A DNA stretch of 64,000 nt from Elusimicrobiota bacterium (GCA_044221725.1 JBGAON010000004.1:32001-96000), one strand, 5' to 3'; positions 1 through 64,000 are shown, counted from the stretch's first letter. The notes: generated by a model not told the origin, from the sequence alone. Program-made: numbers and translations.

Positions 1-403
1 GATTTTCGGTGCCGGCCAGCTCGTCTTGGAGCGCCATAAAGTTTTGATTCGATTTCAGCTCGGGATAACGTTCAACGACGACCAGCAGTCGCGATAACGC
101 GCTGTCCAAGTTCTGATTTGCCGAAATCTTTTCCGGCACAGTGCGGGCGCCACCCAACTTCGCACGCGCTTCGGCGACTTGTGTAAAAATTTCTTTCTCT
201 TGTTTCGCGTAACCTTTGACCGCGTTCACGAGATTTGGAATCAAATCCGCGCGGCGCTGCATCATGTTCTCGACCTGCGACCAGCTGGCACTGATATTTT
301 CCTGTGCTTGCACCATTTGATTGCGGGGCCCTATTATTACACCGCCCACCACGATGATCCCCAAAACAACAATTCCCAAAAAGATGAGCCATCCTTTCTT
401 CAT
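1..403 (-). CDS. lemA: LemA family protein (runs off the window start)
   Basis: Not in the ORF track. Manual translation from ATG 403 (SD GGAGG) gives MKKGWLIFLGIVVLG...SWSQVENMMQRRADLIPNLVNAVKGYAKQE, the LemA signature. Confidence 0.92.
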   Translation of the reverse strand, partial: MKKGWLIFLGIVVLGIIVVGGVIIGPRNQMVQAQENISASWSQVENMMQRRADLIPNLVNAVKGYAKQEKEIFTQVAEARAKLGGARTVPEKISANQNLDSALSRLLVVVERYPELKSNQNFMALQDELAGTEN

Positions 404-414
404 TATTCCCTCCG

Positions 415-1128
415 TTAATTTGTTACCGAAAACTTATCAATCGCCTCCGCGAGCGCTTCGATCATGCCCATGTAGCGACCGAAAAGGTCGAACGTTTGCT
501 CGGCGCTTGCTCTTCTTCGTTTTGTACGCAGATCGTGGATGTAATCTATCACAGTCGCATCAATTGGTACATGCGCCGCCAGCGCCGCCCAAACGGCCCG
601 CTTCTGCGTTGGAACGTTTTGTCCGAGCAGCCGCAGACACGTTTTCGCGAGCACCGAAAAGCTTGAGTACGAACGCATCATGATGTTTTCGAGCTCCGCC
701 GCCTTTCGAACGGATTCAAAGAAACTTTTTCGCAAAAGCAGAATTTTCGACCGCAGTTCAAATTCAAGTTGATGACGCAACGCGCGCGCGTCAATTTGCA
801 ACCCAGCGAAGATATCATCGCCAAAAATAACGCGGCGCTGCGCTTGAATATCCGAAAACTCAATGGCGAACACATCCTGCGTGTCGCGCAGCTCGGAGAC
901 CGACATAACAAGCGGAGGCGTTTTATGCTGGTCACTCCAACGTTCCACGACTGGGGCGATTTTTTTCAGCGCTTGCATTTCCGTCGACTTTAGAACCACG
1001 AGCACATTCGTGTCCGAAAAATGATTGTGCGTATCATCCGAGACCGCCGATCCGTACAGAACAACGCTCGCAATATTGTCTTTGTCCATTTGAAGCAAGT
1101 CGTCTTTGAATTTTTCGATCGAATACAT
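415..1128 (-). CDS. Nucleotidyltransferase-domain protein (LemA/TPM-associated)
   Basis: VVLYGSA...SDTNVLVVL pol-beta-like motif; lies between the TPM gene and lemA. Confidence 0.75.
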   Translation of the reverse strand: MYSIEKFKDDLLQMDKDNIASVVLYGSAVSDDTHNHFSDTNVLVVLKSTEMQALKKIAPVVERWSDQHKTPPLVMSVSELRDTQDVFAIEFSDIQAQRRVIFGDDIFAGLQIDARALRHQLEFELRSKILLLRKSFFESVRKAAELENIMMRSYSSFSVLAKTCLRLLGQNVPTQKRAVWAALAAHVPIDATVIDYIHDLRTKRRRASAEQTFDLFGRYMGMIEALAEAIDKFSVTN

Positions 1129-1146
1129 TTCTATCTCCTTCTCTGA

Positions 1147-1905
1147 TCACCAGCCACGCGACGCGCCACCGCCGCCCGACATGCCGCCGCCAAACCCACC
1201 AAAACCGCCACCCCCAAAACCGCCGCCACCCCAGCCTCCGCCGCCGCCCCGCGGCCCCATAAAAAAGAACAACCAGGGATTTCGCAGTACAAAAAATACG
1301 ATGACGAGAATGACCAAAAAGACAAGCAGCGCTTGGAAAGCCGAGAGATGCACGGGCTGAGCGCGTCGAATATCGATCGGAATACCCGAGAGCGAAACAT
1401 TGGCATCGACGGCAATCGTTGACGCAATAGCGAAACTTCCGCGCATAATGCCGTTCGGAAAATCGCCCGTCCGGAAATACGGAATGACATGGTCATCCAG
1501 CAAGCGACCGGTGCGCGCGTCCGACAGCACGGGCTCAAGCCCATATCCCACTTCAATGCGCGTGCGTCGATCGTTCGGAGCAATGAGAAAAAGAACGCCG
1601 TTGTTCTTGTCTTTTTCGCCGATCCCCCATTCTTTGAACAATCGAACAGCGTAATCGCTGACATCCATACCACCCAGACTTTCGACCGTCACGACAGCGA
1701 GCTCGGCCGAGGTTTTCTGTTTCAGTTCGATGCAGACGTTTTCAATTCGCTGACGCGCGGAAGCGTCAAGGATGTTCGCTTGATCGGTGACATAACGCGT
1801 GGGTTTTGGCGGGAATGCGGCGTGTACCGAACAAAAAGAAGCGATCAGTACAAAAAGGGGGAAACCCCTATTCGACGGGCGCGAGACGGAGAACGGCCAG
1901 GACAA
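1147..1905 (-). CDS. TPM domain protein (YgcG-like) with Gly-rich C-terminal tail
   Basis: YVTDQANIL, FKEWGIGEKDKNNGVLFLIA, RIEVGYGLE, a TM helix and a GGGFGGFGGGMSGGGGA tail. Start uncertain; TTG 1905 chosen because it precedes the signal peptide. Confidence 0.88.
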   Translation of the reverse strand: MSWPFSVSRPSNRGFPLFVLIASFCSVHAAFPPKPTRYVTDQANILDASARQRIENVCIELKQKTSAELAVVTVESLGGMDVSDYAVRLFKEWGIGEKDKNNGVLFLIAPNDRRTRIEVGYGLEPVLSDARTGRLLDDHVIPYFRTGDFPNGIMRGSFAIASTIAVDANVSLSGIPIDIRRAQPVHLSAFQALLVFLVILVIVFFVLRNPWLFFFMGPRGGGGGWGGGGFGGGGFGGFGGGMSGGGGASRGW

Positions 1906-3478
1906 TTTCGGCTTGCACGAACGGATTCTGTTCCGTTCCGAGCCGCGAGAGCACGAGCGAGTAATCATCTTCGGTGCCATAGCGGCCAAGATACCAAAAC
2001 GCCATCGCGCGCGTCGGCCAATCGGGATCGCTTAAACGATTGATGAGCGACTGTCGCGCCGATTGGTTATCAAACTTCGCAAGCACTTGCAGCGCATAGA
2101 CTTGGAGCGCCGAACACGGATCGTTGCCGGCCGTCGCGAACAGATTCGGAATTTCCTGACGAAAACGGCCGACCTCGATCGCTTCGAGCGTGCCCATGCG
2201 CGCGGTCACGTTTTTGTCGGTGAGCGCCGGTTCAATATATTGAAGATCGTCCTGATCTTTGCTGTAAGCGAGTGCGATAAGCGCGCTACCGCGCACGAGC
2301 GGATTTGTGTTATCGGACGCCAAGCGCTGCAACGTCGCGCGAAGAATTTGGTCGGTCGTTCCTGCGAGCGCTTCGATCACGAGATAGCTCAATTCGGAGT
2401 AGCGTGTTTTCAAAGCAAAGCCGGTCGGCGTCACCATCTGGTTGAGTTCCATAAGATACGGATCCTGCGCTTGCAACGAATCCAACGGTTGATCAAGCCG
2501 GTCGGTGATTAAACGGATCAGTTTCGTATTGATCTGCGCCGCCACTTGCAACGACGGCGGGATGCGCAACTGCGGCGGCACGATAATGAGAGGTTCAAGC
2601 TCGATGACCTTGTCTTTTCCGATCGTGTACGACACTTCGTCGTTTTGTTTCCAACCGGGCGATGACGGCGAATACGAAACTTTTTCGCCTTTCTTGGAAA
2701 TCAATTTGAGTTCGGCCAGACACAATTCGGCGATCACGAAATCGTTTTTGTCTTCGCGGTTGAGATAAGAATTGAGCTTTGTGTAATCGTCGGGTGCCGC
2801 GTAGTCACCCAAATAGCGCGCGGCCATCGCCCGCACCACCCAACTTTCGTGATCCAAATATTTCCACAGCACCGGAAGCCCGGATTGGTCGCCAAGGGAC
2901 AGCAACGCCTGGGCGGAATAAATCTGCATGAGCACCGACAGATCGCGATCCATCGACATTTTCAGCAACGAAATGGAATCGGGTTGATTCCAGATTTGCA
3001 GCGCTTCCACGGCCGCAAAACGAATTCCAACTTTGATATCGAGCAGCGCTTCTTTGAAATATTTTTTGTGCGCGGGGTCCAGCAACGTGGCGAGCGTGAT
3101 AATCGCTTCGGCGCGCACCTTTGGGTCACGCGTCCATTGCACCATTTCAATCATGCGACGCTTGAGTTCCGGATCGCGCGCAATCTTCAGCGCCTCCACG
3201 AGCGCCACGCCGAAGTCCAAGTAACGGATCTTTATCCGGTAACCAGCCGGGGTACCAAAGGTGACGATCTGCTTGAGCGACGTTGATTCGTAATCGTCCG
3301 GCGAAATTTTTGTGGTGTCCTGTTTATTAAGAAGATCGATGAGTGTTTGAACAACGCCGGTGAGATTGGGAGCAGCGTGCGATTTCTCGACGGTGGCCTG
3401 GCCGCCACAACCAATGAGAATCGCCGCAACAATCAAGCAGGGCAGGAATCGAAACCGAAAGGAAGGTTTGTGGCGCAT
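1868..3478 (-). CDS. HEAT-repeat lipoprotein
   Basis: Lipobox LIGC; repeated VRAEAIITL / IRFAAVEAL / VRAMAARYLG / VRGSALIAL HEAT-like motifs. Confidence 0.8.
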   Translation of the reverse strand: MRHKPSFRFRFLPCLIVAAILIGCGGQATVEKSHAAPNLTGVVQTLIDLLNKQDTTKISPDDYESTSLKQIVTFGTPAGYRIKIRYLDFGVALVEALKIARDPELKRRMIEMVQWTRDPKVRAEAIITLATLLDPAHKKYFKEALLDIKVGIRFAAVEALQIWNQPDSISLLKMSMDRDLSVLMQIYSAQALLSLGDQSGLPVLWKYLDHESWVVRAMAARYLGDYAAPDDYTKLNSYLNREDKNDFVIAELCLAELKLISKKGEKVSYSPSSPGWKQNDEVSYTIGKDKVIELEPLIIVPPQLRIPPSLQVAAQINTKLIRLITDRLDQPLDSLQAQDPYLMELNQMVTPTGFALKTRYSELSYLVIEALAGTTDQILRATLQRLASDNTNPLVRGSALIALAYSKDQDDLQYIEPALTDKNVTARMGTLEAIEVGRFRQEIPNLFATAGNDPCSALQVYALQVLAKFDNQSARQSLINRLSDPDWPTRAMAFWYLGRYGTEDDYSLVLSRLGTEQNPFVQAEIVLAVLRLAPVE

Positions 3479-3495
3479 GAATTTATTTTACTTTG

Positions 3496-4134
3496 TTAGA
3501 AAGGAATTTGTTGATTTGGTGTCGCCATCATCGACGGGCCGTCAAACAATTCGTTCGTCAGTGCTTCTTGGAAAGCAGCGTCGTTCCATTTGTCGTTCGC
3601 GAACATGATGATCGCCGCCTTTGGCTGAAGGAGGCTGACCGCTTGCGCCACGGTATTTTCGGTGGCACCTTGCGGCCGCGCGAACAATGCCGCATAGATC
3701 TCTTTTCCGTCGTCCCGGAGCGAGTAAACGAACTCACGCAAATTGTCGGGCTTGACCGTTTCCGCGGTGAACAGAATGTTTCGGCCGTTATCAAATTCGA
3801 GCAAAGTGGTTTTTCCGGTCGCTGTTACGAACAAGAAATCGCTACCGCTTTTGAGCATCGATCGCTTGTTCGTTTTCGCGCCGTTGATGGCCCACGAACC
3901 GTCGGCCTTTGCAATCGCGTTTAATATAAGGCTTTTGTAGCGAATGTCGAGCGAACCATTCGGAACAATCGTCAGCGAACCGAATGTGCGTTCGAATTGG
4001 GGAATCTTCACTGTCGGCGGAGTCGTCGGAGGTTGAACCGGCGGAAGCGTCATTTTCGTGGTCGGCGCGCACGCGCTTAACCACGCAAGCGCGGTCCACC
4101 AAAGAATCCGTGAGCGGCTAGATGCGCTAAACAA
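3496..4134 (-). CDS. Hypothetical lipoprotein
   Basis: Lipobox LSAC followed by a Pro/Thr linker; probable TTG start at 4134 just after the upstream stop. Confidence 0.6.
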   Translation of the reverse strand: MFSASSRSRILWWTALAWLSACAPTTKMTLPPVQPPTTPPTVKIPQFERTFGSLTIVPNGSLDIRYKSLILNAIAKADGSWAINGAKTNKRSMLKSGSDFLFVTATGKTTLLEFDNGRNILFTAETVKPDNLREFVYSLRDDGKEIYAALFARPQGATENTVAQAVSLLQPKAAIIMFANDKWNDAAFQEALTNELFDGPSMMATPNQQIPF

Positions 4135-4141
4135 TTGCTTT

Positions 4142-4510
4142 TTAATCCCCCTGTACGGCCTGAACGGACGCCATCGTTGCGGCGCCGAAATCACCACTGG
4201 GCAGCTGTTGCCCCATCGGATTTATAAGGTTTTTTGTTTGCGTGGATTGACTGGTCAAAGAACTCGGACCGGTCGCTTTGGTGGCCACTATTTTATCCCC
4301 GGCAGCGCCCTGAAGAATTAGAGGCGTCATTTGGCGACCCACTTGCGGGTCCTGAACATATCCTATGAACGGCATGTTGTTCCCCGCGGTTCCACCGCCG
4401 ACCGCCTGCGTATCTTCCCCTATTGGGGGAACGACCACGGCCCCCGCGTGCCGATGGCTCGCGACCATCACGGATGCGAAGATGAACATGAGCCCAATTA
4501 TTTTTTTCAT
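4142..4510 (-). CDS. Small secreted hypothetical protein
   Basis: GGAGG SD, MKK start, hydrophobic signal peptide; in the operon. Confidence 0.65.
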   Translation of the reverse strand: MKKIIGLMFIFASVMVASHRHAGAVVVPPIGEDTQAVGGGTAGNNMPFIGYVQDPQVGRQMTPLILQGAAGDKIVATKATGPSSLTSQSTQTKNLINPMGQQLPSGDFGAATMASVQAVQGD

Positions 4511-4537
4511 ACGTTCCTCCCAACTCTCTCGGTGATG

Positions 4538-6034
4538 CTAATTCAAATTTGGCGACGACACGACTTCGGACAACGAATGATAAATCTCAATCAAGCCCGG
4601 TAAATACGGCGGTGGATTTGTCTGAAGCGTCGTCATATATTCGTATTTCCGTGGAACCGGGAAAGGCACCACGGATGTGTTTTGAAACGAATCGGCCAAA
4701 TCCGGCGCTTTTCCCAATATCAAAGAACCGACAAAGTGAAGCTTCATCTCCGTCTGATGAGTTTTAACATTGGACACGATCGAGCCGTTCGGTGTCATGA
4801 TCAGCGCCTCGATACGGACTTCCCTTGGCGCCGGGCCGCCGGCCCAGACAGAATCTTCAATATAAACGTTCTTGTTCGGGCCCGGAATAAGCACCAGTTG
4901 ATGCGCGGTCGATGACGAGGCTTCCGCAGCCGTCGAACCAGCGCCCGGAATCGGATCGAGCGCGGGAGCGCTGATGATGTCGCCTGTGATGTGTATATGG
5001 TCTTTCGAAACGATGATGACTTGACCATGCACGGTTCCTTGCACATTCACCGGGCCGTTAAAGAAGTACACGTGATGCTGATTGATCGCGTCATGGCCGC
5101 CATAGGTGTCCAACGCTGCTTTGGCCCCAACATAGCCGGGCGGATAAATATTGTTTGTGAACGTGTTCGCCGCATTCGGCGTCAAATCGGGATCGGTGTG
5201 CGCCCCGGTCGCTAGACCTTCGTAATACACCATGTCCGACGACAAAACCTGTGGCAACAAGAGCGGCGCGCCCAATTTGGATGGAGCTTGGTCAATCCCG
5301 CCGTTGGTTACTGTAATCTCGGATTGGATAGCGAGTTTCGTGTCACCGCCGGTTGGCAACCAGTCGCAATTTCCGCCGCTGCAGTTCGCTACATCCACAT
5401 TGGGTCCGACGTTGTTATAAAAATCGGCATTTTTCACAACCGTCTGGCTAACAAGTCCATCGCCGGTGACGAGCAGGCTACCGGCCGGTGATAAGTTGTA
5501 CGTGTGGTTCGCGCTTCTCTGAAAAAAAAGACTCAATCCATAAACCCGCGCGCTCGACAAATCGACGCCGTGCGAGATGTATAAATTATCGTTTACGGCA
5601 GCGAAATAATCGCTGGCGTTGGATATTTGAATATAGCTGTGCAATCGCATTTTGTACGACTTCCCGCTGACAATACGTTCTCCTGTGCAAATCACGTAAT
5701 AGATTCCCGGAAAAGGAATATTGCGCTGCGAAATTTGGAGCGTGTACGTTCCTTCGTTTCCGACGGTTTGCACAGAATTATTCAAGCCGCCATTTCCCAA
5801 AGCCGCATCTTCCAGCGCTTTTTCAGGCGTCCGTGCAATGACGCCCAAACTCGCGCTCATGCCCATTTCCGCTAGTTGCAACGCTCGATCCATTTGCACG
5901 ATGTAATTATTTTGGCCCGCATAGGTTTTCTCGAATTGGGCCAACCCCAACATGAGAACCGCCAATGCCACCGCAATCACGAGCACGATGGCTTGAATGG
6001 ATCCCTGTGAGCTCGTGCAATTAACACGTTTCAC
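4538..6034 (-). CDS. PilX/GspK-like minor pilin with large C-terminal domain
   Basis: QG|SIQAIVLVIAVAL N-terminus without E5, RALQLAEMG PilX-type motif; overlaps the upstream pilin gene. Confidence 0.75.
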   Translation of the reverse strand: MKRVNCTSSQGSIQAIVLVIAVALAVLMLGLAQFEKTYAGQNNYIVQMDRALQLAEMGMSASLGVIARTPEKALEDAALGNGGLNNSVQTVGNEGTYTLQISQRNIPFPGIYYVICTGERIVSGKSYKMRLHSYIQISNASDYFAAVNDNLYISHGVDLSSARVYGLSLFFQRSANHTYNLSPAGSLLVTGDGLVSQTVVKNADFYNNVGPNVDVANCSGGNCDWLPTGGDTKLAIQSEITVTNGGIDQAPSKLGAPLLLPQVLSSDMVYYEGLATGAHTDPDLTPNAANTFTNNIYPPGYVGAKAALDTYGGHDAINQHHVYFFNGPVNVQGTVHGQVIIVSKDHIHITGDIISAPALDPIPGAGSTAAEASSSTAHQLVLIPGPNKNVYIEDSVWAGGPAPREVRIEALIMTPNGSIVSNVKTHQTEMKLHFVGSLILGKAPDLADSFQNTSVVPFPVPRKYEYMTTLQTNPPPYLPGLIEIYHSLSEVVSSPNLN

Positions 6035-6618
6035 AGATGGCTCCGTCGCGATACTTCCATGCTGAGCGTCTTTTGGACAAGCTTAAACGCGCGCGTTTTT
6101 AACGGAAATTGCACGCGTACGTATTGATAAGGAGGAACCGTATTTACAATCGGTTGAAACAAGTATGTTGCGGTATTCCCGGCAATGGGCGCCGTCAAAC
6201 AATTACTGAGAAGTTTTCGGTTCTGTGCGGGCCCGCTCGCCGGTTGAAGCGTGCGTAACAAGTATGATTCCGTCGGTGTCTGTTTGAATTCGTACGTGAG
6301 TGTCGAAAAATTCGTGAACAGCTGATTGTTGACGGCCGTGTCATATTTGCCTTCCCCGAGCATCAGCGTTTGAAGTACCAACTTATCCGGGGCGATGCTA
6401 ATAATCGACTGGCAGTTTCTGATGTCATTTTTGATCTCGAACTGAACAATTTCCACTTCTGCCTCGGTCTTGATGATGTCGCCTTCGCGAAAAACGGAAT
6501 TCACGAACTTTACTCCCGATGACAATAGGGCCAAAGCGATAATCATGAGAACCACCGTGAGGATCGTTTCCACCAACGTGAATCCTCGCGATCGGGCGAA
6601 GCGAGAGATCTTCATCAA
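6031..6618 (-). CDS. Type IV prepilin-like protein (PilW/GspJ-like)
   Basis: RG|FTLVE N-methylation motif followed by a hydrophobic helix. Confidence 0.85.
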   Translation of the reverse strand: MMKISRFARSRGFTLVETILTVVLMIIALALLSSGVKFVNSVFREGDIIKTEAEVEIVQFEIKNDIRNCQSIISIAPDKLVLQTLMLGEGKYDTAVNNQLFTNFSTLTYEFKQTPTESYLLRTLQPASGPAQNRKLLSNCLTAPIAGNTATYLFQPIVNTVPPYQYVRVQFPLKTRAFKLVQKTLSMEVSRRSHL

Positions 6619-9500
6619 AATCCTTTCGGTTTCCCTGGAGTAGGAGCCGCGGCGACCTTCGGCTGCAACACGAAATTCACTTGAACCTCCGTCAAGGGCT
6701 CCGATGGATTCTGACGATTTTCATAATAGAGATGCATTCCGCCGGAACTAGCGCCGTCGTATCCGGGCGAATCGTTCACCGAGACATACAGATTTGGTTC
6801 TGGCGTGTGTTTCCACGAAGTGGAAACGTTGTATTGGAATTTTCCGTTGGTCGGCATTGGCGTAAAAGCCGTTGTTAAATTTGAGCAGCCGGCACACGCG
6901 TCGTTCGTCCCCGACGTGGTCGCGCTCGCGGTGATTTGGCCGCTGGTTTGCACCACCACTTGCACACCGTCAACCGGCGTCCCCTTTGGATCAACCACGT
7001 ATCCGCGCACGCTGACAGCCGTCGTCCGCGCAGCGATGAGAAAGTCCGGTGTCATCGTCAAATGTTGGATATCAGCGCCAATGTAAAACGGTTTCGGCAA
7101 GAAGTCCATCGGAAGCCAGCCGCAGGTTTGATTGGACCGAATGGCGGCGCTAAAATTGTATGTGTCATCCGCCACGGAACCGATCGTGATCGTAACGTTG
7201 GGGTCGGAGCCTGGCGTCAGAGCAACGCCCGGCGAATCACTGTCGGGGCCGGAACCCACGAAATGGTTGCTCTTGAACGGAATATTGTTAACGGATTTTA
7301 GGAACTCGCCGTTCGATACATTGACCGCGCCCGAGAATGCGGTTTGATTTGTGCCGTCCGCTCGGGTGTATCCAATGTCAATGTTAAGCCCCGTGATGTT
7401 ACAGGCGGAGTCAGGCCGAACCGACATGAGGATGGAGGTGCCATCCACATCCAACACCTTTTCGTGACAGTGCACGAATCCGTCAAATTCTGGCGACGCC
7501 GTCGTCTCGGAGTATCCTTCAAAAAACACGCGCGTGACGCTGGTGCCGACATTCGGAACCAAGTGTTTCATTCCGTCGGAATCCAAATCGTAATTTGACG
7601 GAGCGGAATTGGGCGGGAACTCCTGAATAAAAGAGGATTGCACGATATTGTTGTTGCTTGTGTCCCGGACCACGGCACCCAGGCTCCATTGTCCGTAATA
7701 AAGCATCAAACGGGACTTGAAAAACGTCGGGACCGGAGTCGCATTTTTTGTGACGATGGACCCATGCATGCTGGCCAGGGCGTTCTCATGCAGCAAATAG
7801 AAATTCATGGTGGTCGTCTGATTGGCGTACATAATCACACCAAAGCTTGCTTCTTTTGTTGCCTTGTCCACTTCGTCAACATAGCCGTTCGAGTTGAACA
7901 CGGGCGGCGACCAATAAGTGCGCCAGTCGGAAAAATGACCCGCAAACGCCACGGAATTCAGATTGGCCGGATAGCTGTCACCGGGCGCCATAACGAGAAT
8001 GGGCGTCGCGGGTGGTATGGCCCAATACGAAACCGAACGCGTGGTCGCGTTGTACGGTCGGTTATATGTATCAAGATTTGCGTGTATGATGGTTGGCGTA
8101 AGAAACGCTTCGTAGGTGGTATTGCCACCGACTTTAACCGGGCTCACTACCATCCAGGAGGGATCGCTTCCGTAACACCACTGATTCAAAAATCCGATTT
8201 GATAGTTGTAACAACCGGGTGTTTGATGATGAACCTGTTCTTGGCCGGCAGCGGTGTTCCAAAAATTGAAAGGTCCATGCGACCAAAACGTCGCAACGGA
8301 AGGTGTGGGAAATCGTGCATCATCATCACCAAGGGTCATACTGCGGTTGACCATTAAGTGAACGCCTGCGTTCGGAAAAACCGCAGGACTGACGTCAAAA
8401 TTCCCGCCGGTGAAGTGAATCAGATTTATGCTGCCCGTCGCTTTTCCGACCGGCAAAGTTTTAATCGTGCGGAGCACAGTGTCGTTAAGTCCAATCGTAT
8501 CGACCATACTGAGCGGCACGGGCTCATTCAAATCGTCAGGCAGCGCGGTCCCCGCAAATCGAACGCTCCCATTGTCGTGCAGCGAGCCAATGTTATACGC
8601 CCAACATTGGCCCGGAAAAACTGTGAACGTTGCCATCCCATCATTGCCGGTATAACCTTTTCGTCCACGGATAAAGGATGGAGGGCTGGTCGCCCCACAC
8701 GTAATCATCACTTCTGCGTTTTCCACGGGTGCGCCACCGTCGTAATTAACGACTTTAACTTTGTATGTGCTGGGCGACGTGACTTCCACATCGAGAATTA
8801 TGGTTGCGCCGCCCACAATATTTTGTGCAATCACCTTCACAAAACCTGGTATTGAAACACCCTGCAGCGAAGAGAAGAAGTAACCGGACAAGATCGTATC
8901 AATCGAAATATTTATTCCATTGCCTGGCAAAACGCCGCCAAGGAGCGCGTGCCCGTCAGCGGCGGTGTACATTATCAGGTCGGGTCCACCACCAAAAGCA
9001 GGAGCGGAGCACGACACGTTCTGGACCGGATTTCCCGCCGAGTCGTGCACGAAAACGTCAACGGAACCGCCGCCCACCATGCCACGCTGCCGGGTCATAA
9101 ACCCATTGCGCACCGAGGTTTTTGTGGGGCCCTTTACCGTGACCGTGTAGGCGCGCTTTTTATCGAGATCGATCGGCCCCATCGTCACATCGATCGTGTA
9201 GGGGCCGTCCGTCGAACGTGTCTTGCTGAACGTTGGCGGAAAGAGATCGAAATTTTCGTTGATTGCCATGGTGCGCAGATCTTCAACCGTTCGGTTCTGC
9301 AGCGTGTTCAATTGCGCGATTTCGCGGTTGTTGACGCGATTGTGAATGACCACTCTCACGATGGCGATACCGCTTAAAAATACAACGATAAGAATGACGA
9401 TGCCGATCATTAGATCGATGAACGACCACCCCCGGTCACTTCGGCGTCCCAGCGGGTGGCGACAAAACAGAGACAGCGATTTGACGGATCGACTAATCAT
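6615..9500 (-). CDS. Large prepilin-like protein (PilV-like N-terminus plus carboxypeptidase-regulatory-like/Ig-like beta domains)
   Basis: RG|WSFIDLMIGIVILIVV prepilin-like motif; VHDSAGNPVQNV, VVNYDGGAPVENAEV and VVDPKGTPVDGVQV repeats; GGAG SD. Confidence 0.75.
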   Translation of the reverse strand: MISRSVKSLSLFCRHPLGRRSDRGWSFIDLMIGIVILIVVFLSGIAIVRVVIHNRVNNREIAQLNTLQNRTVEDLRTMAINENFDLFPPTFSKTRSTDGPYTIDVTMGPIDLDKKRAYTVTVKGPTKTSVRNGFMTRQRGMVGGGSVDVFVHDSAGNPVQNVSCSAPAFGGGPDLIMYTAADGHALLGGVLPGNGINISIDTILSGYFFSSLQGVSIPGFVKVIAQNIVGGATIILDVEVTSPSTYKVKVVNYDGGAPVENAEVMITCGATSPPSFIRGRKGYTGNDGMATFTVFPGQCWAYNIGSLHDNGSVRFAGTALPDDLNEPVPLSMVDTIGLNDTVLRTIKTLPVGKATGSINLIHFTGGNFDVSPAVFPNAGVHLMVNRSMTLGDDDARFPTPSVATFWSHGPFNFWNTAAGQEQVHHQTPGCYNYQIGFLNQWCYGSDPSWMVVSPVKVGGNTTYEAFLTPTIIHANLDTYNRPYNATTRSVSYWAIPPATPILVMAPGDSYPANLNSVAFAGHFSDWRTYWSPPVFNSNGYVDEVDKATKEASFGVIMYANQTTTMNFYLLHENALASMHGSIVTKNATPVPTFFKSRLMLYYGQWSLGAVVRDTSNNNIVQSSFIQEFPPNSAPSNYDLDSDGMKHLVPNVGTSVTRVFFEGYSETTASPEFDGFVHCHEKVLDVDGTSILMSVRPDSACNITGLNIDIGYTRADGTNQTAFSGAVNVSNGEFLKSVNNIPFKSNHFVGSGPDSDSPGVALTPGSDPNVTITIGSVADDTYNFSAAIRSNQTCGWLPMDFLPKPFYIGADIQHLTMTPDFLIAARTTAVSVRGYVVDPKGTPVDGVQVVVQTSGQITASATTSGTNDACAGCSNLTTAFTPMPTNGKFQYNVSTSWKHTPEPNLYVSVNDSPGYDGASSGGMHLYYENRQNPSEPLTEVQVNFVLQPKVAAAPTPGKPKGF

Positions 9501-9517
9501 TAAGATTTCTCCGAGCG

Positions 9518-9533
9518 CGTGACTTTCATCACG
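9518..9533. promoter_or_regulatory. CRP/FNR-family-like operator upstream of the pilin operon
   Basis: CGTGA-CTTTCA-TCACG palindrome; the minus strand reads AAACGTGA-N6-TCACG (CRP consensus AAATGTGA-N6-TCACATTT). Confidence 0.6.
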
Positions 9534-9601
9534 TTTAAGTTTTGTCGGGTTGTCGACGGAAATCCAGCGATTTTTTGTTCAAGAAACCATTTCCGAATGC
9601 T

Positions 9602-10591
9602 TCATTCCTTTCGACGTCGCCCGCTTATAAGTTGCAACGCCTCAGCCACATGCGCCGGGGAAATTGCCTTGAGACAACCGTTGCGCTCGTCCGCCATTCG
9701 TACACAAGTGTTTCGAAGGCAGGGAACACACGAGAAAACTTTTCTTTGCAGGGGGGAGAACGGCCCCCACGGTGGAACCGCAAACGTTGGATCGCTCGCT
9801 CCGAAAACAACCACTGTTGGAATTTCAAACGCGGATGCGACGTGCATGATGCCCGAATCGTTGACCACCATCGCGTCGCATTGGTTCACCATCCAGCCCA
9901 ATTGCGGCAACGTTAAACCTCCCGCCGTGTTCACGACAGCGCCATCGATTTTTTCACCGACCGTTTGTACGACGCGTTTCTCTGACGAAGATCCAAACAA
10001 AACAACCGTTCCACCGGTCCTCTGTTGCCAATCGTTCGCTACGGCGGCAAATCTTTCGGGCGCCCAGGTGCGCGCCGGTGCCATTGACACTGGAGCGATG
10101 CCAAGCACCGGCGATTTGAGCGCCGGCGTTGGATTTGGAGGCTCGCTGGGGAAAGTCGGTTTCACGGATTCAAGAGGAAAGGATTCTTCGCCAATAAGAG
10201 CCAAGTAACGGTGCGCGTAGAGGCGCTCAGCCACGTACCCAAAAACATCGGTTAACAAAACGTTGCGAAGATCGCCACCATAGCCGATCCGCCGTGGGAT
10301 GCGACCGAGAAAGGATTCGAGAGCCGCACGGAAGGACCGGGGCAAAATGAAGCTTTCATCGAAGCGCTTTTCGCGCAGCATTCGTCCCACGGCCCAGACG
10401 GAGGAGACCGGGTACGGCAGTTTGATCACATGACGAACCGCCGGATGGGATTCGAAAATAGGTGCCAAATGCGGCACGCACAAGACCGATATCTCATCGT
10501 TCGGCCGTTGCGCATGAAGTCGCGTTAAAAAAACCGTGCTAACCACCGCGTCGCCCAACCATTGCGGCACGCGGACCAAAATCTTTTTCAC
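9602..10591 (-). CDS. waaF: Lipopolysaccharide heptosyltransferase II (GT9)
   Basis: KILVRVPQWLGDAV, ARTWAPERF, VVNDSGIMHVA. Start reassigned to GTG 10591 (TATAAT-N6-GTG). Confidence 0.88.
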   Translation of the reverse strand: MKKILVRVPQWLGDAVVSTVFLTRLHAQRPNDEISVLCVPHLAPIFESHPAVRHVIKLPYPVSSVWAVGRMLREKRFDESFILPRSFRAALESFLGRIPRRIGYGGDLRNVLLTDVFGYVAERLYAHRYLALIGEESFPLESVKPTFPSEPPNPTPALKSPVLGIAPVSMAPARTWAPERFAAVANDWQQRTGGTVVLFGSSSEKRVVQTVGEKIDGAVVNTAGGLTLPQLGWMVNQCDAMVVNDSGIMHVASAFEIPTVVVFGASDPTFAVPPWGPFSPLQRKVFSCVPCLRNTCVRMADERNGCLKAISPAHVAEALQLISGRRRKE

Positions 10592-10670
10592 CGCGGGATT
10601 ATAACGCAAAACAGAAACGGCACCCACAAATCCCCTGGCACCGACGGGGTTTCTCGTTTACGCTTGGCTA

Positions 10671-10686
10671 CGTGACTTTTTGCACG
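10671..10686. promoter_or_regulatory. CRP/FNR-family-like operator upstream of the adenylate cyclase
   Basis: CGTGA-CTTTTT-GCACG, near-identical to 9518-9533; just downstream of a candidate -10 TACGCT (10659-10664). Confidence 0.55.
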
Positions 10687-10700
10687 TTCACAAAAATATC

Positions 10701-11591
10701 ATGCTGAAATGGATTTGGGGACAATACAAAGCGTTGCGCTTCGCATTGGTCGGAGGAGAATTTTTGCCCCGCCTTATCAATTCCATTAAAGAAGTGAGTC
10801 GCGGTCATCTCGATGTCGATTTGCCGATTCCCAAATCAAAAGAATGGGCGGAACTTGCCAATGCGTTTAATCATATGTTGGCGGGATTGCAAGAGCGAGA
10901 CCGCATGCGCCACTCGCTTGGACGCATCATGGATCCGAAAATTGCGGAAATTCTCATCAAGGAAAATCCGAAATTGGGCGGACGACAACGAAAGGCCACA
11001 ATTTTGTTTTGCGATATTCGGAATTACACGCCGTTGTGCGAACAGCTTTCGCCCGTCGAACTTCAGGAATTCCTCAATGAATACTGGAAGGATACGGTCG
11101 AAATCATTATGGAGCAGGAGGGAACCATCGACAAATTCCACGGGGACGGCGTGTGCGTGGTTTTTGGTGCCCCGACCTTACACACGGATGACGCGCTGCG
11201 CGCCGTTCGCACCGCGTGGCGGCTGGTCCAAAATGTCGAACTCATGAACAAGCGGCGCGAGGAACAGAGAAAGATTCCGATTCAGATTGGTATTGGGATC
11301 CACACCGGCGAGGTGATCGCGGGCCACATTGGTTCGGAACGTCGAATGGATTATACCGTCGTCGGGGATGCGGTGAACGTGGCCGCCCGCATAGAAGAGC
11401 TCAACAAAAAGTTTGGAACGAAGATCTTAATTTCCGACGGGGTGTATGAGAAAGTGGAAACGAATGTACGAGTGAAAACGATCACGCTTGCGCACTTGCG
11501 CGGGCACAAAAAACCGATTCTCATTCACACGCTGCGGGAGTTTTTTGAGATTCCGGATTCGGCGACGAATATTTCGGCAAACGCCGCTTAA
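10701..11591 (+). CDS. Class III adenylate cyclase with N-terminal HAMP domain
   Basis: ILFCDIRNYT, IDKFHGDG (ATP-specifying Lys), GIGIHTGEV, DYTVVGDAVNVAARIE; HAMP EWAELANAFNHM. Start is ATG 10701 or TTG 10680. Confidence 0.9.
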   Translation: MLKWIWGQYKALRFALVGGEFLPRLINSIKEVSRGHLDVDLPIPKSKEWAELANAFNHMLAGLQERDRMRHSLGRIMDPKIAEILIKENPKLGGRQRKATILFCDIRNYTPLCEQLSPVELQEFLNEYWKDTVEIIMEQEGTIDKFHGDGVCVVFGAPTLHTDDALRAVRTAWRLVQNVELMNKRREEQRKIPIQIGIGIHTGEVIAGHIGSERRMDYTVVGDAVNVAARIEELNKKFGTKILISDGVYEKVETNVRVKTITLAHLRGHKKPILIHTLREFFEIPDSATNISANAA

Positions 11592-11605
11592 TCGGTAGAG
11601 GAGAT

Positions 11606-12763
11606 TTACTGAAGCGATCCAACGATCGCTTCGTTGGTCGGATACTTGCGAAGAAGTTCTGTTAAAGCCTGCGCCGCTTCCACTTCACTCATGCCGGCCA
11701 GGGCCTGGCGTAACGTATGACTGGCCTTTAGTTCTTCTGGCGTAAAAAGTTTTTCTTCTTTTCGTGTTCCCGATTCTCGGATGTTGATGGCCGGGAAAAT
11801 ACGACGATCCGAAACTTCTCGCGAAAGCACCACTTCCATGTTGCCGGTGCCTTTAAATTCCTGGAAGATCACATCGTCCATACGGCTTCCGGTCTGAACC
11901 AAGATTGTGGCAAGAATTCCGATGGAGCCGCCATTTTCAATGTTGCGAGCGGTTCCAAAAATTTTTCGCGGGATCAACAAACCCTGAGCGTCCACACCGC
12001 CGGAGAGCGTGCGTCCACCACCCCGCACAGCGTTATTGTGAACACGTGCAAGCCGGGTCAAAGAGTCGATCAAAATCATCACATGCTTGCCGGCGGCGGC
12101 TTCTTCGACGGCTTGGCGCATTAATTCTTTCGCGACACGAATATGGTTCTCGTACGGTTGGTCCGACGTGGACCAGCGGACTTCGGCAGAAACACTGCGA
12201 CGGAAATCGGTTACTTCCTCGGGGCGTTCATCAATCAAAAGCACGTACACCTTCATGTCCGGTTCGGCCGCGGTAATCGCTTGGCAAATGTGTTTAAGGA
12301 ATGTCGTTTTTCCGGACTTTGGAGGAGAAACAATGAGCCCGCGCTGACCTTTGCCGATTGGACACAACAAGTCCATCGCGCGAATCGTTGGTTCGTTTAG
12401 TCCTTTGGTTAAGCGGATGCGAGGAGCCGGATCAACAGCCATTCCGGAGAAAAATTGAACTTCGGCGGGAGTTTCGACCTCACGTTGCGGCGGTCGTTGA
12501 AACCGCGGCCGATCAAAGCGCCGCTGGCCACCGTTGTGATGATTGTTTTGGCGGTGACCACCACCCGGACCACCACCCGAATACCCGCGATGACCCGGAC
12601 CACGACCGGGACCACGCCCTTGTCCGCGGTTTTGGGAACCACCGGGATTGTTGGCGTATCCTTGATTGTTGGAACCTTGACCGGAGTGTCGGTTTGGGCG
12701 GCCATACGGATTGTTCGCGCCACGGTTCTGCTGTTTGTTCTGCCAGGATCGGTTGTTTTGCAT
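11606..12763 (-). CDS. rho: Transcription termination factor Rho-like ATPase lacking the N-terminal RNA-binding domain
   Basis: PIGKGQRGLIVSPPKSGKT, LIDERPEEVTD, TLSGGVD, EFKGTGNME, SGTRKEE; the first ~95 aa are N/Q/G/R-rich low complexity. Confidence 0.9.
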   Translation of the reverse strand: MQNNRSWQNKQQNRGANNPYGRPNRHSGQGSNNQGYANNPGGSQNRGQGRGPGRGPGHRGYSGGGPGGGHRQNNHHNGGQRRFDRPRFQRPPQREVETPAEVQFFSGMAVDPAPRIRLTKGLNEPTIRAMDLLCPIGKGQRGLIVSPPKSGKTTFLKHICQAITAAEPDMKVYVLLIDERPEEVTDFRRSVSAEVRWSTSDQPYENHIRVAKELMRQAVEEAAAGKHVMILIDSLTRLARVHNNAVRGGGRTLSGGVDAQGLLIPRKIFGTARNIENGGSIGILATILVQTGSRMDDVIFQEFKGTGNMEVVLSREVSDRRIFPAINIRESGTRKEEKLFTPEELKASHTLRQALAGMSEVEAAQALTELLRKYPTNEAIVGSLQ

Positions 12764-12802
12764 GACTAGGAAGGTCGAACGACGACGGAGCGTAGCATAA
12801 AT

Positions 12803-13393
12803 TTAAACAGCAACACCTTTTTTCTTCGACGTTTTGACCAACATTCCCACTCCCAATATAAGGAAAAATAAAAAGCTTGTGATACCAACGAAAAGAGTTT
12901 GCTTCACGTTTTGCGCGGCCTGAGGAAATAAAAGCACCGAAACCTTCGGCCCATTTTCTCCCGCTGTGTAGACACCGCTCAATGTGTACGTGCCGGGCGT
13001 TTGAATCGCAAAATTAAAAAGCGGCAATCCTCGAAGTCCGAACTGATGAAACGCTTGTCCGGTTGTGTTCATCATGACCGGCACTTCTTCGTAATCTTCC
13101 TTGGACATCACGCGAACATCCATTTGCGTGAGCTCTTTCAATGGCAACGGGCCATTGCCCCGGTGCTGGTAAACGCCCGCGTAAAGACCCGCGGTATCCA
13201 GCTTCAGTTCGTGAAAACCCGGCAGCTCAAGCACACGGATACGCCCGCCGTTTAATAGGCCCTCGTACAGGCTAAATCCGAGGATCAGGACCGAAGCGAC
13301 GATCGATATGATACCAAGGCCGATTAAAAATCCGCGCTCCATAAAGAACGGATGTGCCGGATGCTTTATTTTTTTAAGTTCGGCGTTCCACAT
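12803..13393 (-). CDS. Hypothetical membrane protein (2 TM with a beta-rich loop)
   Basis: N- and C-terminal hydrophobic helices; coupled to the upstream reductase gene. Confidence 0.7.
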   Translation of the reverse strand: MWNAELKKIKHPAHPFFMERGFLIGLGIISIVASVLILGFSLYEGLLNGGRIRVLELPGFHELKLDTAGLYAGVYQHRGNGPLPLKELTQMDVRVMSKEDYEEVPVMMNTTGQAFHQFGLRGLPLFNFAIQTPGTYTLSGVYTAGENGPKVSVLLFPQAAQNVKQTLFVGITSFLFFLILGVGMLVKTSKKKGVAV

Positions 13394-13399
13394 TCGAGG

Positions 13400-14371
13400 T
13401 TAATCCCACCACCCGTAAAAATTTCGTTGCCAAGCGTGCTTCCGCAATTCATCCATGGTTTTGTTCGACAACGCGCGAGAACCGCTAATCTTTGCGTTCA
13501 ACAGAACGTTCTTAACCGATCGCATGCCGGGAATAACCGTGGATACCGCGGAATGGCCGAGCACAAATTTGATAGCCAGCTCGGGCATGGTTGCCGCTTC
13601 GGCTCCAAGAAATTTCTTTAGTTTCTCGACGCGATCGACGGTTTCTATCAGGTTGTTGCCCTGAAAATAATTGCGCCGGAAATCGCCTTTTTCAAACGTC
13701 ATCTGCTTTGTGAGAGTCCCGGTCAGCCCACCTTCATCCAACGGTACCCGGACAATGACACCCACGGAATGTTTCTCGCACAGGGGGAACAACTTTTCCG
13801 TTGGCGATTGGTCAAAGATATTAAAAATAACTTGGACTGTGTCGATAATTCCCGATTCGACAAGTTGGAGGGCCGAGTCGGGTTCGTGGTCGTTGATCGA
13901 AACACCAAACGCGCGGATTTTTCCTGACCGCTTCAGTTGGCGAATGGTTTCGAGCCAGTCCCCCTGTTTGATCCACGCGTCGGACCACACGTGCAACTGC
14001 GTTAAATCCAACGTCTCACGTTTTAAATTCTTGAGGCTTCGCTCGGTGCAAGAAACAATCCATTCCGCCGGAAAGACATCGTTCGCCGGTGTTTTTGGGT
14101 TCGCCGGCCATTCGTCGTTTTTCGGTGGAATTTTCGTGGCGATGATCGCCGGCTTACCGGCCAGCGCTTGCGCCATCAATTGTTCGCTATGACCGTCGCC
14201 GTAAACGTACGCGGTGTCAAAAAAGTTAATTCCCGCGTCCCACGCAGTCGCCAGCGCCCGTAGCGATTCGTTGTCGTCGGTGGTGCCCCACCATGTACGG
14301 CCGATACCCCAGCCGCCGTATCCGATTTCCGATATGTTCCAGTTTGTCTTTCCGAGCTTTCGTTGATTCAT
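13400..14371 (-). CDS. Aldo/keto reductase
   Basis: GINFFDTAYVYGDGHSE, IATK, SLKNLKRETLDLTQLH, GKIRAFGVS, TVIPG. Confidence 0.95.
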   Translation of the reverse strand: MNQRKLGKTNWNISEIGYGGWGIGRTWWGTTDDNESLRALATAWDAGINFFDTAYVYGDGHSEQLMAQALAGKPAIIATKIPPKNDEWPANPKTPANDVFPAEWIVSCTERSLKNLKRETLDLTQLHVWSDAWIKQGDWLETIRQLKRSGKIRAFGVSINDHEPDSALQLVESGIIDTVQVIFNIFDQSPTEKLFPLCEKHSVGVIVRVPLDEGGLTGTLTKQMTFEKGDFRRNYFQGNNLIETVDRVEKLKKFLGAEAATMPELAIKFVLGHSAVSTVIPGMRSVKNVLLNAKISGSRALSNKTMDELRKHAWQRNFYGWWD

Positions 14372-14397
14372 ATAAAATCCTTTTGCACCACTTTCTT

Positions 14398-14562
14398 ATG
14401 GATGACGAATATAAAAAATTGCTGGAGGAGACCATCGCCAAGCTAAAGGCGGCGGGCGTGAAACCGTGTCCCAAGCACGAGTGGCTCTCCATGAACTCGA
14501 ACGGCGCCTGCGAGGCGTGCAAGAAAGAAGATTTTCCGGATGACTTCTTAGGAACCGAGTAA
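14398..14562 (+). CDS. Small putative zinc-binding protein (54 aa)
   Basis: MDDEYKKLLEETIAKLKAAGVKPCPKH...CEACKKE; fills an otherwise empty gap. Confidence 0.5.
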   Translation: MDDEYKKLLEETIAKLKAAGVKPCPKHEWLSMNSNGACEACKKEDFPDDFLGTE

Positions 14563-15126
14563 AAGAAATGTAACCGCGCTCGCGACCGGAATCAAAAAAT
14601 TGTCGTTCACGCCCGCGTTCAACACTTCCACCGCTGTCGCCACCGCCGCACCGATAACAACCCACGACCAGCCATAGGTTGTTTTTATCATCGCGTTGCC
14701 AATAAATACGCACATCACGAAACACGCGGCGCTTCCGGCGAGCGATTTTTCGGAGTTCGGCCAGCGAAGACCGCCGACGCGTTTCCCAACGAGACTCGCC
14801 GCCGCATCACCGAATAATAAGTAGAGCAAACTTACGGTCGCGAGCGAGACCGGTTTCAGCAAATTCGCTACCACCGTCACGCCAAGCAACATCCAAAAAA
14901 CACCGGATAGTCGGTTTTGCTCGCTCGGCCGTAATATTCCGCCAAACGTCCGAACGCACCGTTCATTAATGGTTGCAAACTTAATGCGCACGATTTCAAA
15001 AATAAATTCGACCGTCAGCAAAAGAAACAAAAGCATGAGGTAGCGATCGCGCGGCAAATAAATGAGCCCGATGACATACACCAGCCCACACAAATGAAAC
15101 AGTTTCCGTTTAATCTCAGCCCACAC
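14548..15126 (-). CDS. CTP-dependent polyprenol/diacylglycerol kinase-like protein (SEC59/DGK1/VTE5 type)
   Basis: EIKRKLFH, FGDAAASLVGK, KSLAGS, NDNFLIP. Confidence 0.88.
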   Translation of the reverse strand: MWAEIKRKLFHLCGLVYVIGLIYLPRDRYLMLLFLLLTVEFIFEIVRIKFATINERCVRTFGGILRPSEQNRLSGVFWMLLGVTVVANLLKPVSLATVSLLYLLFGDAAASLVGKRVGGLRWPNSEKSLAGSAACFVMCVFIGNAMIKTTYGWSWVVIGAAVATAVEVLNAGVNDNFLIPVASAVTFLLLGS

Positions 15127-16789
15127 GCGCTGACACCCGGTTGATGAACAAGGATTCGATTTGCTGGCGCATAAAACTTATCGGCACTTCCTGCGCGTGA
15201 CGCGTTAGCTCACCAGCAACATCACGTTTGTCGATCTGACCATGTTCAACCATTGCGCGCATTTGCTGAAGATTGTAGGGCCAGACGAAGCGGTATTCCC
15301 GCGTTTTTATTACGCGATCAAATTTGGGCATTCGTTTAACAAACACGAGCGCCGTATCGTCCCAATACACGAGGGCCCAATCTTTTCGCGGAAAAACGAG
15401 ATTCTCCCAGGCAAACGCAAACGGCGTGCGACCGCGGGGGGGAATCGCGTAGGCGCGATAGTCGGTAATCGCATAATCCACGCCGTATTGGCGAAGGTAC
15501 GATTGCCAAGCGCCCCCATCGGGGTTTTTGAAAAGCCCACTGTCCAAGCGGTCTTGATCCACCAACAACGGCTGGAACAGGTAACGTCCGTCTTTGAACA
15601 CGGGGTGATGGGAGCCGAGCACCCATTCGATGTAACCGCCAAAATGGTACGTGTTGTACATCGTTCCCTGAATTCCTTGGGTTGAGACGAAGCGGCAAGC
15701 GCCGGCAGGGTACCTGTCTTCTTGAACCAATCTTTTTGGAACAGGCCGCTTGAAAAGAGGCGCCATTGCCAACGCCACCATTGCGCACGCCGTCCAGCCG
15801 ATCCGGCGCCATGTTGCGGATGAGAAACGACGGGATAGCGCGGCGTTGCTCACGATGAATTCACCAATAAAAGGCCACACGAAGAACGGCAAGAACACGG
15901 AATTGCGAAAATGGCGAGCGCCCCATACACCAAATACGACGACCGCCGGCAACCATAACTTTGCGACAGATTTATTTTTTAGAAGACCCCAAGCGAGCGC
16001 CATTACGCCCACAAAAAAAGTAAACCAAAACACCGGTATTTCGGCGAGATCCGGAGCGGCCCATTCTTGAATCACTTGCGGCCCCATAAAAAGCTGAAAC
16101 AGATGTTCAACCAACACTTCCGCCAAATAGGGCCCGTACGGATTGATCAGCGCGGCCACGAGCATCAGCACAAGTGTCCGGTCCAAAAACGAAATGTAGG
16201 CATCGTTTTCTTTTGCGTAGCGGGCTCCAATCAAAAACAGGGTGATGATTCCGAGTCCGTAGATGAACCCCGCGTGCAAGTTGCACCATGCGATCATGAG
16301 AAAAAACAACAGCCATGAAAGTATTTTCGTCTGGCCGCGGGACTTCTCTCGAGCATAAAGCAGTGCCTGCAGAAGAAGGGGAACGAAGATGAGCGTAACG
16401 AGCTCCACGCGTTCGAAGAGCCGAAATTTTATGACAAGGAACCCGACCAGGGTGAGGAACCAGAGAGCCGGCCCAGCAATCTTCACGCGCCGAAGCAGCG
16501 CCACGTACAACGCTGTCACGCCAAAACCAAGGACAAGTTTTGCGATAAGAACGGCTTTGAGTCCCATGCTATTGACGCTCACGTATAACAGAACCTGACT
16601 TAGCCATTCAAAGTCGACCCATGGGACGCCGCGCATTGTGTGGGAAAACGTCTCGGTTCGCAGGAAAGCGCGGTTCACGACAAGGGTGCGCCCCGACGCT
16701 AAATGCCACCACAAATCCGGGTCGAAAAGCGGTTGATGGATTGTCTTGTAAACCAGGGCGCCCATCCATAACCAAAGCGCACCGCTCAA
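15116..16789 (-). CDS. Multi-pass membrane protein, GT-C glycosyltransferase-like
   Basis: DPDLWWHLASG, FSHT, EWLSQ, WCNLHAGF, INPYG, IQEW and KDGR motifs; many TM segments. Confidence 0.7.
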   Translation of the reverse strand: MSGALWLWMGALVYKTIHQPLFDPDLWWHLASGRTLVVNRAFLRTETFSHTMRGVPWVDFEWLSQVLLYVSVNSMGLKAVLIAKLVLGFGVTALYVALLRRVKIAGPALWFLTLVGFLVIKFRLFERVELVTLIFVPLLLQALLYAREKSRGQTKILSWLLFFLMIAWCNLHAGFIYGLGIITLFLIGARYAKENDAYISFLDRTLVLMLVAALINPYGPYLAEVLVEHLFQLFMGPQVIQEWAAPDLAEIPVFWFTFFVGVMALAWGLLKNKSVAKLWLPAVVVFGVWGARHFRNSVFLPFFVWPFIGEFIVSNAALSRRFSSATWRRIGWTACAMVALAMAPLFKRPVPKRLVQEDRYPAGACRFVSTQGIQGTMYNTYHFGGYIEWVLGSHHPVFKDGRYLFQPLLVDQDRLDSGLFKNPDGGAWQSYLRQYGVDYAITDYRAYAIPPRGRTPFAFAWENLVFPRKDWALVYWDDTALVFVKRMPKFDRVIKTREYRFVWPYNLQQMRAMVEHGQIDKRDVAGELTRHAQEVPISFMRQQIESLFINRVSARVG

Positions 16790-16907
16790 AATTCGCTCAA
16801 AAATGGGCGAAATTTCGATACGAATATCTTTCCGCGTTTTTTAATCCCTCCTTAAGGCGGTCTTAACGTTGCGTTATCATCATTAAAGCATAAGGAGGAA
16901 CCCAACC

Positions 16908-17102
16908 ATGGATTCCATACAGAACTTCCGAGCGAGACTTGAACTTCTCGACTCCATGCTAAGCAAACTGAAAACGGGGCATTCGCGCATGAACCAACTG
17001 AAGCGCAGCGTTTACGTGTTGCGCGCTTTGTTGAAAGATCAAAACGGCATCAAATCGCCCTACGGACCGGCGACCCCGATCGTTCAATTCTCACTGCAAT
17101 AA
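16908..17102 (+). CDS. Small hypothetical protein
   Basis: Strong SD AAGGAGG; candidate -10 TATCAT at 16875-16880. Confidence 0.6.
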   Translation: MDSIQNFRARLELLDSMLSKLKTGHSRMNQLKRSVYVLRALLKDQNGIKSPYGPATPIVQFSLQ

Positions 17103-17156
17103 TTTTCCGCTGATATAATCGCCCTGTGATGTTAAATCCTTCTCAGGAGCGACGGC

Positions 17157-18404
17157 GTGCGAAAAAATTCCCTGCTGTTGGTTGGCCTGCTCTTCGGAGC
17201 GCGTGTTGTCTGCTCCTCCGATTACCAAAATCCCCGCTTGATTAACGTAAAGAAACTGGCCCCCGGTATCGTTGTCGATATTCGGTACGCTACCACCGAC
17301 AATTTCGCCCACCAGAAGCTTTATCCGGTCGGCGATGTTTGTCTGCTGTGCGAGCCGGCCGCGGAACGCTTGGCGCGTGTGCAGCGGAACCTCGAGAAAC
17401 AGGGCCTGGGCCTCAAAGTGTGGGATTGCTACCGTCCGATTTCTGTTCAGAAAAAGCTGTGGGACATTGTGCCCGACGATCGTTATGTGGCCAACCCAAA
17501 AACCGGTTCCCGTCACAATCGGGGCGCATCGGTGGACCTCACGCTCGTTGATAAAAACGGAGACGAACTCGAAATGCCCACGGTGTTTGACGAATTTAGC
17601 GAAAAAGCCCACCGCAATTTTATGGATTTGCCAGCAGCCGCCCTGAAGAACCGCGCGCTTTTGCAGAGCGCCATGGAAGCGGAGGGTTTTCTTCCGCTTC
17701 CCACCGAATGGTGGCACTTTGATTCTCCTGAATGGAGTCAGTATGCTCTGCGCGATGAACCTTTGGGAGACACTTCTTTGCTAACCGACAAATTTGCGGT
17801 GCCGAGCGAGACCACTCAGTTTATTAAGGTAAGTGTGGATGGCATGACCGCGCGGACGGGACGCCTGCAACGTTTCGAAAAAATTGGTTCCGAATGGAAA
17901 CCCGTCGGTGAAGCGTGGCCCGTCAGTGTCGGCGTTAAAGGTGTCGTTCGTCAAACCGACAAGAAAGAAGGTGACAACAAAGCGCCGCTCGGAGTTTTTA
18001 AGCTTGGCCGCGCCTACGGGTATGCGGAGAGCGCGCCCGATGGAAGTGCGTGGCCGTATCAGCACGTGGACGAGCATTGGCGCTGCGTCGACGATCCAGA
18101 TTCACCGCGGTACAACCAAATATTTCGTCCCGATCCTGCTGAGAAGAAAAATTGGAAGTCGGCCGAGCTCATGAAGCGCAATGATCATCTTTATAAGTGG
18201 GTGATTAATATTGAGCAGAACAGTCCCGCCAAGGCAGGATGTGGCAGCTGTATTTTTCTGCATGTGTGGCGAAAACCCAATTCCCCCACGGAAGGCTGCA
18301 CGGCCATGGCCGAAGAGAATATGGTGGAGCTGCTCCGGTGGCTAAAGCCCGACGCGCATCCGGTGCTCATGCAAACGCTCGCCACGATTGGCGCCGCGCG
18401 GTAG
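17157..18404 (+). CDS. Secreted D-Ala-D-Ala dipeptidase (M15D, VanX/DdpX) fused to an L,D-transpeptidase-family domain
   Basis: WDCYRP, SRHNRGASVD, EWWHF; then KKEGDNKAPLGVF and CIFLHVW...PTEGC; N-terminal signal peptide. Confidence 0.88.
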   Translation: MRKNSLLLVGLLFGARVVCSSDYQNPRLINVKKLAPGIVVDIRYATTDNFAHQKLYPVGDVCLLCEPAAERLARVQRNLEKQGLGLKVWDCYRPISVQKKLWDIVPDDRYVANPKTGSRHNRGASVDLTLVDKNGDELEMPTVFDEFSEKAHRNFMDLPAAALKNRALLQSAMEAEGFLPLPTEWWHFDSPEWSQYALRDEPLGDTSLLTDKFAVPSETTQFIKVSVDGMTARTGRLQRFEKIGSEWKPVGEAWPVSVGVKGVVRQTDKKEGDNKAPLGVFKLGRAYGYAESAPDGSAWPYQHVDEHWRCVDDPDSPRYNQIFRPDPAEKKNWKSAELMKRNDHLYKWVINIEQNSPAKAGCGSCIFLHVWRKPNSPTEGCTAMAEENMVELLRWLKPDAHPVLMQTLATIGAAR

Positions 18405-18406
18405 TT

Positions 18407-20836
18407 TTACGATTCGAATCCTTTCGTAATTCTATCGACCGCTTCTTCGGCCAGTCGCTTCAAGCGACCATCACGATCGCCGGTCATGAGCTTTTTGAGC
18501 ACCGGCACCGCGCGTTCATCGCCGACCTGCTGCAGCGCCCGCACTGCGGCAATTTGCACCAACAAGAATTTGTCGCCGGTGAGTTCCAACAAACGCTTCT
18601 GAACGTCGGTAATGCCGGGCTCGGTGGCGGCCAAACATCGGATCGCTGCCATGCGCAATTTTTGGTGATGGCCCGCGCGCGTGAAGCGGGTAAAAAGTGG
18701 AATCCATTTACGTGAGCGCGTGGCCGCAAGACCTTCGAGCGCCGCGGTTCGAATCACATCGTTCCACGAATCTTTTTCGAGCGCGTCCTGCAAAAACTTT
18801 TCGTGTTTGGGATGCAACAATGCTCCGAGAGCGCGCAACGCTTCTCCCTCAGCAAAATAACTGGCTTCTTTACGGTACCGCTTCTCGATTTCCAACGCCA
18901 CCGATTTGCTGTTGAACGATTTCACAGCGCTATAAATTGCACGCCGAACTTTTGGATGGGGCACCACATCCAAACAATGGATCAACACGAGCGCGGTATC
19001 TTCGCGCCCCATCGAGCCCAGCGCGCGCGCTGCTTCCGCCTGCACACCCCAGAATGAATCGGCCAAGAGCGCTTGGCGCAGTCCCGCCACGGCTTCCGCG
19101 CTTCCGGTTTTCGCGAGCGCTTGCGCCGCTTCGATGCGACCAACGGGATGTTCCGCTCGTTTCAATTGCAACAGCCACTGGCTTTCGGTTTTTGGAAAAT
19201 CGACTTTTTTCAAAATTGCGTACGTCGGATCGAACATGACGAGGTCCGGCTCCGCCGCCAATTTGAATTTGAACAGGTGCGACTTCTTTTCAATTCGAAC
19301 CGATTCTTTTTTGCTGTTGCTTCCAACAAAGAAAACAAACGATGTGTCGACGGTAAAAAGTCCAGTCTCGTTGTTTTGCGCGTGGGTTTGTGTCACCCGA
19401 AGGTTTATTTCTTTTTTGCCAGCGTCCCACCACGCTCGAAGCTTAAATTCCGGATGGCCGGCACCAAACACCCATTGATCAAAAAATCGACGCGGATTTT
19501 TTCCGGTCGTCTTCTCGATCGCGTTAATCAAATCCGCCGTTTCGACGGTGCGACCACGATTGTCGCGCACGTAGGTTTCAATCGATTGCTGAAACAATTC
19601 TTCGCCGAGCTGTTGGTGCAACATATGCAAAACAACGGACCCCTTCTCGTACAAGTGACGATCGAACAAATCGGTTGGGCGCTTGAAGACCTTGGTTACA
19701 ATGGGGCGCCGATAGTGTTCTTTGTCTTCCTGAAAATACGCTTGCGCGTTTCCGTACATGTGATAGAAAAATTCGTCGTTGCCTTTGTCGTGCCGCTTGA
19801 ACAGCGGATCGAAGTACGTAGCAAAGCTTTCGTTCAGCCACGCGTGCGACCAATCCTTGCACGTCAAATAATCCCCAAACCACTGATGCGCCAACTCATG
19901 GGCAACGAGCTCGTCGCTGGAATAATCCAAGCTGGACCGCTCGTCCAAAAGCGCGGCGTCGGTTTGCGTGGTGGCCGAAGTGTTTTCCATGCCACCATAG
20001 ATAAAGTCAGCGGCGGCCACTTGCGCGTACTTGGCGTACGGATAATTAACGCCGGTAAATTTTGAAAAGAACTCCATCATTTTCGGGGTTTTGCCAAACG
20101 CACGCCGCGTGTCCGCTTCGCGCCCTTTCTCGCAATAGTAATCGATCGGCACGTTTTTCCATTTGTCTTTTAGGTGGCGAAAGCGCCCCACCGCCAGTGT
20201 CACAAGATACGTCGCGTGCGGTATGTCTTGGCGCCAATGAAACGTGGCGGTCTTTTGTTTCCTGTTCGCTGTCGTGCGCAACAGCTTTCCGTTCGACACG
20301 GCGGTGAATCCATCGGGGACCGTCACAATCATTTCGGTGGTCGTGCGGTCGTTTGGAGCGTCGTGGCATGGAAACCAGTAGCGCGCGTATTCGTCTTCGC
20401 CCTGCGTCCATACTTGCGTGGGTTGATTCGGATAGAAACGGTTCGGCTTAATGAAATAGAGACCCATTGCCGGTTTGCGAACCGCATAATCGATCGTCAC
20501 ATCCACGGTCGTGCCCGCAGGAACCGGCTTTGCACTTCGAACCGCGATGGCGCCGTTCTTATAGGAAAAATGGGTTTTTGAACCGTTCCACAGCACCGAA
20601 ACAATTTTGAATCCGACCGCGTCAAATCGCATCTCGGAAGCTCCATTCGCAATGGCGCGCAACGTTGTAACGCAGCGGCCTCGCAACGTTTCGGAACCGA
20701 TGTTGAGACGCAGATCCAATCGTATGTGTTCGGTGTCGAAAGTTCGATCGGGAGCGTAATTGGGTTGAGATCCTTTCAGAGCAAAGCGTGCGTCAAAAAT
20801 TCCAGCGTGGGACCGACAGTAGGTTTGGTTTTCCAT
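18407..20836 (-). CDS. pepN: M1 family aminopeptidase with C-terminal HEAT repeats
   Basis: GGMEN, HELAHQWFG...WLNESFA, YEKGS; probable start ATG 20836. Confidence 0.92.
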   Translation of the reverse strand: MENQTYCRSHAGIFDARFALKGSQPNYAPDRTFDTEHIRLDLRLNIGSETLRGRCVTTLRAIANGASEMRFDAVGFKIVSVLWNGSKTHFSYKNGAIAVRSAKPVPAGTTVDVTIDYAVRKPAMGLYFIKPNRFYPNQPTQVWTQGEDEYARYWFPCHDAPNDRTTTEMIVTVPDGFTAVSNGKLLRTTANRKQKTATFHWRQDIPHATYLVTLAVGRFRHLKDKWKNVPIDYYCEKGREADTRRAFGKTPKMMEFFSKFTGVNYPYAKYAQVAAADFIYGGMENTSATTQTDAALLDERSSLDYSSDELVAHELAHQWFGDYLTCKDWSHAWLNESFATYFDPLFKRHDKGNDEFFYHMYGNAQAYFQEDKEHYRRPIVTKVFKRPTDLFDRHLYEKGSVVLHMLHQQLGEELFQQSIETYVRDNRGRTVETADLINAIEKTTGKNPRRFFDQWVFGAGHPEFKLRAWWDAGKKEINLRVTQTHAQNNETGLFTVDTSFVFFVGSNSKKESVRIEKKSHLFKFKLAAEPDLVMFDPTYAILKKVDFPKTESQWLLQLKRAEHPVGRIEAAQALAKTGSAEAVAGLRQALLADSFWGVQAEAARALGSMGREDTALVLIHCLDVVPHPKVRRAIYSAVKSFNSKSVALEIEKRYRKEASYFAEGEALRALGALLHPKHEKFLQDALEKDSWNDVIRTAALEGLAATRSRKWIPLFTRFTRAGHHQKLRMAAIRCLAATEPGITDVQKRLLELTGDKFLLVQIAAVRALQQVGDERAVPVLKKLMTGDRDGRLKRLAEEAVDRITKGFES

Positions 20837-20903
20837 GGAGCAGACTTTTATCAAATTTGCTCGTTGCAGAATGGGGGGCCACCCCCTACACTTAATTATT
20901 CCC

Positions 20904-21539
20904 ATGCGCAAAATCAACGTAATCTTGCTAACCGCGTTGCTCGGTTCCGCTCTTTCCATGGTTCATCCCGCCGACAAGTTGCGGCTTGGCGATATTCCTG
21001 ATGAGCAGGAAAAACGCGAACAACAAAAGAAGCGAAAGCAAAACAAAGAAGATCAAGACATGACACCCGAAGAGAAAAAACTTGTCGTCGATCAGTTGGC
21101 GAATGACGCTTACCGAAAAGGGGTGCTCGCGAAAAAAAATCATCACTGGATCGACGCCGAAAAATATTTCGAGAAAACATTGCTTCTTTCCCCAAATCAC
21201 CTGGCGGCCAAACAAAATCTGGAAACTGTCCGCCAAGCAATCGCTCAACAAAAAACCGCAGAGACACCGAAAGCGATGGCGGCACCCGCCGAACCGACGA
21301 CCAAAAAACCGAAAGCGATGCCAGCCGAAGGGCCAAAGCCTGCGCCAACCATTTCGTTGCCACCCGGAGAAGCCAAACAAAAAGCCGACGCACTGTACCG
21401 CGAAGCGCTCGAGTTAAATCGGAACGGCGATTATGAGCGCGCGTACACGGCGTGCCAAGAGGCGTTGAAGTACGACCCTTCGAATTTGCAGGCGCAGCGC
21501 ATGGCCGAACGTTTGTCCGCGCGCGTGAACCGACGATGA
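20904..21539 (+). CDS. Secreted TPR protein
   Basis: Signal peptide from ATG 20904; two TPR units separated by a Pro/Ala/Lys linker. Confidence 0.75.
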   Translation: MRKINVILLTALLGSALSMVHPADKLRLGDIPDEQEKREQQKKRKQNKEDQDMTPEEKKLVVDQLANDAYRKGVLAKKNHHWIDAEKYFEKTLLLSPNHLAAKQNLETVRQAIAQQKTAETPKAMAAPAEPTTKKPKAMPAEGPKPAPTISLPPGEAKQKADALYREALELNRNGDYERAYTACQEALKYDPSNLQAQRMAERLSARVNRR

Positions 21540-22690
21540 GTCAGAAGCGCACCATTGTTGTTGTGGATGACGAACCGAACCAAGCAAAGATGCTGGAAGA
21601 ATTTTTAACGACGAACGGCTATATCGTGGTCGTCGCAATGAATGGGCATCAAGCGCTTCAAACGGTGATGGACGTGCGACCGGACATGGTCCTGCTCGAT
21701 CTCATGTTGCCCGATATGAGCGGCGCCCACGTCTGTGCGCAATTGCGCGCGAGCTCGGCCACGCAACGCATCCCAATCATTCTTTGTACGGCACACAAAG
21801 TGACCGCGATTGAGAAGATTCAAGGCTTTCAGGCTGGCGCAGACGATTATCTGATTCGACCGTTCGATCTTTCCGAACTTCTCGCGCGCATGCAGGCCAT
21901 TTTTCGGCGATCCGTGTTTCAGCCAAAAGCCGAGACGTTGGCGAGCATCAATGCAATTGTTAACAAGGCTCCGGCCGAACTGACCGCACCTTCGCCCACC
22001 GAGAAAAAGCACTTGCCGCCGTTGCCTCGAATGCCCGCCCCGCTCGCGTCGACGTTATCCGCGCCGACCGCAACAAGTTCCATTCCGACCGCGCCCAACA
22101 TTTTATGCCGCGTGCGCGACGTGCTTAATCATCCGTGGCGAACATTCTCAGCGGTCGGTGAAACCGAGGATTTTCTTGTCGCGATTACGCTTGTGCTTGT
22201 GACGCCGGTGATCAACAGTTTTTCAAAACTCTTCGGCCAAGCGGGCAATTTCGACAACTGGATCGGCTTTTTCTCCCTCGGGGTTGTTGTTCACCTCATC
22301 ATGTGGTTTGGGGTGGGCGGTTTGCTGCACATGACTCTGCCTTTTCAAGGCATCAACGTGCCGATGAAAAAAGCGCTCACATTGGCAGGGCTCACGTGGG
22401 CGCCACGCTGCGTTGAAGCCGCCCTGGGCCTCGTCTATGTTTGCGTTGGAACCCTGCTGATGAGCGGTGAAACGGTGCGATTTTCATCGGGCCTCGACAT
22501 CTTGCCTGGGCTTCCTCCAACGGGATTTGTTTCTTTTCTTTCCCACATCGGTATTTTTGACGTCTGGTCCGTGGCGCTGACATTGATCGGCACGTGGGCT
22601 CTCAACCCCACCAACAAACGTCGGTGGAATTCCATAACGGTCATCATCCTTGTGTCATGTTTTCTGATCGGCATCTTGTCCAATTTTTAG
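21536..22690 (+). CDS. Response-regulator receiver domain fused to a Yip1-family membrane domain
   Basis: VVDDE, LLDLMLPDMSG, CTA, GADDYLIRPF; Pro-rich linker; VLNHPWRTF followed by about 5 TM helices. Confidence 0.8.
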   Translation: MSQKRTIVVVDDEPNQAKMLEEFLTTNGYIVVVAMNGHQALQTVMDVRPDMVLLDLMLPDMSGAHVCAQLRASSATQRIPIILCTAHKVTAIEKIQGFQAGADDYLIRPFDLSELLARMQAIFRRSVFQPKAETLASINAIVNKAPAELTAPSPTEKKHLPPLPRMPAPLASTLSAPTATSSIPTAPNILCRVRDVLNHPWRTFSAVGETEDFLVAITLVLVTPVINSFSKLFGQAGNFDNWIGFFSLGVVVHLIMWFGVGGLLHMTLPFQGINVPMKKALTLAGLTWAPRCVEAALGLVYVCVGTLLMSGETVRFSSGLDILPGLPPTGFVSFLSHIGIFDVWSVALTLIGTWALNPTNKRRWNSITVIILVSCFLIGILSNF

Positions 22691-24111
22691 CGGTCATTCT
22701 CATCGCGTGGCCAGCAAACGCGAAAGGGTCGCCCGAATCCATCGCTTTATCGCTCACGCAATTCACCAACATGGCGCTTAAGAACAGCCTGCGCAGCCGA
22801 ATCGCAGAAGAAAATTTGACATCGAACCGCTACAGTTGGATGGCATCGCGTCGTGGTCTAACGTGGCCAACGCTGAGCGCCTCGGCGTCCGAAAACAAAA
22901 CGTACAGCGATAATGATCTGGGCACAACCGAGGACACGCGCCAAACCGATGCGCGCTTTTCCTTCTCACAACCTTTTCTCACCGGCACAAACTTGTCTCT
23001 CGTTGGAGACTGGACGCGACTCCGAAGTGAAACCGACACGCTGGGCCTGATTACTCCTTCAAAAACAGTTTACAGTCCTGTGTGGACCGCCGGATTTACC
23101 CAGCCGATTTTTGTCTTCACCGGCAACGAAAGCCTGCGGTCGCGCCGAGAAGCAAATCTGTCCTGGGAAAATTCACAAGACACGTATTGGAAGGAGCGGC
23201 TCAGCATCGAATTTGATGCGCGCGTGCAGTACTACAACCTGCTCCTTCAGTCGGAAACGGCCAACGTTCAGAAAAAGAAACTGCAATCCTCGCAATTGGT
23301 AAACAACACAACGCGCGCCCTCGTGCACGCCGGCAAACTGGCCGAGGTCGAATTGGTTCGTGCGGATATTCGCGCGCGCAAAGACTCGCGTGCCATCCAA
23401 AACGCCGAAAATAATCTTGAGCAACAGATGAACAAAGCAAAGGATTTAATTTTTTTGCCTACGAATCAGACGATTCGCCTTGCGTCGTCCCTGAGCTACG
23501 AGCCATTCGCAATCCCACTCAATAAGCTGATTCGCGCCGCAAACGAGAACAATCCCGATTTACAAATCGCACGCCGACAAATGGAGTTGTCCGAAATTGA
23601 ATTGAAACGCGCCCGCGAACGCGACCATCCGCAAATTAACACAAGTGGCAAATACGCGCTCACGCGCGACCGCTCGCATACAAACGCGCCGCTCGACCCC
23701 TATGATTGGACATTATCGATTGGGATGGATTGGCCAATATTTGATGCGAGCCAAACGCAACTGCGAAAAAGACAGGCCGATATCACGTATCAAAATGCAA
23801 AACGCGCCTATGAAAATCAATTGCGACAATTGAATGTGGCGGTCGAAAACGCCTATTTGGAAATCAAGCGCGCGGAGGAACAGATTTCTGACTTCGGTCC
23901 ACAAAAAGAGAGCGCTGAGCGCAACGTGAACGCCATTCGGCTGCAATACCGAAATGGCCTCACCCGACTCACTGACGTGTTCGATGCCGAGAATCAAATG
24001 CTCGATTTGGATCTCGAATATCTTGGTTTGCTCGTAACCTTTAATACCGCGCGCGACGGGCTGAAGCCACTCGTTGGCGCAGACATTAATTCGCTGCAAC
24101 AAGGAAAATAA
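22657..24111 (+). CDS. TolC family outer-membrane channel
   Basis: Signal peptide, ANENNPDLQIA, DWPIFD, YRNGLTRLTDVFDAE; start uncertain. Confidence 0.88.
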   Translation: MFSDRHLVQFLAVILIAWPANAKGSPESIALSLTQFTNMALKNSLRSRIAEENLTSNRYSWMASRRGLTWPTLSASASENKTYSDNDLGTTEDTRQTDARFSFSQPFLTGTNLSLVGDWTRLRSETDTLGLITPSKTVYSPVWTAGFTQPIFVFTGNESLRSRREANLSWENSQDTYWKERLSIEFDARVQYYNLLLQSETANVQKKKLQSSQLVNNTTRALVHAGKLAEVELVRADIRARKDSRAIQNAENNLEQQMNKAKDLIFLPTNQTIRLASSLSYEPFAIPLNKLIRAANENNPDLQIARRQMELSEIELKRARERDHPQINTSGKYALTRDRSHTNAPLDPYDWTLSIGMDWPIFDASQTQLRKRQADITYQNAKRAYENQLRQLNVAVENAYLEIKRAEEQISDFGPQKESAERNVNAIRLQYRNGLTRLTDVFDAENQMLDLDLEYLGLLVTFNTARDGLKPLVGADINSLQQGK

Positions 24112-24114
24112 TCA

Positions 24115-25191
24115 ATGACGCCTCCAACGGGAATCTTTCGAATAACAAAAAGAGGGCTTGGGCTTTGTATCTTTGGTCCGTTGCTTTTGCTAACGCTTAA
24201 TTTTGTTCGCGATATTCGAGCCATCCACTCGAAATACGAGTGGGAAATGATTGATCGCACGCCGCTGCACAAAGGCGTTTCGACGCCCGGTGTGATGGAG
24301 GCTTTCCACGTCGTCGAAATAAAATCCGAAGTGGACGAAACCGTTGACAAGAAAATGGTGCAGGAAGGACAAGCGGTGAAAGCGGGCCAACCGCTCGTGC
24401 AGCTCACGCGGCAACGCACGCTTCTCGAATACGAACAAAAGAAAAACAGCCAGGCGAACGCGGACGCCGATTATCGCAAAGCGGTGCGAGAGCTGAAAAT
24501 ACAGAAAAAGTTGCTGAAAAACTTGGCCGTTTCACGACAGCAAGTGGAAGATGCCGAGCAAGCCGTGGAAAAAACAAAGGCCGCGTTGCAAATAACATCG
24601 CAAGAACTCGACCTCGCGCAGAAAAAAATCAATTCAACAATGGTCGTGTCGCCCATGAACGGCGTTGTGCTAAAGGACGAAACAAAACTTGGATCAAGCG
24701 TTTCGCCTGGGAAGGTAATGATCACGGTTGGAGACGTGTCGAAGTTTATTGTGCGAGCGAAGGTGGACGAGCTCGATATCCAGCAAATTGGTGTCGGACA
24801 GCCTGTGGAAATTCGCGCGGATGCGTTTCCGGGACATACGCTGAAAGGCGTCGTCACCGCGATCGCAACGCAAGCAGAACGCGAGGCGTTTGCAAAAATC
24901 GAAGTGCTGATTGATATCACGGACGCGGACGATCTTAAACTCAAGCACAATTTGTCTGTTCGTGTGAATATCGTGACCGAAAATATTCCGGCGAGTCTCA
25001 GCGTACCAATAAAAAGCATTTTGAAAAAAGATGGGGACGTTGCGTGGGTCACCATCAAAAACAAAATGGGGCTCGTGTTTCGCCGTCGCATTTCAATAGG
25101 AAAAACCGCTGGCGACCGCGTGCAGGTGCTTTCTGGAATTTCGGCGGGCGAGTCGGTTGGCTCGGGAAGAAGCATCGATAGGCCGCTATGA
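24115..25191 (+). CDS. MacA-like periplasmic adaptor (membrane fusion protein)
   Basis: VQEGQAVKAGQPL, VSPMNGVV, VDELDIQQIGVGQ, VQVLSGISAGE. Confidence 0.9.
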   Translation: MTPPTGIFRITKRGLGLCIFGPLLLLTLNFVRDIRAIHSKYEWEMIDRTPLHKGVSTPGVMEAFHVVEIKSEVDETVDKKMVQEGQAVKAGQPLVQLTRQRTLLEYEQKKNSQANADADYRKAVRELKIQKKLLKNLAVSRQQVEDAEQAVEKTKAALQITSQELDLAQKKINSTMVVSPMNGVVLKDETKLGSSVSPGKVMITVGDVSKFIVRAKVDELDIQQIGVGQPVEIRADAFPGHTLKGVVTAIATQAEREAFAKIEVLIDITDADDLKLKHNLSVRVNIVTENIPASLSVPIKSILKKDGDVAWVTIKNKMGLVFRRRISIGKTAGDRVQVLSGISAGESVGSGRSIDRPL

Positions 25192-25871
25192 CGCATTTGG
25201 CGTTCGATCTGAAAGGCGTCAGAAAAAAATACGCGCTCGGCGAAAGCGCGATCGAGATTTTACACGGTATCGATCTGGAAATTCCGGTCGGTCAATACGT
25301 GGCCATTATGGGACCATCGGGGTCGGGGAAATCGACACTGATGCAACTTCTCGGATGCCTTGACGTGCCCAGCGAAGGCAGCGTAAGCGTAATGGGCCAC
25401 GACACGTCGCTGCTGACGGATGACGAGATTTCATCTCTCCGTTGCCGCGTGCTGGGTTTTGTGTTTCAAGCGTTTCATTTGTTGCCGTCCTACGATGCTT
25501 TATCGAACGTTGCGCTTGCGATGACATACAGCCAGACCACGGCAACACGCGAACGCTCAGCGCAGTTGCTTGAGCACTTTGGTCTCGGACACCGAATGCA
25601 TCACCGCCCCCGCACGATGTCGGGCGGCGAACAACAGCGCGTCGCAATCTCGCGCGCTCTCGCAAACGATCCACCGATAATTCTCGCTGACGAACCAACC
25701 GGGGCCCTGGACCAAACAAACGGACGTCTAATCCTCGACGTGTTTGACGAGTTGCGAGATCTTGGAAAAACGGTCGTGCTTATCACGCACGATGCGGCCG
25801 TGGCGCAGCGTGCCGAGCGCGTGATCGAAATCGTCGACGGCATCATTTGTTCGGATGGGAAACCAGGTTGA
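25188..25871 (+). CDS. ABC transporter ATP-binding subunit (MacB/LolD type)
   Basis: GPSGSGKS, MSGGEQQRVAI, LADEPTGALD. Confidence 0.95.
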   Translation: MTHLAFDLKGVRKKYALGESAIEILHGIDLEIPVGQYVAIMGPSGSGKSTLMQLLGCLDVPSEGSVSVMGHDTSLLTDDEISSLRCRVLGFVFQAFHLLPSYDALSNVALAMTYSQTTATRERSAQLLEHFGLGHRMHHRPRTMSGGEQQRVAISRALANDPPIILADEPTGALDQTNGRLILDVFDELRDLGKTVVLITHDAAVAQRAERVIEIVDGIICSDGKPG

Positions 25872-27076
25872 TGGAGAAGATAAAAGAATCGGTTCACATC
25901 GCGGTGAACAATTTGTTCAGTAACGCGGTTCGGTCTTTTCTTTCCGTGCTCGGCGTCGTGATTGGAATCGCAGCGGTAATAACCGTGCTTTCCATTGGTG
26001 CGGGCGCCAAGAATCGCATCATGGAACAAATCAATTCGATGGGCGTGAACGTGTACACCGTAAACACGCGCTACGATGAAAAAACACAGCGCGTAGGAGA
26101 GCTTGAACTAAACGACGTGGAGCGCCTCGAGCAGTTATCGTTTGTACAGACCGCGTTACCGCAATTAAACCTGTACAAACAGATTCGTAGCCGGGAAACG
26201 GAAGCGCGAGGCATGATTATCGGCGTCGACGCAACATACGTTACGGCAAAAGGCGTTGCGATTGTCGAAGGCCGAAATTTTTCGCCGCTCGAGCTGGAAA
26301 CGCGCGCGTTGGTTTGCATGATCACCGAGTCGGCCGCGCAACAAATGTTTAGCAATCAAGACCCGATCGGCCAGAATATTTATATTGAAGGAAATCCCTG
26401 GCAAATTGTTGGAATTTACTCGAAAAAATTGCCTTCGAACCGCGCCGCGCTTCGGTTTCGCAACGATATCGAAGCGCTAATTCCGCTTTCTTCATTGATT
26501 CGGAACACAAAAGATCTGCTTATTCAAAGCATCGAGATTCATGTGAAACCGGACGCCGGGGAATCCGTAAAAGACGAAATCATTAAAATTATGGAACGAG
26601 ATGATCCCAAACGCAAAGACCTCTTCCAGGTGCGCGATCAGCGCGATTTTTACGCGCGTTCACTCGAAGTGCAAAATTCGCTTTCCCTCATTGGTGCGGT
26701 GGTGGCCGGCGTATCGCTTATCGTGGGAGGCATCGGCATGATGAATGTCATGCTCACGTCCGTTGCCGAGCGCACGCGTGAGATCGGGATTCGCCGCGCC
26801 GTGGGCGCACGCAAGAAAGATATCTTGTTTCAATTTCTCATCGAGGCCTGCGTGCTCAGTAGCGCCGGTGGAATTTTGGGGCTTTTGTTTGGAGCCGCGC
26901 TGGCCAGAGGGTTGCCAGTTATGTTTAAGGAGTTTTTTACTGTGGCGCCAAAAATGCAACCGAGTTTTCTTCTGCTGGCTGTGGGTGCGGGAATTTTAAT
27001 GGGAGTTATGTTTGGCTTTTATCCCGCGGTAAAAGCCTCGAAACTGTCTCCAGCCGAAGCACTGCGTACCGAATAG
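25871..27076 (+). CDS. ABC transporter permease (MacB/FtsX type)
   Basis: RSFLSVLGVVIGI, GGIGMMNVMLTSVAERTREIGIRRAVGA, PAEALR. Confidence 0.95.
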   Translation: MEKIKESVHIAVNNLFSNAVRSFLSVLGVVIGIAAVITVLSIGAGAKNRIMEQINSMGVNVYTVNTRYDEKTQRVGELELNDVERLEQLSFVQTALPQLNLYKQIRSRETEARGMIIGVDATYVTAKGVAIVEGRNFSPLELETRALVCMITESAAQQMFSNQDPIGQNIYIEGNPWQIVGIYSKKLPSNRAALRFRNDIEALIPLSSLIRNTKDLLIQSIEIHVKPDAGESVKDEIIKIMERDDPKRKDLFQVRDQRDFYARSLEVQNSLSLIGAVVAGVSLIVGGIGMMNVMLTSVAERTREIGIRRAVGARKKDILFQFLIEACVLSSAGGILGLLFGAALARGLPVMFKEFFTVAPKMQPSFLLLAVGAGILMGVMFGFYPAVKASKLSPAEALRTE

Positions 27077-27435
27077 CGTTCTTCCATGGCGAGAAGTTGC
27101 TGCTCCAGAAGAGAATCGAGCTTGGACCACTCCTTTGTGTAAAGGCCGTAGAGTTGTTCGCCCATAATCTCGCGGCGCCACATCACTTCGCATAAACAAA
27201 TCGATTCGTGATTCCGATAATAAACAATAATGCTGAGAAGGGTGCCGACCGGAACACGATAACCCACTTTTAAACGCATCCCTGTACGAGAAACGTCCAA
27301 TGCATCCCCTGAGATCACCGCTTCGAATTGGGAAATTTTGGGGTCGTCTCCCATATTTAAAAGGTCGACGTGAAATTGGCCTTCAAATCGCGGGTGTTCG
27401 CGTCGATCTTTGGGGTCCGTCGCTGCGGTGTCCAT
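27019..27435 (-). CDS. PilZ domain protein (c-di-GMP receptor)
   Basis: RREHPR (RxxxR) and DVSRTG (DxSxxG). Start reassigned to ATG 27435 (TACGCT-N6-ATG). Confidence 0.85.
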   Translation of the reverse strand: MDTAATDPKDRREHPRFEGQFHVDLLNMGDDPKISQFEAVISGDALDVSRTGMRLKVGYRVPVGTLLSIIVYYRNHESICLCEVMWRREIMGEQLYGLYTKEWSKLDSLLEQQLLAMEERYSVRSASAGDSFEAFTAG

Positions 27436-27441
27436 GGGATG

Positions 27442-27498
27442 AGCGTACCCTCTCACCCGTGACAAACCGATGACAAAAATGGGCAATCGGCGTGACAA
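27442..27498 (-). promoter_or_regulatory. Pho-box-like direct repeats plus -10 for the PilZ gene
   Basis: TTGTCAC (27498-27492), TTGTCAT (27476-27470) and TTGTCAC (27465-27459) in 11-bp phase, 11 nt before -10 TACGCT. Confidence 0.6.
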
Positions 27499-27560
27499 AT
27501 TCCCGCAATAAAATGATGGGGATCAAAACGAGCTGTTTTTTGCGCTGGAAACGCGGTAAA

Positions 27561-30038
27561 TCAGGCCTCGGCTTCCGCGGTTTCCGCGACCACTGAAGCA
27601 ACCGCCGCAACCTTATCGCCTTCTTCAAGACGAACCAAGCGTACGCCTTGGGTATTGCGAGAGATGACGGAGAGATCTTTGCAATGCAAACGAATCGCGA
27701 TGCCTTTTTCGGTCATAATCATTACATCGTCTTTGTCTGTGACAAGGCGAATACCCACCACCGCTCCGTTTCGATCGGTTGCTTTGATCGTGATAATCCC
27801 TTTGCCGCCACGGGACTGATCACGGTACTCGGAAAGTTCGGTGCGTTTTCCATATCCGTTTTCACAAACGGTGAGCAGCGTGACGTCTTTTTCGGCTTTT
27901 GAGTCCACGACTTCCAATCCGACCACTTGATCACTGTCTTCAAGCTTTATACCGCGCACACCGCCGGCGCCGCGACCCATCGAACGAATATCGTCTTCGG
28001 GGAAACGGATGGACATTCCACCGCTTGTGGCGATCATCACGTTTTGTCGGCCGTCGGTATACTTTGCTCCTATTAATATATCCCCTTCGTCCAAGCCCAT
28101 GGCGATGATGCCGGATTTGCGGATGCTATCGAATTCACTGATCGCCGTTTTCTTGATTTGGCCACCGCGCGTGCACATCGTGAGGAAACCATTGGCGTCT
28201 TCGGTGAACGAGCGAATCGCAATCGCCGCCGTAATCTTCTCGGTGTTGTCGATCGGAATGAAATTGGCCATTGCTTTTCCGCGCGCCGTGCGACTCGCTT
28301 CCGGAATTTCGTACACACGAATCCCGTAAACGCGGCCGCGGCTCGTGAACAGCAGCAGATGCGCGAGCGTGCTCGTGATGAAGATCTGCTCAACGAAATC
28401 TTCTTCCTTCGTTGTCATTCCGGTCAAACCTTTCCCACCGCGACCCTGCGCATGATACGTGTCGGCCGGCAGACGCTTCACATAACCAGCGTGGGAAATA
28501 GTGACCACCACTTCTTCGTCCGCAATCAAATCTTCAACGTTGAACTCTTCAACGGAAGCCTGCACCTGCGTGCGGCGCTTGTCGCCGTAGCGTTCTTTGA
28601 TCGCCAGCAATTCTTCTTGAACGATTGCCATCACTTTTTTCGGGTCGGCCAAAATTCCTTTGAGGCGTGCGATGGTTTTGATCAATTCTTTGTATTCGTT
28701 CTCGAGGGCTTCGCGTTCCAAGCTTGTGAGCTGATGAAGCCGCATGTCCAAGATGGCTTGCGCTTGAACTTGTGAGAATTCGAAGCGATCAATGAGGGCT
28801 TGGCGAGCGGTTGGCGTGTCTTTTGATTTGCGAATAATCTTGATCACTTCGTCCAAGTGATCGATCGCGATGCGCAATCCTTCCAATATGTGGGCGCGCG
28901 CTTCGGCTTTCGCCAATTCAAATCGGGTGCGGCGCACGATCACTTCTTGGCGGTGCGCCAAGTAATGCGTGATCATGTCTTTCAGCGACAAGACTTTCGG
29001 TTTTCCGTTAGCGAGCGCAAGCATAATGACACCGAACGATGTTTCGAGCTGCGTCATTTTGTACAGCTGGTTCAAAACAATTTGCGCGTTGCCGTCGCGT
29101 TTGATCTCGATGACCATCCGCATCCCTTCGCGGTTTGATTCGTCACGCAGGTCGGAAATATCGTTCACTTTTTTCTCGCGGACGAGACCCGCGATGTTTT
29201 CCAACAGCACCGCCTTGTTCACTTGGTAAGGGAGCTCGGAAACAATGATGGCTTGGCGGCCACCTTTGATGTCTTCAATATCGGTCTTCGCACGAACGCG
29301 CACGCTGCCGCGGCCCGTTTCAAAATAATCTTTGATGCCCTGTTTGCCGAGAATGATGCCGCCGGTTGGAAAATCCGGGCCTTTCACGTATTTTGAAAGT
29401 TCCTTCACTTCAATGTCGGGATTCTCGATGACCGCGACGGCCGCGTCGCAGACTTCGGTCAAATTATGTGGCGGAATATTCGTGGCCATACCGACCGCGA
29501 TGCCGGACGATCCGTTCACAAGCAGATTCGGCAAACGCGCGGGCAAGATCAACGGTTCTTGCAACGATCCGTCATAGTTCGGTCCAAAGTTAACGGTTTC
29601 TTTGTCGATGTCGGCAATCAGCTCTTCTTCGATGCGCGCGGGGCGCACTTCGGTGTAACGCATGGCGGCCGGCGAATCGCCGTCCACCGATCCAAAGTTA
29701 CCTTGGCCGTCAATTAGCGGATAGCGCAGCGAAAAATCTTGCACCATGCGCACGAGCGCGTCGTAAACGGAAAGGTCGCCGTGGGGGTGATATTTACCGA
29801 GCACGTCTCCAACCACGCGCGCGGATTTTTTGTACGGCTTGTTGTAGGCCAACCCCATCTCATCAATCGTGTAGAGAATTCGGCGGTGCACCGGCTTCAG
29901 TCCGTCGCGCACGTCCGGGATAGCGCGACCCACGATCACGCTCATCGCGTAATCGATGTAAGACGTTTTCATTTCATCTTCGATGTTCGTCGGTGTGACG
30001 CGGAAATCCATTTGCTGCGGGTTTTCGTCTTTGGCCAT
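27561..30038 (-). CDS. gyrA: DNA gyrase subunit A
   Basis: [22 protein letters not shown], GyrA-box QGRGGKG. Confidence 0.98.
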
Positions 30039-30059
30039 AAATTGGCTTCTCCTAAAATC

Positions 30060-30139
30060 GTCGCCCTGGAATGTCCCTATCCAGGGCCCACTTTACCTGA
30101 GGTAAAAATGGATCCTGGCTTACGACATGCCCGGATGAC
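30060..30139 (+). repeat. ~80-bp palindromic REP-doublet-like element, copy 1
   Basis: GTCGCCCTGGA..ATCCAGGGCCCA..TTTACC-TGA-GGTAAA..TGGATCCTGG..CCCGGATGAC between gyrB and gyrA. Confidence 0.85.
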
Positions 30140-30141
30140 AG

Positions 30142-32980
<2,839 letters not shown>

Positions 32981-33017
32981 AGTAAATTTTGTCGTCGATA
33001 AAATTGCCGCGCGTTCG

Positions 33018-34151
33018 TCAGAAACTCGTAGCAACCTTTTCGCGTTGCACGCCGGTCTCGTCCACGCGGTAAACAGCGGCCGGAAGCGCGCGGCCTTGCG
33101 GCCAGGATTCCAAGCCGGTCATCGTCACGAAGCATTGGCCGGTCCGCGACAACTCATCCAACAAATGCGCCGCGCGTTGCGCGTCGAGTTCGGACAACAC
33201 GTCGTCCAACAAACAAATCGGTTTCTGGCCCACCTTCTCGTGCACGTATGGAATTTCGGCCAATTTAAATGAGACAGCGCAGGTTCGCTTTTGTCCTTCC
33301 GAAGCAAAAAATCGCGCGGGCCGATCGTTCAACACAAACGCAAAGTCATCGCGATGCGGGCCGATGAGAGTAACACCCGACGCCATCTCCGCCGTTTCCA
33401 AATTCCGCATTTCGCCAGCCCAACGTTCGGCCGCTCCCAAATCCCAAGGCCCCGCAAACGACGGCCGATACTCGAGCCGAATGGTTTCTTTGCCACCACT
33501 GATCTGCTGTTGCACCGCATTCGCTCGTTCCGAGAAATTTTCCAAAAATTCGGAGCGCTTTTGGCAGAGCGCGATGCCATGCTCAATGACCGCCTGGTTC
33601 CACGGAATTATCTCGACCGCACCCGCTCTGCCCTCCGCCATTTGTCGCAGCACGGCGTTGCGTGCTTTGACCGCATCGGCGTACACGCGCAACTTTTGCC
33701 CATACACCGGATCCACCTGACACAAAATCATGTTAATGGCGCGCCGCCGCAAATCGGGCTCACCTTTAACCAACGACAAATCTTCTGGCACGAAACTCAC
33801 GAGCGGCACGCGGCCAATCAAATCTCGGAGTTTCACCGCAATCTTTCCGTTTTGACGAATCACGCGCGTGGAACCCAGTCGGTATTTCATCTCAAGCGTT
33901 ATCGGATCGAAACCCGACTGTTCGTAAACGAAATCGCCTTTAAGGGCGAACCCATCGTTTCCCCACATCACGAGGCTTTCGGTTTCGGCGCCGCGCGGTG
34001 ACACGCCGGTTGCGAGCACCGCCACCGCTTCAATTAAATTCGTTTTTCCTGCGCCGTTGGATCCGATTAACAAATTCACGCCAGGTTCAACGCTCAGTTC
34101 CATTTCGCGATAACTGCGAAATTGACGAAGCGTAATAGACCGCAAAAACAT
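33018..34151 (-). CDS. recF: DNA replication/repair protein RecF
   Basis: GSNGAGKTN, GPHRDD, ASEGQKR, LLDDVLSELD. Confidence 0.97.
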   Translation of the reverse strand: MFLRSITLRQFRSYREMELSVEPGVNLLIGSNGAGKTNLIEAVAVLATGVSPRGAETESLVMWGNDGFALKGDFVYEQSGFDPITLEMKYRLGSTRVIRQNGKIAVKLRDLIGRVPLVSFVPEDLSLVKGEPDLRRRAINMILCQVDPVYGQKLRVYADAVKARNAVLRQMAEGRAGAVEIIPWNQAVIEHGIALCQKRSEFLENFSERANAVQQQISGGKETIRLEYRPSFAGPWDLGAAERWAGEMRNLETAEMASGVTLIGPHRDDFAFVLNDRPARFFASEGQKRTCAVSFKLAEIPYVHEKVGQKPICLLDDVLSELDAQRAAHLLDELSRTGQCFVTMTGLESWPQGRALPAAVYRVDETGVQREKVATSF

Positions 34152-34172
34152 CGGAGGGGGGAAAAGAAAGTC

Positions 34173-34251
34173 GTCGCCCTGGAAAGCCTTTATCCAGGGC
34201 CTATTTTACTGCTGATAACTTGGATCCTGGAGAGCGACATTCCAGGATGAC
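34173..34251 (+). repeat. ~80-bp palindromic element, copy 2
   Basis: GTCGCCCTGGA..ATCCAGGGCCTA..TGGATCCTGG..TCCAGGATGAC between dnaN and recF. Confidence 0.85.
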
Positions 34252-34260
34252 GGTTGTTCA

Positions 34261-35370
34261 TTAGATTTTCATTGGCATCATTACGTAACGGTACGACTCA
34301 TCGTCGGCCGGACGAATAACACCGGGGTTGAGCGGCGTGGTGAGTTCGATCACAACATCCGATTGATCCAACGCTTTCAGCACATCGATCAAATAAAGTG
34401 GGTTAAACGCAACTTCAAGTTCGTTGCCTTCGTAATTGGTTGGTAATTCGGATTCCACTTCGACGCGACCTTGAGCGGAGGCTTGAATCTTAATAAGGCC
34501 TTTCTCGAGCGTGAGACGAATGGAACCACCGCGCTCAAGCGTTCCAACCGCCACGCGCGTGACCGCCGATAACAAATTGGCTCGGTTCAAACGCAATTGG
34601 ACTTCGCGGGATTTCGGAATCACTTGTTCAAAATTTGGGAAATGCCCCTCAATGAGACGCGAAAGAACAACGGTCGACCCATCGGAGAAACTGGCCTGAT
34701 TGTCTGTAAATGAGACTTTAAGATTTTCGTGGTCCGCCGATTTTTCCGATACCATGCGCATCATTTCTTGAACCGCTTTGGTTGGAATGATGACTTTGAT
34801 CTGAAGTTCTTTCCCAGGAATAGGGCGCTGAATGTAAGCAAGTCGTCGTCCATCGGTGGCCACGGCCGTTGCTTTGCCCTGCTCCACAATAATATGAACA
34901 CCGTTCAGCACATACCGTGTTTCATCCGACGAGGCAGCGAACATGGTTTTTTTAAACATTTCGTGCAGCGTGGCGCGCGGAATGTTCACGGCTTTCGATT
35001 CCTCAAATTCTGGAAGCACCGGATAATCTTCTTTTGGAAGTCCGGTGATGTTCAAACGATCGCGACCCGAACGAACTTCCACTTTATTGTTTTCAACCAC
35101 TTCGATCTTTACTTCACGGTCATCTTCCAACGTGCGCAAAAAGTCCGCCAAAATCTTTGCTGGAATCGTTACGGCACCGTTTTCAATAACATCGGCCTTC
35201 ACCCAGCTTCGGATTCCAACTTCCAAATCCGTGGCCGATAAGCGAAGTCCTTTGTCCGATGCTTCAAAAAGAATATTTCCCAAAACCGGAAGTGTGCTTC
35301 GTACCGAGATCGCGCTTTGCACGGTTTGAATGCCTTGAAACAAATCCGCTTTGTTTAAGTGTAGTTTCAT
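34261..35370 (-). CDS. dnaN: DNA polymerase III beta clamp
   Basis: TLPVLGNIL, SATDLE, ETRYVLNG, VATDGRRL, C-terminal MMPMKI; real start ATG 35370. Confidence 0.97.
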   Translation of the reverse strand: MKLHLNKADLFQGIQTVQSAISVRSTLPVLGNILFEASDKGLRLSATDLEVGIRSWVKADVIENGAVTIPAKILADFLRTLEDDREVKIEVVENNKVEVRSGRDRLNITGLPKEDYPVLPEFEESKAVNIPRATLHEMFKKTMFAASSDETRYVLNGVHIIVEQGKATAVATDGRRLAYIQRPIPGKELQIKVIIPTKAVQEMMRMVSEKSADHENLKVSFTDNQASFSDGSTVVLSRLIEGHFPNFEQVIPKSREVQLRLNRANLLSAVTRVAVGTLERGGSIRLTLEKGLIKIQASAQGRVEVESELPTNYEGNELEVAFNPLYLIDVLKALDQSDVVIELTTPLNPGVIRPADDESYRYVMMPMKI

Positions 35371-35379
35371 GTACTGACT

Positions 35380-35606
35380 TCTTTTATTTTGTGAAGAAGA
35401 AGACGTAGTAGTAGTTGATGTGTTCGCTGGCATAATAACTGGGTCCTCCCAGGTCAAATGTGCTGATATTTAGAAACTTTGGCTAAATTCTTTTATTCGA
35501 CGTCGTGTGGGTAACTTTCCCAAACCATTCGCGCTGTCCCCAAGCAAAAATCTTATCCACTATTTCGAACAACTTACTCCCAAATTACCCACAACTTATA
35601 AACAAG
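35380..35606. other. Chromosomal replication origin oriC (DnaA-trios plus DnaA boxes)
   Basis: dnaA-dnaN intergenic region; boxes TGTGGGTAA 35506, TTATCCACT 35553, TTACCCACA 35585, TTATAAACA 35596; trio run AAG AAG AAG ACG TAG TAG TAG 35394-35414 next to an AT-rich tract. Confidence 0.85.
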
Positions 35607-35609
35607 GTC

Positions 35610-35646
35610 GTCACCCCGGAAATTTTTAATCCAGGGCCCATTTGAC
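35610..35646 (+). repeat. Half copy of the palindromic element (copy 3)
   Basis: GTCACCCCGGAAATTTTTAATCCAGGGCCCATTT matches the left arm of copy 4 with one mismatch. Confidence 0.8.
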
Positions 35647-35651
35647 GAACT

Positions 35652-37049
35652 TTACTCTGGCGTGACGAGAAGTCCCTCTTCGCGAATATCTTGCGTGATT
35701 TTGTTCACGAGCGCGACAAAGTAAGGGTCACCACTCAATTTGTTTTTGATCTTTGAGGCCGCGTGCATGACCGTCGTGTGATCTTTGCCACCAAACCCAT
35801 TTCCAATTTCGACAGTGGAAAGTTCCGTCAGCGTGCGGCACAAATACATGGCCACTTGGCGCGGGAACGCGATGGCGTCCGTGCGGCGCTTCGATTTCAT
35901 GTCGCGAATATCCAAATTAAAATGGCGAGCCACCACGCGTTGCACCTGATCAATCGTCACCGGCGTTGCGTGTTCCGGTGCGCCGAGAATATCTTTCAGT
36001 ACGTGTCGCGCAGTATCGACGGTCAATGGCGATCCCGTGAGACTGGCGTACGCCATAATGCGAGTAATGGAGCCTTCGAGTTCACGAATGTTTGTTTTGA
36101 TGTGCGTCGCAACGAACAGAATCACGTCGTCGGGGGCTTGCAGCCCAGATTCAGCGGTTTTTTTGCGCAGAATCGCGATGCGCGTTTCCAAATCCGGCGG
36201 TTGAATATCGGCAATCACGCCCCATTCAAAACGAGAGATCATGCGATCACCAACCAATGTTTCTTTCGGCGGACGATCGGAACAAATCACGATTTGTTTG
36301 CGCGAATCGTAAAGGGAATTAAATGTGTGGAAAAATTCTTCTTGGGAGGAATCTTTGCCCATGAGGAATTGAATATCGTCAATGAGCAAACAATCAAGGT
36401 TGCGGTATTTCGCGCGGAACTCTTTCATTCCTTCGAAGCGAAGCGCGTTAATAAATTCGTTGATAAAGCGTTCGCTCGAGATGTAGGTCACGCGCGCGTT
36501 GGTCTGCGTCTGCGAGATTCGGCGCGCGATGGAGTGCAGCAAATGGGTTTTTCCAAGGCCCACGCCGCCGTAAATGAAAAGAGGATTGTAAGTGCGGCCT
36601 GGGTCGCGCGCGACCGCTTCAGCGGCGGCTTCGGCAAAACGGTTTGACGGGCCGACAACGAACGTGTCAAACGCGTATTTGGATTCAATTTTCAATTCGT
36701 CGGCGAACAAGGCGGTTTTTTCCTTCGAGGACGAGCTGAGCTTTATATCGGTGGATCTTTTGTATTCGTAGAGCGGAGGAACGATTGGTTCTTCCACCTG
36801 CATTTCAAATTCGAGCTTGATCGGCGAACCCGCCGCTTCGGACATCAGGCTTTCAATACGGGATTGATAATGCGCTTTAATCCAATCGGAAAAGAACCGG
36901 TTCGGTACGCGCAGCGCAAACGTATTGTCTTCGTAGCGAACAGCTTTTAGGGGTTTGAGCCACAAGTCAAACGTTTCGTCTTTGAGCTCGGGTTTTAATT
37001 GCGTTAAAACATGCTCCCACAGCTCTTCGCGCGTCTTGGTTATGATCAT
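35652..37049 (-). CDS. dnaA: Chromosomal replication initiator DnaA
   Basis: YNPLFIYGGVGLGKTHLL, LLIDDIQF, NIRELEG, GGKDHTTVMHA. Confidence 0.99.
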   Translation of the reverse strand: MIITKTREELWEHVLTQLKPELKDETFDLWLKPLKAVRYEDNTFALRVPNRFFSDWIKAHYQSRIESLMSEAAGSPIKLEFEMQVEEPIVPPLYEYKRSTDIKLSSSSKEKTALFADELKIESKYAFDTFVVGPSNRFAEAAAEAVARDPGRTYNPLFIYGGVGLGKTHLLHSIARRISQTQTNARVTYISSERFINEFINALRFEGMKEFRAKYRNLDCLLIDDIQFLMGKDSSQEEFFHTFNSLYDSRKQIVICSDRPPKETLVGDRMISRFEWGVIADIQPPDLETRIAILRKKTAESGLQAPDDVILFVATHIKTNIRELEGSITRIMAYASLTGSPLTVDTARHVLKDILGAPEHATPVTIDQVQRVVARHFNLDIRDMKSKRRTDAIAFPRQVAMYLCRTLTELSTVEIGNGFGGKDHTTVMHAASKIKNKLSGDPYFVALVNKITQDIREEGLLVTPE

Positions 37050-37099
37050 GTTAGTTGGGTATCCGTCGGAGGAAAAATTTTGTGCGTCAAGAAGCAGTG

Positions 37100-37128
37100 A
37101 GCATAGAAAAGCGGGCTCACAAGGTCAA
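37100..37128 (-). promoter_or_regulatory. Sigma70-type dnaA promoter
   Basis: TTGACC-N17-TATGCT about 50 nt upstream of the dnaA ATG. Confidence 0.7.
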
Positions 37129-37136
37129 TTTATTGT

Positions 37137-40100
37137 CTACGCGGCTGCGAGCATCGTGTGCACCGAGCGGAAATTCTCATTCCAACGCGGAAGGGGCGAT
37201 CCCGAATTTGGACCACGAGCGGGCATTTTTTGCTTTTTCGGCCGCGACCCCAGCAGCTGATTGATTCCCAGTCTCAGCATTCGACTGGACAATCGAAATT
37301 CGATGTCGAGGCCCACGAGGGCAAGCGCGGTCCCCAACAGGCGTAGTTCTGCTGGCATCGACTCGGTCATAAAAAGCAGCAAGCCCGCCAGGCCGAAAAG
37401 AGGAAAGAGTCGCTGGGCTGGCGGGCGACGCGTGCGTTGCTGTTGTCGCGCGCGCGAGATCGCTGTCCAGGCGCCCGGTGTGAGAACAATGACGCCGCCA
37501 TGGCCGAGTTGGCGACTGCCACTTTCGGGGTGTGCGGTCGATTTTTGGAACATGGAGCCTTGGCGGCCGAGCGTTGAATTGCTGATGGATGGCTCCTCGC
37601 TGGCGAGCCACGCAGGAATTTTTAAGCCGAACGCCGAAAACAGTCCGACGCGAATCCAGTGTTGAACGTCGCCGCTGGTGCCGCCGAGAATCGCGGACTT
37701 GAGCCCTGCTTCGCGTGCGATTTCGGTCATTTGGGCCAGCGACGGTTCCTTGGGACCCGTCTGTTTGCCCCACACCTGCAAAATTTTAATCTGACCCTGG
37801 GCGTCCAGCCCAAACACCGTCATCGCCAGTCGATTTTTTTCGTCCGCCCACCCAAGATCAAGTCCTTGTTCGGCGGGTTTCTTGCCAAAGCGCGGTTCGC
37901 GCGCTTCTCGATCCGAGCGAGATACATTCGGATTGGACGACAGCTGCAGCGTCGGCATTCCGTCATCGAGAATTGGAACGCCTGAAAAACCACTTTGGAT
38001 CGGATTGGCGTTCCGGCGTTCACCGTTTGCGGCGAACAGATAGAGTTTTCCGTCGTGCTCGCCGATCCAGTCGAGAGCGGAACCGTCGAGTGCCGTCAAC
38101 TTTGGCCGATCGTTTTGGTCCATCGGGTATCCGTGATCGTCGAGGAACAATGGATAGATACCGGTTTTGTCCGGATCAAAAACCATGACCCAGTGGATAC
38201 CGTACGGCTTGCGCGGCGTTTTTTGGTTGATGCCAAGCCCTTGCTCGCGCACCACAAGCGCACCGTCCCAAATCACGAGCCAATTCGGTTCCCAAGCATG
38301 GCCTTGGCTCAAGTTCAGGCCAAAGAAGGCGCGGGTGGTCGCATCCGCATCAATGGATACCGGTAAACTGCGCAATTCTTCCGGCGAATGCCGCGCGGAT
38401 TCCGCGGCGCTCCACCGCGCAAACGTTTCCACCCACCCGACGACGTCTTTTCCTTTTGGGATAGCCGGATCGCTGAACAGATCCAGCGCATTCGCGTGAC
38501 GAACCGCATCATCCCAGCCTTGCCACAGCTGAATCGAACCCGGTTTCGCCGTAAATAGAAGGCCGCGCACATCGAGGTCGGCTCCGACCGCGTGCACACT
38601 TTCAAAACTGATTTGATCGGCCAACGAAATCTTGTGATTGATCCAGACCGCGACGCGCGGCCAGCTTGCGAACACTTCATTGAAAAATCGCTGAACAATA
38701 AACCCCGCGGCCGCCCCGACTTCGATGCCGAAGCGGTCCGTCGGATTCGCGAGCATAGCGAGCACGACCGTGCTCGACGCGACGAGCGAGGCCGCCAGAG
38801 AAATGCTCCACGCGGTCAAAGATACTTGGCCCGCGCGTTTCGAAACCCAATTGTGTTCGGTCGTATCAAACACATGCACGCGCGCAAGACGCAGCACCGA
38901 TAACGCAACAATTGCCGCCCACAGCAGTCGATTGGTGGGCCCGAACGCGTCAACCAAAATGGCCAATGCAATATTCTCGACGAGCGGACCGGGCCAGCGC
39001 AGCGCAACGACGGGCGACACTTTGTAGAAACCCGTCCACAAAAATGAAAGGAAAATCGGCGGCGGCATCTGCTCGTACAACGATTGCAGCGATTGGCGCT
39101 GCGGATCGGGCGCCAATGAAATGTAGGGCAGTTCGACGCCGTACAATCCGTGACGATAAAAATATTTTTGGAGCGCGAGTGTCACGAGAAGCGGGCGGCG
39201 GGTTGCCGAAGCATCGTCGGTAAACGTAGCACGGTCGGTAACGACGAGCTCGCGCGGCCGCTCAACGGACGAGGTCCGCCCCTGGCCCGGCACGAAACGC
39301 ACAATATTCCGAGAGACACCATAATCCCCGAGCAATTGATCAATCTGCGCGAGATGATGCTTATCGTTCGCGTTTGATGAATCGATCACGAACACATGAT
39401 TAACCGACGTGAGCGTCGGAACCGGTTCCGAAAGCGTTTGTATGAGAGGATGCACGGCGCGAGCGATTTCCCGCGTCATCCAGACTCGCTTGTCGAACGG
39501 CACGTTGGACGTTTCCTGCGGATCCGGAGCAAAAAACAGTTGATACCGGGTTCGCACACCGACGCGCTGTTCGGTTACCTTTTCCAATGTATCCAGCAGC
39601 AGGCCGACGTGGTGGAAGCCCGGCGGGTCGAAGCGTTCTGGTAAGACAACGGCGACCGTTGGGATGTCTGCGGGTCCATCGCTCAACACGACATCGCCAA
39701 ACTGAACGCGCGCCCACAAGGCTTTGTACGAGTGGTTAAATTTGAAAATGATGTGTTGAAGTTCGCGCACATCGCTCACGTTTTCCGCTCGAAACCGCAA
39801 CAATTTCCGCAGCTCGCGATAGAAACGCTGATAGATTTCCGAAAGCAGGTCCAGCGATTTCTGGTCCGGCCGGACAATGTGGCGGTCGTCGGCGCGGCGT
39901 CCATCCCAGAAAAACTCGGAACCGTCGCGCTTCAGATAGCGAATAATTGGCGTATCCGATTGGCCAACCACCGGATCAATCACGTCGTAAACAGGCGAGT
40001 ACTGCGCAGCGTCGTTCGAGGTTGATGAGACATCATCCCCGATATTGAAATCAATGGTGTTGTCTCGACCACCAATGTGAATGAATGTGAGCCCGTTCCC

Positions 40101-42911
40101 AGTCATCCACGCGGAATAGTTGCTGGAAGGCGCTATGCCAAAACAAACACGCCGATACGGCCACTCGGGTAGCTCGTCGCTCAAGAAGATTTTCGGCACG
40201 GCCTGCTGCAAAAGATCTCGCATTCTGCGTTCGCCGATATAAAGGCGCACGAGCGCCGATAGTCCGAGCGCAGGGTCGTTCGGGCGCACGAGCGCAGCAT
40301 GCCAGGCAATCTTTCGTGCCGATGAAACAGCGGCGGCATCCAGCTCGAGAAGGAATATTGACGCGTATTCGTTGCTCAGCCGACCCGGTTCGGCGCCCGG
40401 TCGATAAACGCGGACCCATCCAACCTTGTTCACTTCTTCAATTCTTTTAAACGTTTGTTCGGATACGCCCAATGCGCTCGTCGCCACGCGCACGGCGGCC
40501 GCGCGCTTGTTTTCTTTATCGATCGCGCGCATCGGCCCCTCAATGCCGGTCGTAACAAATTGGATTTCTCCATCGGCATCGCGCACGAACGGTAGCACGT
40601 GCACGGCTCTGTAAAACTGTCCCGCGCGCGCAACGCTATCCTGATCCAGCAGGCCTATGCGTTGTTGCGTTTTGGAATCGTACACCGGAATCAAATCTTT
40701 TTCGGTTTCGGAAAACACCAGCGGTTCTTGCGGAGGTTCGGCTATTTCCATGCGTGCGCCGAGATCTTTGTACAACAGCCACGGCTTGCCAGTGTGTTGT
40801 CGGTATTTAACGGCCAATATAGCGAGAACGAAATTAATAAGAGCCAACGGCAATACGCTCGTCACGACGACAAGATACGTTGACGCCTCAAGCCGCGCGA
40901 ACAAAACACCGAGCAAGGCGGAGAGGGATACGGCGTTCGCGGCAAACCAACTTGTTGCGAAACGCCGGTAATGTTCATGCCAGTAAGGATGATTCGGCGG
41001 AAGAATCGAAAGAATTTCCCAGTCGCCGCCCATGTCTTGTTTCAAAACACCGAACAAATGAACAACGAGATTGCCGGCAACCCAAATCCAAATTCCAAGG
41101 TCGGCATTCCACGCGAAAAGCGCGCCGGCAACCGCTCCTTCAAGCGCACCAAACAGCGTGAGGATCCAAGGGCTCGGCGTTTGGGATACGAGCCCTAGCT
41201 TTTGGAACGGAATCAGAAACGCGGCCCACGTGCCCGGCGACAGCGCCACACTGTTATCAATTCGCACATCATCGATGCGCTGTTCATTCACCGATGCAGC
41301 GAGCGTAGTACCGCGGTACGAAACGTGAGCGACACCGTTTTCCAAATAAGATTCTGGTTGGTCATTCCCGGAGCCGACCCACGCGCCGAGACCACGCCTC
41401 GTCAAAGGCCGCCCTTGGACGGTATCCCATAACCAAAACAAATAGGCCATCAGCTGGCCGTAGGATGGTCTCCACACGATCGGCGTGACAAAAAGTCGGT
41501 CGGCGTCAAACAATCGGTCAAGCGGAGATTTGCGATTCGCGAACGTGTTTAAATATCCCGCTGGGTCGAGTGCACGATTTGTTTTTGTGAAATGCGGTCG
41601 GATTCGAACAACGGAACAACCGGCCGACGTGAGCGCGTTGGCAACCTGACGTGCGTGAAATCCACCCACGACAAGCGCCGCGTTCGTAGCCTCCGACGTG
41701 CGGAGCGCTGCGCGGAAACGTTCGATGAACGCATGATCGCGGGCTTCGGCGGCGCTGTAAAAATTCTCGAACGGCGTCGGATCCAATTCAGCGGGCAAAT
41801 TATTCCGTCGGAAAGGCGCTTCTTGTTTGTAGCGCTCCCATTCGCTGCGCGTGAGCATAAACGCGTAGAGTTTGTTAAGCAGATCCAAATAAAAATAACG
41901 GCTTAAAGCTTCGCGCTCGAATTGCGTGGCCGGAAGAACCCCCACCAGATTTTTCTGCACAGCAAGTGCCTCGTCGCTCAACTGTTCCACGTCAACACTC
42001 TCGCTCCATTCAAGATAAGCCAAGTAGCGCGATAGTTGCTTCCGTTCCGGAGCGGTCAATGCATTCTTAAGCACAAGCCGAACGATCGGTTGGGGCCCGA
42101 CGCGTTGCGCGCGCAAATCGGCAAGCGCGTGCACGAGAAGTGCGCGTTCGGCTCCGTTCGCTCGCCACACGGCGCGTTCGAGTGCGTGCGCGAGCGTCGC
42201 CTGTATGCCGGAAAAATCCAATTGCGATTCCGCGTTGGCCGCTGCGAGCGCCCGCAATGCGTTCGGTGAGAGTTGCGTCCATTTTTGCAGCTGGCCGAGG
42301 AAATCAAAAAAGCCGATACGACCATTTTCAAAATCCGCCTTTCGTTCCAGGTAAATGCGGAGGCGTTTGTTGCCGGTGGTCCGAAGCGTTTCGGCAATTC
42401 CTTCGCGCAGAGCGTTCGAGCGACGCCGAAGATTTGACTGCCGCGGTCGCGCAGCCAAGTACGAATTCACGTTTGCGTTGTACAGAAATTTATCGTCGAC
42501 ACCGACGACATTGGGAACCGTTCCTCGAGCGAGAAGCGCGGCTTTAACGGCACCGGAAATCCTCTTTGTACGGAACAAATAATCGGCGGCTGCTTGAACG
42601 GCATCATTGCGGGGATACCGACGAGCCGGAGAGATTTGTATATCACCGAACGCACCTTCAAGACCGAGAAGCTCGACCGATTTTTTTTCGAGCAGCGATC
42701 GAACGGTCCGTTCAATATCGGCTTGGGCTTCGGCGTGCATGTGAATATCTTCAATAATGAAAACGGTTTGGTTCGAAGCAAAACGAGGGGCGGGAAGCGA
42801 CTGCGACGCTGCCAAATCCGCGGTCATGGCCGAGACGCAAACGACGACCGTCATCAACACGCGGATTGGCGCCAAACAAAAACAACGAACGTTGGAAAGA
42901 AGAGAGCTCAC
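37137..42911 (-). CDS. 1924-aa mosaic multidomain membrane protein (EreA/ChaN/TIKI-like N-terminus, TM modules, Nudix-like, NadD-like and phosphodiester-glycosidase-like domains)
   Basis: Uninterrupted 5.8-kb ORF with signal peptide; motifs IEDIH, LEGAFG, RD..F, VVGGFH; FYRAVHVLPF; RFDPPGFHH..PFDKRVWM; RLAMTVFGLDAQG..SLAQMTEIAREAG; TATAAT-N6-GTG start. Confidence 0.8.
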   Translation of the reverse strand: MSSLLSNVRCFCLAPIRVLMTVVVCVSAMTADLAASQSLPAPRFASNQTVFIIEDIHMHAEAQADIERTVRSLLEKKSVELLGLEGAFGDIQISPARRYPRNDAVQAAADYLFRTKRISGAVKAALLARGTVPNVVGVDDKFLYNANVNSYLAARPRQSNLRRRSNALREGIAETLRTTGNKRLRIYLERKADFENGRIGFFDFLGQLQKWTQLSPNALRALAAANAESQLDFSGIQATLAHALERAVWRANGAERALLVHALADLRAQRVGPQPIVRLVLKNALTAPERKQLSRYLAYLEWSESVDVEQLSDEALAVQKNLVGVLPATQFEREALSRYFYLDLLNKLYAFMLTRSEWERYKQEAPFRRNNLPAELDPTPFENFYSAAEARDHAFIERFRAALRTSEATNAALVVGGFHARQVANALTSAGCSVVRIRPHFTKTNRALDPAGYLNTFANRKSPLDRLFDADRLFVTPIVWRPSYGQLMAYLFWLWDTVQGRPLTRRGLGAWVGSGNDQPESYLENGVAHVSYRGTTLAASVNEQRIDDVRIDNSVALSPGTWAAFLIPFQKLGLVSQTPSPWILTLFGALEGAVAGALFAWNADLGIWIWVAGNLVVHLFGVLKQDMGGDWEILSILPPNHPYWHEHYRRFATSWFAANAVSLSALLGVLFARLEASTYLVVVTSVLPLALINFVLAILAVKYRQHTGKPWLLYKDLGARMEIAEPPQEPLVFSETEKDLIPVYDSKTQQRIGLLDQDSVARAGQFYRAVHVLPFVRDADGEIQFVTTGIEGPMRAIDKENKRAAAVRVATSALGVSEQTFKRIEEVNKVGWVRVYRPGAEPGRLSNEYASIFLLELDAAAVSSARKIAWHAALVRPNDPALGLSALVRLYIGERRMRDLLQQAVPKIFLSDELPEWPYRRVCFGIAPSSNYSAWMTGNGLTFIHIGGRDNTIDFNIGDDVSSTSNDAAQYSPVYDVIDPVVGQSDTPIIRYLKRDGSEFFWDGRRADDRHIVRPDQKSLDLLSEIYQRFYRELRKLLRFRAENVSDVRELQHIIFKFNHSYKALWARVQFGDVVLSDGPADIPTVAVVLPERFDPPGFHHVGLLLDTLEKVTEQRVGVRTRYQLFFAPDPQETSNVPFDKRVWMTREIARAVHPLIQTLSEPVPTLTSVNHVFVIDSSNANDKHHLAQIDQLLGDYGVSRNIVRFVPGQGRTSSVERPRELVVTDRATFTDDASATRRPLLVTLALQKYFYRHGLYGVELPYISLAPDPQRQSLQSLYEQMPPPIFLSFLWTGFYKVSPVVALRWPGPLVENIALAILVDAFGPTNRLLWAAIVALSVLRLARVHVFDTTEHNWVSKRAGQVSLTAWSISLAASLVASSTVVLAMLANPTDRFGIEVGAAAGFIVQRFFNEVFASWPRVAVWINHKISLADQISFESVHAVGADLDVRGLLFTAKPGSIQLWQGWDDAVRHANALDLFSDPAIPKGKDVVGWVETFARWSAAESARHSPEELRSLPVSIDADATTRAFFGLNLSQGHAWEPNWLVIWDGALVVREQGLGINQKTPRKPYGIHWVMVFDPDKTGIYPLFLDDHGYPMDQNDRPKLTALDGSALDWIGEHDGKLYLFAANGERRNANPIQSGFSGVPILDDGMPTLQLSSNPNVSRSDREAREPRFGKKPAEQGLDLGWADEKNRLAMTVFGLDAQGQIKILQVWGKQTGPKEPSLAQMTEIAREAGLKSAILGGTSGDVQHWIRVGLFSAFGLKIPAWLASEEPSISNSTLGRQGSMFQKSTAHPESGSRQLGHGGVIVLTPGAWTAISRARQQQRTRRPPAQRLFPLFGLAGLLLFMTESMPAELRLLGTALALVGLDIEFRLSSRMLRLGINQLLGSRPKKQKMPARGPNSGSPLPRWNENFRSVHTMLAAA

Positions 42912-42976
42912 ATAAGAATTATAGGAGCAACCCTCTTAATGCCGCATGAAGGAATAGTAAATGTGTTGTAACAAGT

Positions 42977-42993
42977 GGGCTTTAAGGAAGCCC
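42977..42993 (-). terminator. Possible weak terminator hairpin after the GAF-ANTAR gene
   Basis: GGGCTT-N5-AAGCCC just downstream of the stop codon; poor U-tract. Confidence 0.35.
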
Positions 42994-43001
42994 GAAAATC
43001 C

Positions 43002-43730
43002 TCATTTTTTGCGCAGCGGGTATGCCACTATGATCGCGTTTGCGATTTCCACCATGGGCTTGCGTTGATCACGGCTTGTTTTTTGCAGCAATTGGTGCGC
43101 TTCGGGTTCGCTCAGGCCGTCCTTTTCCATAATAAGGGACTTCGCTTGCTCGATGCGCTTGCGTTCCTCGAGCGCTTGCTTCACTTCAAGGTTTTCCTGG
43201 CGCAGTTTCGTGTGCTCAATGGCGACGGCCGCCTGATTTGCTACGGCCTGAAGGATTTTTACCTCAAGGTCGGTGAATTCATGAGGCTTGTTTGTGTAGC
43301 TGTTGATAACACCAATCACGCGACCGTCGATTTGCATGGGCACGGACAGCATCGAGACGTACCCTTCTTTCTTTGCGATTTCGGGAAAGCCGTAGGTTGA
43401 ATCTTTTGTGACATCCACCACCATTACCGGCTTCTTCTGTTGCACGGCGCGGCCGGAGACGCTGTCGCCCACTTTAACCGGAGGTTTGCTCACGTATTCG
43501 GAGCTTAACGCCTGTGTCGCCGCAATTTTCAAAACATTCTTCTCAGGATCCAGCAACATGAGCGAGCAAATCTTTGATTTCATGACCTCAGCGGTCATCG
43601 TCACAATCAGTTGCAAGATCTCCTGCAGATAGGTTTTCGACACCAAGCTTTGGCTGATGTGCCAAAAGAGCTCAATTTCTTTCTGATTTCCCATGTCCGT
43701 GTAAGGAATGCCCAACTCTTCAAGATTCAT
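43002..43730 (-). CDS. GAF and ANTAR domain RNA-binding antiterminator
   Basis: GAF: SMLSVPM..VIGVINSY..FTDLEVKILQAVANQAAVAIE; ANTAR: ALEERKRIEQAKSLIM..EAHQLLQKTSRDQRKPM. GGAGG SD before ATG 43730. Confidence 0.93.
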   Translation of the reverse strand: MNLEELGIPYTDMGNQKEIELFWHISQSLVSKTYLQEILQLIVTMTAEVMKSKICSLMLLDPEKNVLKIAATQALSSEYVSKPPVKVGDSVSGRAVQQKKPVMVVDVTKDSTYGFPEIAKKEGYVSMLSVPMQIDGRVIGVINSYTNKPHEFTDLEVKILQAVANQAAVAIEHTKLRQENLEVKQALEERKRIEQAKSLIMEKDGLSEPEAHQLLQKTSRDQRKPMVEIANAIIVAYPLRKK

Positions 43731-43742
43731 AAAACCTCCCAT

Positions 43743-43786
43743 AAAATAAAAAAGACGTCCCCCGGCAACTGCGCCAGAGGACGTCT
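43743..43786 (-). terminator. Intrinsic terminator in the leader of the GAF-ANTAR gene
   Basis: 14-bp stem AGACGTCCTCTGGC / GCCGGGGGACGTCT, 6-nt loop, followed by TTTTTATTTT. Confidence 0.88.
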
Positions 43787-43819
43787 ATGTCCTAAAAATT
43801 TTTCTTCGTCGATGTGAAG
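43778..43819 (-). promoter_or_regulatory. ANTAR-target dual-hairpin RNA motif
   Basis: P1 CTTCAC[ATCGAC]GAAG and P2 AGGAC[ATAGAC]GTCCT, both hexaloops with A1 and G4; P2 overlaps the 5' arm of the terminator. Confidence 0.82.
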
Positions 43820-43826
43820 CGCCGCC

Positions 43827-43854
43827 ACTATAGCAAACCCGTCGGAAACGTCAA
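43827..43854 (-). promoter_or_regulatory. Sigma70-type promoter of the GAF-ANTAR gene
   Basis: TTGACG-N16-TATAGT with an extended TG motif. Confidence 0.75.
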
Positions 43855-44016
43855 TACTGTTCCCACGTACGCGATGTCCATTCCGTTTATGTAAGCCGTT
43901 GACAGCGCGTTGCGCGTTGTCGAGATTTCGGCCCGATTGCGCCAGGAAATCGAAGCCTTGCTGGCGGTTTTAACGAAAGCATGAAGCGCTGACTTTTTTG
44001 CTACACTCCGCGCCTT

Positions 44017-44151
44017 ATGAAACCTTCGTATAACCCCAACGTTCGTCGTCGCAAAAAGAAAATTGGATTTCGGGCCCGCATGAAAACCGCGGGCGGCCGC
44101 GCCACGCTGAGCCGTCGCCGGTTCAAGAAAAGAAAACGGATCTCCGCTTAA
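44017..44151 (+). CDS. rpmH: 50S ribosomal protein L34
   Basis: Not in the ORF track. Manual translation: MKPSYNPNVRRRKKKIGFRARMKTAGGRATLSRRRFKKRKRISA. Confidence 0.95.
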   Translation: MKPSYNPNVRRRKKKIGFRARMKTAGGRATLSRRRFKKRKRISA

Positions 44152-44154
44152 GCG

Positions 44155-44233
44155 GTCACCCTGGAAATTTTTAATCCAGGGCCCATTTACCTGTCGGTAA
44201 AGTGGATCCTGGCTAAAAGATTGCCAGGATGAC
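44155..44233 (+). repeat. ~80-bp palindromic element, copy 4
   Basis: GTCACCCTGGA..ATCCAGGGCCCA-TTTACC-TGTC-GGTAAA-GTGGATCCTGG..GCCAGGATGAC between rpmH and yidD. Confidence 0.85.
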
Positions 44234-44244
44234 GAATCAGCCAC

Positions 44245-44475
44245 ATGGCCTCCTTTCTCTTAAAAATTCTTTCTTTCTATCAGAAAGCCATTTCTCCCTA
44301 CCTTGGCGCACGGTGTCGTTATGTACCATCGTGTTCCGAATTCACAAAACTGGCAGTTAATGAATGGGGGGCCTGGAAAGGAATGCGAATGGGGGTTGCA
44401 CGAATTCTTCGTTGCGCGCCGTGGGGCTCGAGCGGCCTTGACGTTCCACAGATGAAATATGAAAAACAATCTTAA
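44245..44475 (+). CDS. yidD: Membrane protein insertion efficiency factor YidD
   Basis: YQKAISP..CRYVPSCSE..RILRCAPW..GLDVP. Confidence 0.95.
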   Translation: MASFLLKILSFYQKAISPYLGARCRYVPSCSEFTKLAVNEWGAWKGMRMGVARILRCAPWGSSGLDVPQMKYEKQS

Positions 44476-46045
44476 TCTTCTACTCGCTGCCATCTTCATG
44501 ATGGGTTTCCTGATGTTTTGGGACAAAGTCGTGATGAGCCGTTACGGTGCACCGTCATCAAAACCCGTCGCCGGTTCGAAAGCCACCGCGTTGTCAGAGC
44601 CCGGCAAATTATCTCCGGCGGAATTGAAACCGCTTGTCGCTGGAAAAAATCCCGAACAAGAAACGCTGACGGTTCTTGAATCCGCCGACACGAAAATATC
44701 TGTTTTGAGCAAAGGGGCGCGCATCGCCAGCTGGCAAGTGAAAGAGCGGGACCACTGGATCGAACTCGTTGTGCCGGAACAGAAGCGCGTCGTATCGCCG
44801 CTCGAAACGTACGGCGATATTAATTTCGCTGCCAATAAAATGTCGGATCAAGCGGCAAGCTTTTCGGCTGTGCTTCCGAGCGGCGTTCAATTCACCAAGC
44901 AACTTGAACTTTTGGGCGAACCGCCGTTTCATCGCGTAACACTTACCGCGAAGAACCCGACGCAAACCGATGTTACGCTCAACACCGCTCTTCCGCTCGG
45001 CAATGGTGTCGACAAGCACGTTGTCGGCCGCGTTTACGACGTAAAAGATGAAAACGGCGCCATGGCCGAAAACCGCTCGATGGGTTTGGCGGCGCAGGTA
45101 AAATCGTGGCGCCCAGGATTCATTTTTGGACGTACGGTTGATCTTATGGATCCCACACCGTTTAAGTGGGTGGGCGTCGACAACAACCATTTCATGACGG
45201 TGTTGTTGCCGTCGGGCACGAACGACATTCCCGGTGCGAAAGTCGTGGCGGACCGGAAACATCCGCCCATGATCGCGGTTCCGCTGAACACGACGCTAAA
45301 ACCCAATGACGAATGGACACAAAGCTTTCTTTTGTACGGCGGCCCCAAAGATTACGACGATTTGAAGAAGGTCGGCCACAATCTCGATCAAGCGGTGAAC
45401 TTCGGATTTTTCGGAGTCATTTCAAAAATTCTTTTGCGCACGCTGATTTTCTTCGACTCAATCACGCACAATTACGGTTGGGCCATTATTCTTCTCACAT
45501 TTGCGATTCAGTTGCTCGTGTTTCCACTCACAAGGAAAAATCTTCAGCATTCGGTGCGCATGCGCGAGCTTCAGCCGCAGATCAAGAAACTGCAGGAACA
45601 GTTTAAAAGCGACCCGAAGCGGCTGCAGGTTGAGACGTTTAATTTTTACAAACGAAACGGCATGCGTTTCATGGGCATGGAAGGTTGCTTCCCGATGTTG
45701 CTGCAATTGCCGGTGTTTTTCGCGTTCTACTCGACGTTGCGCGTGGCGTACGAATTGCGCGGCGCGCCGTGGATTTTCTGGATTCACGACCTCGGCGCGC
45801 ACGATCCGTATTACGTGCTTCCTATTATTATGGGCGCCGGCATGTTTCTGCAGCAAAAACTCACCGCGGTGGCGGCGGATCCGGCCCAAGCGCGCATGAT
45901 GATGTTCATGCCCATTATGTTCACATTCATGTTTCTAAAATTGCCGGCCGGGCTCGTTCTCTATTGGTGCGTGAACAGTATGACCACCATCATCATCCAG
46001 AAATTTATCGGCCACAAAAACACTCCAGCCCTTTCCGCTACGTAG
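44459..46045 (+). CDS. yidC: Membrane protein insertase YidC
   Basis: YGGPK, NYGWAII, GCFPMLLQLPVFFAFY, DPYYVLP, LPAGLVLYW. Confidence 0.97.
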   Translation: MKNNLNLLLAAIFMMGFLMFWDKVVMSRYGAPSSKPVAGSKATALSEPGKLSPAELKPLVAGKNPEQETLTVLESADTKISVLSKGARIASWQVKERDHWIELVVPEQKRVVSPLETYGDINFAANKMSDQAASFSAVLPSGVQFTKQLELLGEPPFHRVTLTAKNPTQTDVTLNTALPLGNGVDKHVVGRVYDVKDENGAMAENRSMGLAAQVKSWRPGFIFGRTVDLMDPTPFKWVGVDNNHFMTVLLPSGTNDIPGAKVVADRKHPPMIAVPLNTTLKPNDEWTQSFLLYGGPKDYDDLKKVGHNLDQAVNFGFFGVISKILLRTLIFFDSITHNYGWAIILLTFAIQLLVFPLTRKNLQHSVRMRELQPQIKKLQEQFKSDPKRLQVETFNFYKRNGMRFMGMEGCFPMLLQLPVFFAFYSTLRVAYELRGAPWIFWIHDLGAHDPYYVLPIIMGAGMFLQQKLTAVAADPAQARMMMFMPIMFTFMFLKLPAGLVLYWCVNSMTTIIIQKFIGHKNTPALSAT

Positions 46046-46057
46046 GCCGGCTGAAAC

Positions 46058-47458
46058 GTGGAACGGAGCGCACCCACGTCCAACGTTGACACGATTGTCG
46101 CCATCGCAACGCCGCTCGGAGAAGGCGGGTTGGGTGTCGTTAGGCTTTCCGGCCCGCAGACGTTCACGATCGGCGACGCGCTATTTCGTTCCAAGAAAAA
46201 ACTTTCCGAAGCCGCGAATCACACGCTGCATCACGGATGGATCGAAAACATCGATGAGGTTATCGCATCCGTATTCCGTGCACCGCATTCGTACACGGGT
46301 GAAGACGTAGTGGAGTTTTCCTGCCACGGAAGCCCCGTTGTTTTGAAAGACGTGGTTCGGCTTTGCGAAGCCCATGGCGCGCGGCCCGCACGCCCCGGCG
46401 AATTTACCGAGCGAGCGTACCTAAACGGAAAATTGGATTTGCCGCAAGCCGAAGCGGTGGCCACGTTGATACATGCACAGTCCTCGCGCGCCCGCGCCGC
46501 GGCCACGCAACAATTGCAGGGCCAGCTCTCAATGCGCGTAAACGTGTTGCGCGAACAGCTGATCAAGTTGTTGGCGCAAATCGAAGCCAATTTGGATTTT
46601 GCGGAAGAGGGCGTGCCTATCATTGAGACGGACAAAGCGGTCAAAGCGCTGGAGAACGTGCTCGCGGGATTGGAAGACTTGCTCGCCACGAGCATGAAAG
46701 GACGCTTGCTGCGTGAAGGCGTGCGGGTAGCCTTTGCCGGTAAACCAAACGTGGGCAAGTCGTCTCTTTTTAACGCGCTTTTGGCGGAGGACCGTGCAAT
46801 TGTGACCGACGTCCCGGGCACCACGCGCGACACGCTCGAAGAGAAAATGGAATGGAACGGCGTGCCCATCACGCTCGTCGACACGGCCGGACTGCGCGCC
46901 ACGGCGGATTCGGTCGAGTCGCAGGGAACCGCGCGCGCGAAACGCGCGCACGAGCAAGCCGATGTGGTGTTGCTTGTGTTGGACGTCAGTGCGCCGCTCA
47001 CCAACGAAGACCGCGAAATCGCGAATCAATTGAAAGATAAAAAAGTGGTCACCGCGTTCAACAAAGTAGACAAAATTTCTTCGTCGGCAATGGCGTCCGC
47101 CACGCACCTTATCACCGATGCAAATCCCGCCAGCGCAAAATTGGCCGCGATGGTTTCTGCGCAGAGCGGCGAAGGGCTCGCGGAACTCAAGAAGACCATT
47201 GTGAACGCGGTGGCAACGAACGCGACCGCTGAAACCGAATCCTCGGTGATCGTCACAAATCTTCGTCACGTGCATCATCTCGAGAAAACGCGCGGTCATC
47301 TCGTGAGCGCGCGCGACGCCGTGCGAACAAATCAATCAGAAGAATCAATTGCGATTGATTTGCGGGCGGCGCTTGAACAACTGGGCGCAATTACCGGCGA
47401 ATCGGTGACGGAAGACGTGCTGAGTTCGATTTTCCGCCAGTTCTGCATCGGTAAATGA
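46058..47458 (+). CDS. mnmE: tRNA modification GTPase MnmE
   Basis: DTIVAIATP, GKPNVGKSS, GTTRD, DTAG, NKVD, FCIGK. Confidence 0.98.
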   Translation: MERSAPTSNVDTIVAIATPLGEGGLGVVRLSGPQTFTIGDALFRSKKKLSEAANHTLHHGWIENIDEVIASVFRAPHSYTGEDVVEFSCHGSPVVLKDVVRLCEAHGARPARPGEFTERAYLNGKLDLPQAEAVATLIHAQSSRARAAATQQLQGQLSMRVNVLREQLIKLLAQIEANLDFAEEGVPIIETDKAVKALENVLAGLEDLLATSMKGRLLREGVRVAFAGKPNVGKSSLFNALLAEDRAIVTDVPGTTRDTLEEKMEWNGVPITLVDTAGLRATADSVESQGTARAKRAHEQADVVLLVLDVSAPLTNEDREIANQLKDKKVVTAFNKVDKISSSAMASATHLITDANPASAKLAAMVSAQSGEGLAELKKTIVNAVATNATAETESSVIVTNLRHVHHLEKTRGHLVSARDAVRTNQSEESIAIDLRAALEQLGAITGESVTEDVLSSIFRQFCIGK

Positions 47459-48948
47459 AGCGCCGGTGGATTTTATTTTTTGTTTTGTGCGCGCTCGCTC
47501 TCTACGGTAAATCCCTTCGCTACGAATTTGTTTACGACGATCATTGGCGAATTGAGAACAATCTCGCCATTCGAACACTGGCAAATCCCGGACGCTTTTT
47601 TACCGATCGAACCACCCAGTCCAGCTCCCCGGCGCTTCACCGCGACAGCCATCGTCCGTTAACCATTCTTTCGTTCGCTTTTGACTACGCGGTTTGGCGT
47701 TTGCGCGCCGGCGGGTACCGGCTAACCAATATCGTGCTGCATGGAATTAATTCTTACCTGGTCGCCCAGGTGGCCATCCAGCTGTTCGGACTTTCATTGC
47801 TGGGCGCGATTTTTGCGGGACTTTTGTTTCTTGTGCATCCGATCAACATTGAATCGGTTGCGTGGATCGTAGAGCGAACCAATGTTCTCGGTTTCTTTTT
47901 CGCGTGGATGGGAATTCTTGCCGCTATTCGATTTCTTGATCGCGGGAAAGAACGTTGGGCCTGGCTCATGCACGCGAGTCTTGTCGCAAGTTTGCTGTCC
48001 CGCGAGATTGCTGTCGTTCTGCCCGTACTTTTTTTGTTGATCGGCTTCTATTGGAAAACACGCACACAGCGCTGTTGGCCGAGCACAATTTATGTTCACG
48101 GCGCGTTGTTGGTGGGCGAGGTGATCGCGTTTTTGGCCTTCCGCTCGCATGTGATCGGACAAATCAAGATTTCCGAGATGTGGGGAGGCACGTGGTCCTT
48201 GAACATGGCCAACGTCGTGGCCATTTGGCCGCTTTATTTGCGGTCGCTCGTTTTTCCACATCCGCTGTGTGTCACGTACGGATGGTTGCCGGTGGCTGAG
48301 CGTTGGCTTTCTCTGCGCGTGGTGCTGGGGGTTGGCTTTCTTGTCGCGACAATGAGCGCGGCAATTTTTTACGCACGAAAAGACGCGCGCATTACCGTGT
48401 GTTTGATCGCCGTAGGACTATTTTGGCTTCCCGGGTCCAACATGATTCCGCTCACCACGTTGTTCGGTGAGCGGCTTCTTTATCCGGTTGTGCCGTGGGC
48501 GGCAACCATTGTGGCGTTCGCGCTGGAGATGCGCGGAACCGCTCGCTCGGCTGTCGCATTCGCACTGGTCGTGCTGCTCGCGTCGGTGACATGGCTTGAA
48601 CTGCCAACCTGGCAAAACGATTACACATTGTGGCGACACGCGGTGCACGTACGCCCCCAAAGTTGGTTTGCTTGGGCGTGCCTTGGCGATCAGCAGCGGC
48701 GCCGACTCGAGTACGTAGAAGCTAAAGAATCGTTTGAGCGGGCGTTGCATTTCCAGGTGCCTGTGGATTCTGCCGGTGCGATATTTTTTCAATTGGCGGA
48801 GACCCATTTGGATCTAAACGACCGTAAATCCGCGGACGTGATGGCGGCGCGCGCGTTACTGTTGCGCCCCGATCTGCGGGACAATTGGCAAAACGCGTTG
48901 CGCCGACGTCATTTGGTAACATCCTCGACGAGCCATGACCGCGCTTAA
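47455..48948 (+). CDS. TMTC-like GT-C membrane glycosyltransferase with C-terminal TPR
   Basis: FVYDD, HRPL, VHPINIESVAWIVER, GERLLYP, WQNDYTLW. Confidence 0.8.
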   Translation: MKRRWILFFVLCALALYGKSLRYEFVYDDHWRIENNLAIRTLANPGRFFTDRTTQSSSPALHRDSHRPLTILSFAFDYAVWRLRAGGYRLTNIVLHGINSYLVAQVAIQLFGLSLLGAIFAGLLFLVHPINIESVAWIVERTNVLGFFFAWMGILAAIRFLDRGKERWAWLMHASLVASLLSREIAVVLPVLFLLIGFYWKTRTQRCWPSTIYVHGALLVGEVIAFLAFRSHVIGQIKISEMWGGTWSLNMANVVAIWPLYLRSLVFPHPLCVTYGWLPVAERWLSLRVVLGVGFLVATMSAAIFYARKDARITVCLIAVGLFWLPGSNMIPLTTLFGERLLYPVVPWAATIVAFALEMRGTARSAVAFALVVLLASVTWLELPTWQNDYTLWRHAVHVRPQSWFAWACLGDQQRRRLEYVEAKESFERALHFQVPVDSAGAIFFQLAETHLDLNDRKSADVMAARALLLRPDLRDNWQNALRRRHLVTSSTSHDRA

Positions 48949-49636
48949 GCTTTTTCTGTTTGATTTGGATGGCACGCTCGTGTCGACGGGCGGCGCCGGT
49001 ATGCGGGCCCTTGGCCACGCGTTCAAACATCTGTACAACGCCCCCGACGCGCACAAGCGCGTTAATCCCAGCGGTAAAACGGATCCCGCCATTTTTCGCG
49101 AAATTGTCCGCGCTTTGCTCGACCGCGACGCGCTTCCGGATGAATTAACTCAAATTGCAGAGGTGTACTTGCATCATTTGGAAATCGAAATGAAAACGTC
49201 CAACACACGGTCGCTGAGAGGTGTCGAGGATTTTGTGAAAACGGTTCTCGGTCGATCAAATATTTTGGCGGGCCTGGGCACCGGGAATCTTGAAAGAGGC
49301 GCGCGGCTTAAACTGGCGCCCACCGCGCTGCACAATGTCTTCGGGTTTGGTGGATTTGGTTCCGATGCGGAAGACCGCGCGGAAGTGTTGAAATTTGGTC
49401 ATCGTCGTGCGGTTCAAAACGCAGGCCGTGACATTGCAGCCGAAGCGGTGTTCATTATTGGTGACACGCTGCTGGATGTGGCGGCAGCCAAACGCGCTGG
49501 ATTTCGATCCGTGGCTGTGGCGTCGGGCATTGTAAGTTTTGATGAGCTTAAAGCGGGTGCGCCCGACTTTCTGTTGCGCGATCTCACCGAAGGTCGTGAA
49601 CTGCTCGAAGCGTTGGTTGACGGTGCGCGGCCATGA
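48935..49636 (+). CDS. HAD-family hydrolase (phosphoglycolate phosphatase-like)
   Basis: LFDLDGTL, GKTD, TGN, IGDTLLDV. Confidence 0.9.
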   Translation: MTALKLFLFDLDGTLVSTGGAGMRALGHAFKHLYNAPDAHKRVNPSGKTDPAIFREIVRALLDRDALPDELTQIAEVYLHHLEIEMKTSNTRSLRGVEDFVKTVLGRSNILAGLGTGNLERGARLKLAPTALHNVFGFGGFGSDAEDRAEVLKFGHRRAVQNAGRDIAAEAVFIIGDTLLDVAAAKRAGFRSVAVASGIVSFDELKAGAPDFLLRDLTEGRELLEALVDGARP

Positions 49637-51954
49637 GCAAGCTAAATGAGTTCCTTTTGAACACGGGGCGCACGCTGGCACAGATGGCGCTTTATTCACC
49701 CGATCATCCGACCGTCAAAGGCGCGGTCGATGAATCCCACCGCATGCTCACCGAAATGTTGACCGACTCCTCTGAGCTTGTGATCGCGATGGACGGCGCC
49801 AAACTGATTGTAAATGGAAAAAACCCCACGGGCGCACCCGACGCGGCCGTCCGTCCGTTCCTGCAGCTGCTCAAGACGCACAACCTTCACTCGCTCACGT
49901 TTATTCGCGGTACCCCTCTCACGGAAATTGTTGCTTTCTTTCGTTTGGCGTCCGCGAACGATATGCGCAAAGCGAATTTGAAAGCGGCCGATTTCTTTGC
50001 CGCACAAAATGTCACCTACATCAAATTGAACGAAGCGCGTTACGAAAAAGTGGGCGAAGATGAAACGATCGGCCGAAAAGACGCGGAGGAGCTCAACAAT
50101 GGTGCCGGGTCTACGCGTGGCGCATTTGAAAACCTTTCGCTAAACGATTTGTTGAAAAAATTGATCGGCAAAGCGGTCACGGATCCAACCGACCGCGAAC
50201 ATATTTTTAACCGCGCATTGGAACTGGTGAAAAATCAAATTGATACGGCGATTGAGAAGGTCGTTGTGGAATTTAACCGAGAGAAAACGCGGCTCACAAA
50301 CGAGCAGGTGCGCACCGAAAATGTGATCGGCGAGATGGCGGAAGGCGTGGTGGTCGTGGACGATAGCGGCAAAGTGCTTATGATGAACGGCGCCGCCGAA
50401 GAAATTTACGGTGTGAAACTCGGTGAAAGTCTCGGCAAGCCGCTGTGGGAAGGCGTTCGAGAAGAACAGATGATCGCGTTAGCCAAAGATCTCACGATTC
50501 CGACCGATCGACCGCTGACCAAAGAAGTCCAGATTCTAGGTTCGCAACAGGCGAAAAAAACGTTACGCGCGAGCGCCGCTGCCGTTCAAGACACCAACGG
50601 ACGGCTCGTCGGTATGGTGTCCGTGTTGTCCGATGTGACGAAACAAAAAGAACTCACGCGCATGCAGAACGATTTTATGGCGAACGTCACGCATGATCTG
50701 CGCGCCCCGGTGCACGCGCTGAAACTTTCGGTCAACGCAATTCTCGAAGGTTCGGCGGGGCCTGTGACCGGTGAACAAGAAAAAATGCTGTCACTGGCCA
50801 CAAAGAACGTGGATCGCCTCGCCCGGCTCATCGACGATTTGTTGGACTTTTCAAAGCTGGAATCCGGAAAGGTAGAAATTCGGCCACAGGTCACGGAGCT
50901 CGTGCCGCTTTTGAAAGAGGCCGTCGCCAGTATGGAAACGTGGTCAAAAGCGCGCGGCATCATGGTCTCGTTTCAAGAGTTCGATAATGTGCTGCCGGTG
51001 TTTGCGGACGCGGACCGTATTCTTCAAGTTGTGAACAATCTTATTTCCAACGCGATCAAATTTACGCCGGCCGGGGGGCGCATCGTTGTTCGCGCGAAAC
51101 GCTTTGAAGAACCCGGGAAAAACACGGTTGTCGTTGAAGTTGAAGACAACGGTAATGGGATTTCGAAAGAAGATCAAAGGCGAATCTTCGATCGTTTCGT
51201 GCAGCTTAAGCCAAACGAAAAACTCGATATTCGCGGCACGGGACTCGGCCTCAGCATCTGCCAGGCGTTGATCGATTTGCACAAAGGAAAACTGTGGGTG
51301 CAGAGCCCGCCGCCAGCAAGTCCCAAAGGAACGTTGTTCTCGTTCTCCTTGCCGGCCGTGCAACGTTCGGCGGCGACGTTGCTTCAGGCTCCGGTCGAGC
51401 ACGAAAAAATGGCGACGTCCACCAAGCCGCAAAAAGAAAGTTTTTGGAAGAAATTCTTTCGACGCTTTTCTGTCATTTTGATTCTTACGGGCTTCCTTGC
51501 ACCGGTTTATGCGCGGCCCTATTGGGGGACGGTTCGGCGGGTGCTCGATGCAAACTTGATCCAATTGACCGATGGAACGCGCGTTCGTTATCTGGGCATC
51601 ATTGTGCCAGAGAAAGGGCGTGGTAGCTCGGCCGAAGCTATGGCCGCGAACCGTAACTGGGTCGAGAACAAAGAGGTTCGGTTCGAATACGGTCTCCAGG
51701 AACGGGACACCGACGGCGTTTGGCTTGCGTACGTGTTTGCTGACGGCGTGTTCGTGAACGAAGAGCTGGTGAAGCAAGGCCTGGCGCTTGTTTCGGCGTT
51801 GCCGAACGAAGAAAGCTATCTGCGTGACTTGATCGCGGCCGAAAAAGAAGCGCACGATCATCGGCGTGGGCAATGGCAAGATACGGCGCTCGAAACGTAC
51901 CCGGTGCGGATCCGTCGCTCGCAGCCGGACAAGATCCGAGCAGGGGATCAATGA
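49633..51954 (+). CDS. PAS histidine kinase fused via a hydrophobic segment to a degenerate thermonuclease (SNase) domain
   Basis: N-terminal LYSPDHP domain, PAS, H-box VTHDLRAP, NLISNAIKFT, DNGNG, GTGLGL; then SVILILTGFLAPVYA and VRRVLDANL..VRYLGI..LAYVF..VNEELVKQGLA..AEKEA..RGQW. Confidence 0.85.
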   Translation: MSKLNEFLLNTGRTLAQMALYSPDHPTVKGAVDESHRMLTEMLTDSSELVIAMDGAKLIVNGKNPTGAPDAAVRPFLQLLKTHNLHSLTFIRGTPLTEIVAFFRLASANDMRKANLKAADFFAAQNVTYIKLNEARYEKVGEDETIGRKDAEELNNGAGSTRGAFENLSLNDLLKKLIGKAVTDPTDREHIFNRALELVKNQIDTAIEKVVVEFNREKTRLTNEQVRTENVIGEMAEGVVVVDDSGKVLMMNGAAEEIYGVKLGESLGKPLWEGVREEQMIALAKDLTIPTDRPLTKEVQILGSQQAKKTLRASAAAVQDTNGRLVGMVSVLSDVTKQKELTRMQNDFMANVTHDLRAPVHALKLSVNAILEGSAGPVTGEQEKMLSLATKNVDRLARLIDDLLDFSKLESGKVEIRPQVTELVPLLKEAVASMETWSKARGIMVSFQEFDNVLPVFADADRILQVVNNLISNAIKFTPAGGRIVVRAKRFEEPGKNTVVVEVEDNGNGISKEDQRRIFDRFVQLKPNEKLDIRGTGLGLSICQALIDLHKGKLWVQSPPPASPKGTLFSFSLPAVQRSAATLLQAPVEHEKMATSTKPQKESFWKKFFRRFSVILILTGFLAPVYARPYWGTVRRVLDANLIQLTDGTRVRYLGIIVPEKGRGSSAEAMAANRNWVENKEVRFEYGLQERDTDGVWLAYVFADGVFVNEELVKQGLALVSALPNEESYLRDLIAAEKEAHDHRRGQWQDTALETYPVRIRRSQPDKIRAGDQ

Positions 51955-52838
51955 TCTCCGAACTTGCTGATCGCGCGGTTTGGTCACGTTCGCAGGTCGG
52001 GGCGCTCGCCGAATGTCCTCGCAAGTTCGCACTCAATTTGAAATCCGCGCGCGACGCGCAAATCGATCCGGTGTACACGCGTGCCGCGAAGCTTAAGAAG
52101 ATGAAAAACCGTCATTTGTGGGCAGCTTCCCTGGTTCATGATGCGGTTGGATCGCTGCTCAAGTCGCTTCGTCAGGGGAGCCCGTTGCCGGAAGCGGAAC
52201 CTTTTATCAACGATCTCAAAACCAAAATGCGGGATGAGTTTAAAGCATCGCGGGGCGGCGCAAACGAAGTGCAACGCTTGTTTGAGCACGAGCACAACAT
52301 CGCGGTGGCGCCCGACGTGTGGCGCGGGCATTGGAACACGGTGGAATCAAGCGTGCGTTGGTTTTATCAATCGAAATGGCTGACGCGTCTTTCGACGCTT
52401 GGGCCGGAGTGCTGGAAAGCCGTGGACGAATTGCTCGAGTTCGATGTGGCCGGCATCAAATCGTACGCGAAGATCGATTGCGCCGTGGAATCGGATGGAA
52501 AATTTTTCCTCATCGATTGGAAAACGTCGAATCCAACCGCAGACGCTGAACCATCATTGCTTGTGAGCGCGCTCTACGCGCACGAAGTATGGGGCGCGGA
52601 ACCCGATCAAATCAACGCTCTGGCCGTTTCGCTTGTGTCGGGCCAAACGTTTCACGCCGACGTGAACGAAGATTCGCTGATGAACACGCATCTGCGCATT
52701 GAAGAAGAGTCGGCCGCGCTTGAGCAAGCCAAAGCGAAATTCTCTGCGGATCCGTTCACGGCGGAAAAAATTTCGGACATAAATAAATGTCGCCGCTGCT
52801 CGTACCAAAAGCTGTGTTACCCCGAGGGTGTGCGATGA
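51951..52838 (+). CDS. PD-(D/E)XK nuclease (AddB/Cas4-like, four Cys)
   Basis: ECPRKF, KID..IDWKTS, CRRCSYQKLC; ATGA coupling at 51951. Confidence 0.85.
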   Translation: MISELADRAVWSRSQVGALAECPRKFALNLKSARDAQIDPVYTRAAKLKKMKNRHLWAASLVHDAVGSLLKSLRQGSPLPEAEPFINDLKTKMRDEFKASRGGANEVQRLFEHEHNIAVAPDVWRGHWNTVESSVRWFYQSKWLTRLSTLGPECWKAVDELLEFDVAGIKSYAKIDCAVESDGKFFLIDWKTSNPTADAEPSLLVSALYAHEVWGAEPDQINALAVSLVSGQTFHADVNEDSLMNTHLRIEEESAALEQAKAKFSADPFTAEKISDINKCRRCSYQKLCYPEGVR

Positions 52839-53491
52839 TGCCCGTGGGTTCGGTTGCGGCCGTGACGTCCGATGTGTTGCGCGCAACAACGTACGAAGAA
52901 TTTAAAACCAAGCTCATCGCGTCCAACTGTTCAAAGTGCCCGGAACTCTGTCAGAGCCGACACAATATCGTCGTGGACCGCGGAAATCCGCAAACGAAGG
53001 TTTTGGTCATCGGAGAGGCGCCCGGAGAAAATGAAGATTTGCAAGGTCGCGCGTTCGTGGGCCGCGCCGGTCAGTTGCTCGACAAAATTATGGCGTCCAT
53101 AGATTTGGATACAAACAACGACATGTTGATCGTAAACGTCGTAAAATGTCGGCCTCCGGAAAATCGCGCACCGAAGCCGGTGGAGGCCGACAATTGCAGA
53201 GCCTATCTGAAGTGGCAAATCGATTTTGTAAAGCCCGAGGTGGTGGTGCTCTTGGGCGCAACGGCCGCCAAACACTTGATGCCGGAGCAAAAAGGCCAAG
53301 GCATGAAAGAACGCGTTGGGCAATTGTTCGATCTTTCGACGTATCCCAACACCAAATTTTTATTGTTGTACCACCCGGCTTATTTGCTGAGAGATCCGCG
53401 AAAGAAACCCGAGATGTGGGAACATGTAAAAAAGCTCAAAGCGTATCTTGAGTCGAGAAAGGTAGCAGCCTTAGGAGGCTCCTCATCATGA
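52835..53491 (+). CDS. Family 4 uracil-DNA glycosylase
   Basis: CSKCPEL, IGEAPGENED, FVGRAG, NVVKCRPPENR, YHPAYLLR. Confidence 0.95.
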   Translation: MMPVGSVAAVTSDVLRATTYEEFKTKLIASNCSKCPELCQSRHNIVVDRGNPQTKVLVIGEAPGENEDLQGRAFVGRAGQLLDKIMASIDLDTNNDMLIVNVVKCRPPENRAPKPVEADNCRAYLKWQIDFVKPEVVVLLGATAAKHLMPEQKGQGMKERVGQLFDLSTYPNTKFLLLYHPAYLLRDPRKKPEMWEHVKKLKAYLESRKVAALGGSSS

Positions 53492-54000
53492 AAGCGCTAA
53501 CCGTCGATTGCGAACTTATTGCCCAGTCCATGCGCGACCTCTGTCGCGAATCCAACGAATACTTTTTCGACAAGAGCACGGGACGCGTTATCACGTTATC
53601 ACGGGGCCTCATGCGGGCGCTGGCCGATCGAAGCAACGATATTCAAGAAATTGTTCCGACATGGGAATCGCCGATGATTCCCATCGCGCGCGAGATTATA
53701 GTGCTGGGAAAAGTCGATTACGTTCGAATTCCGGAAGCGTTTGGTCGGCCCGAGCACCGCTGGATGCTGGAATTCTCGGGAACGGTTCGCGGGCAAAAAC
53801 TGAAACAGAAACTGATGTTGTCATTAAAAGGCCGCGAATCGTGCCAACGGTTCAAGGAGATTTTGAAGTCGCACACCGAAGAACAAAACCGGTGGTTCGT
53901 TTTTCGACAAGGAAAATGGGCCGAAGCCGTTCAGAAATGGCTCGAAGGCCACCGCATCCTCGCCATCGTTACGAAAACCATTAAACGCGCCGCTGCCTGA
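53488..54000 (+). CDS. UPF0158-like protein
   Basis: YFFDKSTGRV, YVRIP..WMLEF..LKGRESCQRFKEIL..W pattern. Confidence 0.75.
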   Translation: MKALTVDCELIAQSMRDLCRESNEYFFDKSTGRVITLSRGLMRALADRSNDIQEIVPTWESPMIPIAREIIVLGKVDYVRIPEAFGRPEHRWMLEFSGTVRGQKLKQKLMLSLKGRESCQRFKEILKSHTEEQNRWFVFRQGKWAEAVQKWLEGHRILAIVTKTIKRAAA

Positions 54001-55022
54001 AAATACTCGTTAGTCCCACCGCGTTCAAAGGAACGTTCACGCCCACCGAAGCCGCGAAAATCATCGCGCGCGCCGCGCGCCGCCGCTTTCCACGATCCGA
54101 AATTAAAATTTTACCGCTGGCGGACGGCGGTGACGGAACACTCGATGTGCTAGCCACCGCGCTCGGGGGAAAAGAAATTCGCACAACGGTCGAAGGCCCG
54201 CTCGGAAAAAAAGTGCGCGCCGCGTGGTCTGTTCTTGGCGATGGTCGAACGGCCGTGATCGAAATGGCGCGGGCCTCCGGCTTAGCGCTCGTGCACGGAA
54301 AAAACAAAATTATGGAAGCCACAAGCATCGGTACGGGCCAGTTGATTCAAGCAGCGCTCGCGAAAGGATGTCGGACCATTTATATTGGCGTTGGAGGAAC
54401 CGCGTGTTCCGATGGGGGGGCCGGTGCACTTGCTGCGTTGGGGTTCAGATATTTCGACAACCGCGGCACCGAACTCAGCGCGAATCCAAAAGAGTTGTTG
54501 CGGCTCGCCCGCATCGACCGAAAACATCTGGACGCGCGTTTAAAGCGCGCGCGGATTCATGTGTTATGCGACGTAACGAATCCGCTGCTCGGACCCCGGG
54601 GTTCCGCACGCACATACGGTCCTCAGAAAGGGGCGACGCCGGTTCAAGTTCGTTTGCTCGAGAAAATGTTGCGCCGCTGGTCAACGTTCGCGCGGCCGCG
54701 GTTAAAAAACAAGCCCGGTGTCGGAGCGGCGGGCGCGCTTGCGTTCGGATTGGTGGCGTTTGCAAATGCGACGCTTGTCGCGGGAACTCCTTTCGTGATG
54801 AAAAGGCTAAACTGGGCTCGAGCAGCGCGGGGCGCCGATATCATTTTCACCGGCGAAGGCCGGCTGGACAAGACCAGTTTGCAAGGGAAAGTGGCCGGTG
54901 AGATTTTGAAACGGCGCGGAAAATCGAAAGTTGTCGTCGTTTGTGGATCGAATCTTTTAACGCGCCGTCAAACAAAAGCCGCCGGTATCGATCAGTGTTT
55001 CACACTAAAGGAGTTTTTATGA
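53997..55022 (+). CDS. Glycerate kinase (GlxK/GarK family), probable CTG start
   Basis: (L)KILVSPTAFKG, PLADGGDGT, IEMARASGL, CDVTNPLLG, YGPQKGA, TGEGRLD; in-frame TAA at 53982. Confidence 0.88.
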   Translation: MKILVSPTAFKGTFTPTEAAKIIARAARRRFPRSEIKILPLADGGDGTLDVLATALGGKEIRTTVEGPLGKKVRAAWSVLGDGRTAVIEMARASGLALVHGKNKIMEATSIGTGQLIQAALAKGCRTIYIGVGGTACSDGGAGALAALGFRYFDNRGTELSANPKELLRLARIDRKHLDARLKRARIHVLCDVTNPLLGPRGSARTYGPQKGATPVQVRLLEKMLRRWSTFARPRLKNKPGVGAAGALAFGLVAFANATLVAGTPFVMKRLNWARAARGADIIFTGEGRLDKTSLQGKVAGEILKRRGKSKVVVVCGSNLLTRRQTKAAGIDQCFTLKEFL

Positions 55023-57193
55023 CAGTGCAGCCGTCCGCAGTAGCTCCCACTCAAGATTTGACACGCGTGTTATCGCCGCGGTCGGTCGCTGTGATTGGTG
55101 CTTCTCGAAAAGAAGGTTCGGTCGGAGAAGCGATTTTCAAAAATTTGCTGCGATCCGATTTCCAAGGCGTGCTTTATCCGGTGAACCCGAAGGCCAGTTC
55201 TTTGGGTGGCGTTAAATGTTACGCAAGCCTCTCGGAAATCAAAGAGCCGGTTGATTTGGCCATCCTTATTGTTCCCAACACGGTCGTCCCATCGGTTCTC
55301 GAAGAATGCGCGGCCGCTCATATTCCTGGCGCGGTTGTGGTTAGCGCGGGCTTTAAAGAAATCGGCGGGCGCGGCGTCGAGCTCGAAGAACAGGTAAAGA
55401 AAATTTCCGAGAAGAATGGTATTGCGCTCATCGGCCCCAATTGTCTCGGTTTTATTAACACGGATCCGCGCGTGCGTCTCAATGCCTCGTTCGCACAGAC
55501 GATGCCACGCGCCGGAAATATCGCTTTCATTTCGCAGAGCGGTGCGCTCTGTACAGCGGTGCTCGATTACGCGAAAGGCAAAGATATCGGCTTTTCAAAA
55601 TTCATCAGTATGGGCAACAAAGCCGTCACCAACGAGCTGGATTTTTTGCGCGCGCTGCGCGACGACCCGATGACCGATGTCATTCTCATGTATGTCGAAG
55701 ACATCGCCGACGGCCAAGAATTTATTCGGCTCGCACGCCATATCACCGGCGAAACTCACAAACCGAAACCCATCATTGCGATCAAATCCGGCCGCACCGC
55801 CGAAGGGGCCAAGGCGGCCTCGTCGCACACGGGCTCTCTCGCCGGATCCGATGATATTTACGATGCGGTGTTTTTGCAGTCGGGCGTGTTGCGCGTTGAA
55901 ACCGTCGAAGAACTTTTCGACACCGCGGTCGCTTTTTCGCAACAACCGTTGCCGAAAGGCAACCGCGTCGCAATCGTGACCAACGCCGGCGGGCCTGGCA
56001 TTATGGCGACGGACGCGGCGATCCGACATGGTTTGCAATTGGCAACACTGGAAACGGACACTGTTGAGCAATTGAAAAAGGAACTGCCGCTCACGGCGAA
56101 CGTGCACAATCCGGTGGACGTCATCGGCGACGCACGCCACGAACGTTACGAAGCGGCCATTCGTGCGGTCGCCAAAGATCCGAACGTGGACGGCATCGTC
56201 GTGATTCTCACGCCGCAAGCGATGACGGACGTTCGTGAGATTGGCGAAGTTGTCGCAAACGTGGCCGAGTCGATGAAAGTATCGCCGTGGTTGGCCAAGC
56301 CGCTCCTCGCAAGTTTTATGGGCATTGTGGACGTATCGGTCGGTGTTGCGCTTTTGGAAAAGGCGGGCGTTCCGCATTACACGTTTCCCGAAAGTGCCGT
56401 GCGCGCTCTCGCCCAAATGCACCGGTATCAAAAAGATTGGCTCGATCGCCCGCGAACGGAGGTGCGCACGTACCCGGTGCAAAAAGAGGTGGTTCAGAAA
56501 ATTTTTGAAAAGGTTCGCGCCGAAGGGCGCACCTATTTGCCGGAGATCGAGGCGCTGCAAGTTTTCCAGGCGTACGGTTTTCCAACGCTGAAAAGCAGAT
56601 TGGCCAAGACCGAAGAAGAAGCCATTCAGACCGCGAAAGAGTTTGGATTTCCGGTTGTTCTTAAGATTGCTTCTCCGGCCATCGTTCACAAATTGGACGC
56701 CGGCGGCGTTGTGGTAAACATTCAGGACGCGGCCGAATTGTCGCGCGCGTACCGAAAAATGATTAACACGGCCACGTTGTTGGTGGGCCAAGACAAAATT
56801 TGGGGCGTCGAAGTGCAACAAATGGCCGACAAAGGCATCGAAGTGTTCTTGGGATCGAAACACGATCCAAAGTTTGGTCCGGTCGTCGTGTTCGGGCTCG
56901 GTGGAACGTTTGTTGAGGTGTTCCGTGACGTTTCGTTCCGGATTGCGCCGATGCGCGAATGGACCACGCGAGCGATCATTGAGAAAAGCAAGGCTTACAA
57001 GATTTTGCAGGGTTATCGCGGTCAACCGGCCGACATTGCAAAGGTATCCGAATGTTTGGGGCGGCTTTCGCAACTCGTCGTTGATTTTCCGGAGATCGAA
57101 GAGCTCGACATTAATCCACTCGTCGTTTATCCGCTTGGGAACGGTGCGCGCGTGCTCGATGGTCGGATTGTGTTAAAACCGCAGAACAGTTAG
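55019..57193 (+). CDS. ADP-forming acetate/acyl-CoA ligase (fused alpha and beta subunits)
   Basis: VAVIGAS, IGPNCLG, ISQSGA, SSHTGSLAG, NPVDVIGDA, C-terminal ATP-grasp ELDINPL; no GNAT domain. Confidence 0.92.
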   Translation: MTVQPSAVAPTQDLTRVLSPRSVAVIGASRKEGSVGEAIFKNLLRSDFQGVLYPVNPKASSLGGVKCYASLSEIKEPVDLAILIVPNTVVPSVLEECAAAHIPGAVVVSAGFKEIGGRGVELEEQVKKISEKNGIALIGPNCLGFINTDPRVRLNASFAQTMPRAGNIAFISQSGALCTAVLDYAKGKDIGFSKFISMGNKAVTNELDFLRALRDDPMTDVILMYVEDIADGQEFIRLARHITGETHKPKPIIAIKSGRTAEGAKAASSHTGSLAGSDDIYDAVFLQSGVLRVETVEELFDTAVAFSQQPLPKGNRVAIVTNAGGPGIMATDAAIRHGLQLATLETDTVEQLKKELPLTANVHNPVDVIGDARHERYEAAIRAVAKDPNVDGIVVILTPQAMTDVREIGEVVANVAESMKVSPWLAKPLLASFMGIVDVSVGVALLEKAGVPHYTFPESAVRALAQMHRYQKDWLDRPRTEVRTYPVQKEVVQKIFEKVRAEGRTYLPEIEALQVFQAYGFPTLKSRLAKTEEEAIQTAKEFGFPVVLKIASPAIVHKLDAGGVVVNIQDAAELSRAYRKMINTATLLVGQDKIWGVEVQQMADKGIEVFLGSKHDPKFGPVVVFGLGGTFVEVFRDVSFRIAPMREWTTRAIIEKSKAYKILQGYRGQPADIAKVSECLGRLSQLVVDFPEIEELDINPLVVYPLGNGARVLDGRIVLKPQNS

Positions 57194-57729
57194 CGCGCGC
57201 GTTCGCGCAGGTTTGAGACGACGGAATGGTGCAGCAGGTAGGTTTGTTCCGGCAAATCCGGATTGTTGTACCAATTGAAGAAACTGATCTCAGCGTTTCC
57301 GTTTGACAGCACCATGACGACCGGCCCGGACAATTTTACGGGCGTGCTCAATCCGTTCTCGTCCCGTCGCACCGCCGATACATCGGTTGCCGGAATTTCG
57401 ATCCGCGAGGATCCACCGTTCTCAGCAAACGTTCCGCGAACCCGCATTTCGACTTCCGACGCCCAATTCACCGGATTGTTCGGAACAATTTCGTTAATGG
57501 TGGCCGCAAAATCGACGGCCACGGTGCCGTTGCATTCCGAAAGATAGCCGTGTGTGGTTGCTTTGGGTGACGCGTGAGAAAACCCGTCACCCGAAAGTGT
57601 GGCGTTCATGACAGCACCGTACGAATAATTTTTGCAATTCGGTGTGCTGTTAGCGGAGGAGCGCACGCTGGGCGTTGCGCCCAACAACAGAAACGTTCCG
57701 ATTATAAGAGCCGACCAGGTCGCGCGCAT
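57190..57729 (-). CDS. Secreted hypothetical protein
   Basis: ATG 57729 lies just after the upstream stop; signal peptide MRATWSALIIGTFLLLGA. Confidence 0.6.
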   Translation of the reverse strand: MRATWSALIIGTFLLLGATPSVRSSANSTPNCKNYSYGAVMNATLSGDGFSHASPKATTHGYLSECNGTVAVDFAATINEIVPNNPVNWASEVEMRVRGTFAENGGSSRIEIPATDVSAVRRDENGLSTPVKLSGPVVMVLSNGNAEISFFNWYNNPDLPEQTYLLHHSVVSNLRERAR

Positions 57730-57730
57730 G

Positions 57731-59065
57731 TCATCCGGCCAGAAGGCCCCACGTTTGAAGCAAATCGCCATCTTTTGACCAGCGGCTTCCAATGTCCGTG
57801 CGGTAGAACATGTTGGGAAGAATGATGTTCCGAATGCGGTTGTAAGTTTCTTTTTGGGCATCGGACATGGTGGGGCCCGAGCCTGTCACGACCATCACAT
57901 ATCCGCTTGATCCGGCGATGCGCCAGTCGCCATCCACGAGCCGCACGTCGCAATGATGGATTCCGGCCAATGGTTGTTTCTTAAAGATAATGACCGCGTC
58001 ATCGGAAAACTTTTCAAACACATCGGGGTCGTCGTACGGATAGGGGGGAATCGCGATCACGACGCCGATCTGATAACCCTTGTTCGTTTTCAACGTGAAC
58101 GGTTGCCGGTTGGCCAACGCAAACAAAAGGTCGCTCCACCGGCTGGCGACGCCTTCCATTTGAATGTTGATCGTCGGGTAACCAAAGCGCGGCGTAATTT
58201 CGAGCGGGAAGATACCGCGGGAATTCACGATGCAGTTGATATCGAAGTAGCCGATGAACCCAATTTCGGCCAAACGTTTTTCAAATTTCTTTAGGGTTTC
58301 GTTGTAGAGCCGGTTCGGGCCCACCCAAAACATCGAGGTCCCCATTTCGCCGGTGGTCGGCCCAATCTCTTCGTTAAACATGCGCTTGTGTTCGAAATTC
58401 ACGCACGCCGGCAAAAGAAATTCGACGCCATTAAAAAATGCACCAATCGCGACTTCGACGCCCGCGACAAATTTTTGCAACTGAAAGCTGCGAATTTTGG
58501 AGCCCCAGCCGTTTTTGTAGCGCTCGAGCATGTTCACGAGATCGATGCCATCTTCTTCTTGGCCGACGAACGAAAGAACCTTTTCGTCCTGCGCTTTCCC
58601 GTTTGGTTTCACAACGTAGCGCCCAGGGTTCGCGCGCACGAATTTGATGGCTTCATCAAACGATGAAAAATCCCAACACGGCAACGTGTTGATGCCCACT
58701 TTGCGCAATTCTTCTTGCGCCAGATCGCGATCCAGTTCGAGTTTGTCCGAGAACGGCGTGCCGCCGACGACTTTCTTTCCTTCTTTGCGCAATCGTTCGG
58801 CGATGCCACCGAATCCAATGTCATCGAACACAATCACATCGGCCCAGTCGGCGTGTTTTTCCCAGTCGTCCACCTTGTCCACAAAACCGTCCGAAACATT
58901 CTTCTCGTGTTTGTCTTGAATGAAGTAGCGCACGACGCTCCCTTCGCTTTTTACTTGGTAGGCCAAATCTCCAATGCAGCCGATGTCAGAGACAAAGAGA
59001 AATTTTTTCGCGGAAGCGTCAGCGCCTCCGTTTTTGGGATTGCCATTCGATTTTTCGCCGCTCAT
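57731..59065 (-). CDS. Phosphoribosylamine--glycine ligase-like ATP-grasp protein (divergent PurD-like)
   Basis: LELDR, YVVKPNG, NFEHKR, GPTTGEMG, LEITPRFGYP, MFYRTDIG. Confidence 0.75.
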   Translation of the reverse strand: MSGEKSNGNPKNGGADASAKKFLFVSDIGCIGDLAYQVKSEGSVVRYFIQDKHEKNVSDGFVDKVDDWEKHADWADVIVFDDIGFGGIAERLRKEGKKVVGGTPFSDKLELDRDLAQEELRKVGINTLPCWDFSSFDEAIKFVRANPGRYVVKPNGKAQDEKVLSFVGQEEDGIDLVNMLERYKNGWGSKIRSFQLQKFVAGVEVAIGAFFNGVEFLLPACVNFEHKRMFNEEIGPTTGEMGTSMFWVGPNRLYNETLKKFEKRLAEIGFIGYFDINCIVNSRGIFPLEITPRFGYPTINIQMEGVASRWSDLLFALANRQPFTLKTNKGYQIGVVIAIPPYPYDDPDVFEKFSDDAVIIFKKQPLAGIHHCDVRLVDGDWRIAGSSGYVMVVTGSGPTMSDAQKETYNRIRNIILPNMFYRTDIGSRWSKDGDLLQTWGLLAG

Positions 59066-59164
59066 GTACAAAAAGTTTTGACGGAAAACGTTGGTTTTTC
59101 AACGCAAACATTAATTCGTCGGATTTTTTGCCGTGCGCTCGTCGCGAATCGCTATAATCCACGC

Positions 59165-60277
59165 ATGTCCGTCGAGCAAACCTCCCTCATTCTCGTTTCG
59201 TTGGCCGCTGGTATTGGCGTGTTGATTTGGGTTTTGCGGAGTCAGTCCGCAAAAAACAGCGCGCGCACCGAAGAATTGGCACGTCAACTTCTCGAAGCGC
59301 AACAGAAAGCAAATCCCGCTGTTGAATTTTTGCAGCGCGAAATTTTTAATTTGCGCGAGCAAATGACGAAAAGCATGGCCGAATCCGCAAAGCTCATGGT
59401 TGATTCTCAGAAAACCGTCGGCGACCGATTGGACAGAGCCGCGGAAGTGGTCGGGCGTGTGCAAAATTCGCTCGGCAGCCTCGACCGCGCCACGCAGCAG
59501 GTGTTTAATGTCGGGAAAGATATCGCGCAGTTGCAAGAAATATTGCGTGCCCCGAAATTGCGCGGGTCGTTCGGTGAATTGTTCTTGGGCGATTTGCTGG
59601 CGCAAATTTTGCCGCCGCGTCATTTCTCGCTGCAACATTGCTTTAAGAGCGGCGACATTGTGGACGCCGTCGTAAAAATTGGACGCCTGGTTCCGGTGGA
59701 CGCGAAATTCCCACTCGAAAATTTTAAGCGCTTGATTCAAACCCAGGACCCGCAAGAAAAAACGCAAGCGCGCCGAAAATTCATGACGGACGTGAAACGC
59801 CACATCGATGCGATCCAGTCCAAATATTTGTTGCCCGACGAAGGAACGTACGATTTCGCGTTGATGTACATTCCGGCGGAAAACGTTTACTACGAAACGA
59901 TTATTAAAGATGACAATTTGGCGGACGGCGAAGATTCGCTGATGATGTATGCGTTTTCAAAGCGCGTGGTGCCGGTGTCGCCCAATTCTTTTTATGCGTA
60001 CTTGCACACGATCAGTTTGGGGCTGCGTGGTCTTGAGATCGAAGAGAACGCGCGTCGCATCATGGAACAGCTGGCGCGCCTTAAGAGCGATTTTGGTCGG
60101 TTCAAAGACGATTTTTCGTTGCTTGGGAAACACCTGACAAATTCGCGCGGCAAATACGAAGAAGCGGAGCGCCGTCTCGTTCGCTTCGAAGACAAACTGT
60201 TGGCCGCCGGGGACAAGCAACCCGAATTGCCGGAAGCGGTTCCCGCCGGGGAAAAAGCGCTGCCGCTCGACCTCTAA
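59165..60277 (+). CDS. rmuC: DNA recombination protein RmuC
   Basis: N-terminal TM, PKLRGSFGE, VDAKFP, TYDFALMYIPAE, VSPNS. Start reassigned to ATG 59165 (TATAAT-N6-ATG). Confidence 0.93.
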   Translation: MSVEQTSLILVSLAAGIGVLIWVLRSQSAKNSARTEELARQLLEAQQKANPAVEFLQREIFNLREQMTKSMAESAKLMVDSQKTVGDRLDRAAEVVGRVQNSLGSLDRATQQVFNVGKDIAQLQEILRAPKLRGSFGELFLGDLLAQILPPRHFSLQHCFKSGDIVDAVVKIGRLVPVDAKFPLENFKRLIQTQDPQEKTQARRKFMTDVKRHIDAIQSKYLLPDEGTYDFALMYIPAENVYYETIIKDDNLADGEDSLMMYAFSKRVVPVSPNSFYAYLHTISLGLRGLEIEENARRIMEQLARLKSDFGRFKDDFSLLGKHLTNSRGKYEEAERRLVRFEDKLLAAGDKQPELPEAVPAGEKALPLDL

Positions 60278-60278
60278 C

Positions 60279-60641
60279 ATGTGGGTTGTTGCCGGAAGCG
60301 TTTTCATGTTTCTCGCGGTGGCGATTGGTGCGTTTGGCGCGCACGGATTAAAAAGCCGCGTTCCCGCCGATATGCTTGTCGTTTTTGAGACCGGCGTACG
60401 CTACCACGTCTATCATGCGCTCGCGTTGTTTCTCGTAGCATGGCTTGCGGAGAAGAATATTTCTCCAACTATCAATTACGCCGGGTGGGCGTTCGCGGTG
60501 GGAATTTTTCTTTTTTCGGGGAGTCTCTACGCTCTGGTGCTCACGGGTGTGCGCGCGCTTGGCGCAATCACGCCGCTTGGTGGCTTGAGTTTCTTAATTG
60601 GCTGGGCCATCGTCGGTTTTTCTTACTTAAAAAAGGCGTAA
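60279..60641 (+). CDS. DUF423 (YgdD/TMEM256) membrane protein
   Basis: GAFGAHGL, TGVRYHVYHA, FSGSLY, GAITPLGG. Confidence 0.93.
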   Translation: MWVVAGSVFMFLAVAIGAFGAHGLKSRVPADMLVVFETGVRYHVYHALALFLVAWLAEKNISPTINYAGWAFAVGIFLFSGSLYALVLTGVRALGAITPLGGLSFLIGWAIVGFSYLKKA

Positions 60642-61240
60642 GCTTCCTGTTCGTCCGCATCGCCGCGCGTTAGCGGCCCTTCCTCTCTCCACAGTCCGCG
60701 TTTTTTCTCGCGGGCCTCGCGCTCGATCCGACGAAAATCCTCGATGTGCTCAAAAGGAAACTTCGTGTACGCATTCGCGTAACCCGCCTCAACGATAAGC
60801 GCGTTTAGAAATCCTTTTTGAAAGGACGGTAGCTCGCAGACTTGCTCGGCAATCTCCTGCGCGAATTCGTCGCAGCTGGGCGGGTCAAAGTAAACATAGG
60901 CCAACGTGCGCCCATATCGATCCTTATTATTATGGGGTTGGTTTCGCTGGTCATAGCCCAGCCGGACGGCGCGGTTCTGAATCACGTTCTTTGTGAAGCT
61001 CGCCGCGCGTTTTCCCAATTCGCGAATGAGTTTCTCATCATGATGGGTGCGTGCCGCGTCCTTGCGTAACTTGGCGGACTCGTGCAATTCGGGCGTGTCG
61101 ATGCCGATCAGGCGAACGCGCACGTTGTTCGACAGCACGAGCGTGTCACCATCAACAACGCGCTTCACCGTCAACGTTTTTGCGTTCACCGGAACTACCA
61201 CCAACGCAAGAAGACAAAGTGAGGGGAAAATCTTTGTCAT
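60623..61240 (-). CDS. Secreted thermonuclease (SNase family) with intact active site
   Basis: VVDGDT, RLIGIDTPE, DRYGRTLAYV, EAREKKRGLW. Confidence 0.93.
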   Translation of the reverse strand: MTKIFPSLCLLALVVVPVNAKTLTVKRVVDGDTLVLSNNVRVRLIGIDTPELHESAKLRKDAARTHHDEKLIRELGKRAASFTKNVIQNRAVRLGYDQRNQPHNNKDRYGRTLAYVYFDPPSCDEFAQEIAEQVCELPSFQKGFLNALIVEAGYANAYTKFPFEHIEDFRRIEREAREKKRGLWREEGPLTRGDADEQEAYAFFK

Positions 61241-61293
61241 GAGGGATTCCGATTCTAGCTTGAATTCGTCGTGCTTTCAGGCGATATTGTCTT

Positions 61294-62088
61294 GTGAGCG
61301 CGGAAAACAATTCCTATTCGGTTGTATTGGCGTCGGAAAACGATCTTCAGATTCCGGCCATCGCCCAGGCTTTGGCGACGTTCAAAAAAATTCCGCAGGC
61401 CGACGCCGCCCATGAAGCGAAAAATTGTTGGGGAATTCTCGGCGAAAATTTGTCGCCGGAGGCGGCCGATCAACTTATCGCGGCGGCGGCCGGGGCTCGT
61501 ATCAACGCGATTCGTTTGCCGTACGCAACGGTTCCAGCGTTGCCGACGCCCGTCGTTTTAAATCACGTCGTGTTATCGGAAACGGGCTGCACGGGGATCG
61601 ACGATCGCGGCACCCACTACGACGTGAGAGCCGAGAAGATTACCGTGATTGGAACCGCCGGAATAAAATTTAGTGAGACGAAAATCACACAAGAGAAACA
61701 AGGTCCCACGGCACCGCAGCAACTTCTAAGCGCCGGAATTATGATGGCCACCGGACTGCCAATTCGAATTGGGCCAAAGAAACAAACCATTGAAAAGAAA
61801 GCGTCGGTCTCGGAGCTTTTGCTTTTTCTCGCGCTCGTCTGCACGGACCCAAAACAATTTTTCGTGATGGCCGCCGATCAATTTAATTTCACGGCCCTCA
61901 AAGAACGCATGCTTTACAACGCGATGGGCAATTTCAAAATCGTGATTGCGGATTTTTTAAAGGCCGCACCGACCGCGCGTCAGAGCCGCGGCACCCGCAT
62001 TCTGCAGCAAAACCAACCGCTGGTAACGATGGGCTACGAGTCGCTCGCGAACCTCGAGCGCGAGTGCCGTTGGCTTAATACACTTTGA
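61294..62088 (+). CDS. Hypothetical protein
   Basis: 264-aa ORF filling the gap; candidate promoter TTGAAT-N17-GATATT immediately before the GTG. Confidence 0.65.
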   Translation: MSAENNSYSVVLASENDLQIPAIAQALATFKKIPQADAAHEAKNCWGILGENLSPEAADQLIAAAAGARINAIRLPYATVPALPTPVVLNHVVLSETGCTGIDDRGTHYDVRAEKITVIGTAGIKFSETKITQEKQGPTAPQQLLSAGIMMATGLPIRIGPKKQTIEKKASVSELLLFLALVCTDPKQFFVMAADQFNFTALKERMLYNAMGNFKIVIADFLKAAPTARQSRGTRILQQNQPLVTMGYESLANLERECRWLNTL

Positions 62089-63829
62089 ACAGAAAGATTT
62101 TGTCACCGTCCTTTTCCGAAGGTGTTCCGAAAATTTGGGTTAACCAAAGCTCCAAAAATTTGTGGAGCTCTTTGTCGTAGAGAGGTGCGTGCCGATGGTA
62201 AACCACGTATTTGATTTTGTGCGCAGCAAGTATCGATTTGGCCTTTGCGGTGAGCTCTGTTTGTCGCACAGCCAATTCCGGAAGCGTTAGTAATTTTTTT
62301 AAATTCTCCGGGTGAGTAAATTCGTAAAGCACCGGCGTGTTTTCCGTTAGCGAAAGACTTTCCAAAAAATATCGAGTTGGGCAACCCAGGACCATCGGCT
62401 TTTCATGATACGTCTGAAACAACATGTAGTACTGAGCCGGAATGTATAACGTAGCTCCGGGCACGTAGTGTTGCGGCAGCTCGAGAATGGCAAAATTGTC
62501 ACCATCTTCCTTAATGGTTGTGTAAACAGTCGACGGAACGGAAGAAGCGTAGCGCTGCCCAACATGAGACAAACCCCACTCGTACCAGACCACCACCATT
62601 AATCCCGCACACGCAAGGAATCCCCACGTCCGGCGGCCGCGCAAAAGTTTCGAGAAGGTAAGTGCGACGAGCACGCTGCTGGCCAGTGACACGGTCATAA
62701 GAATTCGCGCGGGAACACGGAAAGACGAAAGCAATGGCAAATGCCGAAATATCGTGTAAGGCAACGGAACAATCGTCCTCTGGGTCGGTGTAATCTGGAG
62801 GGTCGCCCCTAACGATAGAATGGCGCTAAAGATCAGAAGCGACCCGAAAAATTGTTCCGTTCGCGCCGAAAAGTATTTTCGGCGGACACTGATGATGATT
62901 GCAACAATCGGTACGATTCCGAAGTAGCCCATCGAATTCTCGATCGGCGCACCCGATGACTTTAAAATTCTAATAGACCGAACAAGAGCGGACGTATGCC
63001 AGAACGGCAGGTCGATGAACATCGCGAGGCTGGGGGAGAAAAATTCCGAACCGCCTCCTAACACGCGGGGCAGAGAGATCAGAGGAAGAAAGGCGATTAT
63101 TGCGATGATCACCGACGTGCCACACCACAAAACCAACGGAAGCGAAAAGAAAGAGCGCAGTAGCATTCTTTCGCCGACGCTCACATCGAAAAGAACGCCA
63201 GCCAATACAAACACAAGTCCGAAGCTAAAACCGACGTAAGGCCCTGAGAGAAATACACCGGTCAACGCCGCAGCGACGGTCATCGCTGCGCTATTCGACG
63301 GTCTTTTGTAATAGCGGTACAACGCTAAAACTAACAACGGATTGAAAAAAATTGTCGCTTCTATCACCTGTCCGATGTAGTGCTGCGTCAACATGTAGGG
63401 GCTGTAGGCGTATAGGAACGAAGCCAGTAACGAAGCCCAACGATCTTTCGTTATTTCGGATCCCAGCGCATACATCGTTACGCCCGATAGCACATGCGAA
63501 ACAAGCAGAAGGAAATTTGTGGTGAACGTCGTGGAGCTCACCGTTTGCAGAAGAAGGGCAGGGATCTCGTTAACGGGAGAATGCGGAAAAACGGGGATGC
63601 CGGCCGGAAACATTAGCAGGTTTGAATGGAAGGGTGACAGGTGGTGCATCAGCGCATAGCGCCACCACCAAAAAAGCCACGCAAAGTAACCGCCGACTTG
63701 TTGGCCCGCAAGGAGATTTGAAAACGGAGCGGAAACAATGGCGGGGTAAATCAAACCGGTTACTGCACAGTGAAACAGGGTTACAAAGAAGAGGGATAAA
63801 ATGTTCGGCCGGCAACTATTCCAGCGCAT
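62075..63829 (-). CDS. Multi-pass membrane protein, YfhO/GT-C-like
   Basis: WLFWWW..PF..FPAG, YAYSPY, FRVPAR, ILELP, QTYHEKP motifs; many TM segments. Confidence 0.7.
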   Translation of the reverse strand: MRWNSCRPNILSLFFVTLFHCAVTGLIYPAIVSAPFSNLLAGQQVGGYFAWLFWWWRYALMHHLSPFHSNLLMFPAGIPVFPHSPVNEIPALLLQTVSSTTFTTNFLLLVSHVLSGVTMYALGSEITKDRWASLLASFLYAYSPYMLTQHYIGQVIEATIFFNPLLVLALYRYYKRPSNSAAMTVAAALTGVFLSGPYVGFSFGLVFVLAGVLFDVSVGERMLLRSFFSLPLVLWCGTSVIIAIIAFLPLISLPRVLGGGSEFFSPSLAMFIDLPFWHTSALVRSIRILKSSGAPIENSMGYFGIVPIVAIIISVRRKYFSARTEQFFGSLLIFSAILSLGATLQITPTQRTIVPLPYTIFRHLPLLSSFRVPARILMTVSLASSVLVALTFSKLLRGRRTWGFLACAGLMVVVWYEWGLSHVGQRYASSVPSTVYTTIKEDGDNFAILELPQHYVPGATLYIPAQYYMLFQTYHEKPMVLGCPTRYFLESLSLTENTPVLYEFTHPENLKKLLTLPELAVRQTELTAKAKSILAAHKIKYVVYHRHAPLYDKELHKFLELWLTQIFGTPSEKDGDKIFLFKVY

Positions 63830-63834
63830 TCAGC

Positions 63835-64000
63835 CTATTTTCGCTCCAGTACAAAAAGCTTGTGGTAGGCAAAGAGCGGGATTGGGATGGGGCGAACGCT
63901 TGTAAGCCGAAAGAACGGCGACGCCAGCTTTTCAAGATCCGAGGTTTCGATTTCCGACAAGTGCCATTGGTCCATCATATTGTCCGACATGGGGTAATGA
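63835..64000 (-). CDS. 3' end of an unidentified gene (runs off the window end)
   Basis: Open frame ...DQWHLSEIETSDLEKLASPFF...HKLFVLERK ending at TAG 63835, just before the next ATG. Confidence 0.5.
   Translation of the reverse strand, partial: HYPMSDNMMDQWHLSEIETSDLEKLASPFFRLTSVRPIPIPLFAYHKLFVLERK

Follow-up and report, generated by a model that had tools for sequence, protein, structure and literature searches.

The window, the whole 64,000-nt stretch of Elusimicrobiota DNA under analysis, contains on its plus strand a single ORF in which a histidine kinase runs on into a domain with the fold of staphylococcal nuclease (Table 1). An N-terminal domain is followed, through a linker of low sequence complexity and one long helix (residues 159–229), by PAS, HisKA and HATPase_c domains, and these in turn by a linker, a basic-aromatic motif, a hydrophobic segment and the SNase fold. 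The ATG of the PD-(D/E)XK gene overlaps the kinase stop codon (ATGA), and this gene is conserved downstream in the loci of the family. The conserved operon places the kinase beside genes for a PD-(D/E)XK nuclease and a uracil-DNA glycosylase, a weak pointer to some link with DNA. No response regulator was found adjacent to the kinase in the loci read.

Table 1 Features of the fused kinase gene, its neighbours and the paralogue used for comparison.
Feature	Coordinates	Strand	Details
HAD-family hydrolase gene; stop overlaps kinase start (ATGA)	48935..49636	+	Same neighbour in most family loci
Whole ORF, kinase and SNase-like domain, 773 aa plus stop	49633..51954	+	
N-terminal alpha/beta domain, residues 1–140, candidate cytoplasmic input domain	49633..50052	+	No Pfam family
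PAS domain, residues 231–337	50323..50643	+	Pfam PAS_9 (E 4e-9), PAS_4, PAS
HisKA dimerisation/phospho-acceptor domain, residues 345–412, H354 in THDLR	50665..50868	+	Pfam E 7.4e-16
HATPase_c with N, G1, F and G2 boxes, residues 459–575	51007..51357	+	Pfam E 5.1e-30
Variable leash rich in Pro/Ala/Ser/Lys, residues 578–603	51364..51441	+	Contains ATG 51409
Basic-aromatic motif FWKKFFRRF, residues 604–612	51442..51468	+	F604 and W605 nearly invariant
Short hydrophobic segment SVILILTGFLAPVYA, ending in VYA, residues 613–627	51469..51513	+	Precedes R628-P629
SNase-fold domain without nuclease active site, residues 628–760	51514..51912	+	Pfam, phmmer, AF2/Foldseek
C-terminal tail, basic and variable, residues 761–773	51913..51951	+	Mean identity 0.25, pLDDT ~55
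PD-(D/E)XK nuclease-family gene, C-terminal Cys cluster	51951..52838	+	PDDEXK_1, E 9e-11
Family-4 uracil-DNA glycosylase gene	52787..53491	+	TIGR00758, 176.7 bits vs cut-off 125.3
Canonical secreted SNase paralogue, comparison only	60623..61240	-	DGDT, GIDTPE, DRYGR, N-terminal signal peptide

The N-terminal domain was modelled by AF2 with a pLDDT of 88 and has residues that are invariant in fused and non-fused orthologues alike (Y21, H25, P26, N61, G62, L85, S87 and N133). Foldseek gave no clear match for it in the PDB (best E 0.16), and a wide VIA-align search from the N-terminal part matched the long helix at 160–230 only (Z ≤ 5.7). In the kinase, H354 is invariant in 23 homologues, as are N469, N473, D505, G507, G509, F519, F522 and G535–G539 in the 23 sequences; with its H, N, G1, F and G2 boxes intact, the protein is a class I histidine kinase. 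Its core (residues 201–578) matches NCBIfam models of the PhoR, WalK and PnpS kinases at E 1e-58 to 1e-71, but all scores lie under the curated cut-offs, and the protein differs from these kinases in having an N-terminal domain of no known family and a C-terminal domain that is predicted to be exported.

The SNase-like domain matched Pfam PF00565 over residues 650–750 (45.6 bits vs a cut-off of 21, E 1.1e-11), and phmmer against the PDB returned staphylococcal nuclease (E 6e-10). In the AF2 model (pLDDT 95–98) its OB-fold barrel and three helices superpose on staphylococcal nuclease (Foldseek E 3.5e-11, TM (target) 0.77–0.86, rmsd ~2 Å), with which it shares the OB-type fold at ~30% identity. 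An earlier note on this DNA had described an intact PAS-HisKA-HATPase kinase followed by an SNase fold in one frame, and Pfam, the phmmer search of the PDB and Foldseek agree with that description.

Integrity and conservation of the fusion

Of the family's 12 genomes (likely Elusimicrobia), 11 encode the fusion in a single frame that no stop interrupts, and a set of 5.8 billion proteins held 24 proteins of 676–794 aa that combine PAS, HisKA, HATPase_c and SNase domains. Two other studies supplied runs whose contigs bridged the junction over 51087–51550 and 51336–51527 with 0 differences and 0 gaps. The earlier note had proposed looking for a lost stop near 51440–51480; these independent-run contigs have no indels at the junction, and the fusion is real. 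Mean pairwise identity was 0.61 in the SNase-like part, 0.63 in HATPase and 0.22 in the linker, with dN of 0.12–0.23, 0.11–0.14 and 0.64–1.23, respectively, while dN/dS was unreliable and its values unusable because dS was saturated (pS 0.58–0.99). Identities of the kinase and SNase-like parts co-varied across 253 pairs (r = 0.84).

These sequence comparisons show purifying selection on the SNase-like part, and the high conservation of this part indicates that it has some function. Two separate genes in relatives, or neutral decay of the SNase part, had both been allowed for in the earlier note; no relative with separate genes was found, and the domain evolves slowly, like the kinase core. That the locus reflects a lost stop, an assembly error or a neutrally drifting SNase remnant, as the missing catalytic residues alone could hint, is scarcely credible: assembly error and a lost stop are ruled out by the open frames and by the identical junction in independent contigs, and neutral decay by identity and dN values close to those of the kinase core in a protein whose linkers drift. 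A whole bacterial family retains, behind a kinase, a dead nuclease fold that is predicted to be exported, with selection equally strong on both.

Contigs from a metatranscriptome library cover 51210–51488 and 51526–51725; such libraries can hold DNA too.

Loss of the nuclease active site

In thermonuclease, Ca2+ is bound by D21 and D40 (and by T41 via its backbone), R35 and R87 act in phosphate binding and in the transition state, and E43 is the general base. Alignment to staphylococcal nuclease with phmmer and to the secreted paralogue with BLASTP reproduced the substitutions listed in the earlier note (DGDT to DANL, GIDTPE to GIIVPE, DRYGR to DTDGV), and placed N641 at D21, I657 at D40, V658 at T41 and V696 at R87 in the window copy. 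Alignments of 23 homologues bore out the loss of catalytic residues. Equivalents of R87, K84 and Y85 each occur in 0/23; the D21 position holds N in 13, T in 4, D in 5 and S in 1; nine residue types occur at the D40 position, with D in 3, and nine at the E43 position, with E in 4, among them the window copy (E660). R35 (R652) is retained in the window copy and in all 23 homologues. Former active-site and nucleotide-contact positions are the domain's least conserved columns, and the old pocket is therefore not maintained. Judged by the residues at D21, D40, R87 and E43, the domain would not be an active thermonuclease. It differs from staphylococcal nuclease both in the replacement of D21 and D40 and of R87, K84 and Y85, which bind phosphate, and in lying C-terminal to a 627-residue kinase instead of standing alone.

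An acid occupies the D21 position in 5 and the D40 position in 7 of 8 early-branching rows, and either one in 0/15 crown rows of a tree from a quick search, which has SH-aLRT support only, does not resolve the base of the fused clade and leaves out two non-fused rows. These early acids, together with the invariant R35, are what could be expected if the domain were still a nuclease acting through other residues; we consider this very unlikely, with R87 missing in 23/23, E43 not conserved, and N, I and V at the D21, D40 and R87 positions of the window copy. SNase folds that lack catalytic residues and are used as binding modules are present in Tudor-SN (SND1), which is eukaryotic, cytoplasmic or nuclear, and built from tandem repeats plus a Tudor domain. 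The likeness to the domain described here is that of a catalytically dead SNase fold, compared at the level of the general fold.

The junction and the predicted placement of the domain

HATPase_c and the membrane segment are separated by a leash of 26 residues that is variable in length and sequence (pLDDT ~60) and is predicted to be disordered. The segment is the sole hydrophobic stretch of the protein encoded in the window and the main one in 11/11 family loci; before residue 603 there is none in 10/11 loci, the other having a borderline one at residue 187. Pfam found no HAMP domain in the kinase. By sequence, then, the protein departs from the canonical layout of transmembrane sensor kinases in having neither N-terminal transmembrane helices nor HAMP.

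Residues 604–626 were predicted by AF2 as a single helix with moderate confidence (78–88), and the uncharged run spans 14–20 residues in homologues that have no acid at −2. The layout comprises a basic n-region (KK..RR), a short h-region, a helix breaker and small residues at −3/−1. A occupies −1 and R or K followed by P occupies +1/+2 in 23/23 homologues, while position −3 is A, V, L or S in 22/23 and Tyr in the remaining one; nothing else at the junction is conserved as well as this signal peptidase site (A at −1), to which the VYA pointed out before belongs. RPYWG, next to the membrane, is a conserved motif, and about six residues separate the membrane segment from the first strand, compared with five in the secreted paralogue; precursors in the staphylococcal nuclease family share this layout, a signal-peptide-like segment standing a few residues ahead of the first strand. 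On sequence criteria the segment resembles a Sec signal peptide with a signal peptidase I site in all but its position, starting at residue 604 of 773. It shares the basic n-region, short h-region, helix breaker and small −3/−1 residues with Sec signal peptides and type II signal anchors, and differs from them in its location far from the N-terminus, with 600 residues of folded cytoplasmic domains ahead of it. Bacteria seldom have a signal peptide placed so deep inside a folded cytoplasmic protein.

FWKKFFRRF is predicted, from sequence rules, to act as the positive n-region of this segment, and the SNase-like domain to be placed outside the cytoplasm, in the periplasm; the earlier note had thought an extracytoplasmic location probable, and the signal-peptide-like segment supports it. 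From these features we somewhat favor an intact PAS-HisKA-HATPase kinase that is anchored by the signal-peptide-like segment and has its dead SNase fold exported. The segment would insert N-in/C-out, such that the kinase would be anchored at the inner membrane and the dead nuclease domain would lie in the periplasm. Sensing would likely be done by the cytoplasmic N-terminal domain and PAS, and the periplasmic domain would likely be non-catalytic, serving as a binding, anchoring or localising module.

A helix that did not span the membrane would leave the SNase-like domain in the cytoplasm, where it would bind protein or nucleic acid as part of a kinase that is soluble or peripheral. A hydrophobic core of only ~15 residues, an ancestor that was probably peripheral and the merely moderate AF2 confidence for the helix are in line with this arrangement, which we nevertheless judge improbable given the classic signal-peptide layout, which recurs in the precursors of both the secreted paralogue and the closest canonical SNases.

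The earlier note also raised a separate start at ATG 51409, which corresponds to M593 within the leash and would yield a precursor whose signal peptide is N-terminal, the two parts then being products of overlapping genes. Conservation argues strongly against such separate production of the domain, which we rejected as highly improbable: an internal ATG is present in 4/11 loci and shifts place among them, an SD-like motif is present in 2/11, and in 2/11 there is no ATG, GTG or TTG within the 50 codons preceding the basic-aromatic motif, nor does a stop separate the two parts in any of the 11 genomes.

Given the conserved signal-peptidase-type site, the anchored and exported domain may be cut off in vivo, although the invariant A-R-P could be structural instead. 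Cleavage by signal peptidase I at AxA↓RP would split the product into equimolar parts, a kinase anchored by its tail and a free protein in the periplasm, and we regard removal of the domain at this conserved site as about evenly balanced against its retention. If cleavage occurs, a single bacterial gene would naturally supply both a cytoplasmic enzyme with a tail anchor and a periplasmic protein, in matched amounts; if the domain stays attached, the receptor topology would be new, and bacteria would offer a case of a pseudoenzyme recruited into signalling.

Ancestry and possible roles of the domain

Non-fused orthologues in other families end in the same basic-aromatic motif in 14/14 loci, finishing 8–14 residues from the start of (S/T/G/P)(W/F)(W/L)x(K/R)(L/F/I/M)(F/L), and already have the variable leash; no SNase gene adjoins them in these 14 loci. 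Because the orthologues of other families end after the motif, the window's family appears to have added the signal-peptide-like segment and the SNase behind an ancestral tail. We infer as ancestor a cytoplasmic kinase, attached to the membrane by its C-terminal tail, which one family would have joined to a secreted SNase precursor with the signal peptide retained, and whose acquired nuclease site would afterwards have decayed stepwise, acids persisting only in early-branching rows. An evolutionary path would thereby be on record, from a peripheral tail through fusion with a secreted precursor to stepwise loss of the active site.

The kinase tails presumably resemble membrane-targeting sequences of the MinD/FtsA type in sequence. 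As in those sequences, a flexible leash carries a short basic-aromatic motif at the end of the non-fused orthologues, whereas in the window's family a hydrophobic segment comes after the motif. MinD ends in an amphipathic helix with which it binds the membrane (PMC8155659). The hydrophobic moment of the ancestral tails exceeded that of shuffled sequences at p < 0.05 in 0/12 cases, and no MinD over the cut-off was found for comparison in the genome of the window.

The domain itself was found only in the fusion among 393 genomes of the class, where other SNases (E ≤ 1e-12) are all canonical, on other contigs and unlinked. At E < 1e-30 its relatives form only three clusters among 1.84 billion representatives, one fused and two fragments on contigs of ~1 kb. 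Candidate short stand-alone forms (P0025, P0026 and P0029) come from contigs of 1074, 910 and 1589 nt and are most likely fragments. In a search for independent fusions of kinase and SNase, Pfam detected kinase domains in 0/16 other SNase proteins (14 of them >370 aa) among the best 150 of 7872 matches, and the ESM Atlas returned generic SNase clusters only, at 0.81. The architecture is not described in the portions available to us of the literature on histidine kinases with SNase/thermonuclease or C-terminal transmembrane parts.

Input domains of histidine kinases are nearly always N-terminal to the catalytic core. An inverted-topology receptor, in which the domain stays uncleaved and periplasmic DNA, RNA, a nucleotide or another ligand on the pseudonuclease alters the kinase, is suggested by an extracytoplasmic domain conserved as strongly as the kinase core, by the conserved RPYWG with only some six residues between membrane segment and first strand, by R35 in 23/23 and by an operon that holds a PD-(D/E)XK nuclease and UDG. 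We consider it unlikely, as the residues for Ca2+ and nucleotide contact are gone and their positions free to vary, the typical signal peptidase I site is conserved, and the variable leash leaves no rigid signal path to the HATPase, to which the domain is attached C-terminally. That the leash is variable, of low pLDDT and older than the fusion also argues against conformational coupling. By analogy, the nearest precedent for an inverted receptor would be BlaR1/MecR1, where an enzyme-derived sensor is C-terminal and extracellular and the effector domain cytoplasmic; those proteins differ in fold, have several transmembrane helices and signal through a protease, compared with a kinase on a variable leash here.

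The more specific proposal of the earlier note, a nucleic-acid sensor acting across the membrane, found no support, the nucleotide pocket not being conserved and the leash being variable and disordered. A pseudonuclease that lies C-terminal to the kinase and governs it on detecting nucleic acid or a nucleotide in the periplasm or outside the cell is, in our assessment, less likely still than the general receptor. It is more likely that the domain is an anchor or binding module than a nucleic-acid sensor, and a sensory role through clustering or localisation is conceivable. If the nucleic-acid reading were true, sensing of non-cytoplasmic DNA via a dead nuclease would have its first example in a bacterial kinase. 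As the hosts are uncultivated, the current value of these readings is that of a testable hypothesis, not of a solved mechanism.

Charge was dropped as an argument against DNA binding, since the median pI was 5.6 for the domain core and 5.55 for 71 canonical SNase hits. Neither net charge nor pI distinguishes the domain from canonical SNases, and both are neutral with respect to an inverted receptor.

A conserved single-gene fusion with an intact kinase

The fused protein joins PAS, HisKA, HATPase_c and SNase matches in one frame. Its kinase core lies nearest to PnpS/WalK/PhoR-type kinases, with every NCBIfam score under the model cut-off, and H354 of the H box together with the N, G1, F and G2 boxes is invariant across 23 homologues, so that the kinase looks intact. 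Although of regular class I type, the kinase departs from the canonical transmembrane sensor layout. Residues 1–225 gave no Pfam match. The N-terminal domain, which belongs to no Pfam family, is also found at the N-termini of loci L002–L022 and is kept in fused and non-fused orthologues throughout the class, with Y21, H25, P26, N61, G62, L85, S87 and N133 invariant. Its model is of high confidence (pLDDT 88 overall), no PDB match covered that model, and the domain is a candidate for an uncharacterised input domain on the cytoplasmic side.

Features of the fused protein and associated genes in the window
Feature	Window position	Strand	Residues	Remark
Single ORF	49633–51954	+		773 aa
N-terminal alpha/beta domain	49633–50052		1–140	
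PAS			231–337	Pfam
HisKA			345–412	Pfam
HATPase_c			459–575	Pfam
Pro/Ala/Ser/Lys-rich stretch			578–603	26 residues, after HATPase_c
FWKKFFRRF			604–612	after the Pro/Ala/Ser/Lys-rich stretch
SVILILTGFLAPVYA			613–627	sole hydrophobic segment
SNase-like domain			from R628	
SNase			650–750	Pfam, E 1.1e-11, 45.6 bits against a cut-off of 21
HAD hydrolase, kinase-SNase, PD-(D/E)XK and family-4 uracil-DNA glycosylase genes	48935–53491			also at fused loci L002–L010
Canonical SNase paralogue	60623–61240	−		

Residues 585–773, searched against 5.8 billion clustered proteins, matched 24 proteins of 676–794 aa, all with the same four domains. One of them was labelled Elusimicrobia bacterium by its source, and the taxon is taken from that label. 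Within the window's family the fusion occurs as one stop-free frame in 11 of 12 genomes, the window's own counted, and the sole genome that lacks it is 71% complete and 14% contaminated. The possibility of a lost stop, raised in the earlier note, was dispelled by contigs from two other studies' runs, which bridge 51087–51550 and 51336–51527 with no differences and no gaps.

An SNase fold kept by selection and a lost catalytic site

Alignment to staphylococcal nuclease placed N641, I657, V658, T693, D694 and V696 opposite D21, D40, T41, K84, Y85 and R87, respectively, with R35 and E43 kept as R652 and E660, and with Ala and Pro opposite Y113 and Y115, the tyrosines that stack on the base; residue roles follow the SNase literature. 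Equivalents of R87, K84 and Y85 were each found in 0/23 homologues, the D21 position held N (13), D (5), T (4) or S (1), and the D40 and E43 positions held nine residue types each. At the residue level the catalytic site is lost. R35, P42 and G86 were invariant (23/23), and most remaining invariant residues are also kept by canonical SNases in an 84-row alignment, a pattern which suggests that the fold is being maintained, not that a new pocket has formed where the old site was. For residues 578–773, an AlphaFold model built from the 84-row alignment reached pLDDT 95–98 within the SNase-like domain and superposed on staphylococcal nuclease (TM 0.77–0.86). In fold the domain is an SNase, yet it lacks the residues expected of an active thermonuclease; dead SNase folds serve as binding modules in eukaryotic Tudor-SN. 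The paralogue has an N-terminal signal peptide, and its DGDT, GIDTPE and DRYGR motifs are canonical; the earlier observation of a kinase passing through a junction into an SNase fold that has lost these motifs held in every detail. Compared with staphylococcal nuclease, the paralogue also contains long insertions, and its nearest model is the calcium-activated nuclease EcnA (78.9 bits, under the cut-off of 180).

Among 23 full-length homologues (P0012, a protein of 676 aa, N-terminally short and on a 2-kb contig, was omitted), mean pairwise identity was 0.61 in the SNase-like part, 0.63 in the HATPase region, 0.55 in the N-domain, 0.22 in linker 578–603 and 0.25 in the C-terminal tail. Within-genus non-synonymous distances were 0.12–0.23 for the SNase-like part, 0.11–0.14 for the kinase core and 0.64–1.23 for the linker; ratios to synonymous change are unreliable because synonymous sites are saturated. 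The high identity and low non-synonymous distance of the SNase-like domain indicate that it is maintained by selection, and values so near the kinase core's rule out neutral decay.

Ancestral tail and leash of the kinase

The N-domain, PAS and kinase core recur in the kinase orthologues that other families of the class encode. At 14 of 14 loci with non-fused orthologues, the protein ends 8–14 residues past the start of (S/T/G/P)(W/F)(W/L)x(K/R)(L/F/I/M)(F/L), a motif carried on a leash as variable as the fused protein's and the same as the window's FWKKFF. These termini (L012–L025) are short and basic-aromatic, for example ...SWWQKLFGG and ...GWLSRLFGG. The motif looks like a C-terminal membrane-targeting tail on a histidine kinase, resembling the one that MinD carries. 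The MinD tail is described as a C-terminal amphipathic helix that targets the membrane (PMC8155659). A hydrophobic-moment test of 12 tails was not significant, and no SNase gene adjoined the non-fused orthologue at the 14 loci.

In a quick maximum-likelihood tree computed from the kinase part of 23 fused and 12 non-fused rows (SH-aLRT support only, two non-fused rows dropped by a filter), the fused proteins formed one group (support 100) without a settled branching order at its base. Acids occurred at the D21 position in 5/8 and at the D40 position in 7/8 early-branching rows, and at these positions in 0/15 crown rows, which include the window. Because these acids are confined to the eight early-branching rows, the tree fits a Ca2+ site lost step by step once the fusion had formed. 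Early-branching fused proteins (P0017, P0018, P0020–P0023; loci L007, L010 and L011) also extend beyond the SNase-like domain into an additional conserved tail, ...G(F/L)PWA(S/T)xEE..K(R/K/T)G.K, which the window copy lacks.

No close stand-alone relative of the mature SNase-like domain was found among 1.84 billion representatives, where only three matches fell below 1e-30 (one fused, two fragments on ~1 kb contigs) and the next were ordinary SNases at 33–48% identity. The fused form is the only one in which the domain was seen across 393 genomes of the class; the other SNase matches were five, canonical and unlinked (four of five read). Kinase-part and SNase-part identities co-vary (r = 0.84). 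The simplest history would be one fusion at the family's base between a tail-bearing cytoplasmic kinase and a secreted SNase precursor. No second, independent fusion appeared among 16 proteins scanned from the best 150 matches, nor a published one in a full-text literature search judged on titles and abstract starts.

Other SNase proteins were encountered. P0027 (707 aa), P0051 (1113 aa), P0054 and P0068, from other metagenomes, have three to five tandem SNase-like repeats and look like a bacterial equivalent of proteins with several SN domains; DGDT/DTPE/YGR motifs seem to be missing from the repeats of P0027 and P0051, the two of the four that were read. Sister-family loci L031–L034 (genomes G293, G023, G013 and G030) encode stand-alone canonical SNases whose N-terminus is lipoprotein-like and whose C-terminus bears a conserved Cys/His motif, FHRPxCxF...CRxCxP, that looks like a small zinc-binding module.

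Junction, predicted membrane topology and operon context

Where no acid stands at −2, the uncharged run before R628 spans 14–20 residues, with a hydrophobic core of ~10–15 and 3–5 preceding basic residues. A helix breaker is common at about −4 to −6, −1 is Ala (23/23), −3 is A/V/L/S in 22/23 and Tyr in one, and +1/+2 are Arg (one Lys) then Pro (23/23). Six residues separate the cleavage-type point from the first strand, compared with five in the secreted paralogue, and residues 604–626 form one helix in the AlphaFold model. In sequence the junction resembles a cleavable signal peptide: it follows the rules for Sec signal peptides in all but its position in the protein, and flanking charges favour N-in/C-out. 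The internal start needed for a separate SNase-domain product, which the earlier note had entertained, was not conserved, with a candidate ATG at 4/11 loci, at different places, an SD-like motif at 2/11 and no candidate codon whatever at 2/11.

We propose a hydrophobic segment inserted in the inner membrane and an exported SNase-like domain, with the cytoplasmic N-domain and PAS as probable kinase inputs and the periplasmic domain acting as a non-catalytic binding, anchoring or localising module. Signal peptidase I may cut at A627/R628, cleavage and retention being about equally probable; cleavage would yield equal amounts of a kinase anchored by its tail and of a free protein in the periplasm. 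As a whole, we consider this arrangement somewhat probable.

The kinase-SNase gene has four-base ATGA stop/start overlaps on both sides, with the HAD hydrolase gene upstream and the PD-(D/E)XK nuclease-family and glycosylase genes downstream, a string conserved through the window's family. It was seen only in that family, is absent beside non-fused orthologues, and its PD-(D/E)XK protein has a C-terminal Cys cluster.

BlaR1 has a C-terminal extracellular enzyme-derived sensor, and the fused protein was initially read as a receptor whose exported pseudonuclease controls the kinase across the membrane. The intact kinase, dead SNase fold and real fusion behind that reading stand, and the strong conservation of the SNase-like domain and the short, conserved juxtamembrane RPYWG piece would agree with it, as would, weakly because kin share gene order by descent, an operon with nuclease-family and uracil-DNA glycosylase genes. 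However, the nucleotide pocket has not been kept, the leash that links the domain to the kinase is variable, probably disordered and older than the fusion, and the cleavage-type site is the best-kept junction feature. Control across the membrane is thus unlikely, and nucleic acid as its ligand more doubtful still. The architecture is real and unusual, and either outcome, a module that stays attached or one that is cut off, would be instructive and testable.

The carriers of the fusion are uncultivated bacteria, and function is inferred. Parts of the gene (window 51000–52100) were present in wastewater metatranscriptome contigs (runs X9, X10 and X13), which fall short of proving transcription because DNA carry-over into such libraries is possible. 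About ten studies also yielded metagenomes from sludge, wastewater and bioreactors in which the organism occurs.
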